Source: Waddliaceae bacterium
GTDB lineage: Bacteria; Chlamydiota; Chlamydiia; Chlamydiales; JABHNK01
Assembly (NCBI GenBank): GCA_018694295.1
Contig: JABHNK010000010.1
Span: 688-64,687, forward strand
DNA length: 64,000 nucleotides
Reading direction: 5' to 3'
The notes beneath the pieces were generated by a model that was not told where the DNA came from, ran no database searches, and saw nothing but the letters and a program-made list of their open reading frames with translations. Made by a program: the position numbers and the translations under genes. This document shows positions 1 to 64,000 of this stretch, piece by piece; position 1 is the stretch's first letter, and each line of letters begins with the position of its first letter.

Positions 1-7466: not shown

Positions 7467-9589
7467 GTGAGAATGATATTATTTCTGTCATCGCAAGAAT
7501 ATTTCCACGACCATGTTGGCGCTGAAATATCTTCTTGTTCATAGGCGATAGTGCCATTGTCATAGTATGCGCGGATTCGCTTCCCTGCAGCGACGTCTAT
7601 CGTCTCATCACCGACGAATGTCACGCCTTCGGCGATAAATTCTGCGTTGCCATGAAGATTGATCTTTAAACACTCCTTACGTGTTATATCATTTTCCCAA
7701 TAAGCATTGTCTGCTGTGGTGTCTATGCCTTTATTTTTTACTACGACGTCTTTAAGGATGCATTTTCCGCAAACGTTTTCTTCGCCGACAATGTTATCAG
7801 CGCGGACTATCATGCTACCCTCGACGACGATATTTTCAACGTCGACCTCTGCTATCTCGAGGACCATCTCGGCGCCTTTATCTAGGCGACCTTTACGTAT
7901 CTTATATTTTATTACGTCATAAAGCGGCCCCATAGCAGGATGTAGGCGGCATATAAATGATGGCCCACCTTTTACGAAAGTTTTTTCGTCGGGCATCGCA
8001 GGAATTTCCATCCCACAGTATGATGTAAGCAGGTCGTACATATTTTTCATGGTATCACAGAAACATCCCGCCGGCGTTTCGATTATAGCATTCCCTGGGG
8101 TGTAGCTATTTTTCGTCACCGATATCGTTTTATGTCTGGTGTTATATGTCACGAAAGTTTTAAGCCCTCCCCACAGCTCCCTGGGAAGGCTTTCTTCTTT
8201 TTCTTCGTCCAAGACATCGGCGATATTCTGCATGGAAGATTCTAGCCGTCCTGCATGAACTTCGGAATAGCTTCCTTTGGAGTCATAGTAAGGGCCTTTT
8301 TTCTTCATATTTATCACCATCCCTGGGAATGGCGACTTTTTAATAGCCTCTTCAATGCTGTCGCAGCCCACAAATAATATGTTCGTATTGGTAGGAAATT
8401 TCGAATATATACTCCCCTCTTCATATGGAGCATCGGCGATGTCACGCTTTATAAAGTCGGTATATTCTACATTAGAAATGCCGTAACTCCGCTTATCTCC
8501 CTTTTCTCTTTCTGCCATCACAGCCATGCCTTCGGCAGTGCCAACAACACGCCGGCACGATGCTACGCCGTATGCTTTGTCGCCACCAACACCTGCACCT
8601 ATAAGCCCAATAATTCCATTATCAACACCAGCAACGGGGTTGTTTACCTGTCTGACAAGAAGATAACGCCTTCCCTGCGAACGCATCCAGTCGAAGACCT
8701 TATTGTCCTTGGCGAGCTTCCACAAAACACCATGACCTCCAGGTTTAAGGTTCAAAGTAAAGACATCTTTCATCGACCAGCTACCTTCTTCTGTGATGAC
8801 AGGAGCCATCGGCTGCTTAAAGAAAACGAAAGAATCCTTGGGCCTTCCGAACCACCCTCGCCCTTCACATATCGCACGTATATGAGCATCGTTGTCCTTC
8901 TCGGAAGACGTCATCATCGCTATAGGCGTGATGACGCGTTCACCAAAAAGCTTATAATACAAATATTCCCTGCCCTCGACATCACGGATCATCGCCTCCA
9001 AAAGTGTATGCCCACCGAAACACAGCTTCGCCGCTGGAAGCGACTCTCCGGTGTCTTTATCTACAAGACCAAGGCGATCACCGGCACCACCTATAGGATA
9101 TAATTCTCCCATCGTCGACGTAGCGGCAATGCCGTCAATAATTGCTTTGCGAACATCGGCTGTATCGACGGCTAGGTCTAAACCTTCAGGAGCATGATAT
9201 ACAACATCGCTACTATCGTTATCGCCCGATAGCAATGACATAACGGTATAATGATACCCTATTATCCCTCCTATGGTATTGTAGAAGGCCTCGATATCAC
9301 AAAGCTGTCGAACGAGAGATTTTAATGCTGGAATATTAGCGCCGTCGCCGCGGAATACTACCGGTCCTTGTCCAATAGCCATGACGCTTTTAACGGCATA
9401 CCCCTCTTCAGCGCTTAGATTGGCAAAAAGATCCTGGCCCTTCTCTACCTTAGATATAAATTTTTTGACGGCTTCGACACTGTCAAGTACAGCGCTTTTT
9501 TCTTCTATAGAAGAGCATTCTTTAATCTCTTTTATGATATCGCGAATCTTATCGAGCTCTTTTTCTTGCGTCTCTATTGTTTTTGTCAT
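7445..9589 (-). CDS. UTP-sugar-1-phosphate uridylyltransferase (UDPGP) family protein, long form
   Basis: 714 aa with YPIGGAGDRLGL and NLKPGGHGVLW, which are motifs typical of UDPGP-family pyrophosphorylases. Confidence 0.8.
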   Translation of the reverse strand: MTKTIETQEKELDKIRDIIKEIKECSSIEEKSAVLDSVEAVKKFISKVEKGQDLFANLSAEEGYAVKSVMAIGQGPVVFRGDGANIPALKSLVRQLCDIEAFYNTIGGIIGYHYTVMSLLSGDNDSSDVVYHAPEGLDLAVDTADVRKAIIDGIAATSTMGELYPIGGAGDRLGLVDKDTGESLPAAKLCFGGHTLLEAMIRDVEGREYLYYKLFGERVITPIAMMTSSEKDNDAHIRAICEGRGWFGRPKDSFVFFKQPMAPVITEEGSWSMKDVFTLNLKPGGHGVLWKLAKDNKVFDWMRSQGRRYLLVRQVNNPVAGVDNGIIGLIGAGVGGDKAYGVASCRRVVGTAEGMAVMAEREKGDKRSYGISNVEYTDFIKRDIADAPYEEGSIYSKFPTNTNILFVGCDSIEEAIKKSPFPGMVINMKKKGPYYDSKGSYSEVHAGRLESSMQNIADVLDEEKEESLPRELWGGLKTFVTYNTRHKTISVTKNSYTPGNAIIETPAGCFCDTMKNMYDLLTSYCGMEIPAMPDEKTFVKGGPSFICRLHPAMGPLYDVIKYKIRKGRLDKGAEMVLEIAEVDVENIVVEGSMIVRADNIVGEENVCGKCILKDVVVKNKGIDTTADNAYWENDITRKECLKINLHGNAEFIAEGVTFVGDETIDVAAGKRIRAYYDNGTIAYEQEDISAPTWSWKYSCDDRNNIILTKKATEK

Positions 9590-9898
9590 GCTATATCCTC
9601 GGCCCCTGCTGTTATAACTACATAGAAACCAATAGTGTAGGTGTTTTTGCCCTAGTTTCTTACAGAGAGTGCCACAGGTTATGAGTTTTGAACAAGATCA
9701 TCCTTGTACAGAAAGCCATTTTCCTCTATGATACATGGTATTGACAAAATAAAATTTTATATCGATCTTTTAATGTAAAATTTGTTTTGACTTGAAAATC
9801 ATAGCACATATACAAGTAATGCAAGAGTTTTTCTATACGATTGCTCAATATTGCAAAGAATGTCATTTTTAACTTTTTAAAGGAGAGTGTAAAAGATT

Positions 9899-10156
9899 AT
9901 GACCAAAAAACAAAATTCAAAATTTATGCAGCCTGTTAAATTAAGCACTGAACTCGAAGCTGTTGTCGGCAAAGGCCCAATGCCTCGTACTGAAGTTACT
10001 AAGAAGCTCTGGGTATATATCAAAGCTAACGGCCTTCAGGACAAAGTTCAGAAGCGTAACATCAACCCTGACGAAAAATTAGCAGTGCTATTCGGCTCTA
10101 AGAAGTCTATTGATATGTTTAAGATGACAAGCCTCGTCTCAAAACATATTGGCTAA
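9899..10156 (+). CDS. SWIB/MDM2 domain protein
   Basis: 85 aa. LSTELEAVVGKGPMPRTEVTKKLWVYIKANGLQD...NPDEKLAVLFG is a typical SWIB domain and is paralogous to the TopA C-terminus in this window. Confidence 0.9.
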   Translation: MTKKQNSKFMQPVKLSTELEAVVGKGPMPRTEVTKKLWVYIKANGLQDKVQKRNINPDEKLAVLFGSKKSIDMFKMTSLVSKHIG

Positions 10157-10188
10157 AACGTCTCGCTTATAAAATATTATTATAGTAT

Positions 10189-10220
10189 CTCCCTATATAA
10201 CATGTTATATAGGGAGTTTT
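10189..10220 (+). terminator. Rho-independent terminator after the SWIB gene
   Basis: ctccctatataa-catg-ttatatagggag forms a 12-bp stem followed by tttt. Confidence 0.75.
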
Positions 10221-10229
10221 GCGTCTTAA

Positions 10230-10623
10230 ACCCGTGATTGCGACATATCCTTTGCCATAGGTTTTTTGCAGTGGTACAGGTGCGAAGATGAAAGACGAGC
10301 GAATGTTAAAACATTCGCGAGGATAGAATCAAAGCAGATGTGTTGCTGCAAAAAGAAATATGGCGAAGCCAAGTAATAGCAAACGGGCAAAGAAAAATAA
10401 TAAGAAATAGCAAGGGCTTAAAATATTTATTTTCATATTCTTGTATTTTCTGCCAGCGCTTTTTAGAAAGAAAAAAAGGTCATGTCTCCTATAGCATCCA
10501 TAGTGTCAGGCAATCTGGCTCATTTTACTCCTCGCGAATAGTTACAACTATCCGCTTGTCGTGCACTGAGCCATCTTACCTAACTCTATGTCGCTAAAGG
10601 AAAGATATGTCGCAATCACGGGT
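10230..10623 (-). mobile_element. MITE-like repeat, family A, full-length copy A1 (inverted relative to A3)
   Basis: Terminal inverted repeats are acccgtgattgcgac...gtcgcaatcacgggt. The element aligns along its whole length to the reverse complement of 55884-56274. Flanking trinucleotides are TAA/TAT. Confidence 0.85.
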
Positions 10624-10640
10624 TATAAAACCAGGGTATT

Positions 10641-11639
10641 ATGCTAGAATTCATAAAGAAAAAACTTTATCTCCTTTATAATAAAGTCGTAAGGCTTCTC
10701 TGGGACACGTGGTGTGTCGCCTCTGTCGTAGGGATATGGCCACGATTCATCGAGCCTAGGATGCTGCTAACGTCGCGGCTATCGCTACCTATCGACGGCT
10801 TATCACCATCTCTTGAAGACCTGAAAGTAGTTTTTTTCAGCGACCTTCATTTCAGCAAAGAGGCTTCTTCAAAATTTCTAAAAAAAATCTCTTCGCGCAT
10901 AAACAAGTTGCACCCAGACATTATAATTTTCGGCGGCGATATCCTCAGAACGCCAATTATTGACGATCCTGAAAGGCTTCTTTCTTTTCTGAACTCTTTA
11001 AAAGCGCGCTATGGCTGTTTTTTTGTCTTCGGCAACCACGACTATAGCGAATGGGTATCCCTCAACGATAAAGGCGAATACGACATCGAGACTGGTGGAA
11101 CTCCTGCTATCATCGAAGGTTTCAAGCGTTTTTTCGGAAACAAAAAACCTCTTGGGATTATCACAGACCGTGCCCGTGCCGTTCCTTCCCATGAAGAACT
11201 CAGTGCTTTATTAAAAAAAACACGTTTCACCGTCCTTGAGAATGACACATCTCTTGTTCCTATACGCAACACCTTCCTAAACATCTGTGGTCTTGAAGAA
11301 TATTGGCTTGGCCGTTGCAATCCAAAGAAAGCCTTTAAAAACTATGACAAAAAATATCCTGGCATTGTCGTCACCCACAACCCCGACAGCTTTCCTCTGC
11401 TTTATGACTATCCTGGCGATCTTGTCTTATCAGGACATACTCACGGCGGGCAGATAAATCTTCCATGGATGTGGAAAAAATTCTCTCTACTTGAAAACAG
11501 CGAGTTTAAGCGTGGCATGGTAGGGCGCGATGGTAAAGCTATATACATAACTCGTGGGGTAGGAAGCTCTGAGCCGTTCCGCTGGTTCTCTCCTCCTGAA
11601 ATCGTCCTAATAACATTAAACGGCACTTCTCATGACTAA
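10641..11639 (+). CDS. Metallophosphoesterase (calcineurin-like), membrane-anchored
   Basis: Motifs present: FFSDLHF, GGDIL, GNHD, GHTHGGQ. Confidence 0.9.
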   Translation: MLEFIKKKLYLLYNKVVRLLWDTWCVASVVGIWPRFIEPRMLLTSRLSLPIDGLSPSLEDLKVVFFSDLHFSKEASSKFLKKISSRINKLHPDIIIFGGDILRTPIIDDPERLLSFLNSLKARYGCFFVFGNHDYSEWVSLNDKGEYDIETGGTPAIIEGFKRFFGNKKPLGIITDRARAVPSHEELSALLKKTRFTVLENDTSLVPIRNTFLNICGLEEYWLGRCNPKKAFKNYDKKYPGIVVTHNPDSFPLLYDYPGDLVLSGHTHGGQINLPWMWKKFSLLENSEFKRGMVGRDGKAIYITRGVGSSEPFRWFSPPEIVLITLNGTSHD

Positions 11640-12309
11640 AAAAACCAGTCTTATCTTCCTTGCCGGTGGTGTTGGCAATAGGATGAAAGCTTCTTTGCCG
11701 AAACAATTTCTTGAACTTTCAGGAAGGCCACTTTTTTCATATAGCCTCGACGTCTTCGCTGCTATCGACAATATCGATGATATCATCGTCGTCTGTGCCG
11801 AAGAACATCGCCACAACTTCGATAGCTATAAAACATTATCTATGAGTTTCGCCCTTCCAGGCCCACGACGCCAAGATTCCGTCTACAATGGCCTGTGCGA
11901 GGTCTCTAGCGACAGCGAACTCGTTATCATCCATGATTCCGCACGTCCTTTCATCACAGAGAAAATGGCCTCAGAGGCACTTGTCGACGGAGAAGAACAC
12001 GGCGCTGCCGTCGTCGGCGTTCCCGTAACATATACAGTAAAACGCTCCAACGACGAAGGTTTTGTCGCCGAGACGCTACCACGAGAGGATATCTGGGAGA
12101 TACAGACGCCGCAAGTTGTGAAGCACGACCTTCTTAAAAAAGGCTTCGAGAAAGCTCTCGCCGAAGATATCACTGTCACCGACGACGTCGCCCTCGTAGA
12201 GATTCTCAACCTTCCAGTAAAGCTCGTTATGGGCTCTCGCGACAACATAAAAGTCACAACGCCAGAAGATATCGCTTTGGCAGAAAACATCCTAAAACAG
12301 AAAACATAG
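11632..12309 (+). CDS. ispD: 2-C-methyl-D-erythritol 4-phosphate cytidylyltransferase
   Basis: LAGGVGNRM motif, 225 aa, and an 8-nt overlap with the upstream gene. Confidence 0.92.
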   Translation: MTKKTSLIFLAGGVGNRMKASLPKQFLELSGRPLFSYSLDVFAAIDNIDDIIVVCAEEHRHNFDSYKTLSMSFALPGPRRQDSVYNGLCEVSSDSELVIIHDSARPFITEKMASEALVDGEEHGAAVVGVPVTYTVKRSNDEGFVAETLPREDIWEIQTPQVVKHDLLKKGFEKALAEDITVTDDVALVEILNLPVKLVMGSRDNIKVTTPEDIALAENILKQKT

Positions 12310-12312
12310 CCT

Positions 12313-13059
12313 ATGCATACTTATAAGCTCACCGTCGCATATGACGGCACAGAATACAGCGGATGGCAGATACAGCCTAACGGCCCCTCGATACAAGAAG
12401 CTATAGAAAAAATTCTTAAGACGATAACACGAAAAGACCTCAAAGTCACAGGATCCGGCCGTACCGATGCCGGCGTTCATGCCCTCGGACAGGTTGCACA
12501 TATCAGCAGCGAAGATGTTCTCAACGTTACGAAAACCCTGCGCTCCTTAAACGGCCTCCTCCCCGCCGACATACGGATAAAAACCTTCGAAGAAGTCCAC
12601 GAGACCTTCCACGCCCGATACAGTGCCACCAAAAAAACATACCACTACAACCTCTGGACCGACGACGTCGCCGACCCTTTCATCTGCCGATACCGCCACC
12701 ACGTCAGAAGCACTACCTTCGATATCGCGAAACTTAAAGCCGCCGCAGTATTGCTCGTAGGAACACACGACTTCACGTCTTTCGCATGCGAAGCGTCGAA
12801 AGGCAGCGCAGCAAAAGATCCCATCCGTACCATCTACCGCGTCGCTGTCGTCCCACAAGACGGCGGACTACGCGTAGAATTCCAGGGCAACGGCTTCCTA
12901 TATAAAATGGTACGTAACATCATGGGAACACTGCTAGAAATAGCACAAGGCAAACGCCCCGTCGATGACATCACAACAATCATAAACGCCAAAGACCGCC
13001 GGAAAGCCGGACACGCCGCACCAGCACAAGGACTTTTCCTCGTAGACGTCTCATATTAA
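12313..13059 (+). CDS. truA: tRNA pseudouridine(38-40) synthase
   Basis: YDGTEYSGWQIQ and the catalytic motif GSGRTDAGVHA. Confidence 0.95.
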   Translation: MHTYKLTVAYDGTEYSGWQIQPNGPSIQEAIEKILKTITRKDLKVTGSGRTDAGVHALGQVAHISSEDVLNVTKTLRSLNGLLPADIRIKTFEEVHETFHARYSATKKTYHYNLWTDDVADPFICRYRHHVRSTTFDIAKLKAAAVLLVGTHDFTSFACEASKGSAAKDPIRTIYRVAVVPQDGGLRVEFQGNGFLYKMVRNIMGTLLEIAQGKRPVDDITTIINAKDRRKAGHAAPAQGLFLVDVSY

Positions 13060-13102
13060 TCTAATGGCGGAATTCCGCACTCCGCCCCGCGACAAAGCCT
13101 TA

Positions 13103-13771
13103 CTATTCAGTAAGGATTTCCTCGAAGGTCTGATAGCGTTTTGCTCCGCGGGCAATGAAGTCGGGAATTTCGGGGTATTCAGCTTTACATATTAAGACGG
13201 GAAGCGCTGGCGTTCCCATCAGCGCCGTAAGTCCTCGTGGCGAGTCCTCGAATCCTATAATATTTTTGGCGTCGGGAGCCAGCCTTTCAATAGCAGTAAG
13301 GTAACATTCGGAGCTAGGTTTTGGCTCACTATAATCTTCGCGTGTTATCCACGTAGAAATTGTTTCAAGGACAGGAAGTGTTTTTCGTATTCTCGATATA
13401 TGGTCGTCGGGAGAGTGCGTCACGACACATCGCGGTATGTCTTTCTCGGCAATGATATTCAGGAAAGTCTCAACGCCAGGCATAAGCGCTACAGTCTTTT
13501 GTTCCAAAAGGTCGACATATGCCTGTCTCTTCTCGGCATATATAATATCCCAATCTTCATTGGCGATTTCGGGGAACGTCTCATATATTTTATCGCGGAG
13601 CAATGTTGAATCATAGTGTGCCGCCTGGCAATATTCGTCGAAACTCCACGGCAAAGTGAAGCCACGACGCTCGAGCATGAGGCGATAAGCATTATAATGT
13701 ATATCTTCGGTATTGACGAGAAGACCGTCAAAATCGAAAAGAATAAGTTGACTCCTAAAAATCCAATCCAT
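13103..13771 (-). CDS. HAD-IA family hydrolase (phosphatase)
   Basis: Motif I is FDFDGLLVNTE. The product is 222 aa. Confidence 0.85.
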   Translation of the reverse strand: MDWIFRSQLILFDFDGLLVNTEDIHYNAYRLMLERRGFTLPWSFDEYCQAAHYDSTLLRDKIYETFPEIANEDWDIIYAEKRQAYVDLLEQKTVALMPGVETFLNIIAEKDIPRCVVTHSPDDHISRIRKTLPVLETISTWITREDYSEPKPSSECYLTAIERLAPDAKNIIGFEDSPRGLTALMGTPALPVLICKAEYPEIPDFIARGAKRYQTFEEILTE

Positions 13772-13802
13772 AAAACTCTCTTTTGTATATTAATAAGTAA
13801 AT

Positions 13803-14681
13803 ATGATAAATAATATGATACATACGATGAAAACAAAAAGCAACAAAGCAAAATACCTAATTATTCTTGCCATGGCATTATTCGCTATGGGGTGCTCTTC
13901 ACAAGATGATGGCGATACCTCCCTTCGCGATGCCGAAGCTTCGAAAGAACGAATTTTCCGCAACGACGAAGATGCCCTCTTTGCTGCCGACAATCCCGTC
14001 ATACAAAAACGCGACTCTTATCCGTGGGAAGAAAATTTCATAGGAGAAAACCCAAAGATAACAAAAAACTTCTTCTGCTGCAAAGGCAGCACAACAAACC
14101 CTATAAAAACTATACAAGCCAACAATGGCGACGTCGAATATCTCTACGACTGCGGCGGAGCACAGAAACACAGCCTCCCCTTCCACGACGGCAAAGAATT
14201 CATATACCCTATACTTCTTGACATCCTAAACTATATCCAAGAACAGACGGGACAGCGCGTCGTCGTCACCTGCGGACATCGATGCCCACAGCACAACGCC
14301 TACGCTGATGACGACGATTTCAACATAACATCAAAGCATATGGTCGGCGCTGAAGTCGACTTCTATGTCAAGGATATGGAAGAGCAGCCCGAAGAAATTT
14401 TAGCGCTTATCTTTAAATTCTACGAAGAAAACCCTCGCTATGGTGGAAACAAACACTACCTTAATTTCGAGCGTTATTCCCCAGAAAAGACCAATGTAAT
14501 AACGTCACCGTGGTATAACAAAGAGGTCTTCGTTAAGCTTTTCCTCGCCGACGAAGGCCGCGACCTCGACAACAGACACCCATACCCATATATAGGTATA
14601 CAGGTGAAATACGACAGAGACACCAGCGAACGCGTATCATATTCGTGGAAACAGGCGTTCTATAGTTATTTAAGGAAATAA
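13803..14681 (+). CDS. Peptidase M15A (YcbK/MepK-like) lipoprotein. The true start may be the Met at 13827.
   Basis: Lipobox LFAMGCSS. GHRCPQHNAYA...SKHMVGAEVDF resembles the M15A motif SGYRxxxxN...SxHxxGxAxD. Confidence 0.75.
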   Translation: MINNMIHTMKTKSNKAKYLIILAMALFAMGCSSQDDGDTSLRDAEASKERIFRNDEDALFAADNPVIQKRDSYPWEENFIGENPKITKNFFCCKGSTTNPIKTIQANNGDVEYLYDCGGAQKHSLPFHDGKEFIYPILLDILNYIQEQTGQRVVVTCGHRCPQHNAYADDDDFNITSKHMVGAEVDFYVKDMEEQPEEILALIFKFYEENPRYGGNKHYLNFERYSPEKTNVITSPWYNKEVFVKLFLADEGRDLDNRHPYPYIGIQVKYDRDTSERVSYSWKQAFYSYLRK

Positions 14682-14713
14682 CCTTTATAAAAAATCTGCT
14701 TTTTTCTATACTC

Positions 14714-14873
14714 ACTGACGTTATGTACTAATCTTGCTTTAGTGGTGTAGCGAAAGGAGCAAGATGCAAGTACTTCCGACGAACCAAGCTCTGAAGAGCT
14801 GGGTGAGGAGGAATACGAAGCAGATTGTTCCTTGCAGCACACCAATAAAGCGAGAAAAGTTCATAACGTCAGT
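14714..14873 (+). mobile_element. MITE-like repeat, family B, copy B1
   Basis: actgacgttatg...cataacgtcagt is a perfect 12-bp terminal inverted repeat. The core is near-identical to 56315-56475 and to the reverse complement of 28874-29034. Confidence 0.85.
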
Positions 14874-14887
14874 TAAATATAAAATAT

Positions 14888-14972
14888 GCCGATGTGGCGA
14901 AATGGTAGACGCGGTAGATTCAAAATCTACTTCTGCTTGCGCAGAGTGCTGGTTCGAGTCCGGTCATCGGCA
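14888..14972 (+). tRNA. tRNA-Leu (anticodon CAA)
   Basis: GCCGATG...CATCGGC acceptor stem, a D-arm GGCGAAATGGTAGACGC very close to E. coli tRNA-Leu, anticodon loop ttCAAaa, a long variable arm and a TTCGAGT T-loop. CCA is not encoded. Confidence 0.92.
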
Positions 14973-14987
14973 AAACATATGCTTGAT

Positions 14988-15407
14988 ATGAACATTACTA
15001 ACGATACAAAATGCCCTTGCAGCAGTGGAGAAAACTACAGCAACTGCTGCGAGTCTTTCCATAAGGGCGCTCTACCTTCTAGTGCTGTACAGCTTATGCG
15101 CTCAAGGTATAGCGCGTATGCCTATGATCTCCCCGAATATATCATCGAAACAACACACCCTCTAAATCCAGGGTATCGCCACGAACAGGTCGCGTGGAAA
15201 AAAGAAATATCGTTATTCTCACGAGCCTCTTCTTTCAAAAAGCTCGAGATTCTCGACTCACAAGAGAAAGACGACACAGCAACGGTAACGTTTGTCGCCC
15301 ATATATCACAAAACGGCGGCGATGCCTCCTTCACAGAAAAAAGCCTTTTCAAGAAAATCGATGGGAAATGGCTATATCACAGTGGGCAAGCGGTGGGAAT
15401 TGCCTGA
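14988..15407 (+). CDS. YchJ family protein (SEC-C motif plus NTF2-like domain)
   Basis: CPCSSGENYSNCC is the SEC-C motif, followed by LMRSRYSAYAY. The track ORF start at 14886 overlaps the tRNA, so the start was trimmed to the Met at 14988 (14979 is also possible). Confidence 0.85.
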   Translation: MNITNDTKCPCSSGENYSNCCESFHKGALPSSAVQLMRSRYSAYAYDLPEYIIETTHPLNPGYRHEQVAWKKEISLFSRASSFKKLEILDSQEKDDTATVTFVAHISQNGGDASFTEKSLFKKIDGKWLYHSGQAVGIA

Positions 15408-15419
15408 GTGTTTTCATTG

Positions 15420-16043
15420 TTATAACATTCTTTTTTTTATTTCATTAATAGCATTAATCCGCTTTTGATAAATAAGGACTCCACTATTTATCTTGAGAAG
15501 GTATAAAGCAACCGAAGGAAATAAGATGATCATTTCTAAACGTTTTACAATGTTTTTTCCAGATGTTTTATTAGTTTCAAAAGCATTTAATGACGCTTGA
15601 GAAAACTCAAATACCTGTGCAAATTCACGCGTTGTTAGATTAAGAGAATTCCTAAAATCTATCAAATTTTGCGAAGAAATTCCTCTCTCGAAAAGAGGAG
15701 CAAACACGAAAGAAGAAGGTCCCTTCCTTCCTATTGTACACAGAAGTATGATAGGATCGCTTTCACTCGTATCAATGCCCATGCTAAGACAGTATTCTGG
15801 ATATGCCGGATTTTGACGCGAAGGAATTCTATCATTAAATGAAGGAAAAAGTGTTGTAGAGATAAACTCTCTTTTGGTTAAAGGAAATTCTGGTCCTAAA
15901 GAAAGAGCGTTGCGAGATGTGAAATATTGATCGTCGTATATGAAAACAAAACTTCCTTGTTCTTTTTTCAATACGCCTACGTGGGTATGTGTTTTCGTTT
16001 TTCTTAAAAAAACATTAACACCAATAATTTTTAAGTTATACAT
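15420..16043 (-). CDS. HipA N-terminal (HipS-like) domain fused to a C-terminal Xre-type HTH; putative antitoxin/regulator
   Basis: VGVLKKEQGSFVFIYDDQYF...LSLGPEFPL...LFPSFNDRIPSRQ...LLCTIGRKGPSSFVF resembles Couple_hipA. The C-terminus (LTTREFAQVFEFSQASLNAFETNK) resembles an HTH_3 fold. An AAGGAG RBS is present, and the gene overlaps the kinase gene by 13 nt. Confidence 0.75.
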   Translation of the reverse strand: MYNLKIIGVNVFLRKTKTHTHVGVLKKEQGSFVFIYDDQYFTSRNALSLGPEFPLTKREFISTTLFPSFNDRIPSRQNPAYPEYCLSMGIDTSESDPIILLCTIGRKGPSSFVFAPLFERGISSQNLIDFRNSLNLTTREFAQVFEFSQASLNAFETNKTSGKNIVKRLEMIILFPSVALYLLKINSGVLIYQKRINAINEIKKRML

Positions 16044-16936
16044 ATTTCCGAACTCCTTTTATCAATGAGTGCAATTAAAGCTTGTTTTCTTTTATCGCTC
16101 AAATAGCTTAAATGAATTATGTCACAAAGCTGAGGGAGAGATAGGTTTTTTTGAAAATTCTCAATAACATTTTGATACCCAAGACGCTCCCATTCAAGGA
16201 CATAGTCCTTCATAAGCGGCTCTTTAGAGTCTTTCGTGTAAATGCAACCTCGAGGTTGAAGATCCGCTCCTAACATTGCTACATCTTCTATTCCCAAAGC
16301 TGACGGATTATCATAGAAAGGCGCTATCGTTGATTTATTTGCAGATTGAATAAATCCTAAATTTCGACCATGGCGATCGTTATTCCCAATTAAACTGTCT
16401 GCTAAAGTAAGATACACAAAGCTTTCTTGGTCAATTCTTCTGCCTGTTTGCTCTCCGATTACATTCACGAGTGTTTCACAATCGAAAATCATGTCGTTTT
16501 CTATATAATGATAAATATGCACCAACGTTGAAGGTGGTGAATTAGGCATAAAGTTTTTCGTTATAAAGCAAAATTCAGATTCAGGAAAGCGAACGAGATA
16601 GTAAGGCGGAATATTTATTTTTAGAGCCTCGTATAATTGATTACACACAAATTCTGTAAGAGGTAGCTCGGGAAATTCTTTTTGCCGTGTTTTCAGAATA
16701 TAGCTAACGCCTCCAAGGCGGGAAGAATACTTACGAAATTTACCATGAAAAAAACTTGAATTGATGTTTCGTTTTTCTCCCTGTGCGGGGGCCTCTGATT
16801 GGTATCGAATAGCAACATCAGAAAAAAACTCCAGCTTATTCAAGCTGAATATGCGAATAAAACATTCTTCATGCATTCCATAATGTGCTTTATCACCATT
16901 AATTGGCTTTGAACATGCTAGACAGGTATAGTCCAT
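16031..16936 (-). CDS. HipA-family Ser/Thr kinase core with an N-terminal CxxC...H..C zinc-ribbon-like motif; putative toxin
   Basis: The catalytic motif GNNDRHGRNLGF matches HipA/HipT GNxDxHxKN. FFHGKFRKYS sits at the P-loop position. The N-terminus reads CLACSKPINGDKAHYGMHEEC. Confidence 0.8.
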   Translation of the reverse strand: MDYTCLACSKPINGDKAHYGMHEECFIRIFSLNKLEFFSDVAIRYQSEAPAQGEKRNINSSFFHGKFRKYSSRLGGVSYILKTRQKEFPELPLTEFVCNQLYEALKINIPPYYLVRFPESEFCFITKNFMPNSPPSTLVHIYHYIENDMIFDCETLVNVIGEQTGRRIDQESFVYLTLADSLIGNNDRHGRNLGFIQSANKSTIAPFYDNPSALGIEDVAMLGADLQPRGCIYTKDSKEPLMKDYVLEWERLGYQNVIENFQKNLSLPQLCDIIHLSYLSDKRKQALIALIDKRSSEICIT

Positions 16937-16965
16937 CTATTTTCCTTTTTCTTTTATTATAACAT

Positions 16966-17037
16966 TGACATGAATTTGTGTCAACTTAGATATGACATGA
17001 ATTTGTGTCACTTTAAAAGTGACATGAATTTGTGTCA
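16966..17037. promoter_or_regulatory. Three phased operator-like repeats, TGACATGAATTTGTGTCA
   Basis: Identical 18-mers start at 16966, 16993 and 17020, an exact 27-bp period. Each is a TGACA-N8-TGTCA palindrome. They lie 30-100 bp upstream of the kinase ATG. Confidence 0.8.
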
Positions 17038-17074
17038 ATCAGCCCTTGTTTGTTCAAAAAAGTCAGTGGGCGGT

Positions 17075-17098
17075 CTAGGCAGTGTGGCAATCATGGGT
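17075..17098 (+). mobile_element. Solo right-end remnant of MITE family A
   Basis: ctaggcagtgtggcaatcatgggt resembles the A2 right end (cttaggcaaagtataggtcgcaatcatgggt) and is followed by TAT. It abuts the NUDIX stop codon. Confidence 0.45.
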
Positions 17099-17583
17099 TA
17101 TAGTGGACAAGTCACCGGAATGACGTGATCAAAGATATGATCTAGGACCATTTTGACGTTGAAGAGCAAGTTTTCGCCGACGGTGAGGGCTTCGATATCG
17201 TCGCGAGAAAACCAGCGCATCTCTCTGACTTCGTCATAGTTAGGTTTTTCTATTCCAGTGCGGATGTTTTTGGCGAGATACACCATATCGATATGTTGGT
17301 GTGCGGGAGTGTCTCGATATTCCGGAATATCTTCTATGAGACAAAGATATGGTCTTTGGAAGCTGCGGGCTTCGTCGCTCTGCACCCACGCATTTTCCTG
17401 CATCATGATCTCAATTTCAAGGCCCGTCTCTTCGAAAACCTCACGGCGCGCAGAATCGACAGGCGTCTCATTAGCATCGATATGCCCTCCAGGAGGAAGC
17501 CATGTACTCAGCTTTTTATGGTATATAAGGAGAACCTTATCATCATCTACGATAAAAACATTAGAGGTGAAATGTCTTTCCAT
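17098..17583 (-). CDS. NUDIX hydrolase
   Basis: Nudix box: GGHIDANETPVDSARREVFEETGL. Confidence 0.9.
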   Translation of the reverse strand: MERHFTSNVFIVDDDKVLLIYHKKLSTWLPPGGHIDANETPVDSARREVFEETGLEIEIMMQENAWVQSDEARSFQRPYLCLIEDIPEYRDTPAHQHIDMVYLAKNIRTGIEKPNYDEVREMRWFSRDDIEALTVGENLLFNVKMVLDHIFDHVIPVTCPL

Positions 17584-17599
17584 TATATCTTTTTCCTAT

Positions 17600-17794
17600 A
17601 CCCATGATTGCGACCTATATTTCCTTTGGCGCCATAGAGTTGGGCAAGATAGCTCAGTGAACGACAAGCGAATAGTTGTAACTATTCGCGAGGAATAAAA
17701 TGAGTCAGATTGCCTGACACTATGGATGCTATAGGAAACAGGACATTTTTTCTTTATAAAAAGCTTAGGCAAAGTATAGGTCGCAATCATGGGT
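17600..17794 (+). mobile_element. MITE-like repeat, family A, short copy A2 (left module only)
   Basis: TIRs are acccatgattgcgac...gtcgcaatcatgggt, flanked by TAT/TAT. The interior matches the left ~150 bp of A3. Confidence 0.85.
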
Positions 17795-18411
17795 TATACT
17801 TCAGAGAGCTCTTCTTTTTTAGCATCTTTATTCAGGAATTTCTTAAGGTGTAGCTCTATCTTAGCAACAAGGGCTTCTTTTCGCTCTTCGTCGAAGATAT
17901 CGTCTGAAGTAGCATATATTACACGCTCGGCAACATCTCCAGCATAACGGTATAATATATCGTCAAAACCACTTTTAATAAGATTCTGATATTCTATGTC
18001 GGTGTCGCGCACGCCATCGTCAAAAAGCTCTACGCTAGTAGAAGGTTCGGTACATATAAGGACATCATAAGTCTTAAGCCACTGCACCCCTTGGTGTACC
18101 GCTGCCATGGTGACGTTGGTTTCCTTGTTTACAGCATGATAATATACGAAAGTATCGACGACAGTCCTATCACATATTGCAAGCTCATAGCCTTGAGCTT
18201 CGGCGTCGAGTTCATTACGAAATTGCGTATGGAAATTCCACAGACACGTCCCCTGATTTGCGTCAGCGTTGATAGGAAATGGACAGTTTTCCCTAACACT
18301 TTCATGAATAAGCTTGACGTTGATGCCTTTCATCTTAAAATGTGCCGAAAGAAGATATCCCAACGATGTTTTTCCTGCGCCGTGGACGCCCATTATACCT
18401 ATTTTATACAT
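17794..18411 (-). CDS. P-loop NTPase (AAA_28/NadR-kinase-like)
   Basis: Walker A motif GVHGAGKTS, 205 aa, with a GAGGAG RBS. Confidence 0.75.
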   Translation of the reverse strand: MYKIGIMGVHGAGKTSLGYLLSAHFKMKGINVKLIHESVRENCPFPINADANQGTCLWNFHTQFRNELDAEAQGYELAICDRTVVDTFVYYHAVNKETNVTMAAVHQGVQWLKTYDVLICTEPSTSVELFDDGVRDTDIEYQNLIKSGFDDILYRYAGDVAERVIYATSDDIFDEERKEALVAKIELHLKKFLNKDAKKEELSEV

Positions 18412-18552
18412 AATAACGCTCCTCTATGTGATGCTTTTTCTGTTGCAATACTAAAGCTTTATTTTCTTTTTGAAAAGGACTTTCATATTTTTAATGACAT
18501 TTCAGAAATAATGTGTATTCTCTATAATTTATTGTAAAAACGGAATGTCATC

Positions 18553-19356
18553 ATGAAAAAAAATCGTCCTCTTGCCGTAATAACTGGCGCGTCTAGTGGC
18601 ATCGGTGCAGAATACGCACGGCGTTACGCCGATATGGGCTATGACGTATTTCTGGTCGCCCGCAGGGAAGAGCTTCTTAAAAAGCTCTGCTCCGGTCTCG
18701 AAGAGAAGCATGGCATCACTGCAACTTATGCCATCGTAGATCTGTCAGACCGCAGCGCCGTCGAGAAACTAACAGAAACAATCTCTACGATGAGAAACCT
18801 TGAAGTCATTATTAATAATGCTGGATTTGCCACCGGTGTCCCAGAATTCGAAGAAGGCGATATAGAAGGATGGGTCCAGATGCTCAACATTCACGACGAG
18901 ATCCCTATGCGTCTCATCGCCGCCGCCATACCGATGATGAAAAAAAGAAAGAAAGGCACCATCATCAACGTGTCTTCTATCGCAGGGTTCTTCGTAGGCT
19001 CCGTAATGTATTATTCCACAAAAGCTTTTCTTACGAACTTCTCCGAATCCCTGGCGCTGGAGCTGGCACGCCATAACATAAAAGTGCAGGCGTTGTGTCC
19101 TGGCTTGACACGTACCGACTTCCACAAAAAACTAGGGTGGCACGACAACGATCCAAGATATAAAGAGTTTATGTCAGTAAAAGATGTCGTTGCAACGTCT
19201 CTTCGAGACATAAAAAAGCCCTGGAAGACAATATGTATTCCGGGCTTTAAAAATAAGCTTCTCGTAGGTATGGCATACCTCCTGCCAAGAAGACTGCTAT
19301 ACACGCTGATACGCTACAACAAAAAGAAAAGGTTCATTCATACCATCAGCAAATAG
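18553..19356 (+). CDS. SDR family oxidoreductase
   Basis: TGASSGIG cofactor motif, NNAG, and the YxxxK catalytic motif (YYSTK). Confidence 0.9.
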   Translation: MKKNRPLAVITGASSGIGAEYARRYADMGYDVFLVARREELLKKLCSGLEEKHGITATYAIVDLSDRSAVEKLTETISTMRNLEVIINNAGFATGVPEFEEGDIEGWVQMLNIHDEIPMRLIAAAIPMMKKRKKGTIINVSSIAGFFVGSVMYYSTKAFLTNFSESLALELARHNIKVQALCPGLTRTDFHKKLGWHDNDPRYKEFMSVKDVVATSLRDIKKPWKTICIPGFKNKLLVGMAYLLPRRLLYTLIRYNKKKRFIHTISK

Positions 19357-19380
19357 TTTTTGTCGCCGACGAAGATCTTT

Positions 19381-19737
19381 TTACAAAGAACTATCAACTT
19401 TCACACCTAAATGCTTGGCAATCTTGATAATACCCAACACTGCTTCTTCGTCTTTTTCTGCATCTATCCTACGCTCTTCTTCTATTTCGCGCATCCTGCA
19501 TGACTGAGCCAATCTCATTATTTCCACTTCCTTTGTCTCGATTACAGGTACTTTTGCTTTGGCACATACGATAACCACTGTGCCGGAAAAATCAATTGGC
19601 GAGCAAACGCGTTCGCTAGGAATCACCATCGAAACGCTTTGACTTGGACTTGCAGCTCTTTTTCTTCCCACGTCATTATTAGCTCCGCCTGTCAATCCTT
19701 TAAAAGGCGATGGCGTTCTATGTACGAATATTCTCAT
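19381..19737 (-). CDS. Hypothetical protein
   Basis: This is the only long ORF in the interval, and I recognise no motif in it. The start is uncertain; an internal Met (MVIPSERV...) is possible. Confidence 0.4.
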   Translation of the reverse strand: MRIFVHRTPSPFKGLTGGANNDVGRKRAASPSQSVSMVIPSERVCSPIDFSGTVVIVCAKAKVPVIETKEVEIMRLAQSCRMREIEEERRIDAEKDEEAVLGIIKIAKHLGVKVDSSL

Positions 19738-19971
19738 AGCACTCTCCTATTTCGTTTAAATTAAAGTAGTTATACTACGTGGGAGCAGCTTTTTTTGCAA
19801 GGATTTCTTTGATATGTCTACGGTGTCGTCATATTTTTTGTGATTGCTAATTATCTATCGATAAATCTTTTGCTATTAAATGCCGGTATAGAGTATATTG
19901 TTCATACATTATTGTAGTAATGTATTGTATTGAACACTAATTAACACCTGAGAAGGAGGCACATACTTTAT

Positions 19972-20343
19972 ATGCCGACAACAAACCAACTGATTCGTTT
20001 TGGCCGTAAGAAGAAGGTCAAAAAAACGAAATCTCCTGCTCTTCAGCGTTGCCCACAGCGTCGTGGCGTCTGTTTGCAGGTTAAGACAAAGACTCCTAAG
20101 AAGCCTAACTCTGCATTGAGAAAGGTTGCCTGGGTTCGTCTTTCTAATGGCCAAGAGATTATCGCCTATATTCCTGGCGAAGGTCACAACCTCCAAGAGC
20201 ACAGCATTGTTCTCGTCCGTGGAGGCCGTGTTAAGGATTTGCCTGGTGTCCGTTACCACCTAGTTCGTGGAGCGTTAGACTGTGCACCTGTGCAAGACCG
20301 TAAGCAAAGAAGATCGAAGTATGGGGCAAAGCGTCCTAAGTAA
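19972..20343 (+). CDS. rpsL: 30S ribosomal protein S12
   Basis: [14 protein letters not shown]...[10 protein letters not shown], with an AAGGAGG RBS. Confidence 0.98.
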
Positions 20344-20347
20344 CACT

Positions 20348-20372
20348 AAGATGCCTATGATATAGGCATCTT
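20348..20372 (+). promoter_or_regulatory. Stable hairpin in the rpsL-rpsG spacer with no U-tract
   Basis: aagatgcctat-gat-ataggcatctt forms an 11-bp perfect stem immediately after the rpsL stop. Confidence 0.5.
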
Positions 20373-20507
20373 GGCCCGCGATATGTGCTTCTTTCGTCGC
20401 AGCACGCATCACGGTCAGACATCGGGATTCTTCCGGTGTCAGGTGAATACAATTCGATATTCTAATTTTTATAGCGACTTAACTTTTTTTTGTGAGGAGA
20501 CATACCA

Positions 20508-20981
20508 ATGTCACGAAGACACAGCGCTGAAAAGCGTCAAATAAAGCCTGACCCTCTATATAACAGTGTGGTTTTGGCAAAATTTATCAACAACATCATG
20601 CTCAAGGGCAAGAAGTCGTTGGCACGTTCTATAGTATACAACGCCATGGAGAGCTTCTCCAAACGCGTTAAAGCTGAAAACCCTCTCGCTGCTTTCGAGA
20701 CAGCGCTAGAGAATGCCAAGCCTTCTCTAGAGGTGAAATCGCGCCGTATCGGTGGTGCCACCTATCAGGTGCCTATTGAGATAGCAACAGACCGTCGTAC
20801 TGCTCTTGCTATGCGATGGATAATAAAGCATTCACGTAGCAAAGCTGGACGTTCTATGACAGAAGGTCTTGCTGCTGAACTAAGCGACTGCTTCAACAAC
20901 CAAGGAACTACTATCAAGAAAAAAGACGACACGCACCGTATGGCCGAAGCCAACAAAGCGTTCGCTCATTACAAGTGGTAG
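20508..20981 (+). CDS. rpsG: 30S ribosomal protein S7
   Basis: MSRRHSAEKRQIKPDPLYNS... is the typical S7 N-terminus. The product is 157 aa. Confidence 0.98.
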   Translation: MSRRHSAEKRQIKPDPLYNSVVLAKFINNIMLKGKKSLARSIVYNAMESFSKRVKAENPLAAFETALENAKPSLEVKSRRIGGATYQVPIEIATDRRTALAMRWIIKHSRSKAGRSMTEGLAAELSDCFNNQGTTIKKKDDTHRMAEANKAFAHYKW

Positions 20982-20998
20982 AGGGAATATAAAAAAAT

Positions 20999-23086
20999 AT
21001 GGCAAGACCTAAAAACGAAAATCTCGGAAACGTACGTAATATTGGTATCATGGCACACATCGATGCTGGAAAGACTACCATCACCGAGCGTATATTATAT
21101 TACACCGGGCGCACACACCGCATCGGTGAAGTCCATGACGGCGCAGCTACAATGGACTGGATGGAGCAGGAACAAGAGCGTGGCATCACGATAACGTCTG
21201 CCGCTACGACAGTTTTCTGGAAAGACAATAAGATTAACATCATCGACACTCCGGGACACGTAGACTTCACCGTAGAAGTGGAGCGTTCATTGCGCGTCCT
21301 TGACGGTTCTGTAGCGATATTCTGTAGCGTCTCTGGCGTAGAGCCACAATCTGAGACGGTATGGCGTCAGGCCGACAAATACGAAGTGCCGCGTATTGCT
21401 TTCGTCAACAAGATGGACCGTATGGGTGCAGATTTCTTCACCGCCGTAACGACGATGCGTGAGAAGCTTGGCGCCAACGCCATCCCTGTCCAGGTGCCTA
21501 TCGGTGCCGAGGCGGAATTCCGTGGCATCGTCGATCTTCTTACCATGAAGGCATACATCTTCAAAGACGAGACTCTCGGCGCCGAATGGGACGAAGCTCC
21601 AATCCCTGAAGACCTTCTAGAGAAATGTACCGAGCTACGTACGCAGCTTCTTGATGAGCTTGCCACTGTCGACGATGATGATGATGATTTTATCATGAAA
21701 GTCTTAGAAGCCCCTGATAGTATCACAATCGAAGAGCTCAACGAAGTCATCAGAAAAGGTGTTCTTGCCAATAAGATCAACCCAGTGTTGTGTGGTTCTG
21801 CATTCAAAAACAAAGGTATCCAGCAGCTTCTTGATGCCGTAATAAGTTGGATGCCGTCACCGTTAGACCGTGGCGCTGTCAATGGTATAGACATCAAAAA
21901 TGACGAAGACGTCCTTGTCGCTCCTGACGACGACGCTCCTCTCGCTGCTTTAGCCTTCAAGGTTATGACCGATCCGTATGTCGGACGTCTTACCTTCGTT
22001 CGCATATATTCCGGAACTCTGCTCAAAGGGCAGACGCTTCTTAATTCTACTAAGAACAAGAAAGAGCGTATAACTCGTCTTATCGAGATGCATTCTAACA
22101 ACAGGAAAGAGCGTGAAGAGTTCTACACTGGCGACATTGCTGCTTGTATAGGCCTAAAGAACACTACTACTGGCGACTCCTTATGTTCTGTCGACCAGCC
22201 TATCCTTCTTGAAAGGATGGAGTTCCCTGAGCCTGTAATTTCTATGGCTATAGAGCCAAAGTCTAAGCCTGACAGGGAGAAGCTCTCAAAAGCTCTTTCT
22301 ACTCTAGCTGAAGAAGACCCTACTTTCCGTGTTAGCACCGATGAAGACACTGGACAAACGATAATCGCTGGGATGGGTGAGCTACACCTCGACATCCTTC
22401 GCGACCGCATGGTCCGAGAGTTCTCCGTCGACGCCAATGTTGGAAAACCACAGGTGTCGTATAAAGAGACTATAACAATCCCAGGGAAAGCCAACACAAA
22501 GTTCTCCAAGCAGACCGGTGGTCGCGGACAATATGCTCATGTAGTTCTTGAAGTCGAGCCCAGCGAAGTTGGAAAAGGCAACGAGGTCGTCAGCAAGATT
22601 GTTGGTGGTGTCATTCCAAAAGAATATATCCCTGCTGTCATCAAAGGTGTCGAGGAAGGGCTATCTTCTGGTGTCGTCGCAGGATATACTACCATCGATG
22701 TCAACGTCGCCATCGTCTTCGGGTCATACCATGAAGTCGACTCTAGCGAGATGGCCTTCAAGATCTGCGGATCTATGGCGATAAAAGAAGCTTTGAAGAA
22801 ATGCAAGCCTATCCTAAAAGAGCCTATCATGAAGGTCGACGTCAACAGCCCCGAAGCAAGCATGGGCGACGTCATCGGCGATTTAAACCGTCGAAGAGGG
22901 AAGATTATGGGACAAGAGATGATGCGTGGTGGCGTAGCCATCCACGCCGAAGTTCCTCTATCGGAGATGTTCGGGTATGCTACAACGCTTCGATCGTTGA
23001 GCTCAGGACGTGCCAACTATAGCATGGAGCCTAGCCATTTCGAGCGTGTCCCTGCAAAGATTCAAGAAGAAATAACAAAAAAATAA
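20999..23086 (+). CDS. fusA: Elongation factor G
   Basis: [22 protein letters not shown] and NKMD GTPase motifs. The product is 695 aa. Confidence 0.98.
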
Positions 23087-23103
23087 TTTAAGGTAATAAT
23101 ACC

Positions 23104-23436
23104 ATGTCAGCAAAGAAACAACAGAAAAGCCAAAAGCAAAAGATACGGATCAGGATGAAAGGCTACGACCAACGTATCCTAGATCTTTCCGTTGAAGATA
23201 TCATCGAAGCAGGAAAGCGCACTGGCGCCCGCGTCGTTGGTCCTATCCCAATGCCAACGCGCCGTGAGATTTTCACCGTTCTGCGTTCGCCACACGTAAA
23301 CAGGAAGTCTCGTGAGCAGTTCGAGATGCGTACACACAAGCGCCTCATCGACATCATGGAACCTACAGCACAGACGATAGATTCTTTGAAGAATTTAACT
23401 CTTCCTGCTGGCGTAGACATAAAAATCCAAGCGTAG
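23104..23436 (+). CDS. rpsJ: 30S ribosomal protein S10
   Basis: [16 protein letters not shown]...GPIPMPT. Confidence 0.97.
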
Positions 23437-23461
23437 GCTAGCACAAAACAATAAGAACTTG

Positions 23462-23505
23462 CGAAGGATCAACAAAACGAATGTTTTTGTTGATCCTTCG
23501 TTTTT
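23462..23505 (+). terminator. Rho-independent terminator of the str-type operon
   Basis: cgaaggatcaacaaaa-cgaatg-tttttgttgatccttcg forms the stem-loop and is followed by ttttt. Confidence 0.85.
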
Positions 23506-23530
23506 ATAATAATTGGTATAAGGTCAGTAA

Positions 23531-23854
23531 TCAATCGGAATATATATTCAATGGGCTGTCGAACTCTTTGTAGCTCTTACTTTCGACGGCTCCATCTTTT
23601 ACTATTAAGATATAATGCCTTTGCCCTTTACCACCACGAGGTCCGTGTTCTATACGTTCGATATAACGGTATTCTAAGGTGTCTGGTGCTGTCCTTGTGA
23701 CGTCGTACTCCTCGCCGATACGCGTCTGAACTTCTTCAAACGGCATCCCTACCATTATGTCGCCGAACTCTTTTTGCGTTATCACCGACGCCTTTGTACA
23801 TGACGTTGCCATCATTATCATCGCCACTGCCAGAAAATATACACTCTTCTTCAT
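23531..23854 (-). CDS. Small lipoprotein, function unknown
   Basis: Signal peptide plus lipobox: MKKSVYFLAVAMIMMATSC. It is the last gene of the SEDS-gene string. Confidence 0.65.
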   Translation of the reverse strand: MKKSVYFLAVAMIMMATSCTKASVITQKEFGDIMVGMPFEEVQTRIGEEYDVTRTAPDTLEYRYIERIEHGPRGGKGQRHYILIVKDGAVESKSYKEFDSPLNIYSD

Positions 23855-23856
23855 CG

Positions 23857-24309
23857 TTATTCCTCGTTACTTTTCTTCCATATCTTCCCTGTTATCGTCG
23901 TTGTGACGTCGTCGGGAGAACGATATTCCGCTTTCATGATATAGCTTCCATCGTCTTGTAGTTTATATGCTTCATACCCTTCGACTTTCGAAGTTTTTTT
24001 TCTAAACTCCCATGCCACAGTCTTTTCGTCGACGATTCCAGTGCCTTCTAGCTCTCCAAGGTCATCGTTTTTTAGTACTACGGCAAAGCGGTCGCCTTTT
24101 CGTGAAAAAACCATAACATTTTTAACGGCATCACCGCCACCGGCGACCTCCACCTCTTGCATCGACGTTACTTTATCGCCATCTTCGGTGAAGCTCCACC
24201 GCATATAACATTTAACGCTCTCTCCGGGCATCATGTTAAAGGCAATGTCACCTTCGCCGAGCCATACTCCCGTGTCAAAAATAAAAGGGTGTGTATCATT
24301 TTTCTTCAA
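23857..24309 (-). CDS. Hypothetical protein, possibly a lipocalin/nitrobindin-like beta-barrel
   Basis: 150 aa with a 4-nt overlap with the upstream SEDS gene. The FDTGVWLGEG pattern is only weakly suggestive of this fold. Confidence 0.55.
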   Translation of the reverse strand: MKKNDTHPFIFDTGVWLGEGDIAFNMMPGESVKCYMRWSFTEDGDKVTSMQEVEVAGGGDAVKNVMVFSRKGDRFAVVLKNDDLGELEGTGIVDEKTVAWEFRKKTSKVEGYEAYKLQDDGSYIMKAEYRSPDDVTTTITGKIWKKSNEE

Positions 24310-25448
24310 AACATAAACCTTCTGCTATATATACTTTGTAATATTCCCAATGCTATCATCGTCGATAATATCGAAGAACCACCATATGTTACAAGAAGCA
24401 ATGGCACCCCCGTTATCGGAAGGAAGCCCGTCATCATACCGATGTTTATTATTATATGTATCGCGAGATATACCGAAACACCTACGGCGAGGAGTCTTCC
24501 GAAAGGATCTTTCGCCACTGCCGAGACTCTGAAGCTAAAATATATCAGAGAATAGAACAATACCAACAATAAGAGTAGCCCTAAGAACCCAAACTCTTCT
24601 CCGAAGGCCGAGAACACAGAATCGGTATGTGCTGCTGGCAGCCATCCCCCTCCGGTGAACTCGCTTTTTTTCCATCCCTCTCCTGTCATTCCCCCTACTG
24701 CTATAGCCGTTACGGAAGCCCACTGGTGGTGGGTCTCGGGGTTGAGCCTCTCATATTGGTATTCTTTTATAACCTTAGTAGCATACGGCCTGAACTCTTC
24801 GTGGGATATTATCTCCAGGAAAAACATCGATACTATCGCCACCCCTGTTATCATCACCGCCGCCATACATCTCGTAACAAAAGGGTGTATGTCTCCGAAA
24901 TAAAACATAACAAGGACTATCGGCAACAAAACCAGCGCAGTGCCAAGGTCTGGCTGTTTGAGGATAAGAAGAAAAGGTATCCCCACGATAACTCCTGCCA
25001 ACAAGGCGGTGTTCCACTCTCGAGCTCGTGAGCTTCTTCTTTCAAGAAACCAGCTAAGGGCTATAACAACTGAAAGTTTGCTGTACTCCGAAGGCTGAAA
25101 AGCTACGTTTATAATAGGGATACGATACCATCGATGTACGCTCTGTATCGAGCCCGTAAAGAAAACTCCTATGAGGACGATTATCATGATAAAATAAAGA
25201 ATCCATGTCCACTCGCGCAGCTTGTTATAGTCGAATCCTGCGAAAAAGATAAACCCTAAAATCCCTACACCGAAGCCACGAAGCTGACTCTTAACAAGAG
25301 GAGAGAAAAAACCGTCGTGTTCCACAGACATATGCGCATCCATCGAAGACATCACCGCGAGGCTTATCATGATAAACATCGCTATTATAGGAAGTATACG
25401 GAAGTCGATACGCCCAAGATAACGATAGCTCCAGATTTCTTTTAGCAT
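24306..25448 (-). CDS. SEDS family peptidoglycan glycosyltransferase (RodA/FtsW)
   Basis: 380 aa, polytopic, with typical SEDS segments: QPDLGTALV, TDSVFSAFGEEFGFLG and GVPLLLVTYGGSS. Confidence 0.93.
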   Translation of the reverse strand: MLKEIWSYRYLGRIDFRILPIIAMFIMISLAVMSSMDAHMSVEHDGFFSPLVKSQLRGFGVGILGFIFFAGFDYNKLREWTWILYFIMIIVLIGVFFTGSIQSVHRWYRIPIINVAFQPSEYSKLSVVIALSWFLERRSSRAREWNTALLAGVIVGIPFLLILKQPDLGTALVLLPIVLVMFYFGDIHPFVTRCMAAVMITGVAIVSMFFLEIISHEEFRPYATKVIKEYQYERLNPETHHQWASVTAIAVGGMTGEGWKKSEFTGGGWLPAAHTDSVFSAFGEEFGFLGLLLLLVLFYSLIYFSFRVSAVAKDPFGRLLAVGVSVYLAIHIIINIGMMTGFLPITGVPLLLVTYGGSSILSTMIALGILQSIYSRRFMF

Positions 25449-25524
25449 GATGAATGCCCCAGATTTTTACCACAAAGACACAAAAAGTAGCGTAGAGCGT
25501 AAAGCAGATAGAAGAAGAACAGGA

Positions 25525-25688
25525 ATTTTACCACAGAGACACAGAGAACACAGAGAGAAAGGGGGCTGGCTAGGGGTTTCACCCCTAGAACCCCGAGGAT
25601 TTTTTTTTGTCTTTGGGGGTCTGGGGGGGAATCCCCCAGCCAGATTGTTTTCTTTCTCTGTGTACTCTGTGCCTCTGTGGTGAAAAAT
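25525..25688. repeat. Nested palindromic intergenic element with CACAGAG(A/G) sub-repeats
   Basis: The left arm (attttaccacagagacacagagaacacagagagaaag) pairs with the right arm (ctttctctgtgtactctgtgcctctgtggtgaaaaat). Two inner hairpins are ctagggg-tttca-cccctag and ctggggg-ggaat-cccccag. Confidence 0.85.
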
Positions 25689-25693
25689 CCTAC

Positions 25694-25721
25694 TCCGAAT
25701 TCCGAACTCCGAACTCCGAAC
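25694..25721. repeat. Tandem heptamer repeat, TCCGAA(C/T) x4
   Basis: Read directly: tccgaat tccgaac tccgaac tccgaac. Confidence 0.85.
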
Positions 25722-25924
25722 TTTTTAGGAAGCGTCATTCTCTCAAGTACCATCATCTGTTACCCACTTTTTAGCCATGCCTATTTTTGCAACTGATATT
25801 ACGGGACACCTCATAACAAGGGTTGTCGCGTAAGGTCAATGCTTTTATTTACTCACGATTTTACAAACGCTTCCATATTATGTATAGATATTTTAACCTT
25901 AGGATTTCATCCTCGGAGGAAACT

Positions 25925-26671
25925 ATGATACGAAAGAAATATAATGACGTCGAATGGCTAGAATTTGAGCTTTTTCAGCAGTTTCCAAACATCGTCCATG
26001 GCGTCTTCACCCGCCGAGGCGGTACAAGCTCCGGCGCCTATGAAAGCCTCAATATCGGCTATGACCTCGGTGACGACAACAATAATGTCGATGCGAACAT
26101 CGCTCTTGTCAAAGAGGCCCTCAGCGTTCCAGCTTTCGTCTATGCGGAACAAGTCCATGGCATCGACATTGCTGTCGTCGAAGACGCAAAGAATATTCCT
26201 GTAGCCGATGCTATTATGACGAAAACCCACGGCCTTGCCCTTATGATAAAACACGCCGACTGTCAAGCCGCGCTTTTTTATGACCCTATAAACAATGCTA
26301 TCGCCGCGGTACACTCAGGATGGAAAGGCAGCGTGCAGAACATCTACAAAAGCGTCATCACCAGCATGAAAAAATGCTATGGCAGCAATCCTGCCGATAT
26401 CTTCGTAGGCATATCTCCTAGTTTAGGACCAAATAATGCAGAGTTCGACAACTATAAAGAAGAGCTTCCAGAAAAATTCTGGGAGTATTCTTCTGGCAAG
26501 AACCTTTTCGACTTCTGGGAGATCTCAAAACAACAGCTTCTTGACGAAGGCGTCCTCGCCGACCATATCGAAATAGCAAAGATATGTACATATGATGGCA
26601 TCGAAGACTTTTTCTCCTTCCGTCGCGACAACATAACAGGAAGAAATGGCACCGTTATGGCAATCAACTAA
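25925..26671 (+). CDS. pgeF: PgeF/YfiH laccase-domain protein (peptidoglycan editing factor / purine nucleoside phosphorylase family)
   Basis: VHGVFTRRGG, VHG and IKHADCQA motifs. The start was trimmed to the Met at 25925, which is preceded by GGAGG. Confidence 0.88.
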   Translation: MIRKKYNDVEWLEFELFQQFPNIVHGVFTRRGGTSSGAYESLNIGYDLGDDNNNVDANIALVKEALSVPAFVYAEQVHGIDIAVVEDAKNIPVADAIMTKTHGLALMIKHADCQAALFYDPINNAIAAVHSGWKGSVQNIYKSVITSMKKCYGSNPADIFVGISPSLGPNNAEFDNYKEELPEKFWEYSSGKNLFDFWEISKQQLLDEGVLADHIEIAKICTYDGIEDFFSFRRDNITGRNGTVMAIN

Positions 26672-28824
26672 ATTCTAGCTAGCTTCCCATATTTCGCTGC
26701 GATCTTTCTGGTGCGCTTTTCTTCGTCGAAAAATACTTCATACATACGCCCTATCGAACAATAATACGAGGCGGTAATGATTCCACTTCCAAAAGTTTTA
26801 TGCTCTACGGCATCGCCTATAGAGAAAGATTTGCTGACGCGTTCGTGTTCACGATAATCATCATCTTCTTCGTATGTAGCATCGTCAAAACTTTTTTTAT
26901 TCATCGTTGCCGCATTTACTAAGGTCGTTGGAGGAAGCTCTTGAAGGAAGCGGCTCTGCCTCATATTTCTAAAAGAGCCCCAAAGGTTGCGGTTCTGCGC
27001 CGCCGTAAGGTACAGAAATCTGCGAGCACGCGTTATTCCTACATAACAAAGGCGCCTTTCTTCTTCGACGGCAGAAATATCACCCAATGCATTGGCATGA
27101 GGAAAAAGCCCCTCTTCAAGGCCTACAACAAAAACAACAGGAAACTCTAGACCTTTGCCATTATGTATCGTCATAAGATTTAGTCTGTCAGTGTCGGCAT
27201 TGGTTTCGTCGATACTTGCCTTAAGAGATAGTTCCTCGAGGAACAATCCTAGTGTTCCATCTTCAGAATACTCTTCCCACTCTTGAGCTTTGGTGATAAG
27301 CTCTTCGAGGTTCTGCTTTCTGTCGTCGAAAGTCTCTCTGTCTGCTTTTATTACAGAGATATATCCTGTATTTTTTATCGCCGCAGCGACGAGGTCCGAT
27401 AGCGGCTGTGTATTTTTTATTTTTCTAAGGCCTTCGATTATAGCGATATAATCGGCAAGGCCAGTCTTCTGCTTAGCGGTGATCCTTGTCTTTGGTACGG
27501 AAGCATCGCCACTAACAACGGCTTTACAATATTCGTAGACAGGCTTCTTTGCCTCGTCGGCAGCGAGGTGTATTTTTGCAATGGTGACATCGCCGAATCC
27601 CCTCTTTGGAAGGTTTATTGTGCGCGCCAACGAGACGAAATCGGCACTAGAATATACGATGCGCAGAAATGCCAGGATGTCTTTTATCTCGCGACGCTGA
27701 TAGAACGAAATTCCACCAACTATAACATATGGTATCTTTTCTCTTAGAAGTGCGTCTTCAAAAATCCGCGACTGGAAGTTCGTTCTGTAGAAGATCGTCA
27801 TATCTTTAAAAGAAACACCCTCACTTCGGTGCTGTAAAGCGTGCTTTACAACGAACTTCACCTCTTCGCGGTCGTTATAAGCATTGTAAAAGCGTATTTT
27901 TTCGCCATCACCGAGTCCGCTCCACAGTTTTTTTTCACGTCTAGTGTCGTTGTTTTTTATGAGAGCATTTGCAGCTTCGAGGATAGTATTTGTGCTACGG
28001 TAGTTCTGTTCGAGGCTTATAATTGCCGCTCCTGGGTAGTCTTTTTCGAAATTCATTATATTGTCGATGGTAGCTCCGCGCCACGAATATATCGACTGAT
28101 CGGGGTCACCTACAACGAAGAGGTTATTAGTCTTCGATACCAACATTTTTATCATGTGGTATTGTGCGACGTTAGTATCTTGGTATTCATCAACGAGAAA
28201 ATACTGCCACCTTCGCTGAAAATCTTCTAGCGCTTCTGGATGCTCCCTAAAAAGCCTTACAACGAGGTATAGAAGGTCATCGAAATCAAGGGCATTGTAT
28301 TCTTTAAGCTTTTTCTGATACGACTCATATACTGCGGGAAAAAGACGCTCACAAGGCGTCGAAAGGTCTGTTGTATCGATATCTTCGGGGGCAATAAGGG
28401 CGTTTTTTGCCTGTGAGATAAGGCCTTTAAAGACTTTTGGCTTGGCATAGCTTTCCCTGACGGCAAGGCCATAGAGGCTCTCTTTTATAACTTTTCGTGC
28501 ATCTTCTTCGTCGTATATTGTGAAGTCTTCTTTATAGCCTAGGTGTCCTATCGCCTCGCGCAAGATTTTCACTCCGAGGCTGTGAAAGGTGCTGATAGGA
28601 ACATACCGTGCCGTTGCTGTAGCGACACGTTCGCGCATCTCCCCTGCTGCTTTGTTTGTGAAGGTAACGCCGAGGATATTCGATGCGTCGACGCCTTTTT
28701 CTATAAGTCTGACTATGCGCTGTGTTACAACACGCGTCTTCCCCGATCCCGCACCTGCGATTACTAGCGCCGGCCCATCTGTATGTTCTACTGCTTGTTT
28801 CTGTACGTCATTAAGCTCTATCAC
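26668..28824 (-). CDS. uvrD: UvrD/PcrA/Rep family ATP-dependent DNA helicase
   Basis: AGAGSGKT (Walker A), DEYQDTN, and 718 aa. Confidence 0.95.
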   Translation of the reverse strand: MIELNDVQKQAVEHTDGPALVIAGAGSGKTRVVTQRIVRLIEKGVDASNILGVTFTNKAAGEMRERVATATARYVPISTFHSLGVKILREAIGHLGYKEDFTIYDEEDARKVIKESLYGLAVRESYAKPKVFKGLISQAKNALIAPEDIDTTDLSTPCERLFPAVYESYQKKLKEYNALDFDDLLYLVVRLFREHPEALEDFQRRWQYFLVDEYQDTNVAQYHMIKMLVSKTNNLFVVGDPDQSIYSWRGATIDNIMNFEKDYPGAAIISLEQNYRSTNTILEAANALIKNNDTRREKKLWSGLGDGEKIRFYNAYNDREEVKFVVKHALQHRSEGVSFKDMTIFYRTNFQSRIFEDALLREKIPYVIVGGISFYQRREIKDILAFLRIVYSSADFVSLARTINLPKRGFGDVTIAKIHLAADEAKKPVYEYCKAVVSGDASVPKTRITAKQKTGLADYIAIIEGLRKIKNTQPLSDLVAAAIKNTGYISVIKADRETFDDRKQNLEELITKAQEWEEYSEDGTLGLFLEELSLKASIDETNADTDRLNLMTIHNGKGLEFPVVFVVGLEEGLFPHANALGDISAVEEERRLCYVGITRARRFLYLTAAQNRNLWGSFRNMRQSRFLQELPPTTLVNAATMNKKSFDDATYEEDDDYREHERVSKSFSIGDAVEHKTFGSGIITASYYCSIGRMYEVFFDEEKRTRKIAAKYGKLARI

Positions 28825-28873
28825 TAACTTTCACCTTTATAATTTTTGCACTTTGTGGCATCTATATATTATA

Positions 28874-29034
28874 ACTAACATTGCGCGCCACTCTCACTTT
28901 ATTGGCGTACTGCAAGGAGCAATCTGCTACGTATTCCTTCTCACCCAGCTCTTTATGAGCTTGGCTCGTCGGAAATACTTGCATCTTACCCCTTTCGCTA
29001 CGCCACTAAAGCAAGATTAACGCGTAACGTCAGT
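28874..29034 (-). mobile_element. MITE-like repeat, family B, copy B3 (inverted)
   Basis: Its reverse complement aligns with B1 and B2 across the whole core. It lies in the divergent uvrD / namZ-like promoter region. Confidence 0.8.
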
Positions 29035-29061
29035 TGTAAAAACAACAAACGGTAAGAAACC

Positions 29062-30303
29062 ATGCGCGCTTTATTTTTTTCGCTTCTTTTTAGTATGACA
29101 CTATCCATCGCGGCATATGCTGCGGACTTTTCTCCTGCCGTAACTCTCGGCATCGACGTCCTTGTCGAAGAAAGCCCCGAGATTCTCCGTGGAAAGAAGA
29201 TAGGTATTATCATCAACCACACAAGCATCAACAGTTCCATGGTGCCGACCTTCGAGCTTTTAAACCGTTATTCCGAAGATCTCGACTTCAACATCGCCGC
29301 CTTGTTCTCTCCAGAACATGGCATAACAGGCGCCGTTTATGCCGAAGTCGTCAACGACGACACAACGCTATCGAACATTCCAGTTTACAGCCTCTACGGC
29401 AAAACCCGCCGTCCAACGAAGGAGATGCTCCAAGACCTCGACGTCCTTATCTATGACATCCAAGACATCGGATCACGATCATATACATATATCTCTACAC
29501 TCTTCTATTGTATGGAAGAAGCTGCGAAATACGGCGTTAAAATCATCGTCGCTGACAGGCCAAACCCTATCAATGGCATCACCATCGACGGGCCTATGCT
29601 CGACGATCAATGGCGTTCTTTTGTAGGATATGTCGATGTGCCTTATTGTCACGGAATGACTATAGGAGAACTAGCCCTTTTCTTCAACAAAGAATACGAT
29701 GTTGGTTGTGACCTTACTGTCATTTCCATGAAAGACTGGGAGCGCTCTATGTCTTTTAAAGACACCGGGTTAACGTGGATACCTACGAGCCCGCACATCC
29801 CCGAAAGCGACACCCCTTTCTTATACCCGACAACGGGAATCCTTGGAGAGCTTGGTATTGTAAATATCGGCGTGGGTTATACCCTTCCTTTCAAGCTTAT
29901 CGGTGCTCCGTGGATCGATGCGAAACAATTTTCCCAGACTCTTAATGAGCAGAAATTTCCAGGCGTACATTTTCAGCCTTTCTATTACACACCTTTCTAT
30001 GCGAAATACAAAGATGCCGAATGTGAAGGGGTGTATATTGTTATCACCGACCCTCTTACATACAAACCGGTGTCAACGCAATACCTTCTCATCGGCATGC
30101 TCAAAAATCTATACCCACAACAGTTTAAGAATGCAATAAAAGCCGCCACCGAACGTAAAGAAATGTTCTGTAAAGTCAACGGCACCGAAGAGATCTATAC
30201 CATTATGACAACAGAAAAATATATCGCTTGGGAGCTACAAGAAGTCCATAAAGAACGCCGCGAAGCCTTCAAAGAACACAGAAAACAGTATCTTCTCTAT
30301 TAA
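29062..30303 (+). CDS. namZ: DUF1343 family protein (NamZ-like exo-beta-N-acetylmuramidase), secreted
   Basis: A signal peptide, then GIIINHTSIN and LFSPEHGI, which are typical of DUF1343. Confidence 0.8.
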   Translation: MRALFFSLLFSMTLSIAAYAADFSPAVTLGIDVLVEESPEILRGKKIGIIINHTSINSSMVPTFELLNRYSEDLDFNIAALFSPEHGITGAVYAEVVNDDTTLSNIPVYSLYGKTRRPTKEMLQDLDVLIYDIQDIGSRSYTYISTLFYCMEEAAKYGVKIIVADRPNPINGITIDGPMLDDQWRSFVGYVDVPYCHGMTIGELALFFNKEYDVGCDLTVISMKDWERSMSFKDTGLTWIPTSPHIPESDTPFLYPTTGILGELGIVNIGVGYTLPFKLIGAPWIDAKQFSQTLNEQKFPGVHFQPFYYTPFYAKYKDAECEGVYIVITDPLTYKPVSTQYLLIGMLKNLYPQQFKNAIKAATERKEMFCKVNGTEEIYTIMTTEKYIAWELQEVHKERREAFKEHRKQYLLY

Positions 30304-31421
30304 TATCGTTCTTTCAGTGCTTGTATTCTCTTAAGAGAGGCATCTATCTCGTTTTCGCTGATACGCCCTTCTTCGACAGCGGCAATAATCTTGGACTGTA
30401 TCGCTATGACATCATCGACGGTTAGCTCATTAGCCCTGTCTTCTCCTTGTATCGACACTCTACCACCGAGACACAGCATGTCACACCCTGCCGCTATTGC
30501 CTGTATCGACACCTCGGCGATATCACCATCACACTCGTCTATGACGCTTTGCATTACAAGGGAATCGCTAACGACAACACCTTCAAAGCCCATCTCTTCG
30601 CGCAACAATCCACGAAGAATCTTCCTCGAAAGCGTCGCACAATTATCTTTGTCGAGTGCTGGCATGAGGATATGCGCCGACATTATAGCATCTGTATCGT
30701 TAATAAGGCTTTTAAAAGGGAAAAGTTCCATAGCATCGAGTTCTTCTTTTGGCTTTACAACGATGGGGATAGCTCTGTGGGAGTCGACGCTGACGTCACC
30801 ATGGCCGGGGAAATGTTTCAGCGTCACTGCCATTCCCGCTTTGTGGTGTCCGGCGATGGACCTTTCTCCAAAAGCAGTTACGATATCGGGATCGTCACCA
30901 AAAGCCCTGTCGTTAATGACAGGGTTGAGAGGGTTATTATTAACGTCGACGACGGGAGCGAAATTCATTGTAAAGCCGACAGAATGCATCTCTTTCGCTA
31001 AAGAATATGCCACCTCTTCGCCATATTCGAGGTCGCCGGTGTCCCCTACTTCTTTATTGCTCGGAAATCTCCTAAATTCTCCGCGTAGCCGTGCGACACG
31101 TCCACCTTCCTGATCGGCACATATCACCAGCGGCGGAAGCCCTTGCTCTTTGGCGTAACGCCGCAAGTCTTCACTAAGAAGCCTTACCTTTTCTTTGTTC
31201 TCAAGGACGTTGGCCCAAGTGAAATATATTATACCGCCGAGGTGGACTTCATCGATAAGTCGTCGTGCGTCATCGTTGATTTCTTCGCCATTGAAGTGCA
31301 TGATCAGCATTTGTCCTACTTTTTCATTAAGAGGTAGTGCTGTTGAATCATAAGAACAAAAAAGGTTGTTGCTTGCCAAAACAAACATTATAGCGCTCAA
31401 TAAAAATATAAAACTTTTCAT
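30300..31421 (-). CDS. nagZ: Glycoside hydrolase family 3 beta-N-acetylhexosaminidase (NagZ-like), secreted
   Basis: KHFPGHGD motif. The start was set at the Met at 31421 (MKSFIFLLSAIMFVLA signal peptide), which is preceded by AAGGAG. Confidence 0.88.
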   Translation of the reverse strand: MKSFIFLLSAIMFVLASNNLFCSYDSTALPLNEKVGQMLIMHFNGEEINDDARRLIDEVHLGGIIYFTWANVLENKEKVRLLSEDLRRYAKEQGLPPLVICADQEGGRVARLRGEFRRFPSNKEVGDTGDLEYGEEVAYSLAKEMHSVGFTMNFAPVVDVNNNPLNPVINDRAFGDDPDIVTAFGERSIAGHHKAGMAVTLKHFPGHGDVSVDSHRAIPIVVKPKEELDAMELFPFKSLINDTDAIMSAHILMPALDKDNCATLSRKILRGLLREEMGFEGVVVSDSLVMQSVIDECDGDIAEVSIQAIAAGCDMLCLGGRVSIQGEDRANELTVDDVIAIQSKIIAAVEEGRISENEIDASLKRIQALKERY

Positions 31422-31571
31422 GTCATTTACTCCTTGTGTCGATGATTTCAAAAACCATACTGCTTTCTCATTTTTTTTCAAAGAGTTGCTTGTAAAAAAT
31501 TACCTTGACATCTCCTCTACCTTCTAAGGTATTGTAGCATATAATACAGAAAACCATACCTGGGGAATACC

Positions 31572-32945
31572 GTGAATATTGTCATCGTAGGCGCTGGAGA
31601 TGTTGGCAGCCATGTCGCCACCTTTCTTTCGCGCAAAGAAAACAACATCACTGTCGTCGATATCAACGCTCATTGTCTTGAAGACATCGTCCAGAATGTC
31701 GATGTCGCTGTACGCGTTGGTTCTGGCACCGACTGGCAGATATTGGAAGACCTTAAGGAGATGTCTCCCGACATACTTTTTGCTCTTACTGACAGCGACG
31801 AGACCAACCTTATAACATGTTCTATAGCGAAGAACCTGGGATATCCAAAGACGGTGGCGCGCATAAGGAAGAGCAGCTACCTCAACAAGGCGCGCCTTGA
31901 CTTCGGAAGGCTTTTCTGTGTAGACCATTTCATCTGCCCAGAGCTTCTCGTCGCCCATGATATCTTCAACTATGCTTTAGAGTCCGGAACCGTCGCCGTC
32001 GAGAACTTCGCACACGGCGCTGTGCAGATGCGCACAGTAAAAGTTCCTATGACATGGCGTAAGGGTGATACTTCGCTATGCGAGCTTGACCTTCCTAAGA
32101 AACTCGTCATCAGTCTTATCATGAGGACAACGACTTCTGTAACGAAAGGTAAGGAACGCGTTCATAAAGAACTTATCTTCCCTCATGGCAACGATCACAT
32201 CCTTCCTGGCGACGAAGTTACCATCATCGGCGAAGTCGACGCTGTCGCTGCCGTCCATACATATTTCGGCATAATAAATAAAATCGCGACGTCAGCAATC
32301 ATTGTCGGCGGTTCTCTTGTCTCTTTTCACCTTGCTAAGGTTCTCACCAAGAACGGTATCGCGGTAAAGATCATCGAGAAAGACTTCGAACGTTGTCGTT
32401 CTCTCGCCGAACAGCTTCCGCGTTGTACAATACTCCACCATGATGCCACAGACTACAGCTTCTTCCGTGCCGAGCATGTCGAAGATGCCGACCTTTTCGT
32501 TGCTTGTACCAATAAAGACGAAGTAAACATCCTCGCCGGTGGTCTCGCCAAAGAAGTTGGGTGTAAAAATGTCATAGTCCCGATTTCCAATGCCGAGCAT
32601 ATGCCCGTCGTCGAGCGTATGGGCCTCATCCATACTGTATCGCCGAGGATAAGCGCTGCCAACAAGATCTTCACGATAATACAGACGGAGTCTGTAGCGT
32701 CGATGGTATCTCTTTACGACGACGCTGCTGAAGTCCTAGAGATAAAAGTTACTATGGACTCACAGATCGTCGGCATCCCAATATCGGAGCTTGCTAGCAG
32801 CCTCCCAAAAGATTTCCTCTTCGCCGTCATACAAAATCGCGGGCGCATAATAATCGCAAGTGGCGACAAAATACTATCTCCTGGTGATACTGTCATCGTA
32901 ATAAGCTCCCCAAACCATGTCGAAGGACTACAACAGATTTTCTAG
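31572..32945 (+). CDS. trkA: Trk system potassium uptake protein TrkA
   Basis: Two RCK/NAD-binding repeats (IVIVGAGDVG and AIIVGGSLVS), with a GTG start. Confidence 0.92.
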   Translation: MNIVIVGAGDVGSHVATFLSRKENNITVVDINAHCLEDIVQNVDVAVRVGSGTDWQILEDLKEMSPDILFALTDSDETNLITCSIAKNLGYPKTVARIRKSSYLNKARLDFGRLFCVDHFICPELLVAHDIFNYALESGTVAVENFAHGAVQMRTVKVPMTWRKGDTSLCELDLPKKLVISLIMRTTTSVTKGKERVHKELIFPHGNDHILPGDEVTIIGEVDAVAAVHTYFGIINKIATSAIIVGGSLVSFHLAKVLTKNGIAVKIIEKDFERCRSLAEQLPRCTILHHDATDYSFFRAEHVEDADLFVACTNKDEVNILAGGLAKEVGCKNVIVPISNAEHMPVVERMGLIHTVSPRISAANKIFTIIQTESVASMVSLYDDAAEVLEIKVTMDSQIVGIPISELASSLPKDFLFAVIQNRGRIIIASGDKILSPGDTVIVISSPNHVEGLQQIF

Positions 32946-32948
32946 GTC

Positions 32949-34589
32949 ATGCTGTATAAAGAAATAAGCCGTGTTCTAAGTTTCTATCTTCTATATCTCG
33001 CCCTTGCTCTCGGCGTAGCGCTTGGCGTTTCGGCGTACTACGAATTCTTCGTCGCCCCCGAGGCGCATCCACAGCCGCATACCACGATGGCTTTCGTATA
33101 TTCTATCCTAATAGACCTCGGCCTAGCAGGAATCTTCAGGCTCATAGGCCACAGCGCTGTAGGACGCCTACATCGCCGTGAAGGCCTCGCCATCGTTGTG
33201 TTGATATGGTTCATTACTGCTATCGTCGGAGGGCTACCGTTTTACATCTCTAAAACCTTCGAGAGTCCCGTCGACTCATACTTCGAGGCGATGTCAGGCC
33301 TTACAACAACGGGAGCAAGCCTTATGCTTCCCAAGAAATACCACGAAGATTCTGGCAATGAACTACCATACCATAAAAACATCTCTGGACCCTATGAGAA
33401 CGAATATATCTACTATGGCACAATAACCCCTGTACGCGATTCTGAGGGTGATGTCACCATAGAAGGTATAGAAGCCGTCAGCAAAGGCATACTTTTCTGG
33501 AGAAGTTTTATGCAGTGGCTTGGAGGCATGGGTGTCGTCGTCCTTTTCGTTGCGATACTTCCGGCTTTAGGCGTCGGTGGCAAGGTGCTTTTCCATGCAG
33601 AAGCTACAGGGCCTTTTGCTGAGAGCGTAACTCCGCGTATAAAAGAGACAGCGAGTCTTCTGTGGAAGATATATCTCGGTCTTACTGTTATGGAGACGTC
33701 GCTTCTCATGATAACAAACAAGGCAATAACGTTCTTCGAAGCAATAACGATAACGTTCTCCACACTATCCACAGGAGGATTCTGCGTCAGAAACGACAGT
33801 ATAGGGTCGTTCGCTTCTCCTTCAATGGAATGGATAATTTTATTCTTTATGATCGCCGGCGCCACAAATTTCGCCTTATATTTCTACTGTCTTAAAGGTA
33901 AATTTTACCGTCTAAAAGACCCAGAGTTCTACCTTTTCATCGCCATTATATGTGGCGGCGCAATATTTATGATGGCGAACCTCATGGGCACGGAGAAAGA
34001 GCTTCTCACTGGCGAGACGATGGCATTCGGGCGGTGGGAATCGCTACGATATGGCATGTTTCAACTGCTGTCGGCACAGACGTCGACGGGCTTCGCAACG
34101 GCGAACTTCAACACATGGCCTCTCGACTGCCAAGCTCTTATGATCATCGTTATGTTCATCGGTGGGATGTCGGGGTCGACTAGCGGCGGCATGAAGATAA
34201 TACGCTTCTATATGGTCAATAACATCATATACCGCAAGGTGGAATCTATCTTCAAGCCCGAGATCGTCCATACCTTCAAAGTCCGTAATACCACCGTCGA
34301 CGACAGCATGGCGATGACGGTGTTAAGTTTTTTAATAATACTGCTGTTCCTCGCAGCGATTGGAACTTTTCTCTTCATCATCGACGGCGTAGGCCCCGAA
34401 ACGGCGCTTTCTATAGTGGCTTGTATGCTCAATAACGTCGGTATAGCATTCCGCGTCGCTGGTCCTACGGAATCGTTCGCCTTCCTGTCTGTTTTCGGCA
34501 AGATCCTCGGCTCGATATGGATGGTGCTAGGACGCCTTGAGCTCTTCGCCGTGCTGATACTGTTCCTACCGAGCTTCTGGAGGAAGTAG
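32949..34589 (+). CDS. trkH: TrkH family potassium uptake protein
   Basis: 546-aa polytopic protein with MSGLTTTGAS and LSTGGF pore-loop motifs. It lies directly after trkA. Confidence 0.92.
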   Translation: MLYKEISRVLSFYLLYLALALGVALGVSAYYEFFVAPEAHPQPHTTMAFVYSILIDLGLAGIFRLIGHSAVGRLHRREGLAIVVLIWFITAIVGGLPFYISKTFESPVDSYFEAMSGLTTTGASLMLPKKYHEDSGNELPYHKNISGPYENEYIYYGTITPVRDSEGDVTIEGIEAVSKGILFWRSFMQWLGGMGVVVLFVAILPALGVGGKVLFHAEATGPFAESVTPRIKETASLLWKIYLGLTVMETSLLMITNKAITFFEAITITFSTLSTGGFCVRNDSIGSFASPSMEWIILFFMIAGATNFALYFYCLKGKFYRLKDPEFYLFIAIICGGAIFMMANLMGTEKELLTGETMAFGRWESLRYGMFQLLSAQTSTGFATANFNTWPLDCQALMIIVMFIGGMSGSTSGGMKIIRFYMVNNIIYRKVESIFKPEIVHTFKVRNTTVDDSMAMTVLSFLIILLFLAAIGTFLFIIDGVGPETALSIVACMLNNVGIAFRVAGPTESFAFLSVFGKILGSIWMVLGRLELFAVLILFLPSFWRK

Positions 34590-35654
34590 ATTAATTAATT
34601 TTGCTGCAGCCTCACGAATTCTTTCGTGGGGAATTTCTTCGTATTCTGTCGCTTCGCATAGTTCTCGATATTGGCACCTGCTGCATGATCGTCTGTCGTT
34701 GGTATATGGGAAATCCATGACATCGGCGATATTCTTCTTAAGGTTTTTTTCGCGACCTTCGCCGGTATCGTGAAGTTTTTTCTCCATCATCGCGCTGCTC
34801 ATTGTGATGAATTTTTCTACGCTATCAATCTTTTCCTGCGACAGCTCTTTATCTTGCCCAGCGCCAGTTTTATCGTAGTTATCGCTGTCGAGATAGTAAG
34901 GCACGAGGACAACTCTATCAGCTTCTATCCCCCAGGATTTTTCTGCGAAGAGCGCATAAGAATACAGCTGGTTTATATCTTTTTCATTGTGCCTGCCGGT
35001 CTTCCAGTCGAAGAGGACGATAGTATCGTTTTTTCCTTCGCGCTGCCATCGTAGCGCACAGTCGATGACGACCCACACTTTATAGACGTCGTCGATGATG
35101 AAACTGTCAAGGTCTTCGATGCCCAAGAATGTACTTCGTGGGCTCATTATCATTTTCTGTGTTATCGGCGAGTTATACCAATGCGTTATGCAACGCTTCA
35201 TCTTATCAATAGCCGTTTTCATTGTGTCTTCTGTTATCTCGACGACGTCATCTCTATCAGCATAATATACTTCTAACAGGCTGTTATATTTTTTTGGCGA
35301 TTCTCTCCACTTCTCATTCTTCGCCTCTTCGATTCCACGGACGAGTTCTTCCTCACCTTTTTCTATCATAGCTTCTAGTGTTACGAGTGTATTGTTCGCG
35401 CGGTATTCTTTTAAGGCATATTCTATGGTGCCATGGACGACGGTTCCGACGAACATCGGCATATTTTTCATGTTCTTCATGGCATATAGGTATCCCGCCA
35501 GTGAGTCGGCCTTCATAGCACCATTTTTTTGGTACATAACCCATCCTTCCCAGGAACCGTAGTATGTATACCAATATTTTTTTTCGCACTCTTCGAAGGC
35601 GTTATTCCGCGAAAATGACCAGCTGAATTCGTTTTTTAGTTTTCCACGTCCCAT
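34566..35654 (-). CDS. PD-(D/E)XK nuclease, Cas4/AddB-like, with a 4-Cys cluster
   Basis: VIDCA and FDWK (the D...ExK-type core), QLYSY (the QhxxY motif), an N-terminal Cys (EECEKK), and a C-terminal CSRCQYRELC (CxxCx5C). Confidence 0.8.
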   Translation of the reverse strand: MGRGKLKNEFSWSFSRNNAFEECEKKYWYTYYGSWEGWVMYQKNGAMKADSLAGYLYAMKNMKNMPMFVGTVVHGTIEYALKEYRANNTLVTLEAMIEKGEEELVRGIEEAKNEKWRESPKKYNSLLEVYYADRDDVVEITEDTMKTAIDKMKRCITHWYNSPITQKMIMSPRSTFLGIEDLDSFIIDDVYKVWVVIDCALRWQREGKNDTIVLFDWKTGRHNEKDINQLYSYALFAEKSWGIEADRVVLVPYYLDSDNYDKTGAGQDKELSQEKIDSVEKFITMSSAMMEKKLHDTGEGREKNLKKNIADVMDFPYTNDRRSCSRCQYRELCEATEYEEIPHERIREAAAKLINLLPPEAR

Positions 35655-35756
35655 AATTATTTCCTCTTCTTGAAAAATATCTGCCGATATTGTATGCTAC
35701 TATACATTACAAAGTCTTTTTTTAACATAAAATTTTTATCCTAACAGGTTTAGTCT

Positions 35757-38700
35757 ATGCTCGGAATAATAAAGAAAATCTTCGGAAGCGCCCAAGAGCG
35801 TACTATCAAACGATATCGTAAGACGGTACAGCAGATAAACATCATCGAAGAGGGCTACCAAAAGCTCTCCGATGAAGAACTTAAGAACAAGACAGAAGAG
35901 TTCCGTCAGCGTTTCCGCGAAGGAGCTACTGTCGACGACCTCCTTCCCGAGGCTTTTGCTGTAGTAAAAAACGCATGTCGTCGTCTTATCGGCACCGACA
36001 TCCACATCTCCGGCTACGACCAGAAGTGGGACATGATACCCTATGATGTCCAGCTTGTCGGAGCCATCGCCATGCACAACCAGTCTATCGCAGAGATGCA
36101 GACCGGCGAAGGTAAAACTCTTACTGCAACGCTACCGCTGTACCTTCATAGTCTTACTGGTAAATCTGTTCATATTGTCACTGTCAACGACTACCTTGCC
36201 ACACGCGACTGCGAGTGGATGGGCACTGTTTTCCGCTGGCTTGGGCTTTCTGTCGCTGCCATCACCAACAGCATGGACCACAGCAAGAGAAAAGATATAT
36301 ACAACAGTGATATCGTCTATGGTACGGCATCGGAGTTTGGCTTCGACTACCTCCGCGACAATGCTATGGCGTCGAGCAGCGAACAACAAGTTCAGGGCGA
36401 GCATTATTTCGTGATAATCGATGAGATCGACTCTATCCTCATCGACGAAGCACGTACGCCTCTTATCATCTCAGGACCCGTCCCCGTAAGCAGGCAGATG
36501 TACGACGACCTCAAAGGCGACGTCTCCGGCCTTGTAAAGCTACAAAGAAATCTTTGTAATAGGATCGCCAGTGAAGCTAGCAAGACAATACAAAGCATGG
36601 AAACGCTTCGCAGAAACGGCTCTTTCACCAAAGATAATGAGTCAGAAGAGCGCGCGGCATACCATAAGCTGTGGCTTGTCAGCAAAGGCACTCCACGAAA
36701 TAGGATCTTAAAGCGTCTTTTAGAAGACCCCGACAAGCGCGCATTAATCGACGAATGGGAGCTTTTCTACCACACCGACCAGAACAAAAAAGACAAACAA
36801 AAAGCCCTCTCCGAGCTGTATATCCTCATCGACGAGAGAAGCAGTGAATACGAGCTCACCGACAAAGGCATCGCCACCTGGGAACAGATGAGTTCCGACG
36901 ACAATGGCGGCGACCCTTTTACTATGCTCGACGTCAGCAGCGCATACATCGATATCGATAATGATACAACACTTTCTGACGAAGAGAAGATACAGAAGAA
37001 AGCAGAAGTCCATGAGTCCGACAGCTTCGGTAAAGAACGCTCGCACAACATCCGCCAGCTTCTCCGTGCTCATCTTCTTATGGAAAACGATATCGACTAT
37101 ATCATCCAAGATAACAAGATCGTCATCATCGACGAAAACACTGGGCGTCCACAGCCTGGGCGTCGCTTCTCCGACGGCCTCCACCAAGCCATCGAAGCAA
37201 AGGAAAGCGTCGTCGTCCAGAAAGAGACACAGACCTATGCCACCGTTACGCTACAGAACTTCTTCCGTATGTACGAAAGAATATCGGGAATGTCTGGTAC
37301 TGCTATCACCGAAGCCAATGAATTCCGTGAGACTTACAACCTCGACGTTATGCAGATCCCCACGCACAAAAAGTGTATACGCAAAGACGTCAACGACGAA
37401 GTATATATGTCCGAGAGGGAAAAATATAACGCCATCCTCAAGTCTGTCCGTGAGATCCATGGTGAAGGGCGTCCTATCCTTATCGGTACGGAGTCCGTCG
37501 ACATCTCCGAGAAGCTTTCGCGCATCTTCAAGCAAAACGGCTTACCCCATACTATCCTCAACGCCAAGCACAATGACGGCGAAGCTATTATCATCGCCAA
37601 TGCCGGTGCTCCTGGCGCTATAACGATCTCTACCAACATGGCAGGACGAGGTACCGACATAAAACTACAAGGCAACGTCGTCGACATCGGAGGTCTTCAT
37701 GTTTTAGGGACGACACGTCACCAATCGCGTCGTATCGATAGACAGCTCCGCGGCCGCTGTGCTCGCATGGGCGACCCTGGGACTTCGAAGTTCTTCGTAT
37801 CTTTCGAAGACACCCTTATGCGTCTGTTTGCTTCGCCGAAGATAACGGGGCTACTCCAGCGTTTCCGTCCTCCTGAAGGAGAGCCTATCTCTGCCGGCAT
37901 CCTCGACAGGGCGATAGAGACGGCGCAGAAACGCGTCGAGCAAAGAAACTATATGATAAGGAAGCATACCCTCCAATATGACGATGTCATGAACAAACAG
38001 CGTCATGAGATATATGCTTTCAGGAATAAAGTCCTCCGTAGCGACGACATATGTTCTATAGCAAAAGACCTTATTGCTTCGCTATGTTCCGTAAAAGCCG
38101 ACGAATATTTCGTTAGCCGCCGACAAGATGGTGGCTGGAACGCCGAAGGATATCGACAGTGGCTTACATCTTCGTTCCCTGTTACGTGCGAAGAGGGATT
38201 TTTCGATGGTGACAATCTAACCATCGAAGACCTCGAAGACAAAGCCACCAACGTCCTCATTGAAGCCCTCGACAAAAAGCGTTCCTACGAAAACCAGAAA
38301 GTCGCCTTCATCTTCGGCCACGACGCCAATACCGACACTCAGGATTACGCCTCCGATGCTATGCGGCAGCTTATGATCAGGAAGATCGACGAGCGCTGGC
38401 AAGAGCATCTGCTTACTATGGACTACCTACGCTCCGAGGTACATCTTCACGCTATAGCACAGAAAGACCCTCTCATCGAGTTCAAACACGAAGCTTTCAG
38501 CTTGTTCCATAGACTGAGTAACGACCTACAGACAGACATTGCCGCCGACATCTTCAAATTCAAGATCGCCCCACAATACGAAGGACTCTTCGAGCAACAG
38601 GCAGCAAAGATGAACCTCGAAACATCGCGCTCTCTCTTCGACGAGATAAGCGACAACGGACAACAACAGCGAAAGCCTGAAAAAGCTGCTCCCATCCACC

Positions 38701-38795
38701 ATGAAGACCCTAAAGTTCATCGTAACGACACATGTCCATGTGGCAGCGGAAAAAAATATAAACGATGCTGCGGAATAACAAAAGGTCAGGAGTGA
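35757..38795 (+). CDS. secA: Preprotein translocase ATPase SecA
   Basis: MLGIIKKIFGS..., MQTGEGKT, and the C-terminal SEC-C zinc motif CPCGSGKKYKRCCG. The product is 1012 aa. Confidence 0.98.
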   Translation: MLGIIKKIFGSAQERTIKRYRKTVQQINIIEEGYQKLSDEELKNKTEEFRQRFREGATVDDLLPEAFAVVKNACRRLIGTDIHISGYDQKWDMIPYDVQLVGAIAMHNQSIAEMQTGEGKTLTATLPLYLHSLTGKSVHIVTVNDYLATRDCEWMGTVFRWLGLSVAAITNSMDHSKRKDIYNSDIVYGTASEFGFDYLRDNAMASSSEQQVQGEHYFVIIDEIDSILIDEARTPLIISGPVPVSRQMYDDLKGDVSGLVKLQRNLCNRIASEASKTIQSMETLRRNGSFTKDNESEERAAYHKLWLVSKGTPRNRILKRLLEDPDKRALIDEWELFYHTDQNKKDKQKALSELYILIDERSSEYELTDKGIATWEQMSSDDNGGDPFTMLDVSSAYIDIDNDTTLSDEEKIQKKAEVHESDSFGKERSHNIRQLLRAHLLMENDIDYIIQDNKIVIIDENTGRPQPGRRFSDGLHQAIEAKESVVVQKETQTYATVTLQNFFRMYERISGMSGTAITEANEFRETYNLDVMQIPTHKKCIRKDVNDEVYMSEREKYNAILKSVREIHGEGRPILIGTESVDISEKLSRIFKQNGLPHTILNAKHNDGEAIIIANAGAPGAITISTNMAGRGTDIKLQGNVVDIGGLHVLGTTRHQSRRIDRQLRGRCARMGDPGTSKFFVSFEDTLMRLFASPKITGLLQRFRPPEGEPISAGILDRAIETAQKRVEQRNYMIRKHTLQYDDVMNKQRHEIYAFRNKVLRSDDICSIAKDLIASLCSVKADEYFVSRRQDGGWNAEGYRQWLTSSFPVTCEEGFFDGDNLTIEDLEDKATNVLIEALDKKRSYENQKVAFIFGHDANTDTQDYASDAMRQLMIRKIDERWQEHLLTMDYLRSEVHLHAIAQKDPLIEFKHEAFSLFHRLSNDLQTDIAADIFKFKIAPQYEGLFEQQAAKMNLETSRSLFDEISDNGQQQRKPEKAAPIHHEDPKVHRNDTCPCGSGKKYKRCCGITKGQE

Positions 38796-39277
38796 TCGAG
38801 AGTTTTTAGCTTACGCCATCCGAATATAAGGCTTGGAATCCCCAAGATAATGTATACCGGCCATCGCGATGCATTCCACTGTAAAGTGAAAAAACCGTTG
38901 TCGGAGAAGAATAGCAGCGCCATTCCAAAGATAAAAAGCGTGCTTCCCAATGAAAGCGCTAACAGCGGTACGATACTATCTTTTTTGGCACCTTCGACGT
39001 CTTGTTTCTCGTGGGCTTCTTCAATAGCATTGTCCCACTCGACATCGGTGACTTTTTCTTCGATGTCGCTATTTTCCTTCGCCGCCATATAAGGAGGGTC
39101 AGGGATTTTGGTATATTCTTCATCATGACCAGATATATCATATGGAGGGCTCGGCTGCTGACCTTCTTCGTCAGAAGTCGCAGAAAGCTCAGCGCCACAA
39201 TATGCACAACGCGTTGCATGTTCATGAACTTCACCTTCACAATTCCAACACAGTTTTTTCTTTACCATCGTCTCCAT
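38786..39277 (-). CDS. Zinc-ribbon membrane protein, function unknown
   Basis: CWNCEGEVHEHATRCAYCG, an acidic linker and two C-terminal TM helices. It overlaps the secA 3' end by 10 nt in convergent orientation. Confidence 0.6.
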   Translation of the reverse strand: METMVKKKLCWNCEGEVHEHATRCAYCGAELSATSDEEGQQPSPPYDISGHDEEYTKIPDPPYMAAKENSDIEEKVTDVEWDNAIEEAHEKQDVEGAKKDSIVPLLALSLGSTLFIFGMALLFFSDNGFFTLQWNASRWPVYIILGIPSLIFGWRKLKTLDHS

Positions 39278-39440
39278 AATATCGCCTCTGATTTAGTATA
39301 CTTTCTATTCCTACACTATCTTTATAAAGGTTTTTCTTGCAAGGAATTTTTTGTTTGTCAAAAGAGCTGCTAGCAATTAATTATTGCTCTATTCTATACT
39401 TCTCATTAAAACAATAACATTCTAACTGCTAAAGCGTTAT

Positions 39441-40325
39441 ATGAAAAATAAAACAGACACAGCGCCTCGCCATCACACTCTTCCTCCATGGCTACGGCGC
39501 CCTCTTCCTTCGTGCGGTGCTATTTCGTCAACGCGTTCCGTCTTAGAAAAGCATCGTCTTAATACTGTTTGCGAAGAAGCACAGTGTCCAAATCGCCTTG
39601 AGTGTTTCTCTCTAAAGACAGCGACTTTTATCGCTATGGGCAAGGAATGTACGCGCTGCTGCTCTTTCTGTGACGTCGGTTTTTCTACAAAGCCTCTGCC
39701 TTTAGACCCTTGCGAGCCGAAAAGTCTTGCTTCTGCTATTTATGACCTTTCTCTTCGCCATGTCGTCATCACCATGGTAACGCGCGACGACCTCGATGAC
39801 GGCGGTGCCAGACACCTCGCCGATATCATCAGTGCCATTCGTCTCCGCAACCCAAAAACCACCATTGAAGTATTAACGTCAGACTTTTGTTACAACACCG
39901 ACGCTCTCGATATCGTCATCGCTGCTGATCCTGACGTCTTCAACCACAACATCGAGACTGTCGAGGCACTTACTTCTAAAATCCGCCATAATGCTTCATA
40001 CTCGCGGTCTCTAGATGTCTTGCGTTATGTAAAGAAAATGTCGCCAACAACGACGTTAAAATCCGGTATGATGGTAGGCTTTGGCGAGAGTGCCGACGAC
40101 ATAGAAAAAACTATCCGCGACCTTCACGATGTCGGCTGCGATATAGTCACTATCGGCCAATATCTACAGCCTAGCGATAAGGCAGTACCCGTCGTTGAAT
40201 TTGTTACGCCAGAACAGTTCAGTTTATATGAATGTTATGGTAAAGATCTTGGCGTGAAACATATGTTCTGCGGCCCTTTTGTAAGGTCGAGTTATCACGC
40301 GAAAAATTTTATAAAAAAACAATAA
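39441..40325 (+). CDS. lipA: Lipoyl synthase
   Basis: CEEAQCPNRLEC and the radical-SAM motif CTRCCSFC. Confidence 0.95.
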   Translation: MKNKTDTAPRHHTLPPWLRRPLPSCGAISSTRSVLEKHRLNTVCEEAQCPNRLECFSLKTATFIAMGKECTRCCSFCDVGFSTKPLPLDPCEPKSLASAIYDLSLRHVVITMVTRDDLDDGGARHLADIISAIRLRNPKTTIEVLTSDFCYNTDALDIVIAADPDVFNHNIETVEALTSKIRHNASYSRSLDVLRYVKKMSPTTTLKSGMMVGFGESADDIEKTIRDLHDVGCDIVTIGQYLQPSDKAVPVVEFVTPEQFSLYECYGKDLGVKHMFCGPFVRSSYHAKNFIKKQ

Positions 40326-40335
40326 GGTTATCACT

Positions 40336-41319
40336 ATGAAAAACGAAAAAACACCCTTCAAAGACATCCTCGACGATGTTTCTCGTGAGATGTCAAAAAA
40401 CCATGACGCCGCCATCGACTCCGACGATGCTATATCTGAAGACCTTCCTGTTATCGATATCCTCGACCATGAAATTCTTATGCACCGCGACGCACATTTC
40501 GGTGGGAAATTTGACTTCATGCTCGACTATTATCGTCGTGGTGGTAAAGGGGTGTATAATGAATTCGAGGTGTCACGCATCGAAGAGCTCGCCATCATAG
40601 AGAAAGACATCGACAAAGACCTTGCAGCCCTCGTCCTTCTTGGCGTCGAAGCCGAAGAAATCTCCCGCGCCAAAAGCGTCTACTCCAAACTTCGTGAACT
40701 CTATGAAGGTAAAAACCATTCGACACCATGCCCTAGGCTTATCGCCGATATGATCCTTTCCGAGGAAGAAGACGCGATAAAAGAAACCGAGGCTGTCATT
40801 GCAGAAGGTTCTGGTATAGTATCCCCTCTAATCGATCTATTATGCGCCGATGAATTTTACAGCCCTCTTTTTCCAGGATATGGCTTAGCGCCAGCATTAG
40901 CAGCACAATGTCTTGGGAAGATCGGTGACGAAAAAGCTATAATCCCTCTGTTCGAAGCTTTGAGCAAAGTGAATTTCTTTATAGAAGACGCTGTTCTCAC
41001 AGCGCTAGAAAATATCGGCGTTCCAGCGAAAGAGTTTCTCCTCAACGCTGTAAAGGCTATGCCAATATCTAGCGACAATGAACGCGCTGCCATGGCTTTG
41101 ACCTATTTTAAAGATGATTCTGAGGTGTCAAAGGTATGTTTTGAGATGCTAAAAAATATCGACATAGAAAAACATCCTATGCTTGCGATGTACCTCGTCC
41201 TGACATGTGAATCTCTCGACGACAAAAAATGTCGCCAAGAGTTCATCGATATGTCCACGAAAGTTTTAGAGCCTCTACGCCATGACATGTCTATGATATG
41301 CCGACGTTGGCAAAAGTAA
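40336..41319 (+). CDS. HEAT-repeat (PBS-lyase-like) protein
   Basis: LAAQCLGKIGDEKAIIPLFEAL and VLTALENIGVPAKEFL are HEAT-like repeats. Confidence 0.65.
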   Translation: MKNEKTPFKDILDDVSREMSKNHDAAIDSDDAISEDLPVIDILDHEILMHRDAHFGGKFDFMLDYYRRGGKGVYNEFEVSRIEELAIIEKDIDKDLAALVLLGVEAEEISRAKSVYSKLRELYEGKNHSTPCPRLIADMILSEEEDAIKETEAVIAEGSGIVSPLIDLLCADEFYSPLFPGYGLAPALAAQCLGKIGDEKAIIPLFEALSKVNFFIEDAVLTALENIGVPAKEFLLNAVKAMPISSDNERAAMALTYFKDDSEVSKVCFEMLKNIDIEKHPMLAMYLVLTCESLDDKKCRQEFIDMSTKVLEPLRHDMSMICRRWQK

Positions 41320-41368
41320 AGCCGCTATACATAAAAATTGCTGCGTATAGGACGCCTACAACAATTTT

Positions 41369-42772
41369 TTATACGCTAGCTCCGGGATATTCTGCAGTTT
41401 CTTCTTTGGAATATGCAGCGTCTGTCTTCTCAGAAAATACCGGTGCTCTTCCTATGCTGAAGCAGTCGAAGCCTTTATCCGCAAGGTCTTCAGGGCTGTG
41501 CTGATTGCGTCCGTCGAAGAAGGCGTTGCCCTTCATAACATCTCGGACCTCTTTGAAGTCTAAAAATCTGAACTGCTTCCACTCTGTCACTAGAGCAATA
41601 GCATCGGCACCTGTAGCGGCTTCCAGCTCATTTTCGCACCATGTTATGTTAGTATGGTCGTCGAGGTGCTTCTTAACATTCTCCATAGCAACGGGGTCGA
41701 AAAGGCGCACGTGTGCGCCGGCATCGCGTAGCTGCCTGATAATCGTCAATGCTGGAGCTTCTCTGATATCATCGGTGTCTGGCTTAAATGCCAAGCCCCA
41801 GATTGCTATCGTCTTGCCTTCGAGTCCATTTTTATCAGAAAAATAGTTTTTCATCTTTTTAACAAGGACGCTTTTTTGTTTCTCATTGACATTATCAACG
41901 GCATCGAGGATATGCGTGTCGTGACCATGTTCTTTTGATGTGGCACGTAGCGCCCTGATGTCTTTAGGAAAGCATGATCCACCATATCCTATCCCCGGGT
42001 ATAGAAAATACGGCCCTATGCGTTGATCTCCGCCCATGCCACGACGTACGTTGTTAACGTCAGCGCCAACGAGCTCACACAGCCCTGAAATCTCATTCAT
42101 AAACGAAACCCTTGTCGCCAGCATGGAATTAGAGGCGTATTTCGTCATCTCTGCAGAAACTATATCCATTATAACCAATCTGTCATGGCTTAGCATAAAC
42201 GGTGAATACAGCTCTTTCATAAGAGCAGCAACACGAACATTGTCGACGCCAATAACGACCCTGTCGGGCTTCATAAAGTCCGCGACGGCATTCCCTTCTT
42301 TTAGGAACTCTGGGTTTGATACGATGTCGAATTCAATGTCGACACCGCGGCGGCTCAGCTCTTCGGCAACGACGTTTTTCACTGCGGCGCCAGTGCCTAC
42401 AGGAACAGTAGACTTATTGACGATGACAGTATAGTCAGCAATGTTTTCGGCGACCTGCTTTGATGCCTGTTTGACGTACTTAAGGTCTGCCGAGCCGTCT
42501 TCGTCTTGTGGTGTTGGCACTGCGAGGAAACACACCAAAGACTGTGGCACGGCCTCTTCATAGCTCGTTGTAAAGCTTAGCCTTCCGCTCTCTACATTGC
42601 GCTTGACGCGCTCTTCGAGTCCTGGCTCATATATCGGTATTATACCATTAAGGAGGTCTTCTATTTTCTTTTCATTATTGTCGAGGCATATAACATGGTG
42701 TCCCATCTCTGCAAAGCATGTCCCTGTTACGAGTCCGACATATCCTGTTCCAACTATCAATAATTTCATCAT
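41369..42772 (-). CDS. ugd: UDP-glucose 6-dehydrogenase
   Basis: IVGTGYVGLVTG Rossmann motif and the catalytic motif GGSCFPKD. Confidence 0.95.
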   Translation of the reverse strand: MMKLLIVGTGYVGLVTGTCFAEMGHHVICLDNNEKKIEDLLNGIIPIYEPGLEERVKRNVESGRLSFTTSYEEAVPQSLVCFLAVPTPQDEDGSADLKYVKQASKQVAENIADYTVIVNKSTVPVGTGAAVKNVVAEELSRRGVDIEFDIVSNPEFLKEGNAVADFMKPDRVVIGVDNVRVAALMKELYSPFMLSHDRLVIMDIVSAEMTKYASNSMLATRVSFMNEISGLCELVGADVNNVRRGMGGDQRIGPYFLYPGIGYGGSCFPKDIRALRATSKEHGHDTHILDAVDNVNEKQKSVLVKKMKNYFSDKNGLEGKTIAIWGLAFKPDTDDIREAPALTIIRQLRDAGAHVRLFDPVAMENVKKHLDDHTNITWCENELEAATGADAIALVTEWKQFRFLDFKEVRDVMKGNAFFDGRNQHSPEDLADKGFDCFSIGRAPVFSEKTDAAYSKEETAEYPGASV

Positions 42773-42783
42773 TCTTTCTCCTT

Positions 42784-43827
42784 TTACAATTTATTGCTAT
42801 CTGCCTTTTGCAGCCGTTCTACAACATCTTTAACTTTTTGTGAATGCCCTCTTTGTGCTATGAGGAGGGCATCATCGGTCTCAACTATTATTATATTATC
42901 AAGTCCTATCGTCGCTATTGTCCTCTTACTTCCTATTATAAGGCTGTTTTTAGTGTCGCATGCGATAACATCTCCGATGGCGACGTTGCCATTATCATCT
43001 TTATCTTTAAACTCGTAATAGCTGTCATACGACCCTATATCCGACCATGTAATATCGAGTGGAAGAACTAATACATTCTGGGCTTTTTCCATAACAGCAT
43101 AGTCTATAGAGATCTTTGGCATAGTAGGGAAGTCGCTATACATCTCATCATATGTCTTCTGGCTACGTTCATATATCTCATTACAATGTTTTTTCATCTC
43201 TGCAAGCATCGTCGCTGGCGTGAAGATAAACATCCCGGAATTCCAAAGATAGCATCCTTCGGAGAGGTATTTCTCTGCAGTGGCGCTGTCGGGTTTCTCT
43301 ACGAAAGCATCGACGACATATACGCTGTCGTCGACAGCGTCGCCTTCTTTAATATATCCATATCCCGTCTCTGGATGCGTTGGCTGTATTCCGAAGATGA
43401 CGATATGGCCTTTTTCTGCGAAGCTGCCCGCACGGATTACTGCTTCAGCAAACCTGTCTTCTGGTTCTATATGATGATCTGACGTTACAACAACAACAGG
43501 TTCGTCGTCGTTGCAGTTTCCGCGCTCAACGACATATTTCGTCGCTAGGGCTATAGCGGGGGCGGTGTTGCGCATAATAGGCTCGACGATAACGTTTTCA
43601 TTAGGGATATCGGCGATGTCACGCATCTGCTCAACAATGATATCTCTATAATCGGAATTGGTAACAACAAAGATACTTTCGGCATCACAGACCTTAAGCT
43701 GCCGCTGTATCGTTTTCTGGAACAATGATGGCTGTCCATCTATATGTAAGAATTGTTTTGGGTGGCTTTTCCGTGATAACGGCCATAGTCTCGTGCCACA
43801 ACCCCCTGCAAGTATTATAGTTTTCAT
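42784..43827 (-). CDS. manC: Mannose-1-phosphate guanylyltransferase (nucleotidyltransferase domain only)
   Basis: ILAGGCGTRLWPLSR motif. At 347 aa it has no cupin/isomerase domain. Confidence 0.88.
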   Translation of the reverse strand: MKTIILAGGCGTRLWPLSRKSHPKQFLHIDGQPSLFQKTIQRQLKVCDAESIFVVTNSDYRDIIVEQMRDIADIPNENVIVEPIMRNTAPAIALATKYVVERGNCNDDEPVVVVTSDHHIEPEDRFAEAVIRAGSFAEKGHIVIFGIQPTHPETGYGYIKEGDAVDDSVYVVDAFVEKPDSATAEKYLSEGCYLWNSGMFIFTPATMLAEMKKHCNEIYERSQKTYDEMYSDFPTMPKISIDYAVMEKAQNVLVLPLDITWSDIGSYDSYYEFKDKDDNGNVAIGDVIACDTKNSLIIGSKRTIATIGLDNIIIVETDDALLIAQRGHSQKVKDVVERLQKADSNKL

Positions 43828-43886
43828 TGTTACCCCTCAATTATTTATCGCGAACGCCTTCTAATATACACCATCAAAGATTTTCA

Positions 43887-44729
43887 TCACACCTCAAATA
43901 TATCCAGAAGCCTATCAAGATCGTCAAGGTTATAGTAATCTATTGTTATCGCGCCAACGCCACTTTTGTCTTTAATGGAAACCTTCGTTCCGAGAGCATG
44001 ACAAAGCCTGTTTTCAAGGTCTTCGATATATTGGTCGCTTGATGGTTTTTTCTTCTGCTGTGTTGTCCCTTCTGCCATCTTCGCTGCTAGGACCTCCGTC
44101 TGCCGCACCGTAAGCCCTTGTTTTACAATGCTTTCATGGAGCTTCCGTCGCAATACGGCGCTTTCAAGGAATAGTATCGCCTTGGCATGACCCATTGTTA
44201 TTTCTCGCCTTGCTAAGCTGTCCTGTATTTCCTTCGAAAGCTTTAAAAGACGAAGATAGTTCGATACCGTCGAGCGCTTCTTCCCTATGCGTCCGGCTAT
44301 TTCTTCTTGGCTAAAATCAAACTCTTCAATGAGGTTTTGTAATGCGCTCGCAACTTCGATGGGGTTGAGGTCTACTCTCTGTATATTCTCAATAAGCGCC
44401 GCCTGTGCAGACTGTATGTCTTCCCATTTATGGACGATTACTGGTATCACCATATGTCCCGCCATCTTTGCAGCACGAAGTCGTCGCTCTCCAGCAACAA
44501 GTTCATAGGTGTCGGTACCAGCAATACGCCTCACCGCTGGCGGCTGTATCACCCCTATACTTTTTATCGACTCCACAAGTGATGTTATATCGTCATTGCT
44601 GTCATGGCGTGGCTGATATGGGTTTACAAGGATCTTTGCAATCTCAACATCGCAATATTCCGCTATCTTTTCATCAGAGCCTTCATCATAAACGCCCGTC
44701 TTGGCATCGTTATCGCAATATGTCGTCAT
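43887..44729 (-). CDS. parB: ParB/Spo0J chromosome partitioning protein
   Basis: The GERRLRAAKMAG box and an HTH segment (SQEEIAGRIGKKRSTVSNYLRLL). Confidence 0.93.
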   Translation of the reverse strand: MTTYCDNDAKTGVYDEGSDEKIAEYCDVEIAKILVNPYQPRHDSNDDITSLVESIKSIGVIQPPAVRRIAGTDTYELVAGERRLRAAKMAGHMVIPVIVHKWEDIQSAQAALIENIQRVDLNPIEVASALQNLIEEFDFSQEEIAGRIGKKRSTVSNYLRLLKLSKEIQDSLARREITMGHAKAILFLESAVLRRKLHESIVKQGLTVRQTEVLAAKMAEGTTQQKKKPSSDQYIEDLENRLCHALGTKVSIKDKSGVGAITIDYYNLDDLDRLLDIFEV

Positions 44730-44821
44730 TATATCTTGCTTTTGTTAATATTCTTTGATAATATACGCCTTCGCTAAAGGCAAAATAAAGTACTAACACT
44801 CTAAAACAAAATGCGGTTTTT

Positions 44822-45613
44822 ATGAAGAAAAAACATCCAAAGACACCAATAACTACATTAGAAACGAAGTCTTCTCCCGAGGAAAAAGCCTCTCCACAAG
44901 AGCAATGCCATGATCTTGTCGTAAAACATGGAATGACGGTATTATATACAATACTGGGGATCTCTTTGCTGATCTTTGTAAGCTACCGCTTCTCTTCGGG
45001 GCGCAAAGCAAAGGCAACAAACGACTATTATCAAGCGTCTGTCCTCGCTGAAAGACTACAAAACGATGCTAACGATTCCGGTCTTCTCTATAGCCTACAA
45101 GATATCATTGCCAAGCATCCTGAGCTCAACGCCAAATACTCCCCCCTCATAACACAGATCCTCCTAGGGCATGATGATATTGATACCGCCCGCGACTTCG
45201 CCGCCGAAACCCTTAACACAACGAGCACTTCCTCTAGCAACTTCTACAAACGATACACGGCTACATCGATCCTAATCGCTGAAGAGCGTTTCCACGAAGC
45301 TTTGACTGCTGCTATAGACCTCAAAAATGACGCTCTTAACAATGAAGCGTTCTCTCCAGAAAATGACAATTTCTCTTTCGGAGATACACTCTTCGCCTAT
45401 AACCTTCTGCGTATCGCCATCCTACATCAAACTTTAAATGAAGCCGAAAACGAAAACATCGCATGGGAAGAGTTTAAAAGATATGGCGACTGGGACAATG
45501 ACGACACCCCAAACACTACATACCAACAGCTGATGAATGGCTTCAGTGAAGGAAATGTCTCCCTTATTGACTATATCGCTATGCGGCAAGAAAAACTAAA
45601 CAAGCTACTCTAA
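44822..45613 (+). CDS. Membrane-anchored helical-repeat (TPR/YfgM-like) protein
   Basis: One N-terminal TM helix (VLYTILGISLLIFVSY) followed by an alpha-helical region. The assignment is tentative. Confidence 0.55.
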   Translation: MKKKHPKTPITTLETKSSPEEKASPQEQCHDLVVKHGMTVLYTILGISLLIFVSYRFSSGRKAKATNDYYQASVLAERLQNDANDSGLLYSLQDIIAKHPELNAKYSPLITQILLGHDDIDTARDFAAETLNTTSTSSSNFYKRYTATSILIAEERFHEALTAAIDLKNDALNNEAFSPENDNFSFGDTLFAYNLLRIAILHQTLNEAENENIAWEEFKRYGDWDNDDTPNTTYQQLMNGFSEGNVSLIDYIAMRQEKLNKLL

Positions 45614-46031
45614 AATTAGTTTGCTAATTTTCCCGAAAACATGGTACATAGAGAGTATATAGTCTTTCCTTGTGAAAGCTTATATTTCAAAAACCGTGGA
45701 TCGCATGGGCAAAAAGGAGGTGACATAAGGCGTTATAGCTCGAACCCACATCTTTTGAAATTCTTTTTTGAGAAAATGAAGCTCGTCGTCAAAACAACGT
45801 CGAGAATAAAATATTATACAGAGCTCCGTGGTAGATCGCTTGTCGACATGTTTATTAATAATGATGAAAACGAAATATTAAAAAACATTGTCGAGCGGTT
45901 GATTTCACGAAGTCCTTTATGGAGGTATTGGATTACTGTTAGAAATCACTCCGCAGGTCTTCACGGATATCGTGACTACCATAAAACACGGTAAATGTTT
46001 TCCGGGGACGCTTGGAAAAAATATCACGTTC

Positions 46032-46066
46032 AGCAGCCCGCTACACAAAGCGGGCTGCTTTTTTTT
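46032..46066 (+). terminator. Strong rho-independent terminator
   Basis: agcagcccgc-tacacaaa-gcgggctgct forms the stem-loop and is followed by a T8 run. Confidence 0.85.
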
Positions 46067-46068
46067 AA

Positions 46069-46240
46069 ACCCGATCATTATCAACCCAATGCGCTCCCTC
46101 TCCTTCACCATATGTCTTTTTGCAGCAGCACATCTGCTTTGATTCTATCCTCGCGAAGGTTTTAACATTCGCTCGTCTTTCATCTTCGCACCTGTACCGC
46201 TGCAAAAGCCCTATGGCAAAGGATAGAGAACACATTGGGT
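46069..46240 (+). mobile_element. MITE-like repeat, family A, short copy A4 (right module only, degenerate ends)
   Basis: The interior matches the right ~140 bp of A3 (tttttgcagcagcacatctgctttga...gctgcaaaa). The ends are acccgatcatt...cacattgggt, with TAA on the left flank. Confidence 0.7.
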
Positions 46241-46300
46241 TGACAATAAAGATAAAGAAGAAGAAGGTGATACTTTTTAGACACCATAATATCATACACA

Positions 46301-47200
46301 ATGACAGAAAACGAAGCACTAGTACTCCTTAATAATGTCCCTTCGCTTGGGAATGTGGCCATGCGCACCTTAATAAAAGCATTAGGCTCAGCAAGGGCAG
46401 TTGTCGATGCCGATACCGCTGAAATTGCTAACGTTAAAGGTATTAACAGCACCCTCGCGGAAAAAATCACGGCAACAAAAGGCGAAGATCGGTGGAAATG
46501 TGATTTATCTCTTGTCGATAAACATGGAATACATTTAATCTCTTACCTCGATTCTTGTTATCCACGTCGCTTGCGTGAAATTTCTAATTTCCCTCTTTTG
46601 TTATATATAAGGGGAAGCGTCGATGTAATAGGGAAGCAGGGCATTGCTCTTGTTGGCACGCGGAATCCTTCGTCTTATGGTTATCGTGAGGCGTTGCGTT
46701 TTTCTCGAGAGCTTTCGTCGTTAAGCTTTTCTATTATCAGTGGTTTGGCATTAGGAATCGACACTGCCGCACACCAAGGAGCTTTAGACAAGGGTTCTAC
46801 TTGTGCTGTTATAGGTTCTGGGATTTCTTCTCTATATCCACGGGAGAATGAAGGTCTTGCCGATATGATAGTCGATTGTGGCGGTGCTATTATCAGCGAG
46901 TTCCCTATGATGGCGACTCCTGAGAGGCATCATTTTCCGTTAAGAAACCGTATTGTCAGCGGTCTTTCTTCGGCGGTGTTGTTGATAGAGGCTCCGTGTA
47001 AAAGCGGCGCTATGCTTACTAGCGAAGCGGCTTGTTCACAGGGACGTCCGTTGTTTACAATTCCAGGACGTCTTGATGACGAGAGTTTTCGTGGAAACCA
47101 TCGGCTTATAAAAAGCGGGCGTGCTCTTTTAGCAGAAGGCGGCGCCGACATTGCAGAATATTTTAGCGATTTATTTCGCGCTTCTGCTATTACAGTATAG
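46301..47200 (+). CDS. dprA: DNA-processing protein DprA (Smf)
   Basis: GTRNPSSYG and SGLALGIDTAAHQGAL motifs. Confidence 0.92.
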   Translation: MTENEALVLLNNVPSLGNVAMRTLIKALGSARAVVDADTAEIANVKGINSTLAEKITATKGEDRWKCDLSLVDKHGIHLISYLDSCYPRRLREISNFPLLLYIRGSVDVIGKQGIALVGTRNPSSYGYREALRFSRELSSLSFSIISGLALGIDTAAHQGALDKGSTCAVIGSGISSLYPRENEGLADMIVDCGGAIISEFPMMATPERHHFPLRNRIVSGLSSAVLLIEAPCKSGAMLTSEAACSQGRPLFTIPGRLDDESFRGNHRLIKSGRALLAEGGADIAEYFSDLFRASAITV

Positions 47201-47250
47201 GAAAGCGGATAGTTAGTGTTTAAGAATATTAATCAGGGATGTGATACATT

Positions 47251-49836
47251 ATGGGAAAATCTTTAATCATAGTAGAATCTCCGGCGAAGATAAAGACGCT
47301 GAAGAAATTTCTAGGTCCGGAGTTTCTTTTTGAGTCTTCGATAGGGCATATCCGTGACCTTCCTGCGAGTGGTTTTGGCATCGACATCGAGAATGATTTC
47401 GAGCCACACTATGAAGCCATCCCCGGCAAAGAAGATGTCATCGCTAACTTGTGTAAAGCCGCCAAGCAGTGTGACACAGTATATTTATGTCCTGACCCCG
47501 ACCGCGAGGGGGAAGCTATAGCCTGGCATATCGCTTCTATCTTACCTAAAGACTGTAATATCAAGCGTATCACTTTCAACGCCATAACACGCAAAGCTGT
47601 TGTTGAAGCCTTAGAACACCCTCGTGATATCGACTATCCTCTAGTCAATGCCCAGCAGGCACGTCGTCTTCTTGACAGGATTGTCGGCTATAAAATTTCT
47701 CCTATCCTCGCCCGCCGCATCCAGCGCGGGAAAGGGCGTTCTGTTTCGGCAGGACGGGTACAATCTGTAGCATTAAAGCTCGTCGTCGACCGTGAATACG
47801 AGATCGAGGCATTCAATCCTATAGAATACTGGAATCTTGGCGCTATCCTCGGCACCGAAGGGACAAACTCTTCCTTCTCTTCGCAGTTATATTCCGTCGA
47901 CGGAAAGCGCATCGAAAAAGAAGCTTCCGACGAAGAGAAGTTTATCACTATCAGCGATAAAAACGCCGCCGATAAGATCCTCCTTTCCCTTAAAAATTCT
48001 CCGTTTAGCGTCGTTTCTATCGCCGAGAAAGAAAAACTACGCAACCCCGTCCCTCCTTTTATAACGTCAACGCTGCAGCAAGAGGCTAGCCGTCACCACG
48101 GATTCTCCTCCGCCAAGACCATGGACATTGCCCAGACTTTATACGAAGGAGTAGACCTCGACGAAGAGGGCGTAGAGGGCTTAATAACATATATGAGAAC
48201 AGATTCCGTACGGATCTCTCCAGAAGCCCTCGATGAAGCACGAGCTTTTATTAAAGAAGAGTTTGGCGATGAATATCTTCCTGAAAAGCCTCGAGAGTTT
48301 CCTACAAAGAAGAGTGCACAAGACGCTCACGAAGCAATACGCCCTTCGAATTTATCGCGCCCTCCTGAAAAAGTCAGAGACTTCCTCTCTAAAGACGAAT
48401 ATCACTTATATTCTCTTGTCTGGGAGCGTTTCATAGCATCGCAGATGAACCCCGCCCGTTATAATACTATGGCTGTAACCATATCAGCTGGCGACGACAT
48501 TATCCTTCGTGCCAATGGTTCGAAGAGGATCTTCCCGGGCTTTCTTATCGTCTATGAAGAGAAGAACGACGGAGACGCTTCTAATAACAAAGACAACGAG
48601 CTTCCAAACCTTGTCGAAGGACAGACTCTTTCTCTCGAAGACGTAACCTCTCATCAGGCTTTCACCAAGCCGCCAGCGCGTTTTTCCGAAGCTTCGCTTG
48701 TCAAAGAGCTTGAGAAGTCTGGGATAGGAAGACCTTCGACATACGCTGCTATAATGAACAAAATACAAAGCCGCGACTATACTGTTAAGCAAAACAGAAG
48801 ACTTCTTCCTACCGAGCTTGGGTGTGTCATCGCCGATCTGCTAAATGCAAGCTTCCCTAAGATTATGGACACAGAATTCACTGCCCATATGGAAGACGAC
48901 CTCGAGCTTGTCGCCGAAGATAAAAAAGAGTGGAAAGCGCTGATAAAAGAGTTCTGGGAAGATTTCATCCCTACCGTCGAGCTCGCAGAAAAAGAAGCCT
49001 TTGTCCCCAAGAAAATGACTGAAATCGACTGTCCTAAATGCGGAGACCACAAACTTCAGAAGATCTGGTCTAAGTCGAAATATTTCTTCGGATGTTCGGG
49101 ATATCCCGACTGCGACTTCACCGCCGGAAGCCTTGAAGAGCTGGAATTCAACAGAGACGACTATGCCGAAGGTTTCGACTGGGAGCAGAAATGTCCTCTT
49201 TGTAAAGATCCTATGATCGTAAGGCATGGAAGATTCGGCGCCTTTCTCGGATGCTCGAAATATCCCGACTGCCGCGGTATCATCAACATCCCTAAAGAAG
49301 GAGAGGAAGTCATCGACCAAAAAAACATGCCTTCATGTCCTGCTATAGGATGCGATGGCGTTATCGTAGTCAGAAAATCCCGTTTTGGTAAGACGTTCTT
49401 CTCATGTTCTAGCTTCCCTGACTGTAATGTAATCGTCAATGACCTCGACGACCTCGAAAGCAAATACGTTGACTATCCCAAGACCCCTTACGAGAAAAAG
49501 AGCCGTAAAAAGAAGGGCGCTGCCAAGAAGAAGAAAAAAGGCGCTAAAGGTAAAAAAAGCGCCACTACAAAGAAAAAGCGCCGCGCGCCTTCTGTCACAC
49601 CTTCTGCGTTGTCTCCAGAGCTTGCCGCCGTCGTTGGCGCCGACGAGATGCCAAGACCTATGGTTATCAAGAAGATTTGGGAGCATATCAAGAGCCACGA
49701 CCTACAAGACTCCAAGGACAAAAGATCGATAAACCCCGACGACCTTCTTGCTGCCGTCTTCGGAAGCTCAGAGCCGATAAATATGTTCACGATGATAAAA
49801 GCTTTAGGTCCTCATATTAAGAAAAAAGGATCGTGA
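47251..49836 (+). CDS. topA: DNA topoisomerase I with a C-terminal SWIB domain fusion
   Basis: Toprim N-terminus (LIIVESPAKIKTL), C4 zinc fingers, a K-rich linker, then a SWIB domain (LSPELAAVVGADEMPRPMVIKKIWEHIKSHDLQD). Confidence 0.97.
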   Translation: MGKSLIIVESPAKIKTLKKFLGPEFLFESSIGHIRDLPASGFGIDIENDFEPHYEAIPGKEDVIANLCKAAKQCDTVYLCPDPDREGEAIAWHIASILPKDCNIKRITFNAITRKAVVEALEHPRDIDYPLVNAQQARRLLDRIVGYKISPILARRIQRGKGRSVSAGRVQSVALKLVVDREYEIEAFNPIEYWNLGAILGTEGTNSSFSSQLYSVDGKRIEKEASDEEKFITISDKNAADKILLSLKNSPFSVVSIAEKEKLRNPVPPFITSTLQQEASRHHGFSSAKTMDIAQTLYEGVDLDEEGVEGLITYMRTDSVRISPEALDEARAFIKEEFGDEYLPEKPREFPTKKSAQDAHEAIRPSNLSRPPEKVRDFLSKDEYHLYSLVWERFIASQMNPARYNTMAVTISAGDDIILRANGSKRIFPGFLIVYEEKNDGDASNNKDNELPNLVEGQTLSLEDVTSHQAFTKPPARFSEASLVKELEKSGIGRPSTYAAIMNKIQSRDYTVKQNRRLLPTELGCVIADLLNASFPKIMDTEFTAHMEDDLELVAEDKKEWKALIKEFWEDFIPTVELAEKEAFVPKKMTEIDCPKCGDHKLQKIWSKSKYFFGCSGYPDCDFTAGSLEELEFNRDDYAEGFDWEQKCPLCKDPMIVRHGRFGAFLGCSKYPDCRGIINIPKEGEEVIDQKNMPSCPAIGCDGVIVVRKSRFGKTFFSCSSFPDCNVIVNDLDDLESKYVDYPKTPYEKKSRKKKGAAKKKKKGAKGKKSATTKKKRRAPSVTPSALSPELAAVVGADEMPRPMVIKKIWEHIKSHDLQDSKDKRSINPDDLLAAVFGSSEPINMFTMIKALGPHIKKKGS

Positions 49837-49840
49837 GAGA

Positions 49841-50455
49841 TCACTTATCATTATTTTCTTTATGAATCAAAGACTCGATGAAAGGTGTTATCTTGTCGAA
49901 AGCTTTAAATCGGTGTGATACACGGTTTTTTGTGCTCTCGTCGAGTTCCGCAAAAGTTTTGTCATAGTCGTTCTTAAGGAACAAGGGGTCGTAGCCAAAA
50001 CCACTACCTCCGCGTCCTTCTTCAAGGACAACACCTTCGCAGCGCGCCGTAACAATATGTTTTTTTCCTCCAGGGCCTATCATGGAAATACAACATTCGA
50101 AGAACGCTGCGCGTTGTAAGTCGGCATATCCTTCCATCTCTTCGAGCAGCTTATTTCTATTGTCGGCATCAGTAGCGCCTTCACCGGCATACCTTGCAGA
50201 GTAAACCCCTGGAGCCCCGTCTAAGGCAGGGACGACGAGTCCAGAGTCGTCAGCGATAACAAACTCCCCTAAATTTTTAGCGGCGTGTTCTGCTTTAATA
50301 TTAGCGTTCTCTTCGAAGGTTTTTCCTGTCTCTTCAGGAGCGACATATTCCGGGAAATCACGAAGCGATAAAAGTTCAATATCGGGAACGCTTTTGAACA
50401 TTTCACGATATTCTCTGATCTTATGAAGGTTGTTGCTTGCTATGATACATCTCAT
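49841..50455 (-). CDS. rdgB: Non-canonical purine NTP pyrophosphatase (RdgB/HAM1)
   Basis: IIASNNLHKIREY, GFGYDP and SHR motifs. Confidence 0.93.
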   Translation of the reverse strand: MRCIIASNNLHKIREYREMFKSVPDIELLSLRDFPEYVAPEETGKTFEENANIKAEHAAKNLGEFVIADDSGLVVPALDGAPGVYSARYAGEGATDADNRNKLLEEMEGYADLQRAAFFECCISMIGPGGKKHIVTARCEGVVLEEGRGGSGFGYDPLFLKNDYDKTFAELDESTKNRVSHRFKAFDKITPFIESLIHKENNDK

Positions 50456-50460
50456 GGGTA

Positions 50461-52626
50461 TTACTCCTCAAAAATATTCTTTACTGATACTATATTATAT
50501 ATCTCATCTTTGAAACGAAAAGTTTCTCCCTCTTTATTCCCAATCATTTCTTCTGCGAACCTAGAACGATATGAAAGAACTCCTTTGTCAGGATCTGCTT
50601 CCCACGGCCCCAAGATAGTATACGTTATTTTTTTTCCTTGAGAGTCCTCAAGGTCTACCTTAGTGCCTATATCAATACGATCACTAGCAACATCATCGGC
50701 AGTAAGGACCCTTGCCTTGTTGAGCTGCTGCGTCAATGTCTTGAGTTCCCCCTGCAGACGCCTTCTTTTTTCAAGGGCAAACTTATATTCTGCGTTTTCT
50801 CTAAGGTCGCCAAGAGCCCGTGCTGCTTCTATTTCTCGAGCATTAGACACTGTCTCGACAGTAGCGATGTGTTCTATGCGTTTCTGCATGGCATTGAATC
50901 CTTCCTGTGTCGCCCACATGACATCATCGACTTCATCATTACCAGAACCCTCTTTTTTAATGTCGGGGTTTGCAACTTCCGCTAAAGAGCGTAGAATTTT
51001 GATGTCGTGCTCACTGAAAGAACGACACTTTGTCACAAGAAGTAAGATCTCGTGAAGATATTCGATATCAGCGCCTGCGAGAGCCTCACGGACGACGATA
51101 TAACGTTTTGCTGTAATAATAGAATACATCTTTTTTACAAGATCTTTGTATTCCTGACCTTTTTCAGCTTCGTTGAGTACCATCAAAAACCTTTCAAAGA
51201 ATTTTTTCTGCAAATCTTCATCGTCGAAAAGACGGTCTTCTTTATTTATAACCTTCTGAAAATACCATACGAATGCCCGTGGGTTTTCGATAGAATGGTC
51301 CAAAAGAGTCATTATCTTTTCTCGCAACGCCGTAATGTCTTCTTCAGCAGCGAGCTCACCAAAGGCATAGTCCTTAAGAGCGCTCTGCTTAAAAGAAAAA
51401 AGAATGTCGAGGAATCTTTCTTTCCAGTCATCACAATTTTTTCTGATGATGACAAGGATGCGTTTCTTCAAAGCAGAAACTTCTATGTCTTGTATAACAG
51501 AAGCTACGTCTTTGATGCCGACGACAGAATCGACAAGTTCGTTGTCGCGTTTTTCATCACGGAAAAATTCCTTGAGAAGAAGTCTTGCTTGGAGCTCTGC
51601 AACAATGTCTGCTTTGTCATCACTGACAATCTCTTCGAGGGCTTTCTCAATAACTTGTGACGTTTTTTCGTCTTTAAGAACCTCGGGGAAATCTCTCATG
51701 AAATTATAGCAAATAGCAATGAGTTCCTTGTTATTTTTTGCCTTGGCGACACTCTCTTTACAACGCTCTTCATGTAGAAGTTCTGTGCTTCGGATTTTAA
51801 AACAACCGCGGACACTCTTTGGCGTCTCGATCATCGTATCTTTTTTTATCTTAGAGCGAGCTACCTGCCACCACTTCGTCCAGTCGCCCGCGGGGATGAC
51901 AAGCTCGTAAAGCTCTTCTTTGATATCGACAGCAGTCTTAGGCCCTAAATCACTAAGAAGCATGCGTATAACCTTCGAAGGGTCTTTGCGTGCCTCCTCT
52001 TCTAGGTCGTCAGGAAAGCCAAAGCGCTGTGAAAGGAAGTGTTCCTTCGGTATTGGGATAAGACTCTTAAACGCCGTCTTAAAAGCAACGTCTTTGCGGC
52101 CGACAACATTCTCAAACTCAATAGTGAACTGCTCGCGCATCAATGAAAGCTCTATAACTTCCCCTACTCCCCACCCTCCAGTATGATAAACGAACTTGTT
52201 CTCGTCCATATGAGTGAGAAGCTCGTAGTTAGAAAGGGAGCTCTGAAAGTCTTTCTTATGCCTGAGGCCTATAAGTCGTATCTTCTCGTTAAAATATTTG
52301 TGGTCACCATAGCGCTTTTTCAAGATATTATAAGCTAGAGCAGCAAGTGCCGCGGTGTTCGTCGTTTCAATATCAAAGATAAGTTTAGCGATATCATAAG
52401 AAATCGCCTCGTCGCTTATCGTCTCCCATAAAGGCACTATAAGCTCAACATCGCTACCAAAGGGCTTTGCAAGAGATGACTCTTTTATTGCTTGTAAAAT
52501 GCTTTTAAGTTCTTCGCCCTCAATAATATCACATATGCAATACTCTTCCCACAAACCCCTCAATTCCTTGATATCGTTATCTTCGATATGACGAAGGAAT
52601 TCTTTCAAATAGCTCATATTCAACAT
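50461..52626 (-). CDS. greA: GreA-family transcript cleavage factor with a ~560-aa N-terminal extension
   Basis: The C-terminal ~150 aa form a GreA domain (GDLRENAEYKFALEKRRRLQGEL...TYTILGPWEADP). The rest is a helical extension. Confidence 0.88.
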   Translation of the reverse strand: MLNMSYLKEFLRHIEDNDIKELRGLWEEYCICDIIEGEELKSILQAIKESSLAKPFGSDVELIVPLWETISDEAISYDIAKLIFDIETTNTAALAALAYNILKKRYGDHKYFNEKIRLIGLRHKKDFQSSLSNYELLTHMDENKFVYHTGGWGVGEVIELSLMREQFTIEFENVVGRKDVAFKTAFKSLIPIPKEHFLSQRFGFPDDLEEEARKDPSKVIRMLLSDLGPKTAVDIKEELYELVIPAGDWTKWWQVARSKIKKDTMIETPKSVRGCFKIRSTELLHEERCKESVAKAKNNKELIAICYNFMRDFPEVLKDEKTSQVIEKALEEIVSDDKADIVAELQARLLLKEFFRDEKRDNELVDSVVGIKDVASVIQDIEVSALKKRILVIIRKNCDDWKERFLDILFSFKQSALKDYAFGELAAEEDITALREKIMTLLDHSIENPRAFVWYFQKVINKEDRLFDDEDLQKKFFERFLMVLNEAEKGQEYKDLVKKMYSIITAKRYIVVREALAGADIEYLHEILLLVTKCRSFSEHDIKILRSLAEVANPDIKKEGSGNDEVDDVMWATQEGFNAMQKRIEHIATVETVSNAREIEAARALGDLRENAEYKFALEKRRRLQGELKTLTQQLNKARVLTADDVASDRIDIGTKVDLEDSQGKKITYTILGPWEADPDKGVLSYRSRFAEEMIGNKEGETFRFKDEIYNIVSVKNIFEE

Positions 52627-52785
52627 CCTATTTTTTAATCTTTTACTTTCTCGCCTATTTCATGGCAATGATAATATCACCTACAACAATTGTTCTCAAT
52701 GAGAAAAAGTACTTCTATTCTTGAGAAATTATATTTTTTTTTGTACTATCACAGACAACATATAATATCACGGAGTATTCCTTCT

Positions 52786-53232
52786 ATGGCCGAAGAAAAA
52801 CATAAAGCAAAAATAAAGAAAACCGTTGCTGCTGCTTCATCAACTACGAAAGAAAAAAGCCCTCGCAAAAAAAAAGCTAATGCCGAGCCTCCCATCTCCA
52901 ACGAAGAGCTTAAAACTATGTTCCTCAACATGAAAAAACAGAGCGCGGATCTCAAGAAACAAACCGACGAGCTATATGACACTTTCACCAAAGTAACAGG
53001 GAAAACCCCGAAAGAACTTGAGCGCCTTATCTCCGACGAAAATAATTTCTCTGAAAAAGACTGGGGGAAAATTCAAAAACTTAAGATCGAGCAAGAAAAA
53101 GAATTTGAGAAGCTATACAAAAAGATAGGCCTCGACTACAAAAAAATCAAAGAGAAAAAAGAACACAAAAAGACCGCAAAACGCCGCTCCCGACTAAGGA
53201 AAAAGAATAAAAACTGGATACCAGTAAAATAG
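52786..53232 (+). CDS. Lysine-rich, highly basic coiled-coil protein
   Basis: MAEEKHKAKIKKTVAAASSTTKEKSPRKKKA...KKEHKKTAKRRSRLRKKNKNWIPVK. The start was trimmed to the Met at 52786, which is preceded by GGAG. Confidence 0.65.
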   Translation: MAEEKHKAKIKKTVAAASSTTKEKSPRKKKANAEPPISNEELKTMFLNMKKQSADLKKQTDELYDTFTKVTGKTPKELERLISDENNFSEKDWGKIQKLKIEQEKEFEKLYKKIGLDYKKIKEKKEHKKTAKRRSRLRKKNKNWIPVK

Positions 53233-53293
53233 ACCCTCGATAAAAAAAATATCTACCTCATACCAAAAAATAGCATATACGGATCTTTGCACC

Positions 53294-54034
53294 ATGATAA
53301 GCGTCACCATACTGACAAAAAATAACGAGCAAACTATCGCCGAAGTCCTTACGTCAGTACAAGTCTTCGATGATGTCGTCGTGCTCGACACAGGATCTTC
53401 CGACGACACCATGACAATAGCGCGAAGCTTTCAGAATGTCACCGTCTACGAAACCCCCTTCTCTGGCTTTGGGGCTTTACACAACAAAGCTTCACAAAAA
53501 GCACAAAACGACTGGATTTTGTCCCTCGACAGCGATGAGGTCCTCTCCAAAGAGCTGCATGATGAGATAATGACAACAAACCTCGATGCCACAGCAGTAT
53601 ATTCCTTTCCTATGTACAACTATTTCAATGGAAAGGTAATAAAAGGGTGCGGTTGGTATCCCGATAGACATGTCAGAATATACAACAAAACAACAACGAG
53701 CTTCTCCGACGACGACATCCACGAAAAAATCATCGATAACGGCATGGAAAAGGTGCTCCTGAAAAATCACGTCAAACACTATTCCTATAGATCATTATCG
53801 GATTTTCTCGATAAACTTCAACGATACAGCGACCTCTTCGCACAGCAAAACAAAGGTAAAAAAAGATCTTCTTTCTGTAAAGCCGCTGGACATGGCTCTT
53901 TTGCTTTTGTCAAATGCTATTTTTTAAAACGTGGCGTTTTTTACGGATACGAAGGTTTTATGATATCATTCTACTACGGCCTCCTGGCCTTCTACAAATA
54001 CCTCAAGCTTAAAGAGATAAATAAGGATTCATAG
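53294..54034 (+). CDS. Glycosyltransferase family 2
   Basis: ISVTILTKNNEQTI..., VLDTGSSDDT, and the DxD-type motif LDSDE. Confidence 0.88.
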   Translation: MISVTILTKNNEQTIAEVLTSVQVFDDVVVLDTGSSDDTMTIARSFQNVTVYETPFSGFGALHNKASQKAQNDWILSLDSDEVLSKELHDEIMTTNLDATAVYSFPMYNYFNGKVIKGCGWYPDRHVRIYNKTTTSFSDDDIHEKIIDNGMEKVLLKNHVKHYSYRSLSDFLDKLQRYSDLFAQQNKGKKRSSFCKAAGHGSFAFVKCYFLKRGVFYGYEGFMISFYYGLLAFYKYLKLKEINKDS

Positions 54035-54036
54035 CG

Positions 54037-54771
54037 ATGTTTTCCATCTTACTATATCATCGCGTCGGAACTAGCAGGATTTCCAATAACTACAACCTTC
54101 TTCGTGACCATTTTTCCTACATTGCCGACAACTATGCTATCATTCTTCCTGGCGAGCCAATCCCCCGTAAAACTCCTGCTTTATGTATAAGCTTCGATGA
54201 CGCCTCTTTCGACTTCTACCAATATATCTTCCCCCTTCTTCAGAAGCTTAACCTCCGCGCGCTGCTTGCTGTTCCTGTGAAATATATCGTCGAAAAATCT
54301 TATGTCGACACGGCAACGAGACTATCCATCCCTCACTACGAAGCTATGAACGACGGTATATACGACAGCAAGGCCCCTTATTGCTCATGGGAAGAGATCG
54401 AAGAGATGGTCGCTTCGCAGCACGTCGCCATAGCATCACATTCGTATTCTCATGCAAACATAACACTGCCAGGAGTAGACCTTGATAAAGAAGTTATCTT
54501 CTCAAAAGAGCTCCTGGAACAGCGTCTAAAATGCCCTGTAACATCTTTCGTATATCCTTTTGGGAAAACGTCTCGCGACATTCACGCTTTCGTTTCAAAA
54601 CATTACGCTTATGGCATGAAGATCAGCGGTGCAGCAAATAGAAGCTGGGAAAATAACAATGGACTTCTTTATCGCAGATGCTGCGATAGCCTTACACACC
54701 ATCTACAGCCGTTTTCAAAGGCAAACCGCTTTGGCGCTACAGCAAAATATTTCATTAATACCATGAGATAA
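54037..54771 (+). CDS. Polysaccharide deacetylase (NodB-like) family protein
   Basis: SFDDA (TFDDG-like) and HSYSH motifs. Confidence 0.8.
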   Translation: MFSILLYHRVGTSRISNNYNLLRDHFSYIADNYAIILPGEPIPRKTPALCISFDDASFDFYQYIFPLLQKLNLRALLAVPVKYIVEKSYVDTATRLSIPHYEAMNDGIYDSKAPYCSWEEIEEMVASQHVAIASHSYSHANITLPGVDLDKEVIFSKELLEQRLKCPVTSFVYPFGKTSRDIHAFVSKHYAYGMKISGAANRSWENNNGLLYRRCCDSLTHHLQPFSKANRFGATAKYFINTMR

Positions 54772-54775
54772 AAGA

Positions 54776-55861
54776 CTATCTCGGAGCGTACACCTTTTCC
54801 ATATCGTCGAGCATCTTATTAAAAGAAAATTGCTCTACAACAAGGTCCTGGGCACTTTTTCCCATCGCATTGCGAAGTTTCTCGTCGCCATAAAGCTTCA
54901 TAATAGCCTCTGCGACGTTTTCCGGCGAATGTGTCGGAACGATAAAACCCGTTTTCCCGTCGATACATACCTCTCCGAGGCCTCCGACATTCGTCGTTAT
55001 CATGGGTTTCTTAAGAAATCCTGCCTGCAATGACGCCTGGCTTACGCCCTCGTTGCCCGTGCTCAGCAGGGTGAAAATGTCCATGGCTGCTATTGCCGTC
55101 TGTGGCTTCTCGATATATCCCGTGAAGATTACAGTATCCTTAAGACCAAGGTCGTCTCTCATCTTCAAAAAAACCTTTTCACTAACGCCATTACCAACGA
55201 TTGCCCACTTAATGTCGGGGACTTCCTGTAATATCTTCGCGGCTTTTAGCATATCAAAGACACCCTTCCAACCACGTAAAATACATGCCGTACCGACAAG
55301 GATATCGTCTCTGCCAACACCAAGGTCTTCGCGGAATTTCTTCACCTCGGAGATATCGACATCAAGCCTGCGAGGGTCTACACCAGTAGGGACAGAACGA
55401 CAACGCTCAATAGAAATCTTTGCTTGTTTTCTGATAAGATCTGCAGCGTATTCGCAGGTAGTGACGACGTCGTCAGCAAGAACACGATACAACAAAAAGC
55501 TGTTAAGCCCTTTTTTTATCGCCGTAGAAAGATGGCGCGTCCTCACAACCTTACAGCCTACGATTTTTCCCGCTATGCCAGCAAGCCACGCATCTCGTGA
55601 AGAATGGGTGCTAACAACATCGATGGCATGACGTTTAATCACCGACATCAAAGTCTTCAAACAGGTATACCACCGCCCCCAGCGCAATGGAAGCTCATAG
55701 ACAGTGAATCCCGCTCGACGAGCAGGCTCAACAAGACCACCGTTTTCTTGTATGATAAAAATAACGTCGTGACCGCGTTCGCGTAAGCCCTCAGATTCGC
55801 GAAGAATGCGAATCTCTTGGCCTCCCCATCCCGGCGACGCTTCAGTATGAAGAATATGCAT
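54776..55861 (-). CDS. Glycosyltransferase family 4 (GT-B, group 1)
   Basis: Typical GT4 N-terminus (ILHTEASPGWGGQE) and an E-x7-E-region sequence (NEGVSQASLQAGF). Confidence 0.88.
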   Translation of the reverse strand: MHILHTEASPGWGGQEIRILRESEGLRERGHDVIFIIQENGGLVEPARRAGFTVYELPLRWGRWYTCLKTLMSVIKRHAIDVVSTHSSRDAWLAGIAGKIVGCKVVRTRHLSTAIKKGLNSFLLYRVLADDVVTTCEYAADLIRKQAKISIERCRSVPTGVDPRRLDVDISEVKKFREDLGVGRDDILVGTACILRGWKGVFDMLKAAKILQEVPDIKWAIVGNGVSEKVFLKMRDDLGLKDTVIFTGYIEKPQTAIAAMDIFTLLSTGNEGVSQASLQAGFLKKPMITTNVGGLGEVCIDGKTGFIVPTHSPENVAEAIMKLYGDEKLRNAMGKSAQDLVVEQFSFNKMLDDMEKVYAPR

Positions 55862-55883
55862 AATTAAGCCTCCAAATAATTAA

Positions 55884-56274
55884 ACCCATGATTGAGCCCT
55901 ATATTTCCTTTAGCGCCATAGGGTTAGGCAAGATAGCTCAGTGAACGACAAGCGAATAGTTGTAACTATTCGCGAGGAGTAAAATGAGCCAGATTGCCCA
56001 ACCATATGGATGCTATAGGAAACAGGACCTTTTTCTTCTAAAAAGCGATAGTAAAAAATATAAGCTTATGAAGATAAATATCTTAAGCCCTTACTATTTC
56101 TTGTTGTTTTTATTTACCCTTTTGCTATTATTTGGCTTCACCATATATCTTTTTGCAGCAGCACATCTGCTTTGAATCTATCCTCACGAATGTTTTAACA
56201 TTCGCTCGTCTTTCATCTTCGCATCTGTACCGCTGCAAAAACCATATGGCAAAGTATAGGTCACAATCAGGGGT
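55884..56274 (+). mobile_element. MITE-like repeat, family A, full-length copy A3
   Basis: Ends are acccatgattgagcc...ggtcacaatcaggggt, flanked by TAA/TAA. It contains both the left module (shared with A2) and the right module (shared with A4). Confidence 0.85.
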
Positions 56275-56314
56275 TAAAGACCTAAGAATGCATGTTCTCC
56301 ATTAAAAATTCAAT

Positions 56315-56475
56315 ACTGATGTTACGCGCTAATCTTGCTTTAGTGGTGTAGCGAAAGGGACAAGATGCAAGTACTTCCGACGAACCAAGCTCCGAAGAGC
56401 TGGGTGAGAAGGAATACGTAGCAGATTGTTCCTTGCAGCACGCCAATAAAGTGAGAGTTGCGCGTAAGGTCAGTT
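56315..56475 (+). mobile_element. MITE-like repeat, family B, copy B2
   Basis: The core is near-identical to B1. Terminal repeats are actgatgttacgcg...cgcgtaaggtcagt. Confidence 0.85.
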
Positions 56476-56482
56476 CAACAAT

Positions 56483-56920
56483 CTAAAGTTCGGACTTCTT
56501 ACGGAACATCCTTATTACACTCTTGACGCCAACAGCAGCAGCGATACCTACTACAAAAGTCCATGTCGTCATAAGAAGACTAAGCAGCGCACCACCAATC
56601 AATACTATCTTAAACCATCCGTGTGTCTGGTAATATTCCTTAAGCTTATAAAGTATCGTTGGGATATCGTCAGTGAAATACATCCCCAACAAAAGGCCTA
56701 TAAGACCAAGGCCCGCTGGAGCATTAAACCACGTCAAGACAACGCCAAAAACAACAAGCACAATGAGTATCGACTCAAACCTGTTCGTTAATGTGTATTT
56801 GTATATCTCTGTTACTGTCTCGCTATCTTTAAGCTCGTAAAGCTTTTCTTGTAATTTTTCTTTTACGCTACCTTCATGTTCTTCTGGCGGCTGTTCTGTT
56901 TTATTAACATCTTTTGACAT
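56483..56920 (-). CDS. Small membrane protein with paired hydrophobic segments (Inc-like candidate)
   Basis: 145 aa. ILIVLVVFGVVLTWF-NAPA-GLGLIGLLLGMYF is followed by a second pair, IVLIGGALLSLLM / FVVGIAAAVGV. Confidence 0.6.
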   Translation of the reverse strand: MSKDVNKTEQPPEEHEGSVKEKLQEKLYELKDSETVTEIYKYTLTNRFESILIVLVVFGVVLTWFNAPAGLGLIGLLLGMYFTDDIPTILYKLKEYYQTHGWFKIVLIGGALLSLLMTTWTFVVGIAAAVGVKSVIRMFRKKSEL

Positions 56921-57108
56921 TGCTTTTACTCCTTGTTTTCTACATAAAAAATATTTGCCTCATCCTTTCTAATAGTATGAAACCATGTTCTTGAATTCAA
57001 TATATTTTTTTACCTCTTTTTTTTATCTCCTTTTTTTATATATTAATTGGTGTTTTTATGAGCAAGAGCGTATTATCTCATTGATGTTATGGAGATTGTG
57101 TATATAAT

Positions 57109-58557
57109 ATGAAAAAAATCTTTCCGCTAGATTGTATTATTAAAATTCTCAAGGGAGCCATTGCCGCTGTTATCATAGCGACAATTTTCGCATTTGCCAC
57201 CAATTCATCATATGCAACGTCCTATACCGCCGAAGCTTCAACATCATCATTACCCAATACAGCCTTCCCTTTTCCGCAAGAAGCTTACGACGCCATCGGT
57301 GATGGCATTCTATCGCTAAACCATACAATCTTCGCGATGAAAATCCCCGACCTAAGCCACGATATCTTGTTCCACGGCCTAAACGCTAGGCCAGACATCC
57401 CCAACGACACACCACAAATAATATTATCTCTTAGCGGTTCTTCTGATATTATATGCGCCGCATCAGAATCGAAAATCTTTCTCGTATACGATGACTCCAC
57501 CTTCCCCGGAAGATACATCGCCGGCGACGACACATCCCCGCTGTCGATAATACCAACATACACCAACGGCGGCGCTGTAATCTCAACATCACTAGTCGAT
57601 GATGCCGGCAACGACGTCGAAGACACTGCCAGCATCGCCACTTTCGAACTCTTAGAAAGCCCATTAATAACAGAACAGGCGTCGTGGGAGGTCGGAACAT
57701 ACCGCGCCGACGCTGGCATCCTAGCGCGCCAGCGCGCACGATGGTTCGGAAAAGACCGCTTCTTAGAACACCACGGCGGTGAAGAATATAACTACACCAC
57801 AGGGCGCGAACGCATCGACTTCGGCGATGGCGAAGAAGCATACCCATTATTCGTAAAAAAGGGAGACTATTTCTTCTGGGAAGATGACAAATGGATCGCC
57901 CCATCAAAAACATCATCATCACAAGGAAAAGCTCTTCTTGCCATCGCAAGTGTCGAAGAAAAACTTATCCATATAGACCTTTGGAATGACACAGGAACGA
58001 AAAAACTTCCTCTTACGATAATAAAATCCAGCAGTGTTTGGTCGCCACATATCATACAACATGAAATCTCCTTCCTCGGCGCCAAAACAAAAATACAGGC
58101 TATCGTTGAGATCAGCAAAGAACGTATGATCTTAAATAATCAAGACTGGGTCCTACGCTCAGACAACAAATGGTCCGTCATTAAAACACCAAAAAATATC
58201 GACGAATATGTTATGAATGCCGTCACCGGAGAGCTGTTCGTCGTCGGCGACATAATAAGAAAAGACGGAAAACAATTCCTTGAAGGGACTCTGTTCAATC
58301 GCGCAAAAACTGAGACTGTAGAGATGGCTATACCACTACAAGCCTCTATTCAAGACCACAGACAAGCATATGACTTCCCAGCAAAAACACCACCACAAAC
58401 ACAATCGACAACGCCAACACACAAAGTAAATACAGAAGAACAAGAACTAAAAAGAAAAGAATACGAAGAAAGAAAAAAGCGTGGTAGACCTCCTCTAATA
58501 AAGCTTCACGATACCATACGTGGAGCATTACAAGAACAACAAGAACAACAAGAATAG
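57109..58557 (+). CDS. Membrane-anchored/secreted hypothetical protein immediately upstream of gspD
   Basis: 482 aa with an N-terminal hydrophobic anchor (GAIAAVIIATIFAFA). The C-terminal tail is low-complexity and basic (KRKEYEERKKRGRPPLI...QEQQEQQE). The gap to gspD is 8 nt. Confidence 0.7.
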   Translation: MKKIFPLDCIIKILKGAIAAVIIATIFAFATNSSYATSYTAEASTSSLPNTAFPFPQEAYDAIGDGILSLNHTIFAMKIPDLSHDILFHGLNARPDIPNDTPQIILSLSGSSDIICAASESKIFLVYDDSTFPGRYIAGDDTSPLSIIPTYTNGGAVISTSLVDDAGNDVEDTASIATFELLESPLITEQASWEVGTYRADAGILARQRARWFGKDRFLEHHGGEEYNYTTGRERIDFGDGEEAYPLFVKKGDYFFWEDDKWIAPSKTSSSQGKALLAIASVEEKLIHIDLWNDTGTKKLPLTIIKSSSVWSPHIIQHEISFLGAKTKIQAIVEISKERMILNNQDWVLRSDNKWSVIKTPKNIDEYVMNAVTGELFVVGDIIRKDGKQFLEGTLFNRAKTETVEMAIPLQASIQDHRQAYDFPAKTPPQTQSTTPTHKVNTEEQELKRKEYEERKKRGRPPLIKLHDTIRGALQEQQEQQE

Positions 58558-58565
58558 CATACATC

Positions 58566-60941
58566 ATGAAAACAACCCTGCAGCTCTTAATCATTGTCGT
58601 CGTCACAACAATAGTACCATTACATGGGCAGTCTATCGCCGAAAAAAAAGCCTACATCCATAATACCAACACAGGCCTTGACGCAAAAACACAAAAACTT
58701 CTAGAACAGACAAACGACGCCCTTATACACGAAAAAGAAGAGCTCCTCTCGTTATATAACGACATCCTAGAACTCCATGAAAACGATGCCTCACCAGAAG
58801 AATACAAAGACATCCTCGACGACGTCAATAACTTAAAATCAAACATCAAAGAAACACAGGAATCGTGGCAACAGCACGCTGCAATATCGTCAATAGAAGA
58901 AGATTATTCGCTGTGGCATCAACCCGAGACAACACTAAAACAACTTGTCATCGACTACGGCTCACAAGATTATGTATACCTTGTCCCTCACGACATCGGA
59001 GATGTAAAGCTAAGCATAAACTCCAACCTTCCTGTCCCTCGTGAGTCGTGGAATGAAATGCTCGCCTTCATCCTTACAGAGAACGGCATAGGAATAAAAC
59101 AGCTAAACCCATACCTAAGAGAGCTCTTCATAATAAACAAAGACCGCTCACGTTTCGCCGCCGTGACATCCTCGCGCGCCGACCTCAACATCCTGCCGCC
59201 ACATTCTCATATATGCTACATTTTGTCGCCGAAAACCCCAGACCCATATACTGCCTTCGACTTCTTGTCACGCTTCATCAATGTCAACAACACATCATTA
59301 GAAATCTTAGGACATTCAGTGTTCATCGCCGGCACCGTCGATGATATCAGCGAACTACTTAAACTCTATGACTTCGTCGACAACACAAGCGATGACAAAG
59401 AATACAAACTCATAACACTAACAAGAGCCGCCTCTGAAGATATTGTCAGCGTATTAGAAACAATATTCCACGAATCGTCACAAAGCGGGAAGATCAACCG
59501 TACAACCCTCAACGGCATGCCTGCAGGGCTAAAGATAATACCGCTAAACAAGTCATCACACCAGTCAGTGTTCCTCTTCGGCAGCATCGAAGAGATTAAC
59601 CACGCACAAGATATTATCTACGACATAGAAAGTAGAATCGAAGGAACGCAAGAAAAAAATGTCTTCGTATACACATGTAAACACTCCGACCCAGAAGATA
59701 TCGCCCCTCTCATCGAAAAAGCATACCATCTGCTTATCGATACTGGAGCATCACTAGAGAACACTGAAGCCGCATCAGACGAAAGCGCCGGAAAAGAACC
59801 ATATTCGACATTCAAAGGCTCAAACGCGCTGGTGATAAATCCAAACCCAATAGCCCCAGAACGGTCTGCATCGAAAAACGACGCATCAAAACGTGACAAC
59901 TTCATCGTAGACCCACAGACAGGGTCGATAATAATGGTAGTAGAAAGAACTGTGCTGCCTATGCTTAAAGACCTTATCAAAAAGCTAGACATCCCTAAAA
60001 AAATGGTGCATATCGAGGTGCTCCTCTTCGAGAAAAAAGTCACCGACAGCAACCACTTCGGCCTAAACATCCTACGCATCGGAAATAAAGCCACAGGGTC
60101 CGACTCAGGATGGGCATCGTTTTCTTCTACAGGAAACGTCTCATATGCCCTAGACTCTTCAGACTTGCTGTCTCAACGCACAGGAATCTTCGACTTCTTC
60201 ATGAGCAGAAAAAAACGTGGCATCGTTCCATCATACGACTTCGCCTATAACTTCCTAATATCACAGCGCGATATCACAGTACACTCTTCGCCTTCAGTAA
60301 CGACGATAAACCAGACGCCCGCTTCGATAAAACTCGTAGAAGAAATCTCTGTAAATACCGGTGCCATCAGTAATGACAACACCACAGAAACAACATATTC
60401 TCGTAACCAATATGGTATAACTATAGAAATAACCCCTACCGTACATGAACCTGACGACTTCAATGGCGACATCGAAACATTTATCTCCCTAGACACAAAC
60501 ATCACCTTCGACGATACGCCATCGACATCATCATCAAACCAGCCAGATATAACACGCCGAAACATCAAAAACCAAGTGCGCATCGCCAATGGACAGACAG
60601 TAATCCTCGGAGGGCTGCGCCGTAAAAACTCCGACGACATAAAAGAATCTATGCCTTTCCTCGGTGAAATCCCCGGAATAGGAAAACTCTTCGGCGAAAC
60701 TCGCATGTCAGGAAGCTCTACAGAAATGTTCGTATTCATAACACCTACCGTCATCAGCGACTCTCAAGAGGATATAATGCGTATGCAGCAACAAGAACTA
60801 AAGTGGCGGCCCGGAGACAACACCACCTTCTTAACGCGCCTCCTCGAAGCCAAGCAATATGAAAAAAAACGCCTCTTCAAAGGAAGCCTTGAAGTCCTTA
60901 TGGGACGCCCAAAACACGAAACAATATTCCCTGAGGAATAA
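58566..60941 (+). CDS. gspD: Type II secretion system secretin GspD
   Basis: A signal peptide plus the C-terminal secretin domain (IANGQTVILGGL...PFLGEIPGIGKLF...MFVFITPTVI). Confidence 0.92.
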   Translation: MKTTLQLLIIVVVTTIVPLHGQSIAEKKAYIHNTNTGLDAKTQKLLEQTNDALIHEKEELLSLYNDILELHENDASPEEYKDILDDVNNLKSNIKETQESWQQHAAISSIEEDYSLWHQPETTLKQLVIDYGSQDYVYLVPHDIGDVKLSINSNLPVPRESWNEMLAFILTENGIGIKQLNPYLRELFIINKDRSRFAAVTSSRADLNILPPHSHICYILSPKTPDPYTAFDFLSRFINVNNTSLEILGHSVFIAGTVDDISELLKLYDFVDNTSDDKEYKLITLTRAASEDIVSVLETIFHESSQSGKINRTTLNGMPAGLKIIPLNKSSHQSVFLFGSIEEINHAQDIIYDIESRIEGTQEKNVFVYTCKHSDPEDIAPLIEKAYHLLIDTGASLENTEAASDESAGKEPYSTFKGSNALVINPNPIAPERSASKNDASKRDNFIVDPQTGSIIMVVERTVLPMLKDLIKKLDIPKKMVHIEVLLFEKKVTDSNHFGLNILRIGNKATGSDSGWASFSSTGNVSYALDSSDLLSQRTGIFDFFMSRKKRGIVPSYDFAYNFLISQRDITVHSSPSVTTINQTPASIKLVEEISVNTGAISNDNTTETTYSRNQYGITIEITPTVHEPDDFNGDIETFISLDTNITFDDTPSTSSSNQPDITRRNIKNQVRIANGQTVILGGLRRKNSDDIKESMPFLGEIPGIGKLFGETRMSGSSTEMFVFITPTVISDSQEDIMRMQQQELKWRPGDNTTFLTRLLEAKQYEKKRLFKGSLEVLMGRPKHETIFPEE

Positions 60942-60949
60942 AAAACACT

Positions 60950-62671
60950 ATGAACGAAGAAAAAATCCTCTCTAACAACGAACAACATATCGTCGACATC
61001 CTCAAAAAACAAGGGGTCCTCAACGACGGCACCATAACGAAAACATTACAAAAAATCACCAACACCAATACAACGTTCCTCGAGGAACTTCTCAACCGCG
61101 CCATCATATCACAAGACTCCCTAAATCACGCATACGCACTGCATTTTAACATGGACGTATATAACGATATCCCCAATATCACCGTCCCTGCCAACGTCTT
61201 CGCAAAAATCCCTTACAGCTTCACACAAAAAAATACACTGTTACCAATAAGATATGACGACGACACCCTCGTCGTCGCCGTCGCCGACCCACTCCACCTA
61301 GAAGCCCTCGAAGATCTTACTGTCATGCTTTCATGCGATGTAAAAGCCGTATACTGTAATAAGAATACCATAACAACCGCTATAGAAGAACGCTACAAGC
61401 ATGACAACACAGCAGCCTCGGAGCTCCTCGACGACCTAAAAAACCACAGCGAAATAATCAACGATCTCGATGACACAGAAGCCTATGACCTACTAGCTAC
61501 CAACGCTCAAGCCCCTATAATAAAACTACTAAACCTCATCCTTAGCGAAGCAATAAATCAAGAAGCTTCCGATATACACTTCGAACCCTCAGAAAAAGGA
61601 CTAAAAGTACGATACCGTATCGATGGCATACTGCAAAATCGACATACACCACCACAAAAATACCAAACACAACTGCTTACACGCATCAAAGTGATGGCAA
61701 AACTCGACATCGCAGAACGACGACTCCCTCAAGATGGAAGAATAAAATTGCGTATGGGTGGTCGCGATATAGATTTCCGCGTAAGCACAGCACCAACAAT
61801 CAACGGAGAACGTATCGTCCTGCGTATTCTGCATAAAGGCAATGTTGTCCTGGGAATCGACAATATCGGTATGGACGACACCATCATTGACACCTTTAAG
61901 AAGATTATCTCTATACCAGAAGGAATTATACTCGTAACAGGGCCTACAGGAAGTGGTAAAACAACAACACTATACAGCGCCCTCTGCGAAATATATACAG
62001 ACGAAACAAACATCATGACTATCGAAGATCCTGTAGAATATAAGATTCCAGGAATCTCACAGATAGCAGTAAAGCCAAAGATAGGCCTCGACTTCGCAGC
62101 AGGACTGAGACATATCCTCCGACAAGACCCCGATATCATAATGGTAGGAGAAATTCGTGACAAAGAAACCGCCGATATAGCTATACAATCAGCACTAACC
62201 GGGCACCTCGTCATAAGCACACTACACACAAACGACGCCCCTTCGGCAATAACACGACTAGTCGATATGGCAATAGAACCATACCTTCTATCTTCGACAC
62301 TCGTCGGTATCGTAGCACAAAGGCTTGTTCGATGCATCTGCCCTGAATGTAAAGCGCCTTACAATCCTACACCACAAGAACTCAGCGATATCGGCCTCGA
62401 CATCAAAGACCTCGACAATGGCGTGCTCTTCCGAGGAAAAGGATGCCCCGAATGCTACGAATCAGGATACAAAGGACGCCATGGAGTCTATGAACTTATG
62501 CTCGTCGACGACACTATAAAAAAACAGATAATACAAAGTGCTGATGCCGGAGCCTTGAAAGATTTAGCTTTACAGCATGGCATGCGCTCGCTACGGCAAC
62601 ACGGTGCCAAGCTCGTCGCCAAAGGAATTACCACCGTCACCGAAATTCTAAGAGTATCACGAGGAGTATAA
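60950..62671 (+). CDS. gspE: Type II secretion system ATPase GspE
   Basis: Walker A motif GPTGSGKTTT, the Asp box, the His box, and the tetracysteine motif CPECKAPY...CPECYESGYKGR. Confidence 0.95.
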   Translation: MNEEKILSNNEQHIVDILKKQGVLNDGTITKTLQKITNTNTTFLEELLNRAIISQDSLNHAYALHFNMDVYNDIPNITVPANVFAKIPYSFTQKNTLLPIRYDDDTLVVAVADPLHLEALEDLTVMLSCDVKAVYCNKNTITTAIEERYKHDNTAASELLDDLKNHSEIINDLDDTEAYDLLATNAQAPIIKLLNLILSEAINQEASDIHFEPSEKGLKVRYRIDGILQNRHTPPQKYQTQLLTRIKVMAKLDIAERRLPQDGRIKLRMGGRDIDFRVSTAPTINGERIVLRILHKGNVVLGIDNIGMDDTIIDTFKKIISIPEGIILVTGPTGSGKTTTLYSALCEIYTDETNIMTIEDPVEYKIPGISQIAVKPKIGLDFAAGLRHILRQDPDIIMVGEIRDKETADIAIQSALTGHLVISTLHTNDAPSAITRLVDMAIEPYLLSSTLVGIVAQRLVRCICPECKAPYNPTPQELSDIGLDIKDLDNGVLFRGKGCPECYESGYKGRHGVYELMLVDDTIKKQIIQSADAGALKDLALQHGMRSLRQHGAKLVAKGITTVTEILRVSRGV

Positions 62672-62673
62672 CA

Positions 62674-64000: not shown

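Follow-up and report, generated by a model that had tools for sequence, protein, structure and literature searches.

Two overlapping minus-strand genes lie within the window, that is, the whole 64,000-nucleotide stretch of DNA analysed here. They are best explained, with a probability that we put at about 0.75, as a bicistronic, self-repressing Hip kinase module resembling a type II toxin-antitoxin (TA) system, in which two proteins would carry out the three functions of HipBST. Gene 1 (16031-16936, minus strand, ATG start) encodes a HipT-type Ser/Thr kinase of 301 aa, the presumed toxin, and gene 2 (15420-16043, minus strand, ATG start) encodes a 207-aa fusion of a HipS domain and a helix-turn-helix (HTH), the presumed antitoxin and autorepressor. 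Hip kinases are the founding model of toxin-mediated persistence and are now being tied to phage defence; TA systems are considered rare in Chlamydiota. No description of a HipS-HTH fusion or of a chlamydial Hip module was found in the accessible literature, and a TA survey of Chlamydiales has no Hip module among its entries. As far as the accessible part of the reference Hip survey goes, the two-gene layout of a zinc-finger HipT kinase and a HipS-HTH protein is absent from it, within an otherwise known TA family. The module suggests that a HipS joined to an apparently unrelated Xre HTH lets two genes suffice for the HipBST logic, and it gives the Chlamydiota a common TA candidate. It also makes testable predictions: an operator of 18 bp, a minidomain that binds zinc and is common to this kinase and Bacteroidota HipT, and an inhibitory block in place of a Trp wedge.

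Gene layout and the HipT-type kinase

The two ORFs overlap by 13 nt, and gene 2 has a ribosome-binding site of its own, AAGGAG (16053-16058, minus strand), in the 3'-terminal part of the kinase gene, 9 nt ahead of the ATG at 16043. An earlier note on this DNA had claimed these ORF coordinates, the overlap and the AAGGAG site, and all were found on reading the sequence, as were the peptide motifs it had quoted, which occur in the translations (GNNDRHGRNLGF, FFHGKFRKYS, CLACS...HEEC and LFPSFNDRIPSRQ). No ORF with an HTH precedes the kinase at this locus. The kinase-first order is kept in about 60 genomes; at other loci the kinase lies directly upstream of gene 2 in most cases, and the overlap is usually 4 nt. 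The two ORFs might instead be one HipL-like gene for a kinase-HipS fusion, split by a sequencing frameshift, given that single-chain kinase-HipS-HIRAN proteins (HipL) are known (PMC8262856). This reading is effectively refuted, since in 45 other, independent genomes both ORFs are intact and separate, arranged in this order with a stop/start overlap, gene 2 carries its own AAGGAG site, and many independent metagenomic assemblies of the window species show the same arrangement with identical flanks.

The proposal that gene 1 has a HipA-type kinase core is upheld by a match to Pfam HipA_C (PF07804) far above chance (E 1.7e-15; 57.7 bits, with a gathering cut-off of 30.5). By PDB profile search the nearest solved relative of the kinase is L. 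pneumophila HipT (Lpg2370; E 5e-16), and a Foldseek comparison of its structural model (pLDDT 76.5, pTM 0.80) with solved structures returned CtkA (E 3.5e-10), the HipT proteins of L. pneumophila and E. coli (E 1e-9 to 4e-8) and HipA (E about 1e-6). When aligned by hhalign with a Bacteroidota HipT from a canonical hipBST operon, the kinase matched end to end over 284 aligned columns with a probability of 98%, and on these sequence comparisons it is a full-length HipT homologue. Pfam detects no Couple_hipA domain in the 301-aa protein, which is therefore of the HipT type, without the N-subdomain 1 of HipA.

All four core Hip kinase motifs were found, namely the Gly-rich loop, the ATP-binding Lys, D-x-H-x-x-N and the Mg-binding Asp. 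The stretch SFFHGKFRKYS (residues 61-71; 16724-16756, minus strand) occupies the Gly-rich (P-loop) position; S61, G65, K69 and S71 do not vary in an alignment of 26 homologues, and model confidence is low at residues 56-65, as expected of a mobile loop. The catalytic loop GNNDRHGRN (D187, H189, N192) and the Mg-binding D209 in APFYDN (together residues 184-209; 16310-16387, minus strand) align with GNEDMHLKN...PAYD of L. pneumophila HipT. K82, which is predicted to bind ATP, D187, H189, N192 and D209 are invariant in the 26 homologues, and the catalytic residues are, as read from the alignment, intact. The Lys found in the catalytic loop of HipA and HipT is replaced by Arg191, which is likewise invariant, so the module loop reads DRHGRN where that of HipBST reads D-x-H-x-K-N. 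DRHGRN is present in 47 of 53 kinases, with DFHGRN and DRHSRN variants in two more. The DRHxxN pattern is the classic PI3/4-kinase-type loop.

Residues 1-30 of the kinase (16847-16936, minus strand) make up a zinc-finger-like N-terminal minidomain, CxxC...HxxC, modelled as short hairpins followed by a helix from residue 23 (pLDDT 81-90). Its C5, C8, H22 and C25 are invariant in the alignment of 26 homologues, and the motif is found in 51 of the 53 full-length kinases from other genomes. The earlier note had the kinase start with this motif instead of the HipA N-terminal subdomain; the motif is indeed present and the subdomain absent, but the one is no substitute for the other. The motif corresponds to the HipT N-terminal minidomain in a putatively zinc-binding form; it aligns with the CxxC...HxxC of Bacteroidota HipT, from a canonical hipBST operon. 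Zinc binding by this minidomain is probable.

The HipS-HTH protein and its place among Hip systems

Residues 1-118 of gene 2 (15690-16043, minus strand) have the fold of HipS or HipA N-subdomain 1. Gene 2 matches Pfam Couple_hipA (E 1.4e-8, 35.5 bits; cut-off 22.5), its HipS domain is similar in Foldseek to the solved HipS structures 7vkb_B, 7ab3_B and 8ezr_A (TM 0.76-0.80, rmsd 2.6-3.0 Å), and hhalign gives a probability of 91.5% against canonical HipS. The Trp wedge is not conserved: the residue aligned with Trp65 of E. coli HipS is Gln77, and where that protein has its Glu-Gly-Trp wedge gene 2 carries a conserved block, DRIPSxQNPAYxEYC, most positions of which are invariant.

In the AlphaFold model the remainder of gene 2 forms a five-helix Xre-type HTH (residues 124-189) with an extra C-terminal helix (192-206), encoded at 15426-15674 on the minus strand. 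The HTH is clear (pLDDT 87.7) and displays Foldseek TM-scores of 0.77 with the HigA2 C-domain, 0.64 with 434 Cro and 0.62 with L. pneumophila HipB. In Pfam the HTH of the window protein falls below the reporting threshold, while homologues of gene 2 pass HTH_3; NCBIfam yields one weak MqsA-type match to it (E 1e-3), and neither HIRAN nor any further domain was found in gene 2 with Pfam at E<=1. Gene 2 had been described as HipS joined to an Xre/HipB-type HTH, and of this the HipS fold and, by the model, the Xre HTH stand. Specific similarity to HipB does not, as hhalign of the HTH with HipB of hipBST gave a probability of 0.8%, and descent of the HTH from that protein is accordingly unsupported. 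Since this specific similarity is lacking, a fusion of S and B describes a functional analogy rather than a demonstrated descent. The broader statement that three HipBST functions are packed into two genes with the kinase first agrees with the gene order and with the HipS-HTH fusion, but its 'B' part holds by functional analogy only.

The module resembles HipBST (E. coli O127, L. pneumophila Lpg2368-70, Bacteroidota) in its HipT-type kinase without N-subdomain 1, in the CxxC...HxxC minidomain that its kinase has in common with Bacteroidota HipT, in a HipS-fold domain that would supply the missing subdomain, in an HTH for DNA binding and in overlapping genes. It differs in having two genes in the order T-(S.HTH), whereas HipBST has three in the order B-S-T; in a HipS covalently joined to an HTH in a 207-aa protein, whereas that of HipBST is stand-alone and about 100 aa long; in an HTH without a specific relationship to HipB; and in the SxQNPAY block, found where HipS has the Trp wedge. 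Two kinase-first Hip types, hipIN (HipS-HIRAN) and hipJS (HipS alone), appear in the accessible part of Gerdes et al. (2021; PMC8262856). As described there, hipIN (HipI kinase and HipN, HipS-like plus HIRAN) shares with the module a short core kinase placed first and a second gene that begins HipS-like, but the C-terminal domain of the module protein is an Xre HTH, not HIRAN. The HTH and the palindromic operators described below thus point to promoter autoregulation rather than DNA-end sensing. The hipJS type (HipJ kinase and a stand-alone HipS), of which two modules are catalogued in the same accessible part, also has the kinase first and HipS downstream, but its HipS is described without a DNA-binding domain, whereas the module has an HTH.

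Promoter, palindromes and the proposed mechanism

A sigma-70-type promoter precedes the kinase gene (16956-16984, minus strand), with TTGACA at 16984-16979, a 17-nt spacer and TGnTATAAT (-10 at 16961-16956), matching the consensus at 12 of 12 positions and adding an extended -10 TG. It is overlapped by an array of three identical 18-bp palindromes, TGACA-N8-TGTCA, with a spacing of 27 bp. These putative operators are O1 (16966-16983), the proximal one, whose left half-site lies within the -35 hexamer, O2 (16993-17010) and the distal O3 (17020-17037), which reads TGACACAAATTCATGTCA on the minus strand. Within the 64 kb window the 18-bp palindrome occurs only at the module promoter, with 0.06 occurrences expected by chance, and in homologous loci the proximal palindrome precedes the kinase ATG by 46-53 nt. 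Of 54 loci, 17 have a perfect pair of palindromes exactly 27 bp apart ahead of the kinase gene (shuffle mean 0.025), a number that rises to 42 when one mismatch is allowed (shuffle mean 2.8). The half-sites co-vary across loci (TGACA/TGTCA, TGACG/CGTCA, TGACT/AGTCA, TGATA/TATCA). Six of the 10 loci with TGACG have Asn150 in the recognition helix of gene 2, a residue not seen at any TGACA locus, but the six proteins are close relatives, which may account for the pattern.

Like E. coli hipBA, whose HipB operator is TATCCN8GGATA (PMC3376134), the module has several palindromic operators of 5-N8-5 geometry that overlap the promoter, but its half-site is TGACA, its three sites recur at a fixed 27-bp period and its DNA-binding domain sits on the protein that carries HipS. 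As in type II TA systems, the genes are adjacent and probably co-transcribed, and the promoter appears autoregulated through the operator array, from which we infer operator binding by the HTH of gene 2.

In the mechanism that we propose, the HipT-type kinase would halt growth through phosphorylation of a component essential to the cell, perhaps in the translation apparatus by analogy with HipA (GltX) and HipT (TrpS). Translation of gene 2 would be coupled to that of gene 1, and its HipS domain is predicted to contact the kinase, docking at the position of HipA N-subdomain 1 and blocking the Gly-rich loop, with the DRIPSxQNPAYxEYC block standing in for the Glu-Gly-Trp wedge of E. coli HipS. 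HipS is known to neutralise HipT through insertion into the active-site region (PMC10627512), and by the same token the kinase is probably toxic and gene 2 its neutraliser. The Xre HTH would dimerise and bind the three 18-bp palindromes, and the complex would repress its own very strong promoter, a step that we propose because one of the palindromes covers the -35 box. Loss or sequestration of HipS-HTH would then free the kinase. The role of the module may be addiction, abortive infection or a stress response; a link to chlamydial persistence is pure speculation.

Distribution, relatives and biological role

Hundreds of protein clusters, the majority of them chlamydial, make up the family, and environmental chlamydiae commonly have the module layout. 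Family members also occur in Coxiellaceae, Caedimonas, Omnitrophota, Elusimicrobia, Aegiribacteria and Bdellovibrio-like lineages, and some MAGs contain two copies. The module looks horizontally acquired and dispensable. A tblastn search of 73 loci with six flanking window proteins gave three weak, non-adjacent matches and no conserved neighbourhood, GC3 is 0.25-0.30 in the module as against 0.39-0.52 in its neighbours, and the kinase is disrupted or absent beside an intact HipS-HTH gene in 15 of 64 loci, although some of these disruptions may be long-read assembly errors. The reverse decay, an intact kinase with HipS-HTH lost, was seen in none of the 64, bar two in which the contig ends inside gene 2. 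This one-sided decay is indirect support for a harmful kinase that gene 2 keeps in check. Pairwise identity is about 55-65% over many chlamydial lineages, which is high for a purely selfish element and counts against a selfish reading. Carriage by phages or plasmids was considered and rejected, as IMG/VR viral contigs and PLSDB plasmids contain no relative of gene 2; a search of plasmids with the kinase matched only distant HipT/HipA genes. As to att-like repeats, a nearby tRNA-Leu has no duplicated 3' end. A 13-nt near-repeat flanks the module on both sides and may be due to chance.

These data bear on two readings in which the pair is not a TA system. It could be a vertically inherited signalling kinase and transcription factor serving chlamydial physiology or development, in agreement with its spread over many chlamydial families, among which identity varies little (55-65%), and with its stable presence, between identical flanks, across many metagenomic samples of the window species. 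We consider this unlikely, given that there is no synteny between genomes, GC3 is strongly deviant, operator copies within the 64 kb window occur only at the module's own promoter, 15 of 64 loci have lost only the kinase, and unrelated phyla also carry the pair. More improbable still is secretion of the kinase as an effector aimed at a eukaryotic host, with gene 2 as chaperone or regulator. CtkA, a secreted H. pylori kinase, is indeed among the top Foldseek matches, Lpg2370, which is closest among the solved relatives, carries a Dot/Icm effector annotation, and the family is enriched in protist-dwelling bacteria (Chlamydiota, Coxiellaceae, Caedimonas), but translocation of L. pneumophila HipT was absent in careful assays (PMC10653801), a tight operon with a HipS inhibitor and autorepressor suits a cytoplasmic toxin, the kinase gene is decayed in many genomes, and Omnitrophota, Elusimicrobia, Aegiribacteria and Bdellovibrio-like lineages carry the family too.

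A third reading shares the mechanism of the self-repressing TA-like module and departs from it only in biological role: the module would serve mainly in abortive infection against phages, not in addiction or persistence, with HipS-HTH depleted or sequestered upon infection and the kinase thereby freed. In its favour, both proteins match PDC-M03, which PADLOC lists as a candidate defence system, the kinase model A (9e-14) and gene 2 model B (2e-13), although the matches cover only parts of the profiles, which have 245-262 positions: residues 94-217 of the kinase and 15-114 of gene 2, with the C-terminal part of the B profile unmatched. Long homologues of gene 2 carry HipS-HTH ahead of a PD-lambda-4_A / Avs8-like STAND region (E 8e-47 and 8e-52), and the zinc-finger kinase lies directly upstream of such a STAND-fused relative in one locus (L077), only a remnant of it being left in another (L080). 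Another relative of gene 2 bears a HEPN domain, and a further fusion partner is an uncharacterised domain of 300-400 aa. Avs8 is a sensor of phage capsid protein, and a HipA-family kinase system has been validated for phage defence (PMC13092281). Against this, the likeness to PD-lambda-4 / Avs8 STAND sensors is confined to relatives, the window protein ending after the HTH without an NTPase or any sensor domain; its neighbours in the window are housekeeping genes with no defence island; and searches of viral contigs and plasmids yielded no relative. To our knowledge, moreover, few chlamydial phages are known. On balance we regard abortive infection as the main role as possible but rather doubtful.

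The same relatives lead us to suggest, tentatively and with somewhat more confidence than we give to abortive infection, that HipS-HTH may be a portable adaptor through which interchangeable sensors (STAND, HEPN or the 300-400-aa domain) are coupled to a HipT-type kinase toxin with a zinc finger. If so, the family would be an undescribed kinase-effector immune or TA family, of which the two-domain form in the window would be the minimal member; this form would also represent the most widespread TA-like module of environmental Chlamydiota, a phylum thought to be TA-poor. The Avs8-like STAND fusions suggest how a kinase toxin might come under the control of NLR-like sensors in trans, the receptor acting through the antitoxin domain.

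The kinase and its HipS-HTH partner

Both open reading frames of the module lie on the reverse strand exactly where the earlier note had placed them: gene 1, the kinase (16936..16031, 301 aa), and gene 2, the HipS-HTH fusion (16043..15420, 207 aa), each start with ATG and overlap by 13 nt. The ribosome-binding site reported for gene 2, AAGGAG, is present on the same strand at 16058-16053, within the end of gene 1 and 9 nt ahead of the gene 2 start. The interpretation in that note is supported, with corrections on where the zinc motif and the HTH come from and on the claim of persistence.

Gene 1 proved to have the HipA-type kinase core ascribed to it, with a Pfam match to HipA_C above the gathering score (E 1.7e-15), the HipT fold and intact catalytic residues. 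In a search with a profile of 26 homologues, the solved protein nearest to the kinase was HipT of L. pneumophila (E 5e-16), ahead of H. pylori CtkA, HipA and E. coli HipT, and the AlphaFold model (pLDDT 76.5, pTM 0.80) gave the same structures as fold matches. The ATP-binding K82, the catalytic loop GN-x-DRHGRN (D187, H189, N192) and the Mg-binding D209 are invariant across the kinase family, and there is therefore no sign of a dead enzyme. The Ser/Gly/Lys pattern at the position of the Gly-rich loop (S61, G65, K69, S71) is equally invariant, and an invariant Arg stands in for the loop Lys found in HipA and HipT.

The kinase N terminus does carry the zinc-ribbon-like motif noticed previously, C5-x2-C8...H22-x2-C25, which is invariant in the homologue alignment and occurs in 51 of 53 full-length kinases of other genomes, non-Chlamydiota included. 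The AlphaFold model shows short hairpins here and then a helix that begins at the His, arranged as in a treble-clef zinc finger, and the motif would bind zinc. Its origin had to be revised. The canonical HTH-HipS-HipT operon of Parabacteroides distasonis (NZ_OY725757.1, L078:2458-3933) encodes a HipT opening with CxxC...HxxC, its N terminus being MCNCLYCYRPLLKGEKDMHTACIKKFFG. This protein aligns with the chlamydial kinase family over 284 columns (hhalign probability 98%), and its four Cys/His positions match C5, C8, H22 and C25. The motif is therefore the HipT "N-terminal minidomain" (described in PMC10627512) in a putative zinc-binding form, and is not peculiar to the chlamydial family; given the Parabacteroides protein, this form seems widespread. 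In the accessible part of the Hip literature we found no discussion of a zinc-binding HipT minidomain.

The proposed HipS-like N terminus of gene 2 was borne out by a Couple_hipA (HipA N-terminal domain) match, again above the gathering score (E 1.4e-8), and by the confident AlphaFold model (pLDDT 87.7), in which residues 1-118 superpose on the HipS structures 7vkb_B, 7ab3_B and 8ezr_A (TM 0.76-0.80, rmsd 2.6-3.0 Å) and also on the HipA N-subdomain. Profile comparison with Parabacteroides HipS gave a probability of 91.5%. E. coli HipS blocks HipT with Trp65 as its wedge (PMC10627512); in the profile alignment S75-R76-Q77 of gene 2 stand opposite the HipS Glu-Gly-Trp, and the family has at this place a conserved block, DRIPSxQNPAYxEYC, with most positions invariant. 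Residues 124-189 superpose on Xre-type antitoxin HTHs (HigA2 C-domain, TM 0.77; 434 Cro; HipB(Lp), 0.62) and are followed by an extra helix at residues 192-206. The HTH of the window protein had no Pfam match, while its homologues do pass HTH_3. The Xre-type fold claimed for it thus holds, but not a kinship with HipB of hipBST: no specific similarity to HipB of the Parabacteroides hipBST operon was detected (probability 0.8%), and the HTH was probably recruited separately.

Predicted operator array and mechanism

A perfect predicted promoter (TTGACA-17-TATAAT, with an extended -10 TG) is located at 16984-16956 on the reverse strand, 20 nt upstream of the kinase ATG. It is accompanied by three identical 18-bp palindromes, TGACACAAATTCATGTCA, at 16966-16983, 16993-17010 and 17020-17037, spaced by exactly 27 bp, the proximal half-site being part of the -35 box. 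Neither element had been remarked on earlier. No further copy of the palindrome occurs in the 64 kb window, where 0.06 would be expected by chance. Upstream of the kinase in homologous loci, exact 27-bp pairs of perfect 5-N8-5 palindromes were found in 17 of 54 loci (shuffle mean 0.025), rising to 42 of 54 when one mismatch was allowed (shuffle mean 2.8, maximum 9), with the proximal palindrome 46-53 nt from the kinase ATG. The half-sites co-vary across loci (TGACA/TGTCA, TGACG/CGTCA, TGACT/AGTCA, TGATA/TATCA, TGATG/CATCA). Judged by its sequence, the array is what the predicted operator of a dimeric repressor should look like, and it has its 5-N8-5 geometry in common with the E. coli HipB operator of hipBA, TATCCN8GGATA (PMC3376134).

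The three operator repeats, when translated, give rise to a spurious 52-aa ORF at 16970-17128 (+) in which the peptide MNLCQ/MNLCH recurs; one public assembly lists it as a gene all the same (L074:4916-5074). A 13-nt near-repeat, TTGTTATAACATT / TTATTATAACATT, flanks the module, with one copy at the stop codon of gene 2 (15417-15429) and the other at the -10 box (16954-16966), and may be due to chance in AT-rich DNA.

The best-supported reading is that of a predicted autoregulated type II TA-like module. In it, the toxin would be the HipT-type kinase, neutralised by the HipS domain of gene 2, and the HTH of gene 2 would dimerise and repress the strong promoter through the three operators; the HTH dimer would join two kinase:HipS-HTH units, mirroring the HipBST heterohexamer. 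Computation showed which domains and folds are present, that the motifs are intact and the genes coupled, that comparison across loci backs the operator array, that the module bears signs of horizontal acquisition and that decay affects the kinase only. We infer toxicity, neutralisation, zinc binding and DNA binding, as well as target and trigger.

Distribution and decay

Close homologues form more than 345 clusters for gene 2 (58-66% identity, 203-229 aa, with one outlier of 337 aa) and more than 448 for the kinase, and the named sources are mostly Chlamydiota. Scanning species-representative genomes gave 73 loci. Chlamydial carriers include Parachlamydiales, Rhabdochlamydiaceae and Anoxychlamydiales, and one kinase cluster is labelled Simkania negevensis; relatives with 40-48% identity occur in Coxiellaceae, Caedimonas and other Alphaproteobacteria, Aegiribacteria/Fermentibacteria, Bdellovibrio-like bacteria, Omnitrophota, Elusimicrobia and Sumerlaeota. 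The kinase-first order seen in the window is kept in nearly all loci, with the kinase directly upstream of gene 2. Two copies occur in each of two MAGs (MGR_bin328, L012 and L043; RIFCSPHIGHO2_12_FULL_27_8, L037 and L049). A MAG labelled "Chlamydia trachomatis" (L013, CAMAUB010000005.1) carries the module at 60% identity, probably a taxonomic mis-assignment; we found no evidence of the module in true Chlamydiaceae. A second, very divergent kinase homologue (23% full-length identity) lies a few kb from the module in two non-chlamydial loci, L063:2000-2893 and L072:9973-10890.

The module shows signs of horizontal origin. Its neighbours are housekeeping genes (rpsL/rpsG/fusA, truA, ispD, NUDIX, YchJ-like), and these flanks are identical in many metagenomic assemblies of the window's species and common to no other module-bearing genome. 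GC3 is 0.30 and 0.25 in its two genes against 0.39-0.52 in the neighbours; the window as a whole has 44% GC. The sole tRNA gene of the window, tRNA-Leu(CAA) at 14887-14973 (+), is about 450 bp from the module's 3' end, and the surroundings of the module showed no second copy of a tRNA end. A mechanical ORF at 14886..15407 overlaps this tRNA, so the YchJ-like gene must start further downstream. Two proteins support a Chlamydiota origin of the window: a GreA fusion of about 720 aa at 50461-52626 (-), which scores 847 bits on NCBIfam NF004969 (curated cut-off 697), and a SWIB-domain protein that other assemblies of the species encode a few kb from the module.

Of the 64 loci that offered sufficient context, 45 have two intact genes and 15 have an intact HipS-HTH beside a disrupted or lost kinase. 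The reverse, loss of HipS-HTH beside an intact kinase, was found in none of the 64, except for two contig ends inside gene 2. This kinase-only decay is the classic toxin/antidote asymmetry, and some of the disruptions could be long-read assembly errors.

Known systems and longer relatives

The functions of HipBST appear to be combined in two genes in reversed order, kinase first and HipS joined to an Xre HTH, as the earlier note had proposed. The kinase is a HipT homologue, but the module does not have the HipBST architecture, with neither a separate HipS nor a separate HipB. Its topology equals that of hipIN, a kinase followed by HipS fused to a DNA-binding domain, the second protein ending there in HIRAN and here in HTH; the HipS of hipJS has no DNA-binding domain, whereas gene 2 has the HTH. 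In the part available of Gerdes et al. (2021), 14 hipIN and 2 hipJS modules are catalogued and no HipS-HTH fusion is described. A TA survey of Waddlia/Chlamydiales states that TA systems are unidentified in Chlamydiaceae, and its list contains no Hip module. We found no description of the fusion or of a chlamydial Hip module in the accessible literature; database names of gene 2 homologues are only automatic (e.g. "HipA N-terminal domain-containing protein"). Genes 1 and 2 partially match models A and B, respectively, of the PADLOC candidate defence system PDC-M03. The module is a rearrangement of known parts, and its function remains predicted.

When 1.84 billion representative proteins were searched with gene 2, 44 of the best 150 matches had at least 300 aa (up to 1,707 aa), all but one with HipS-HTH at the N terminus. 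These proteins suggest that HipS-HTH is an adaptor by which a kinase toxin is coupled to different sensors, and that the wider family is tied to antiviral defence; gene 2 of the window is a minimal form with no sensor. The module combines a predicted mechanism that is clear and can be tested with membership of a large family so far undescribed, and its link to STAND sensors was not expected.

Twelve representatives among these 150 matches form an Avs8-like class with one homologous C-terminal extension, showing weak AAA_16/NB-ARC signals. The two members put to PADLOC matched PD-lambda-4_A in this extension (P0290, E 8e-47; P0305, E 8e-52); PD-lambda-4 is the same system as Avs8, a STAND protein that senses the capsid protein of phages. 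Gene 2 homologues of 1,400-1,700 aa with N-terminal HipS-HTH include P0290, P0305, P0294, P0287 and P0274, and occur at L077:3064-9049 and L080:4001-8896. At L077 the gene of a 317-aa Zn-finger kinase runs into the beginning of the Avs8-like gene, and the locus adjoins genes for a KilA-N protein and an nSTAND3/DUF559 helicase; at L080 the kinase is reduced to a remnant.

A second class, with 11 representatives of 483-648 aa among the same 150 matches, has an uncharacterised C-terminal domain of 300-400 aa that matched nothing in Pfam or PADLOC. It was found in Alphaproteobacteria, in genomes of the endosymbiont Caedimonas and on metagenomic contigs, and the alphaproteobacterial and Caedimonas genomes have the same form with the kinase upstream. 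Members of this class include P0243, P0251 and P0262 and the proteins at L062:4434-6152, L064:5977-7464 and L079:297-3015, with the kinase directly upstream. A single representative of 379 aa, P0246, carries a HEPN domain after HipS-HTH (Pfam E 1e-4).
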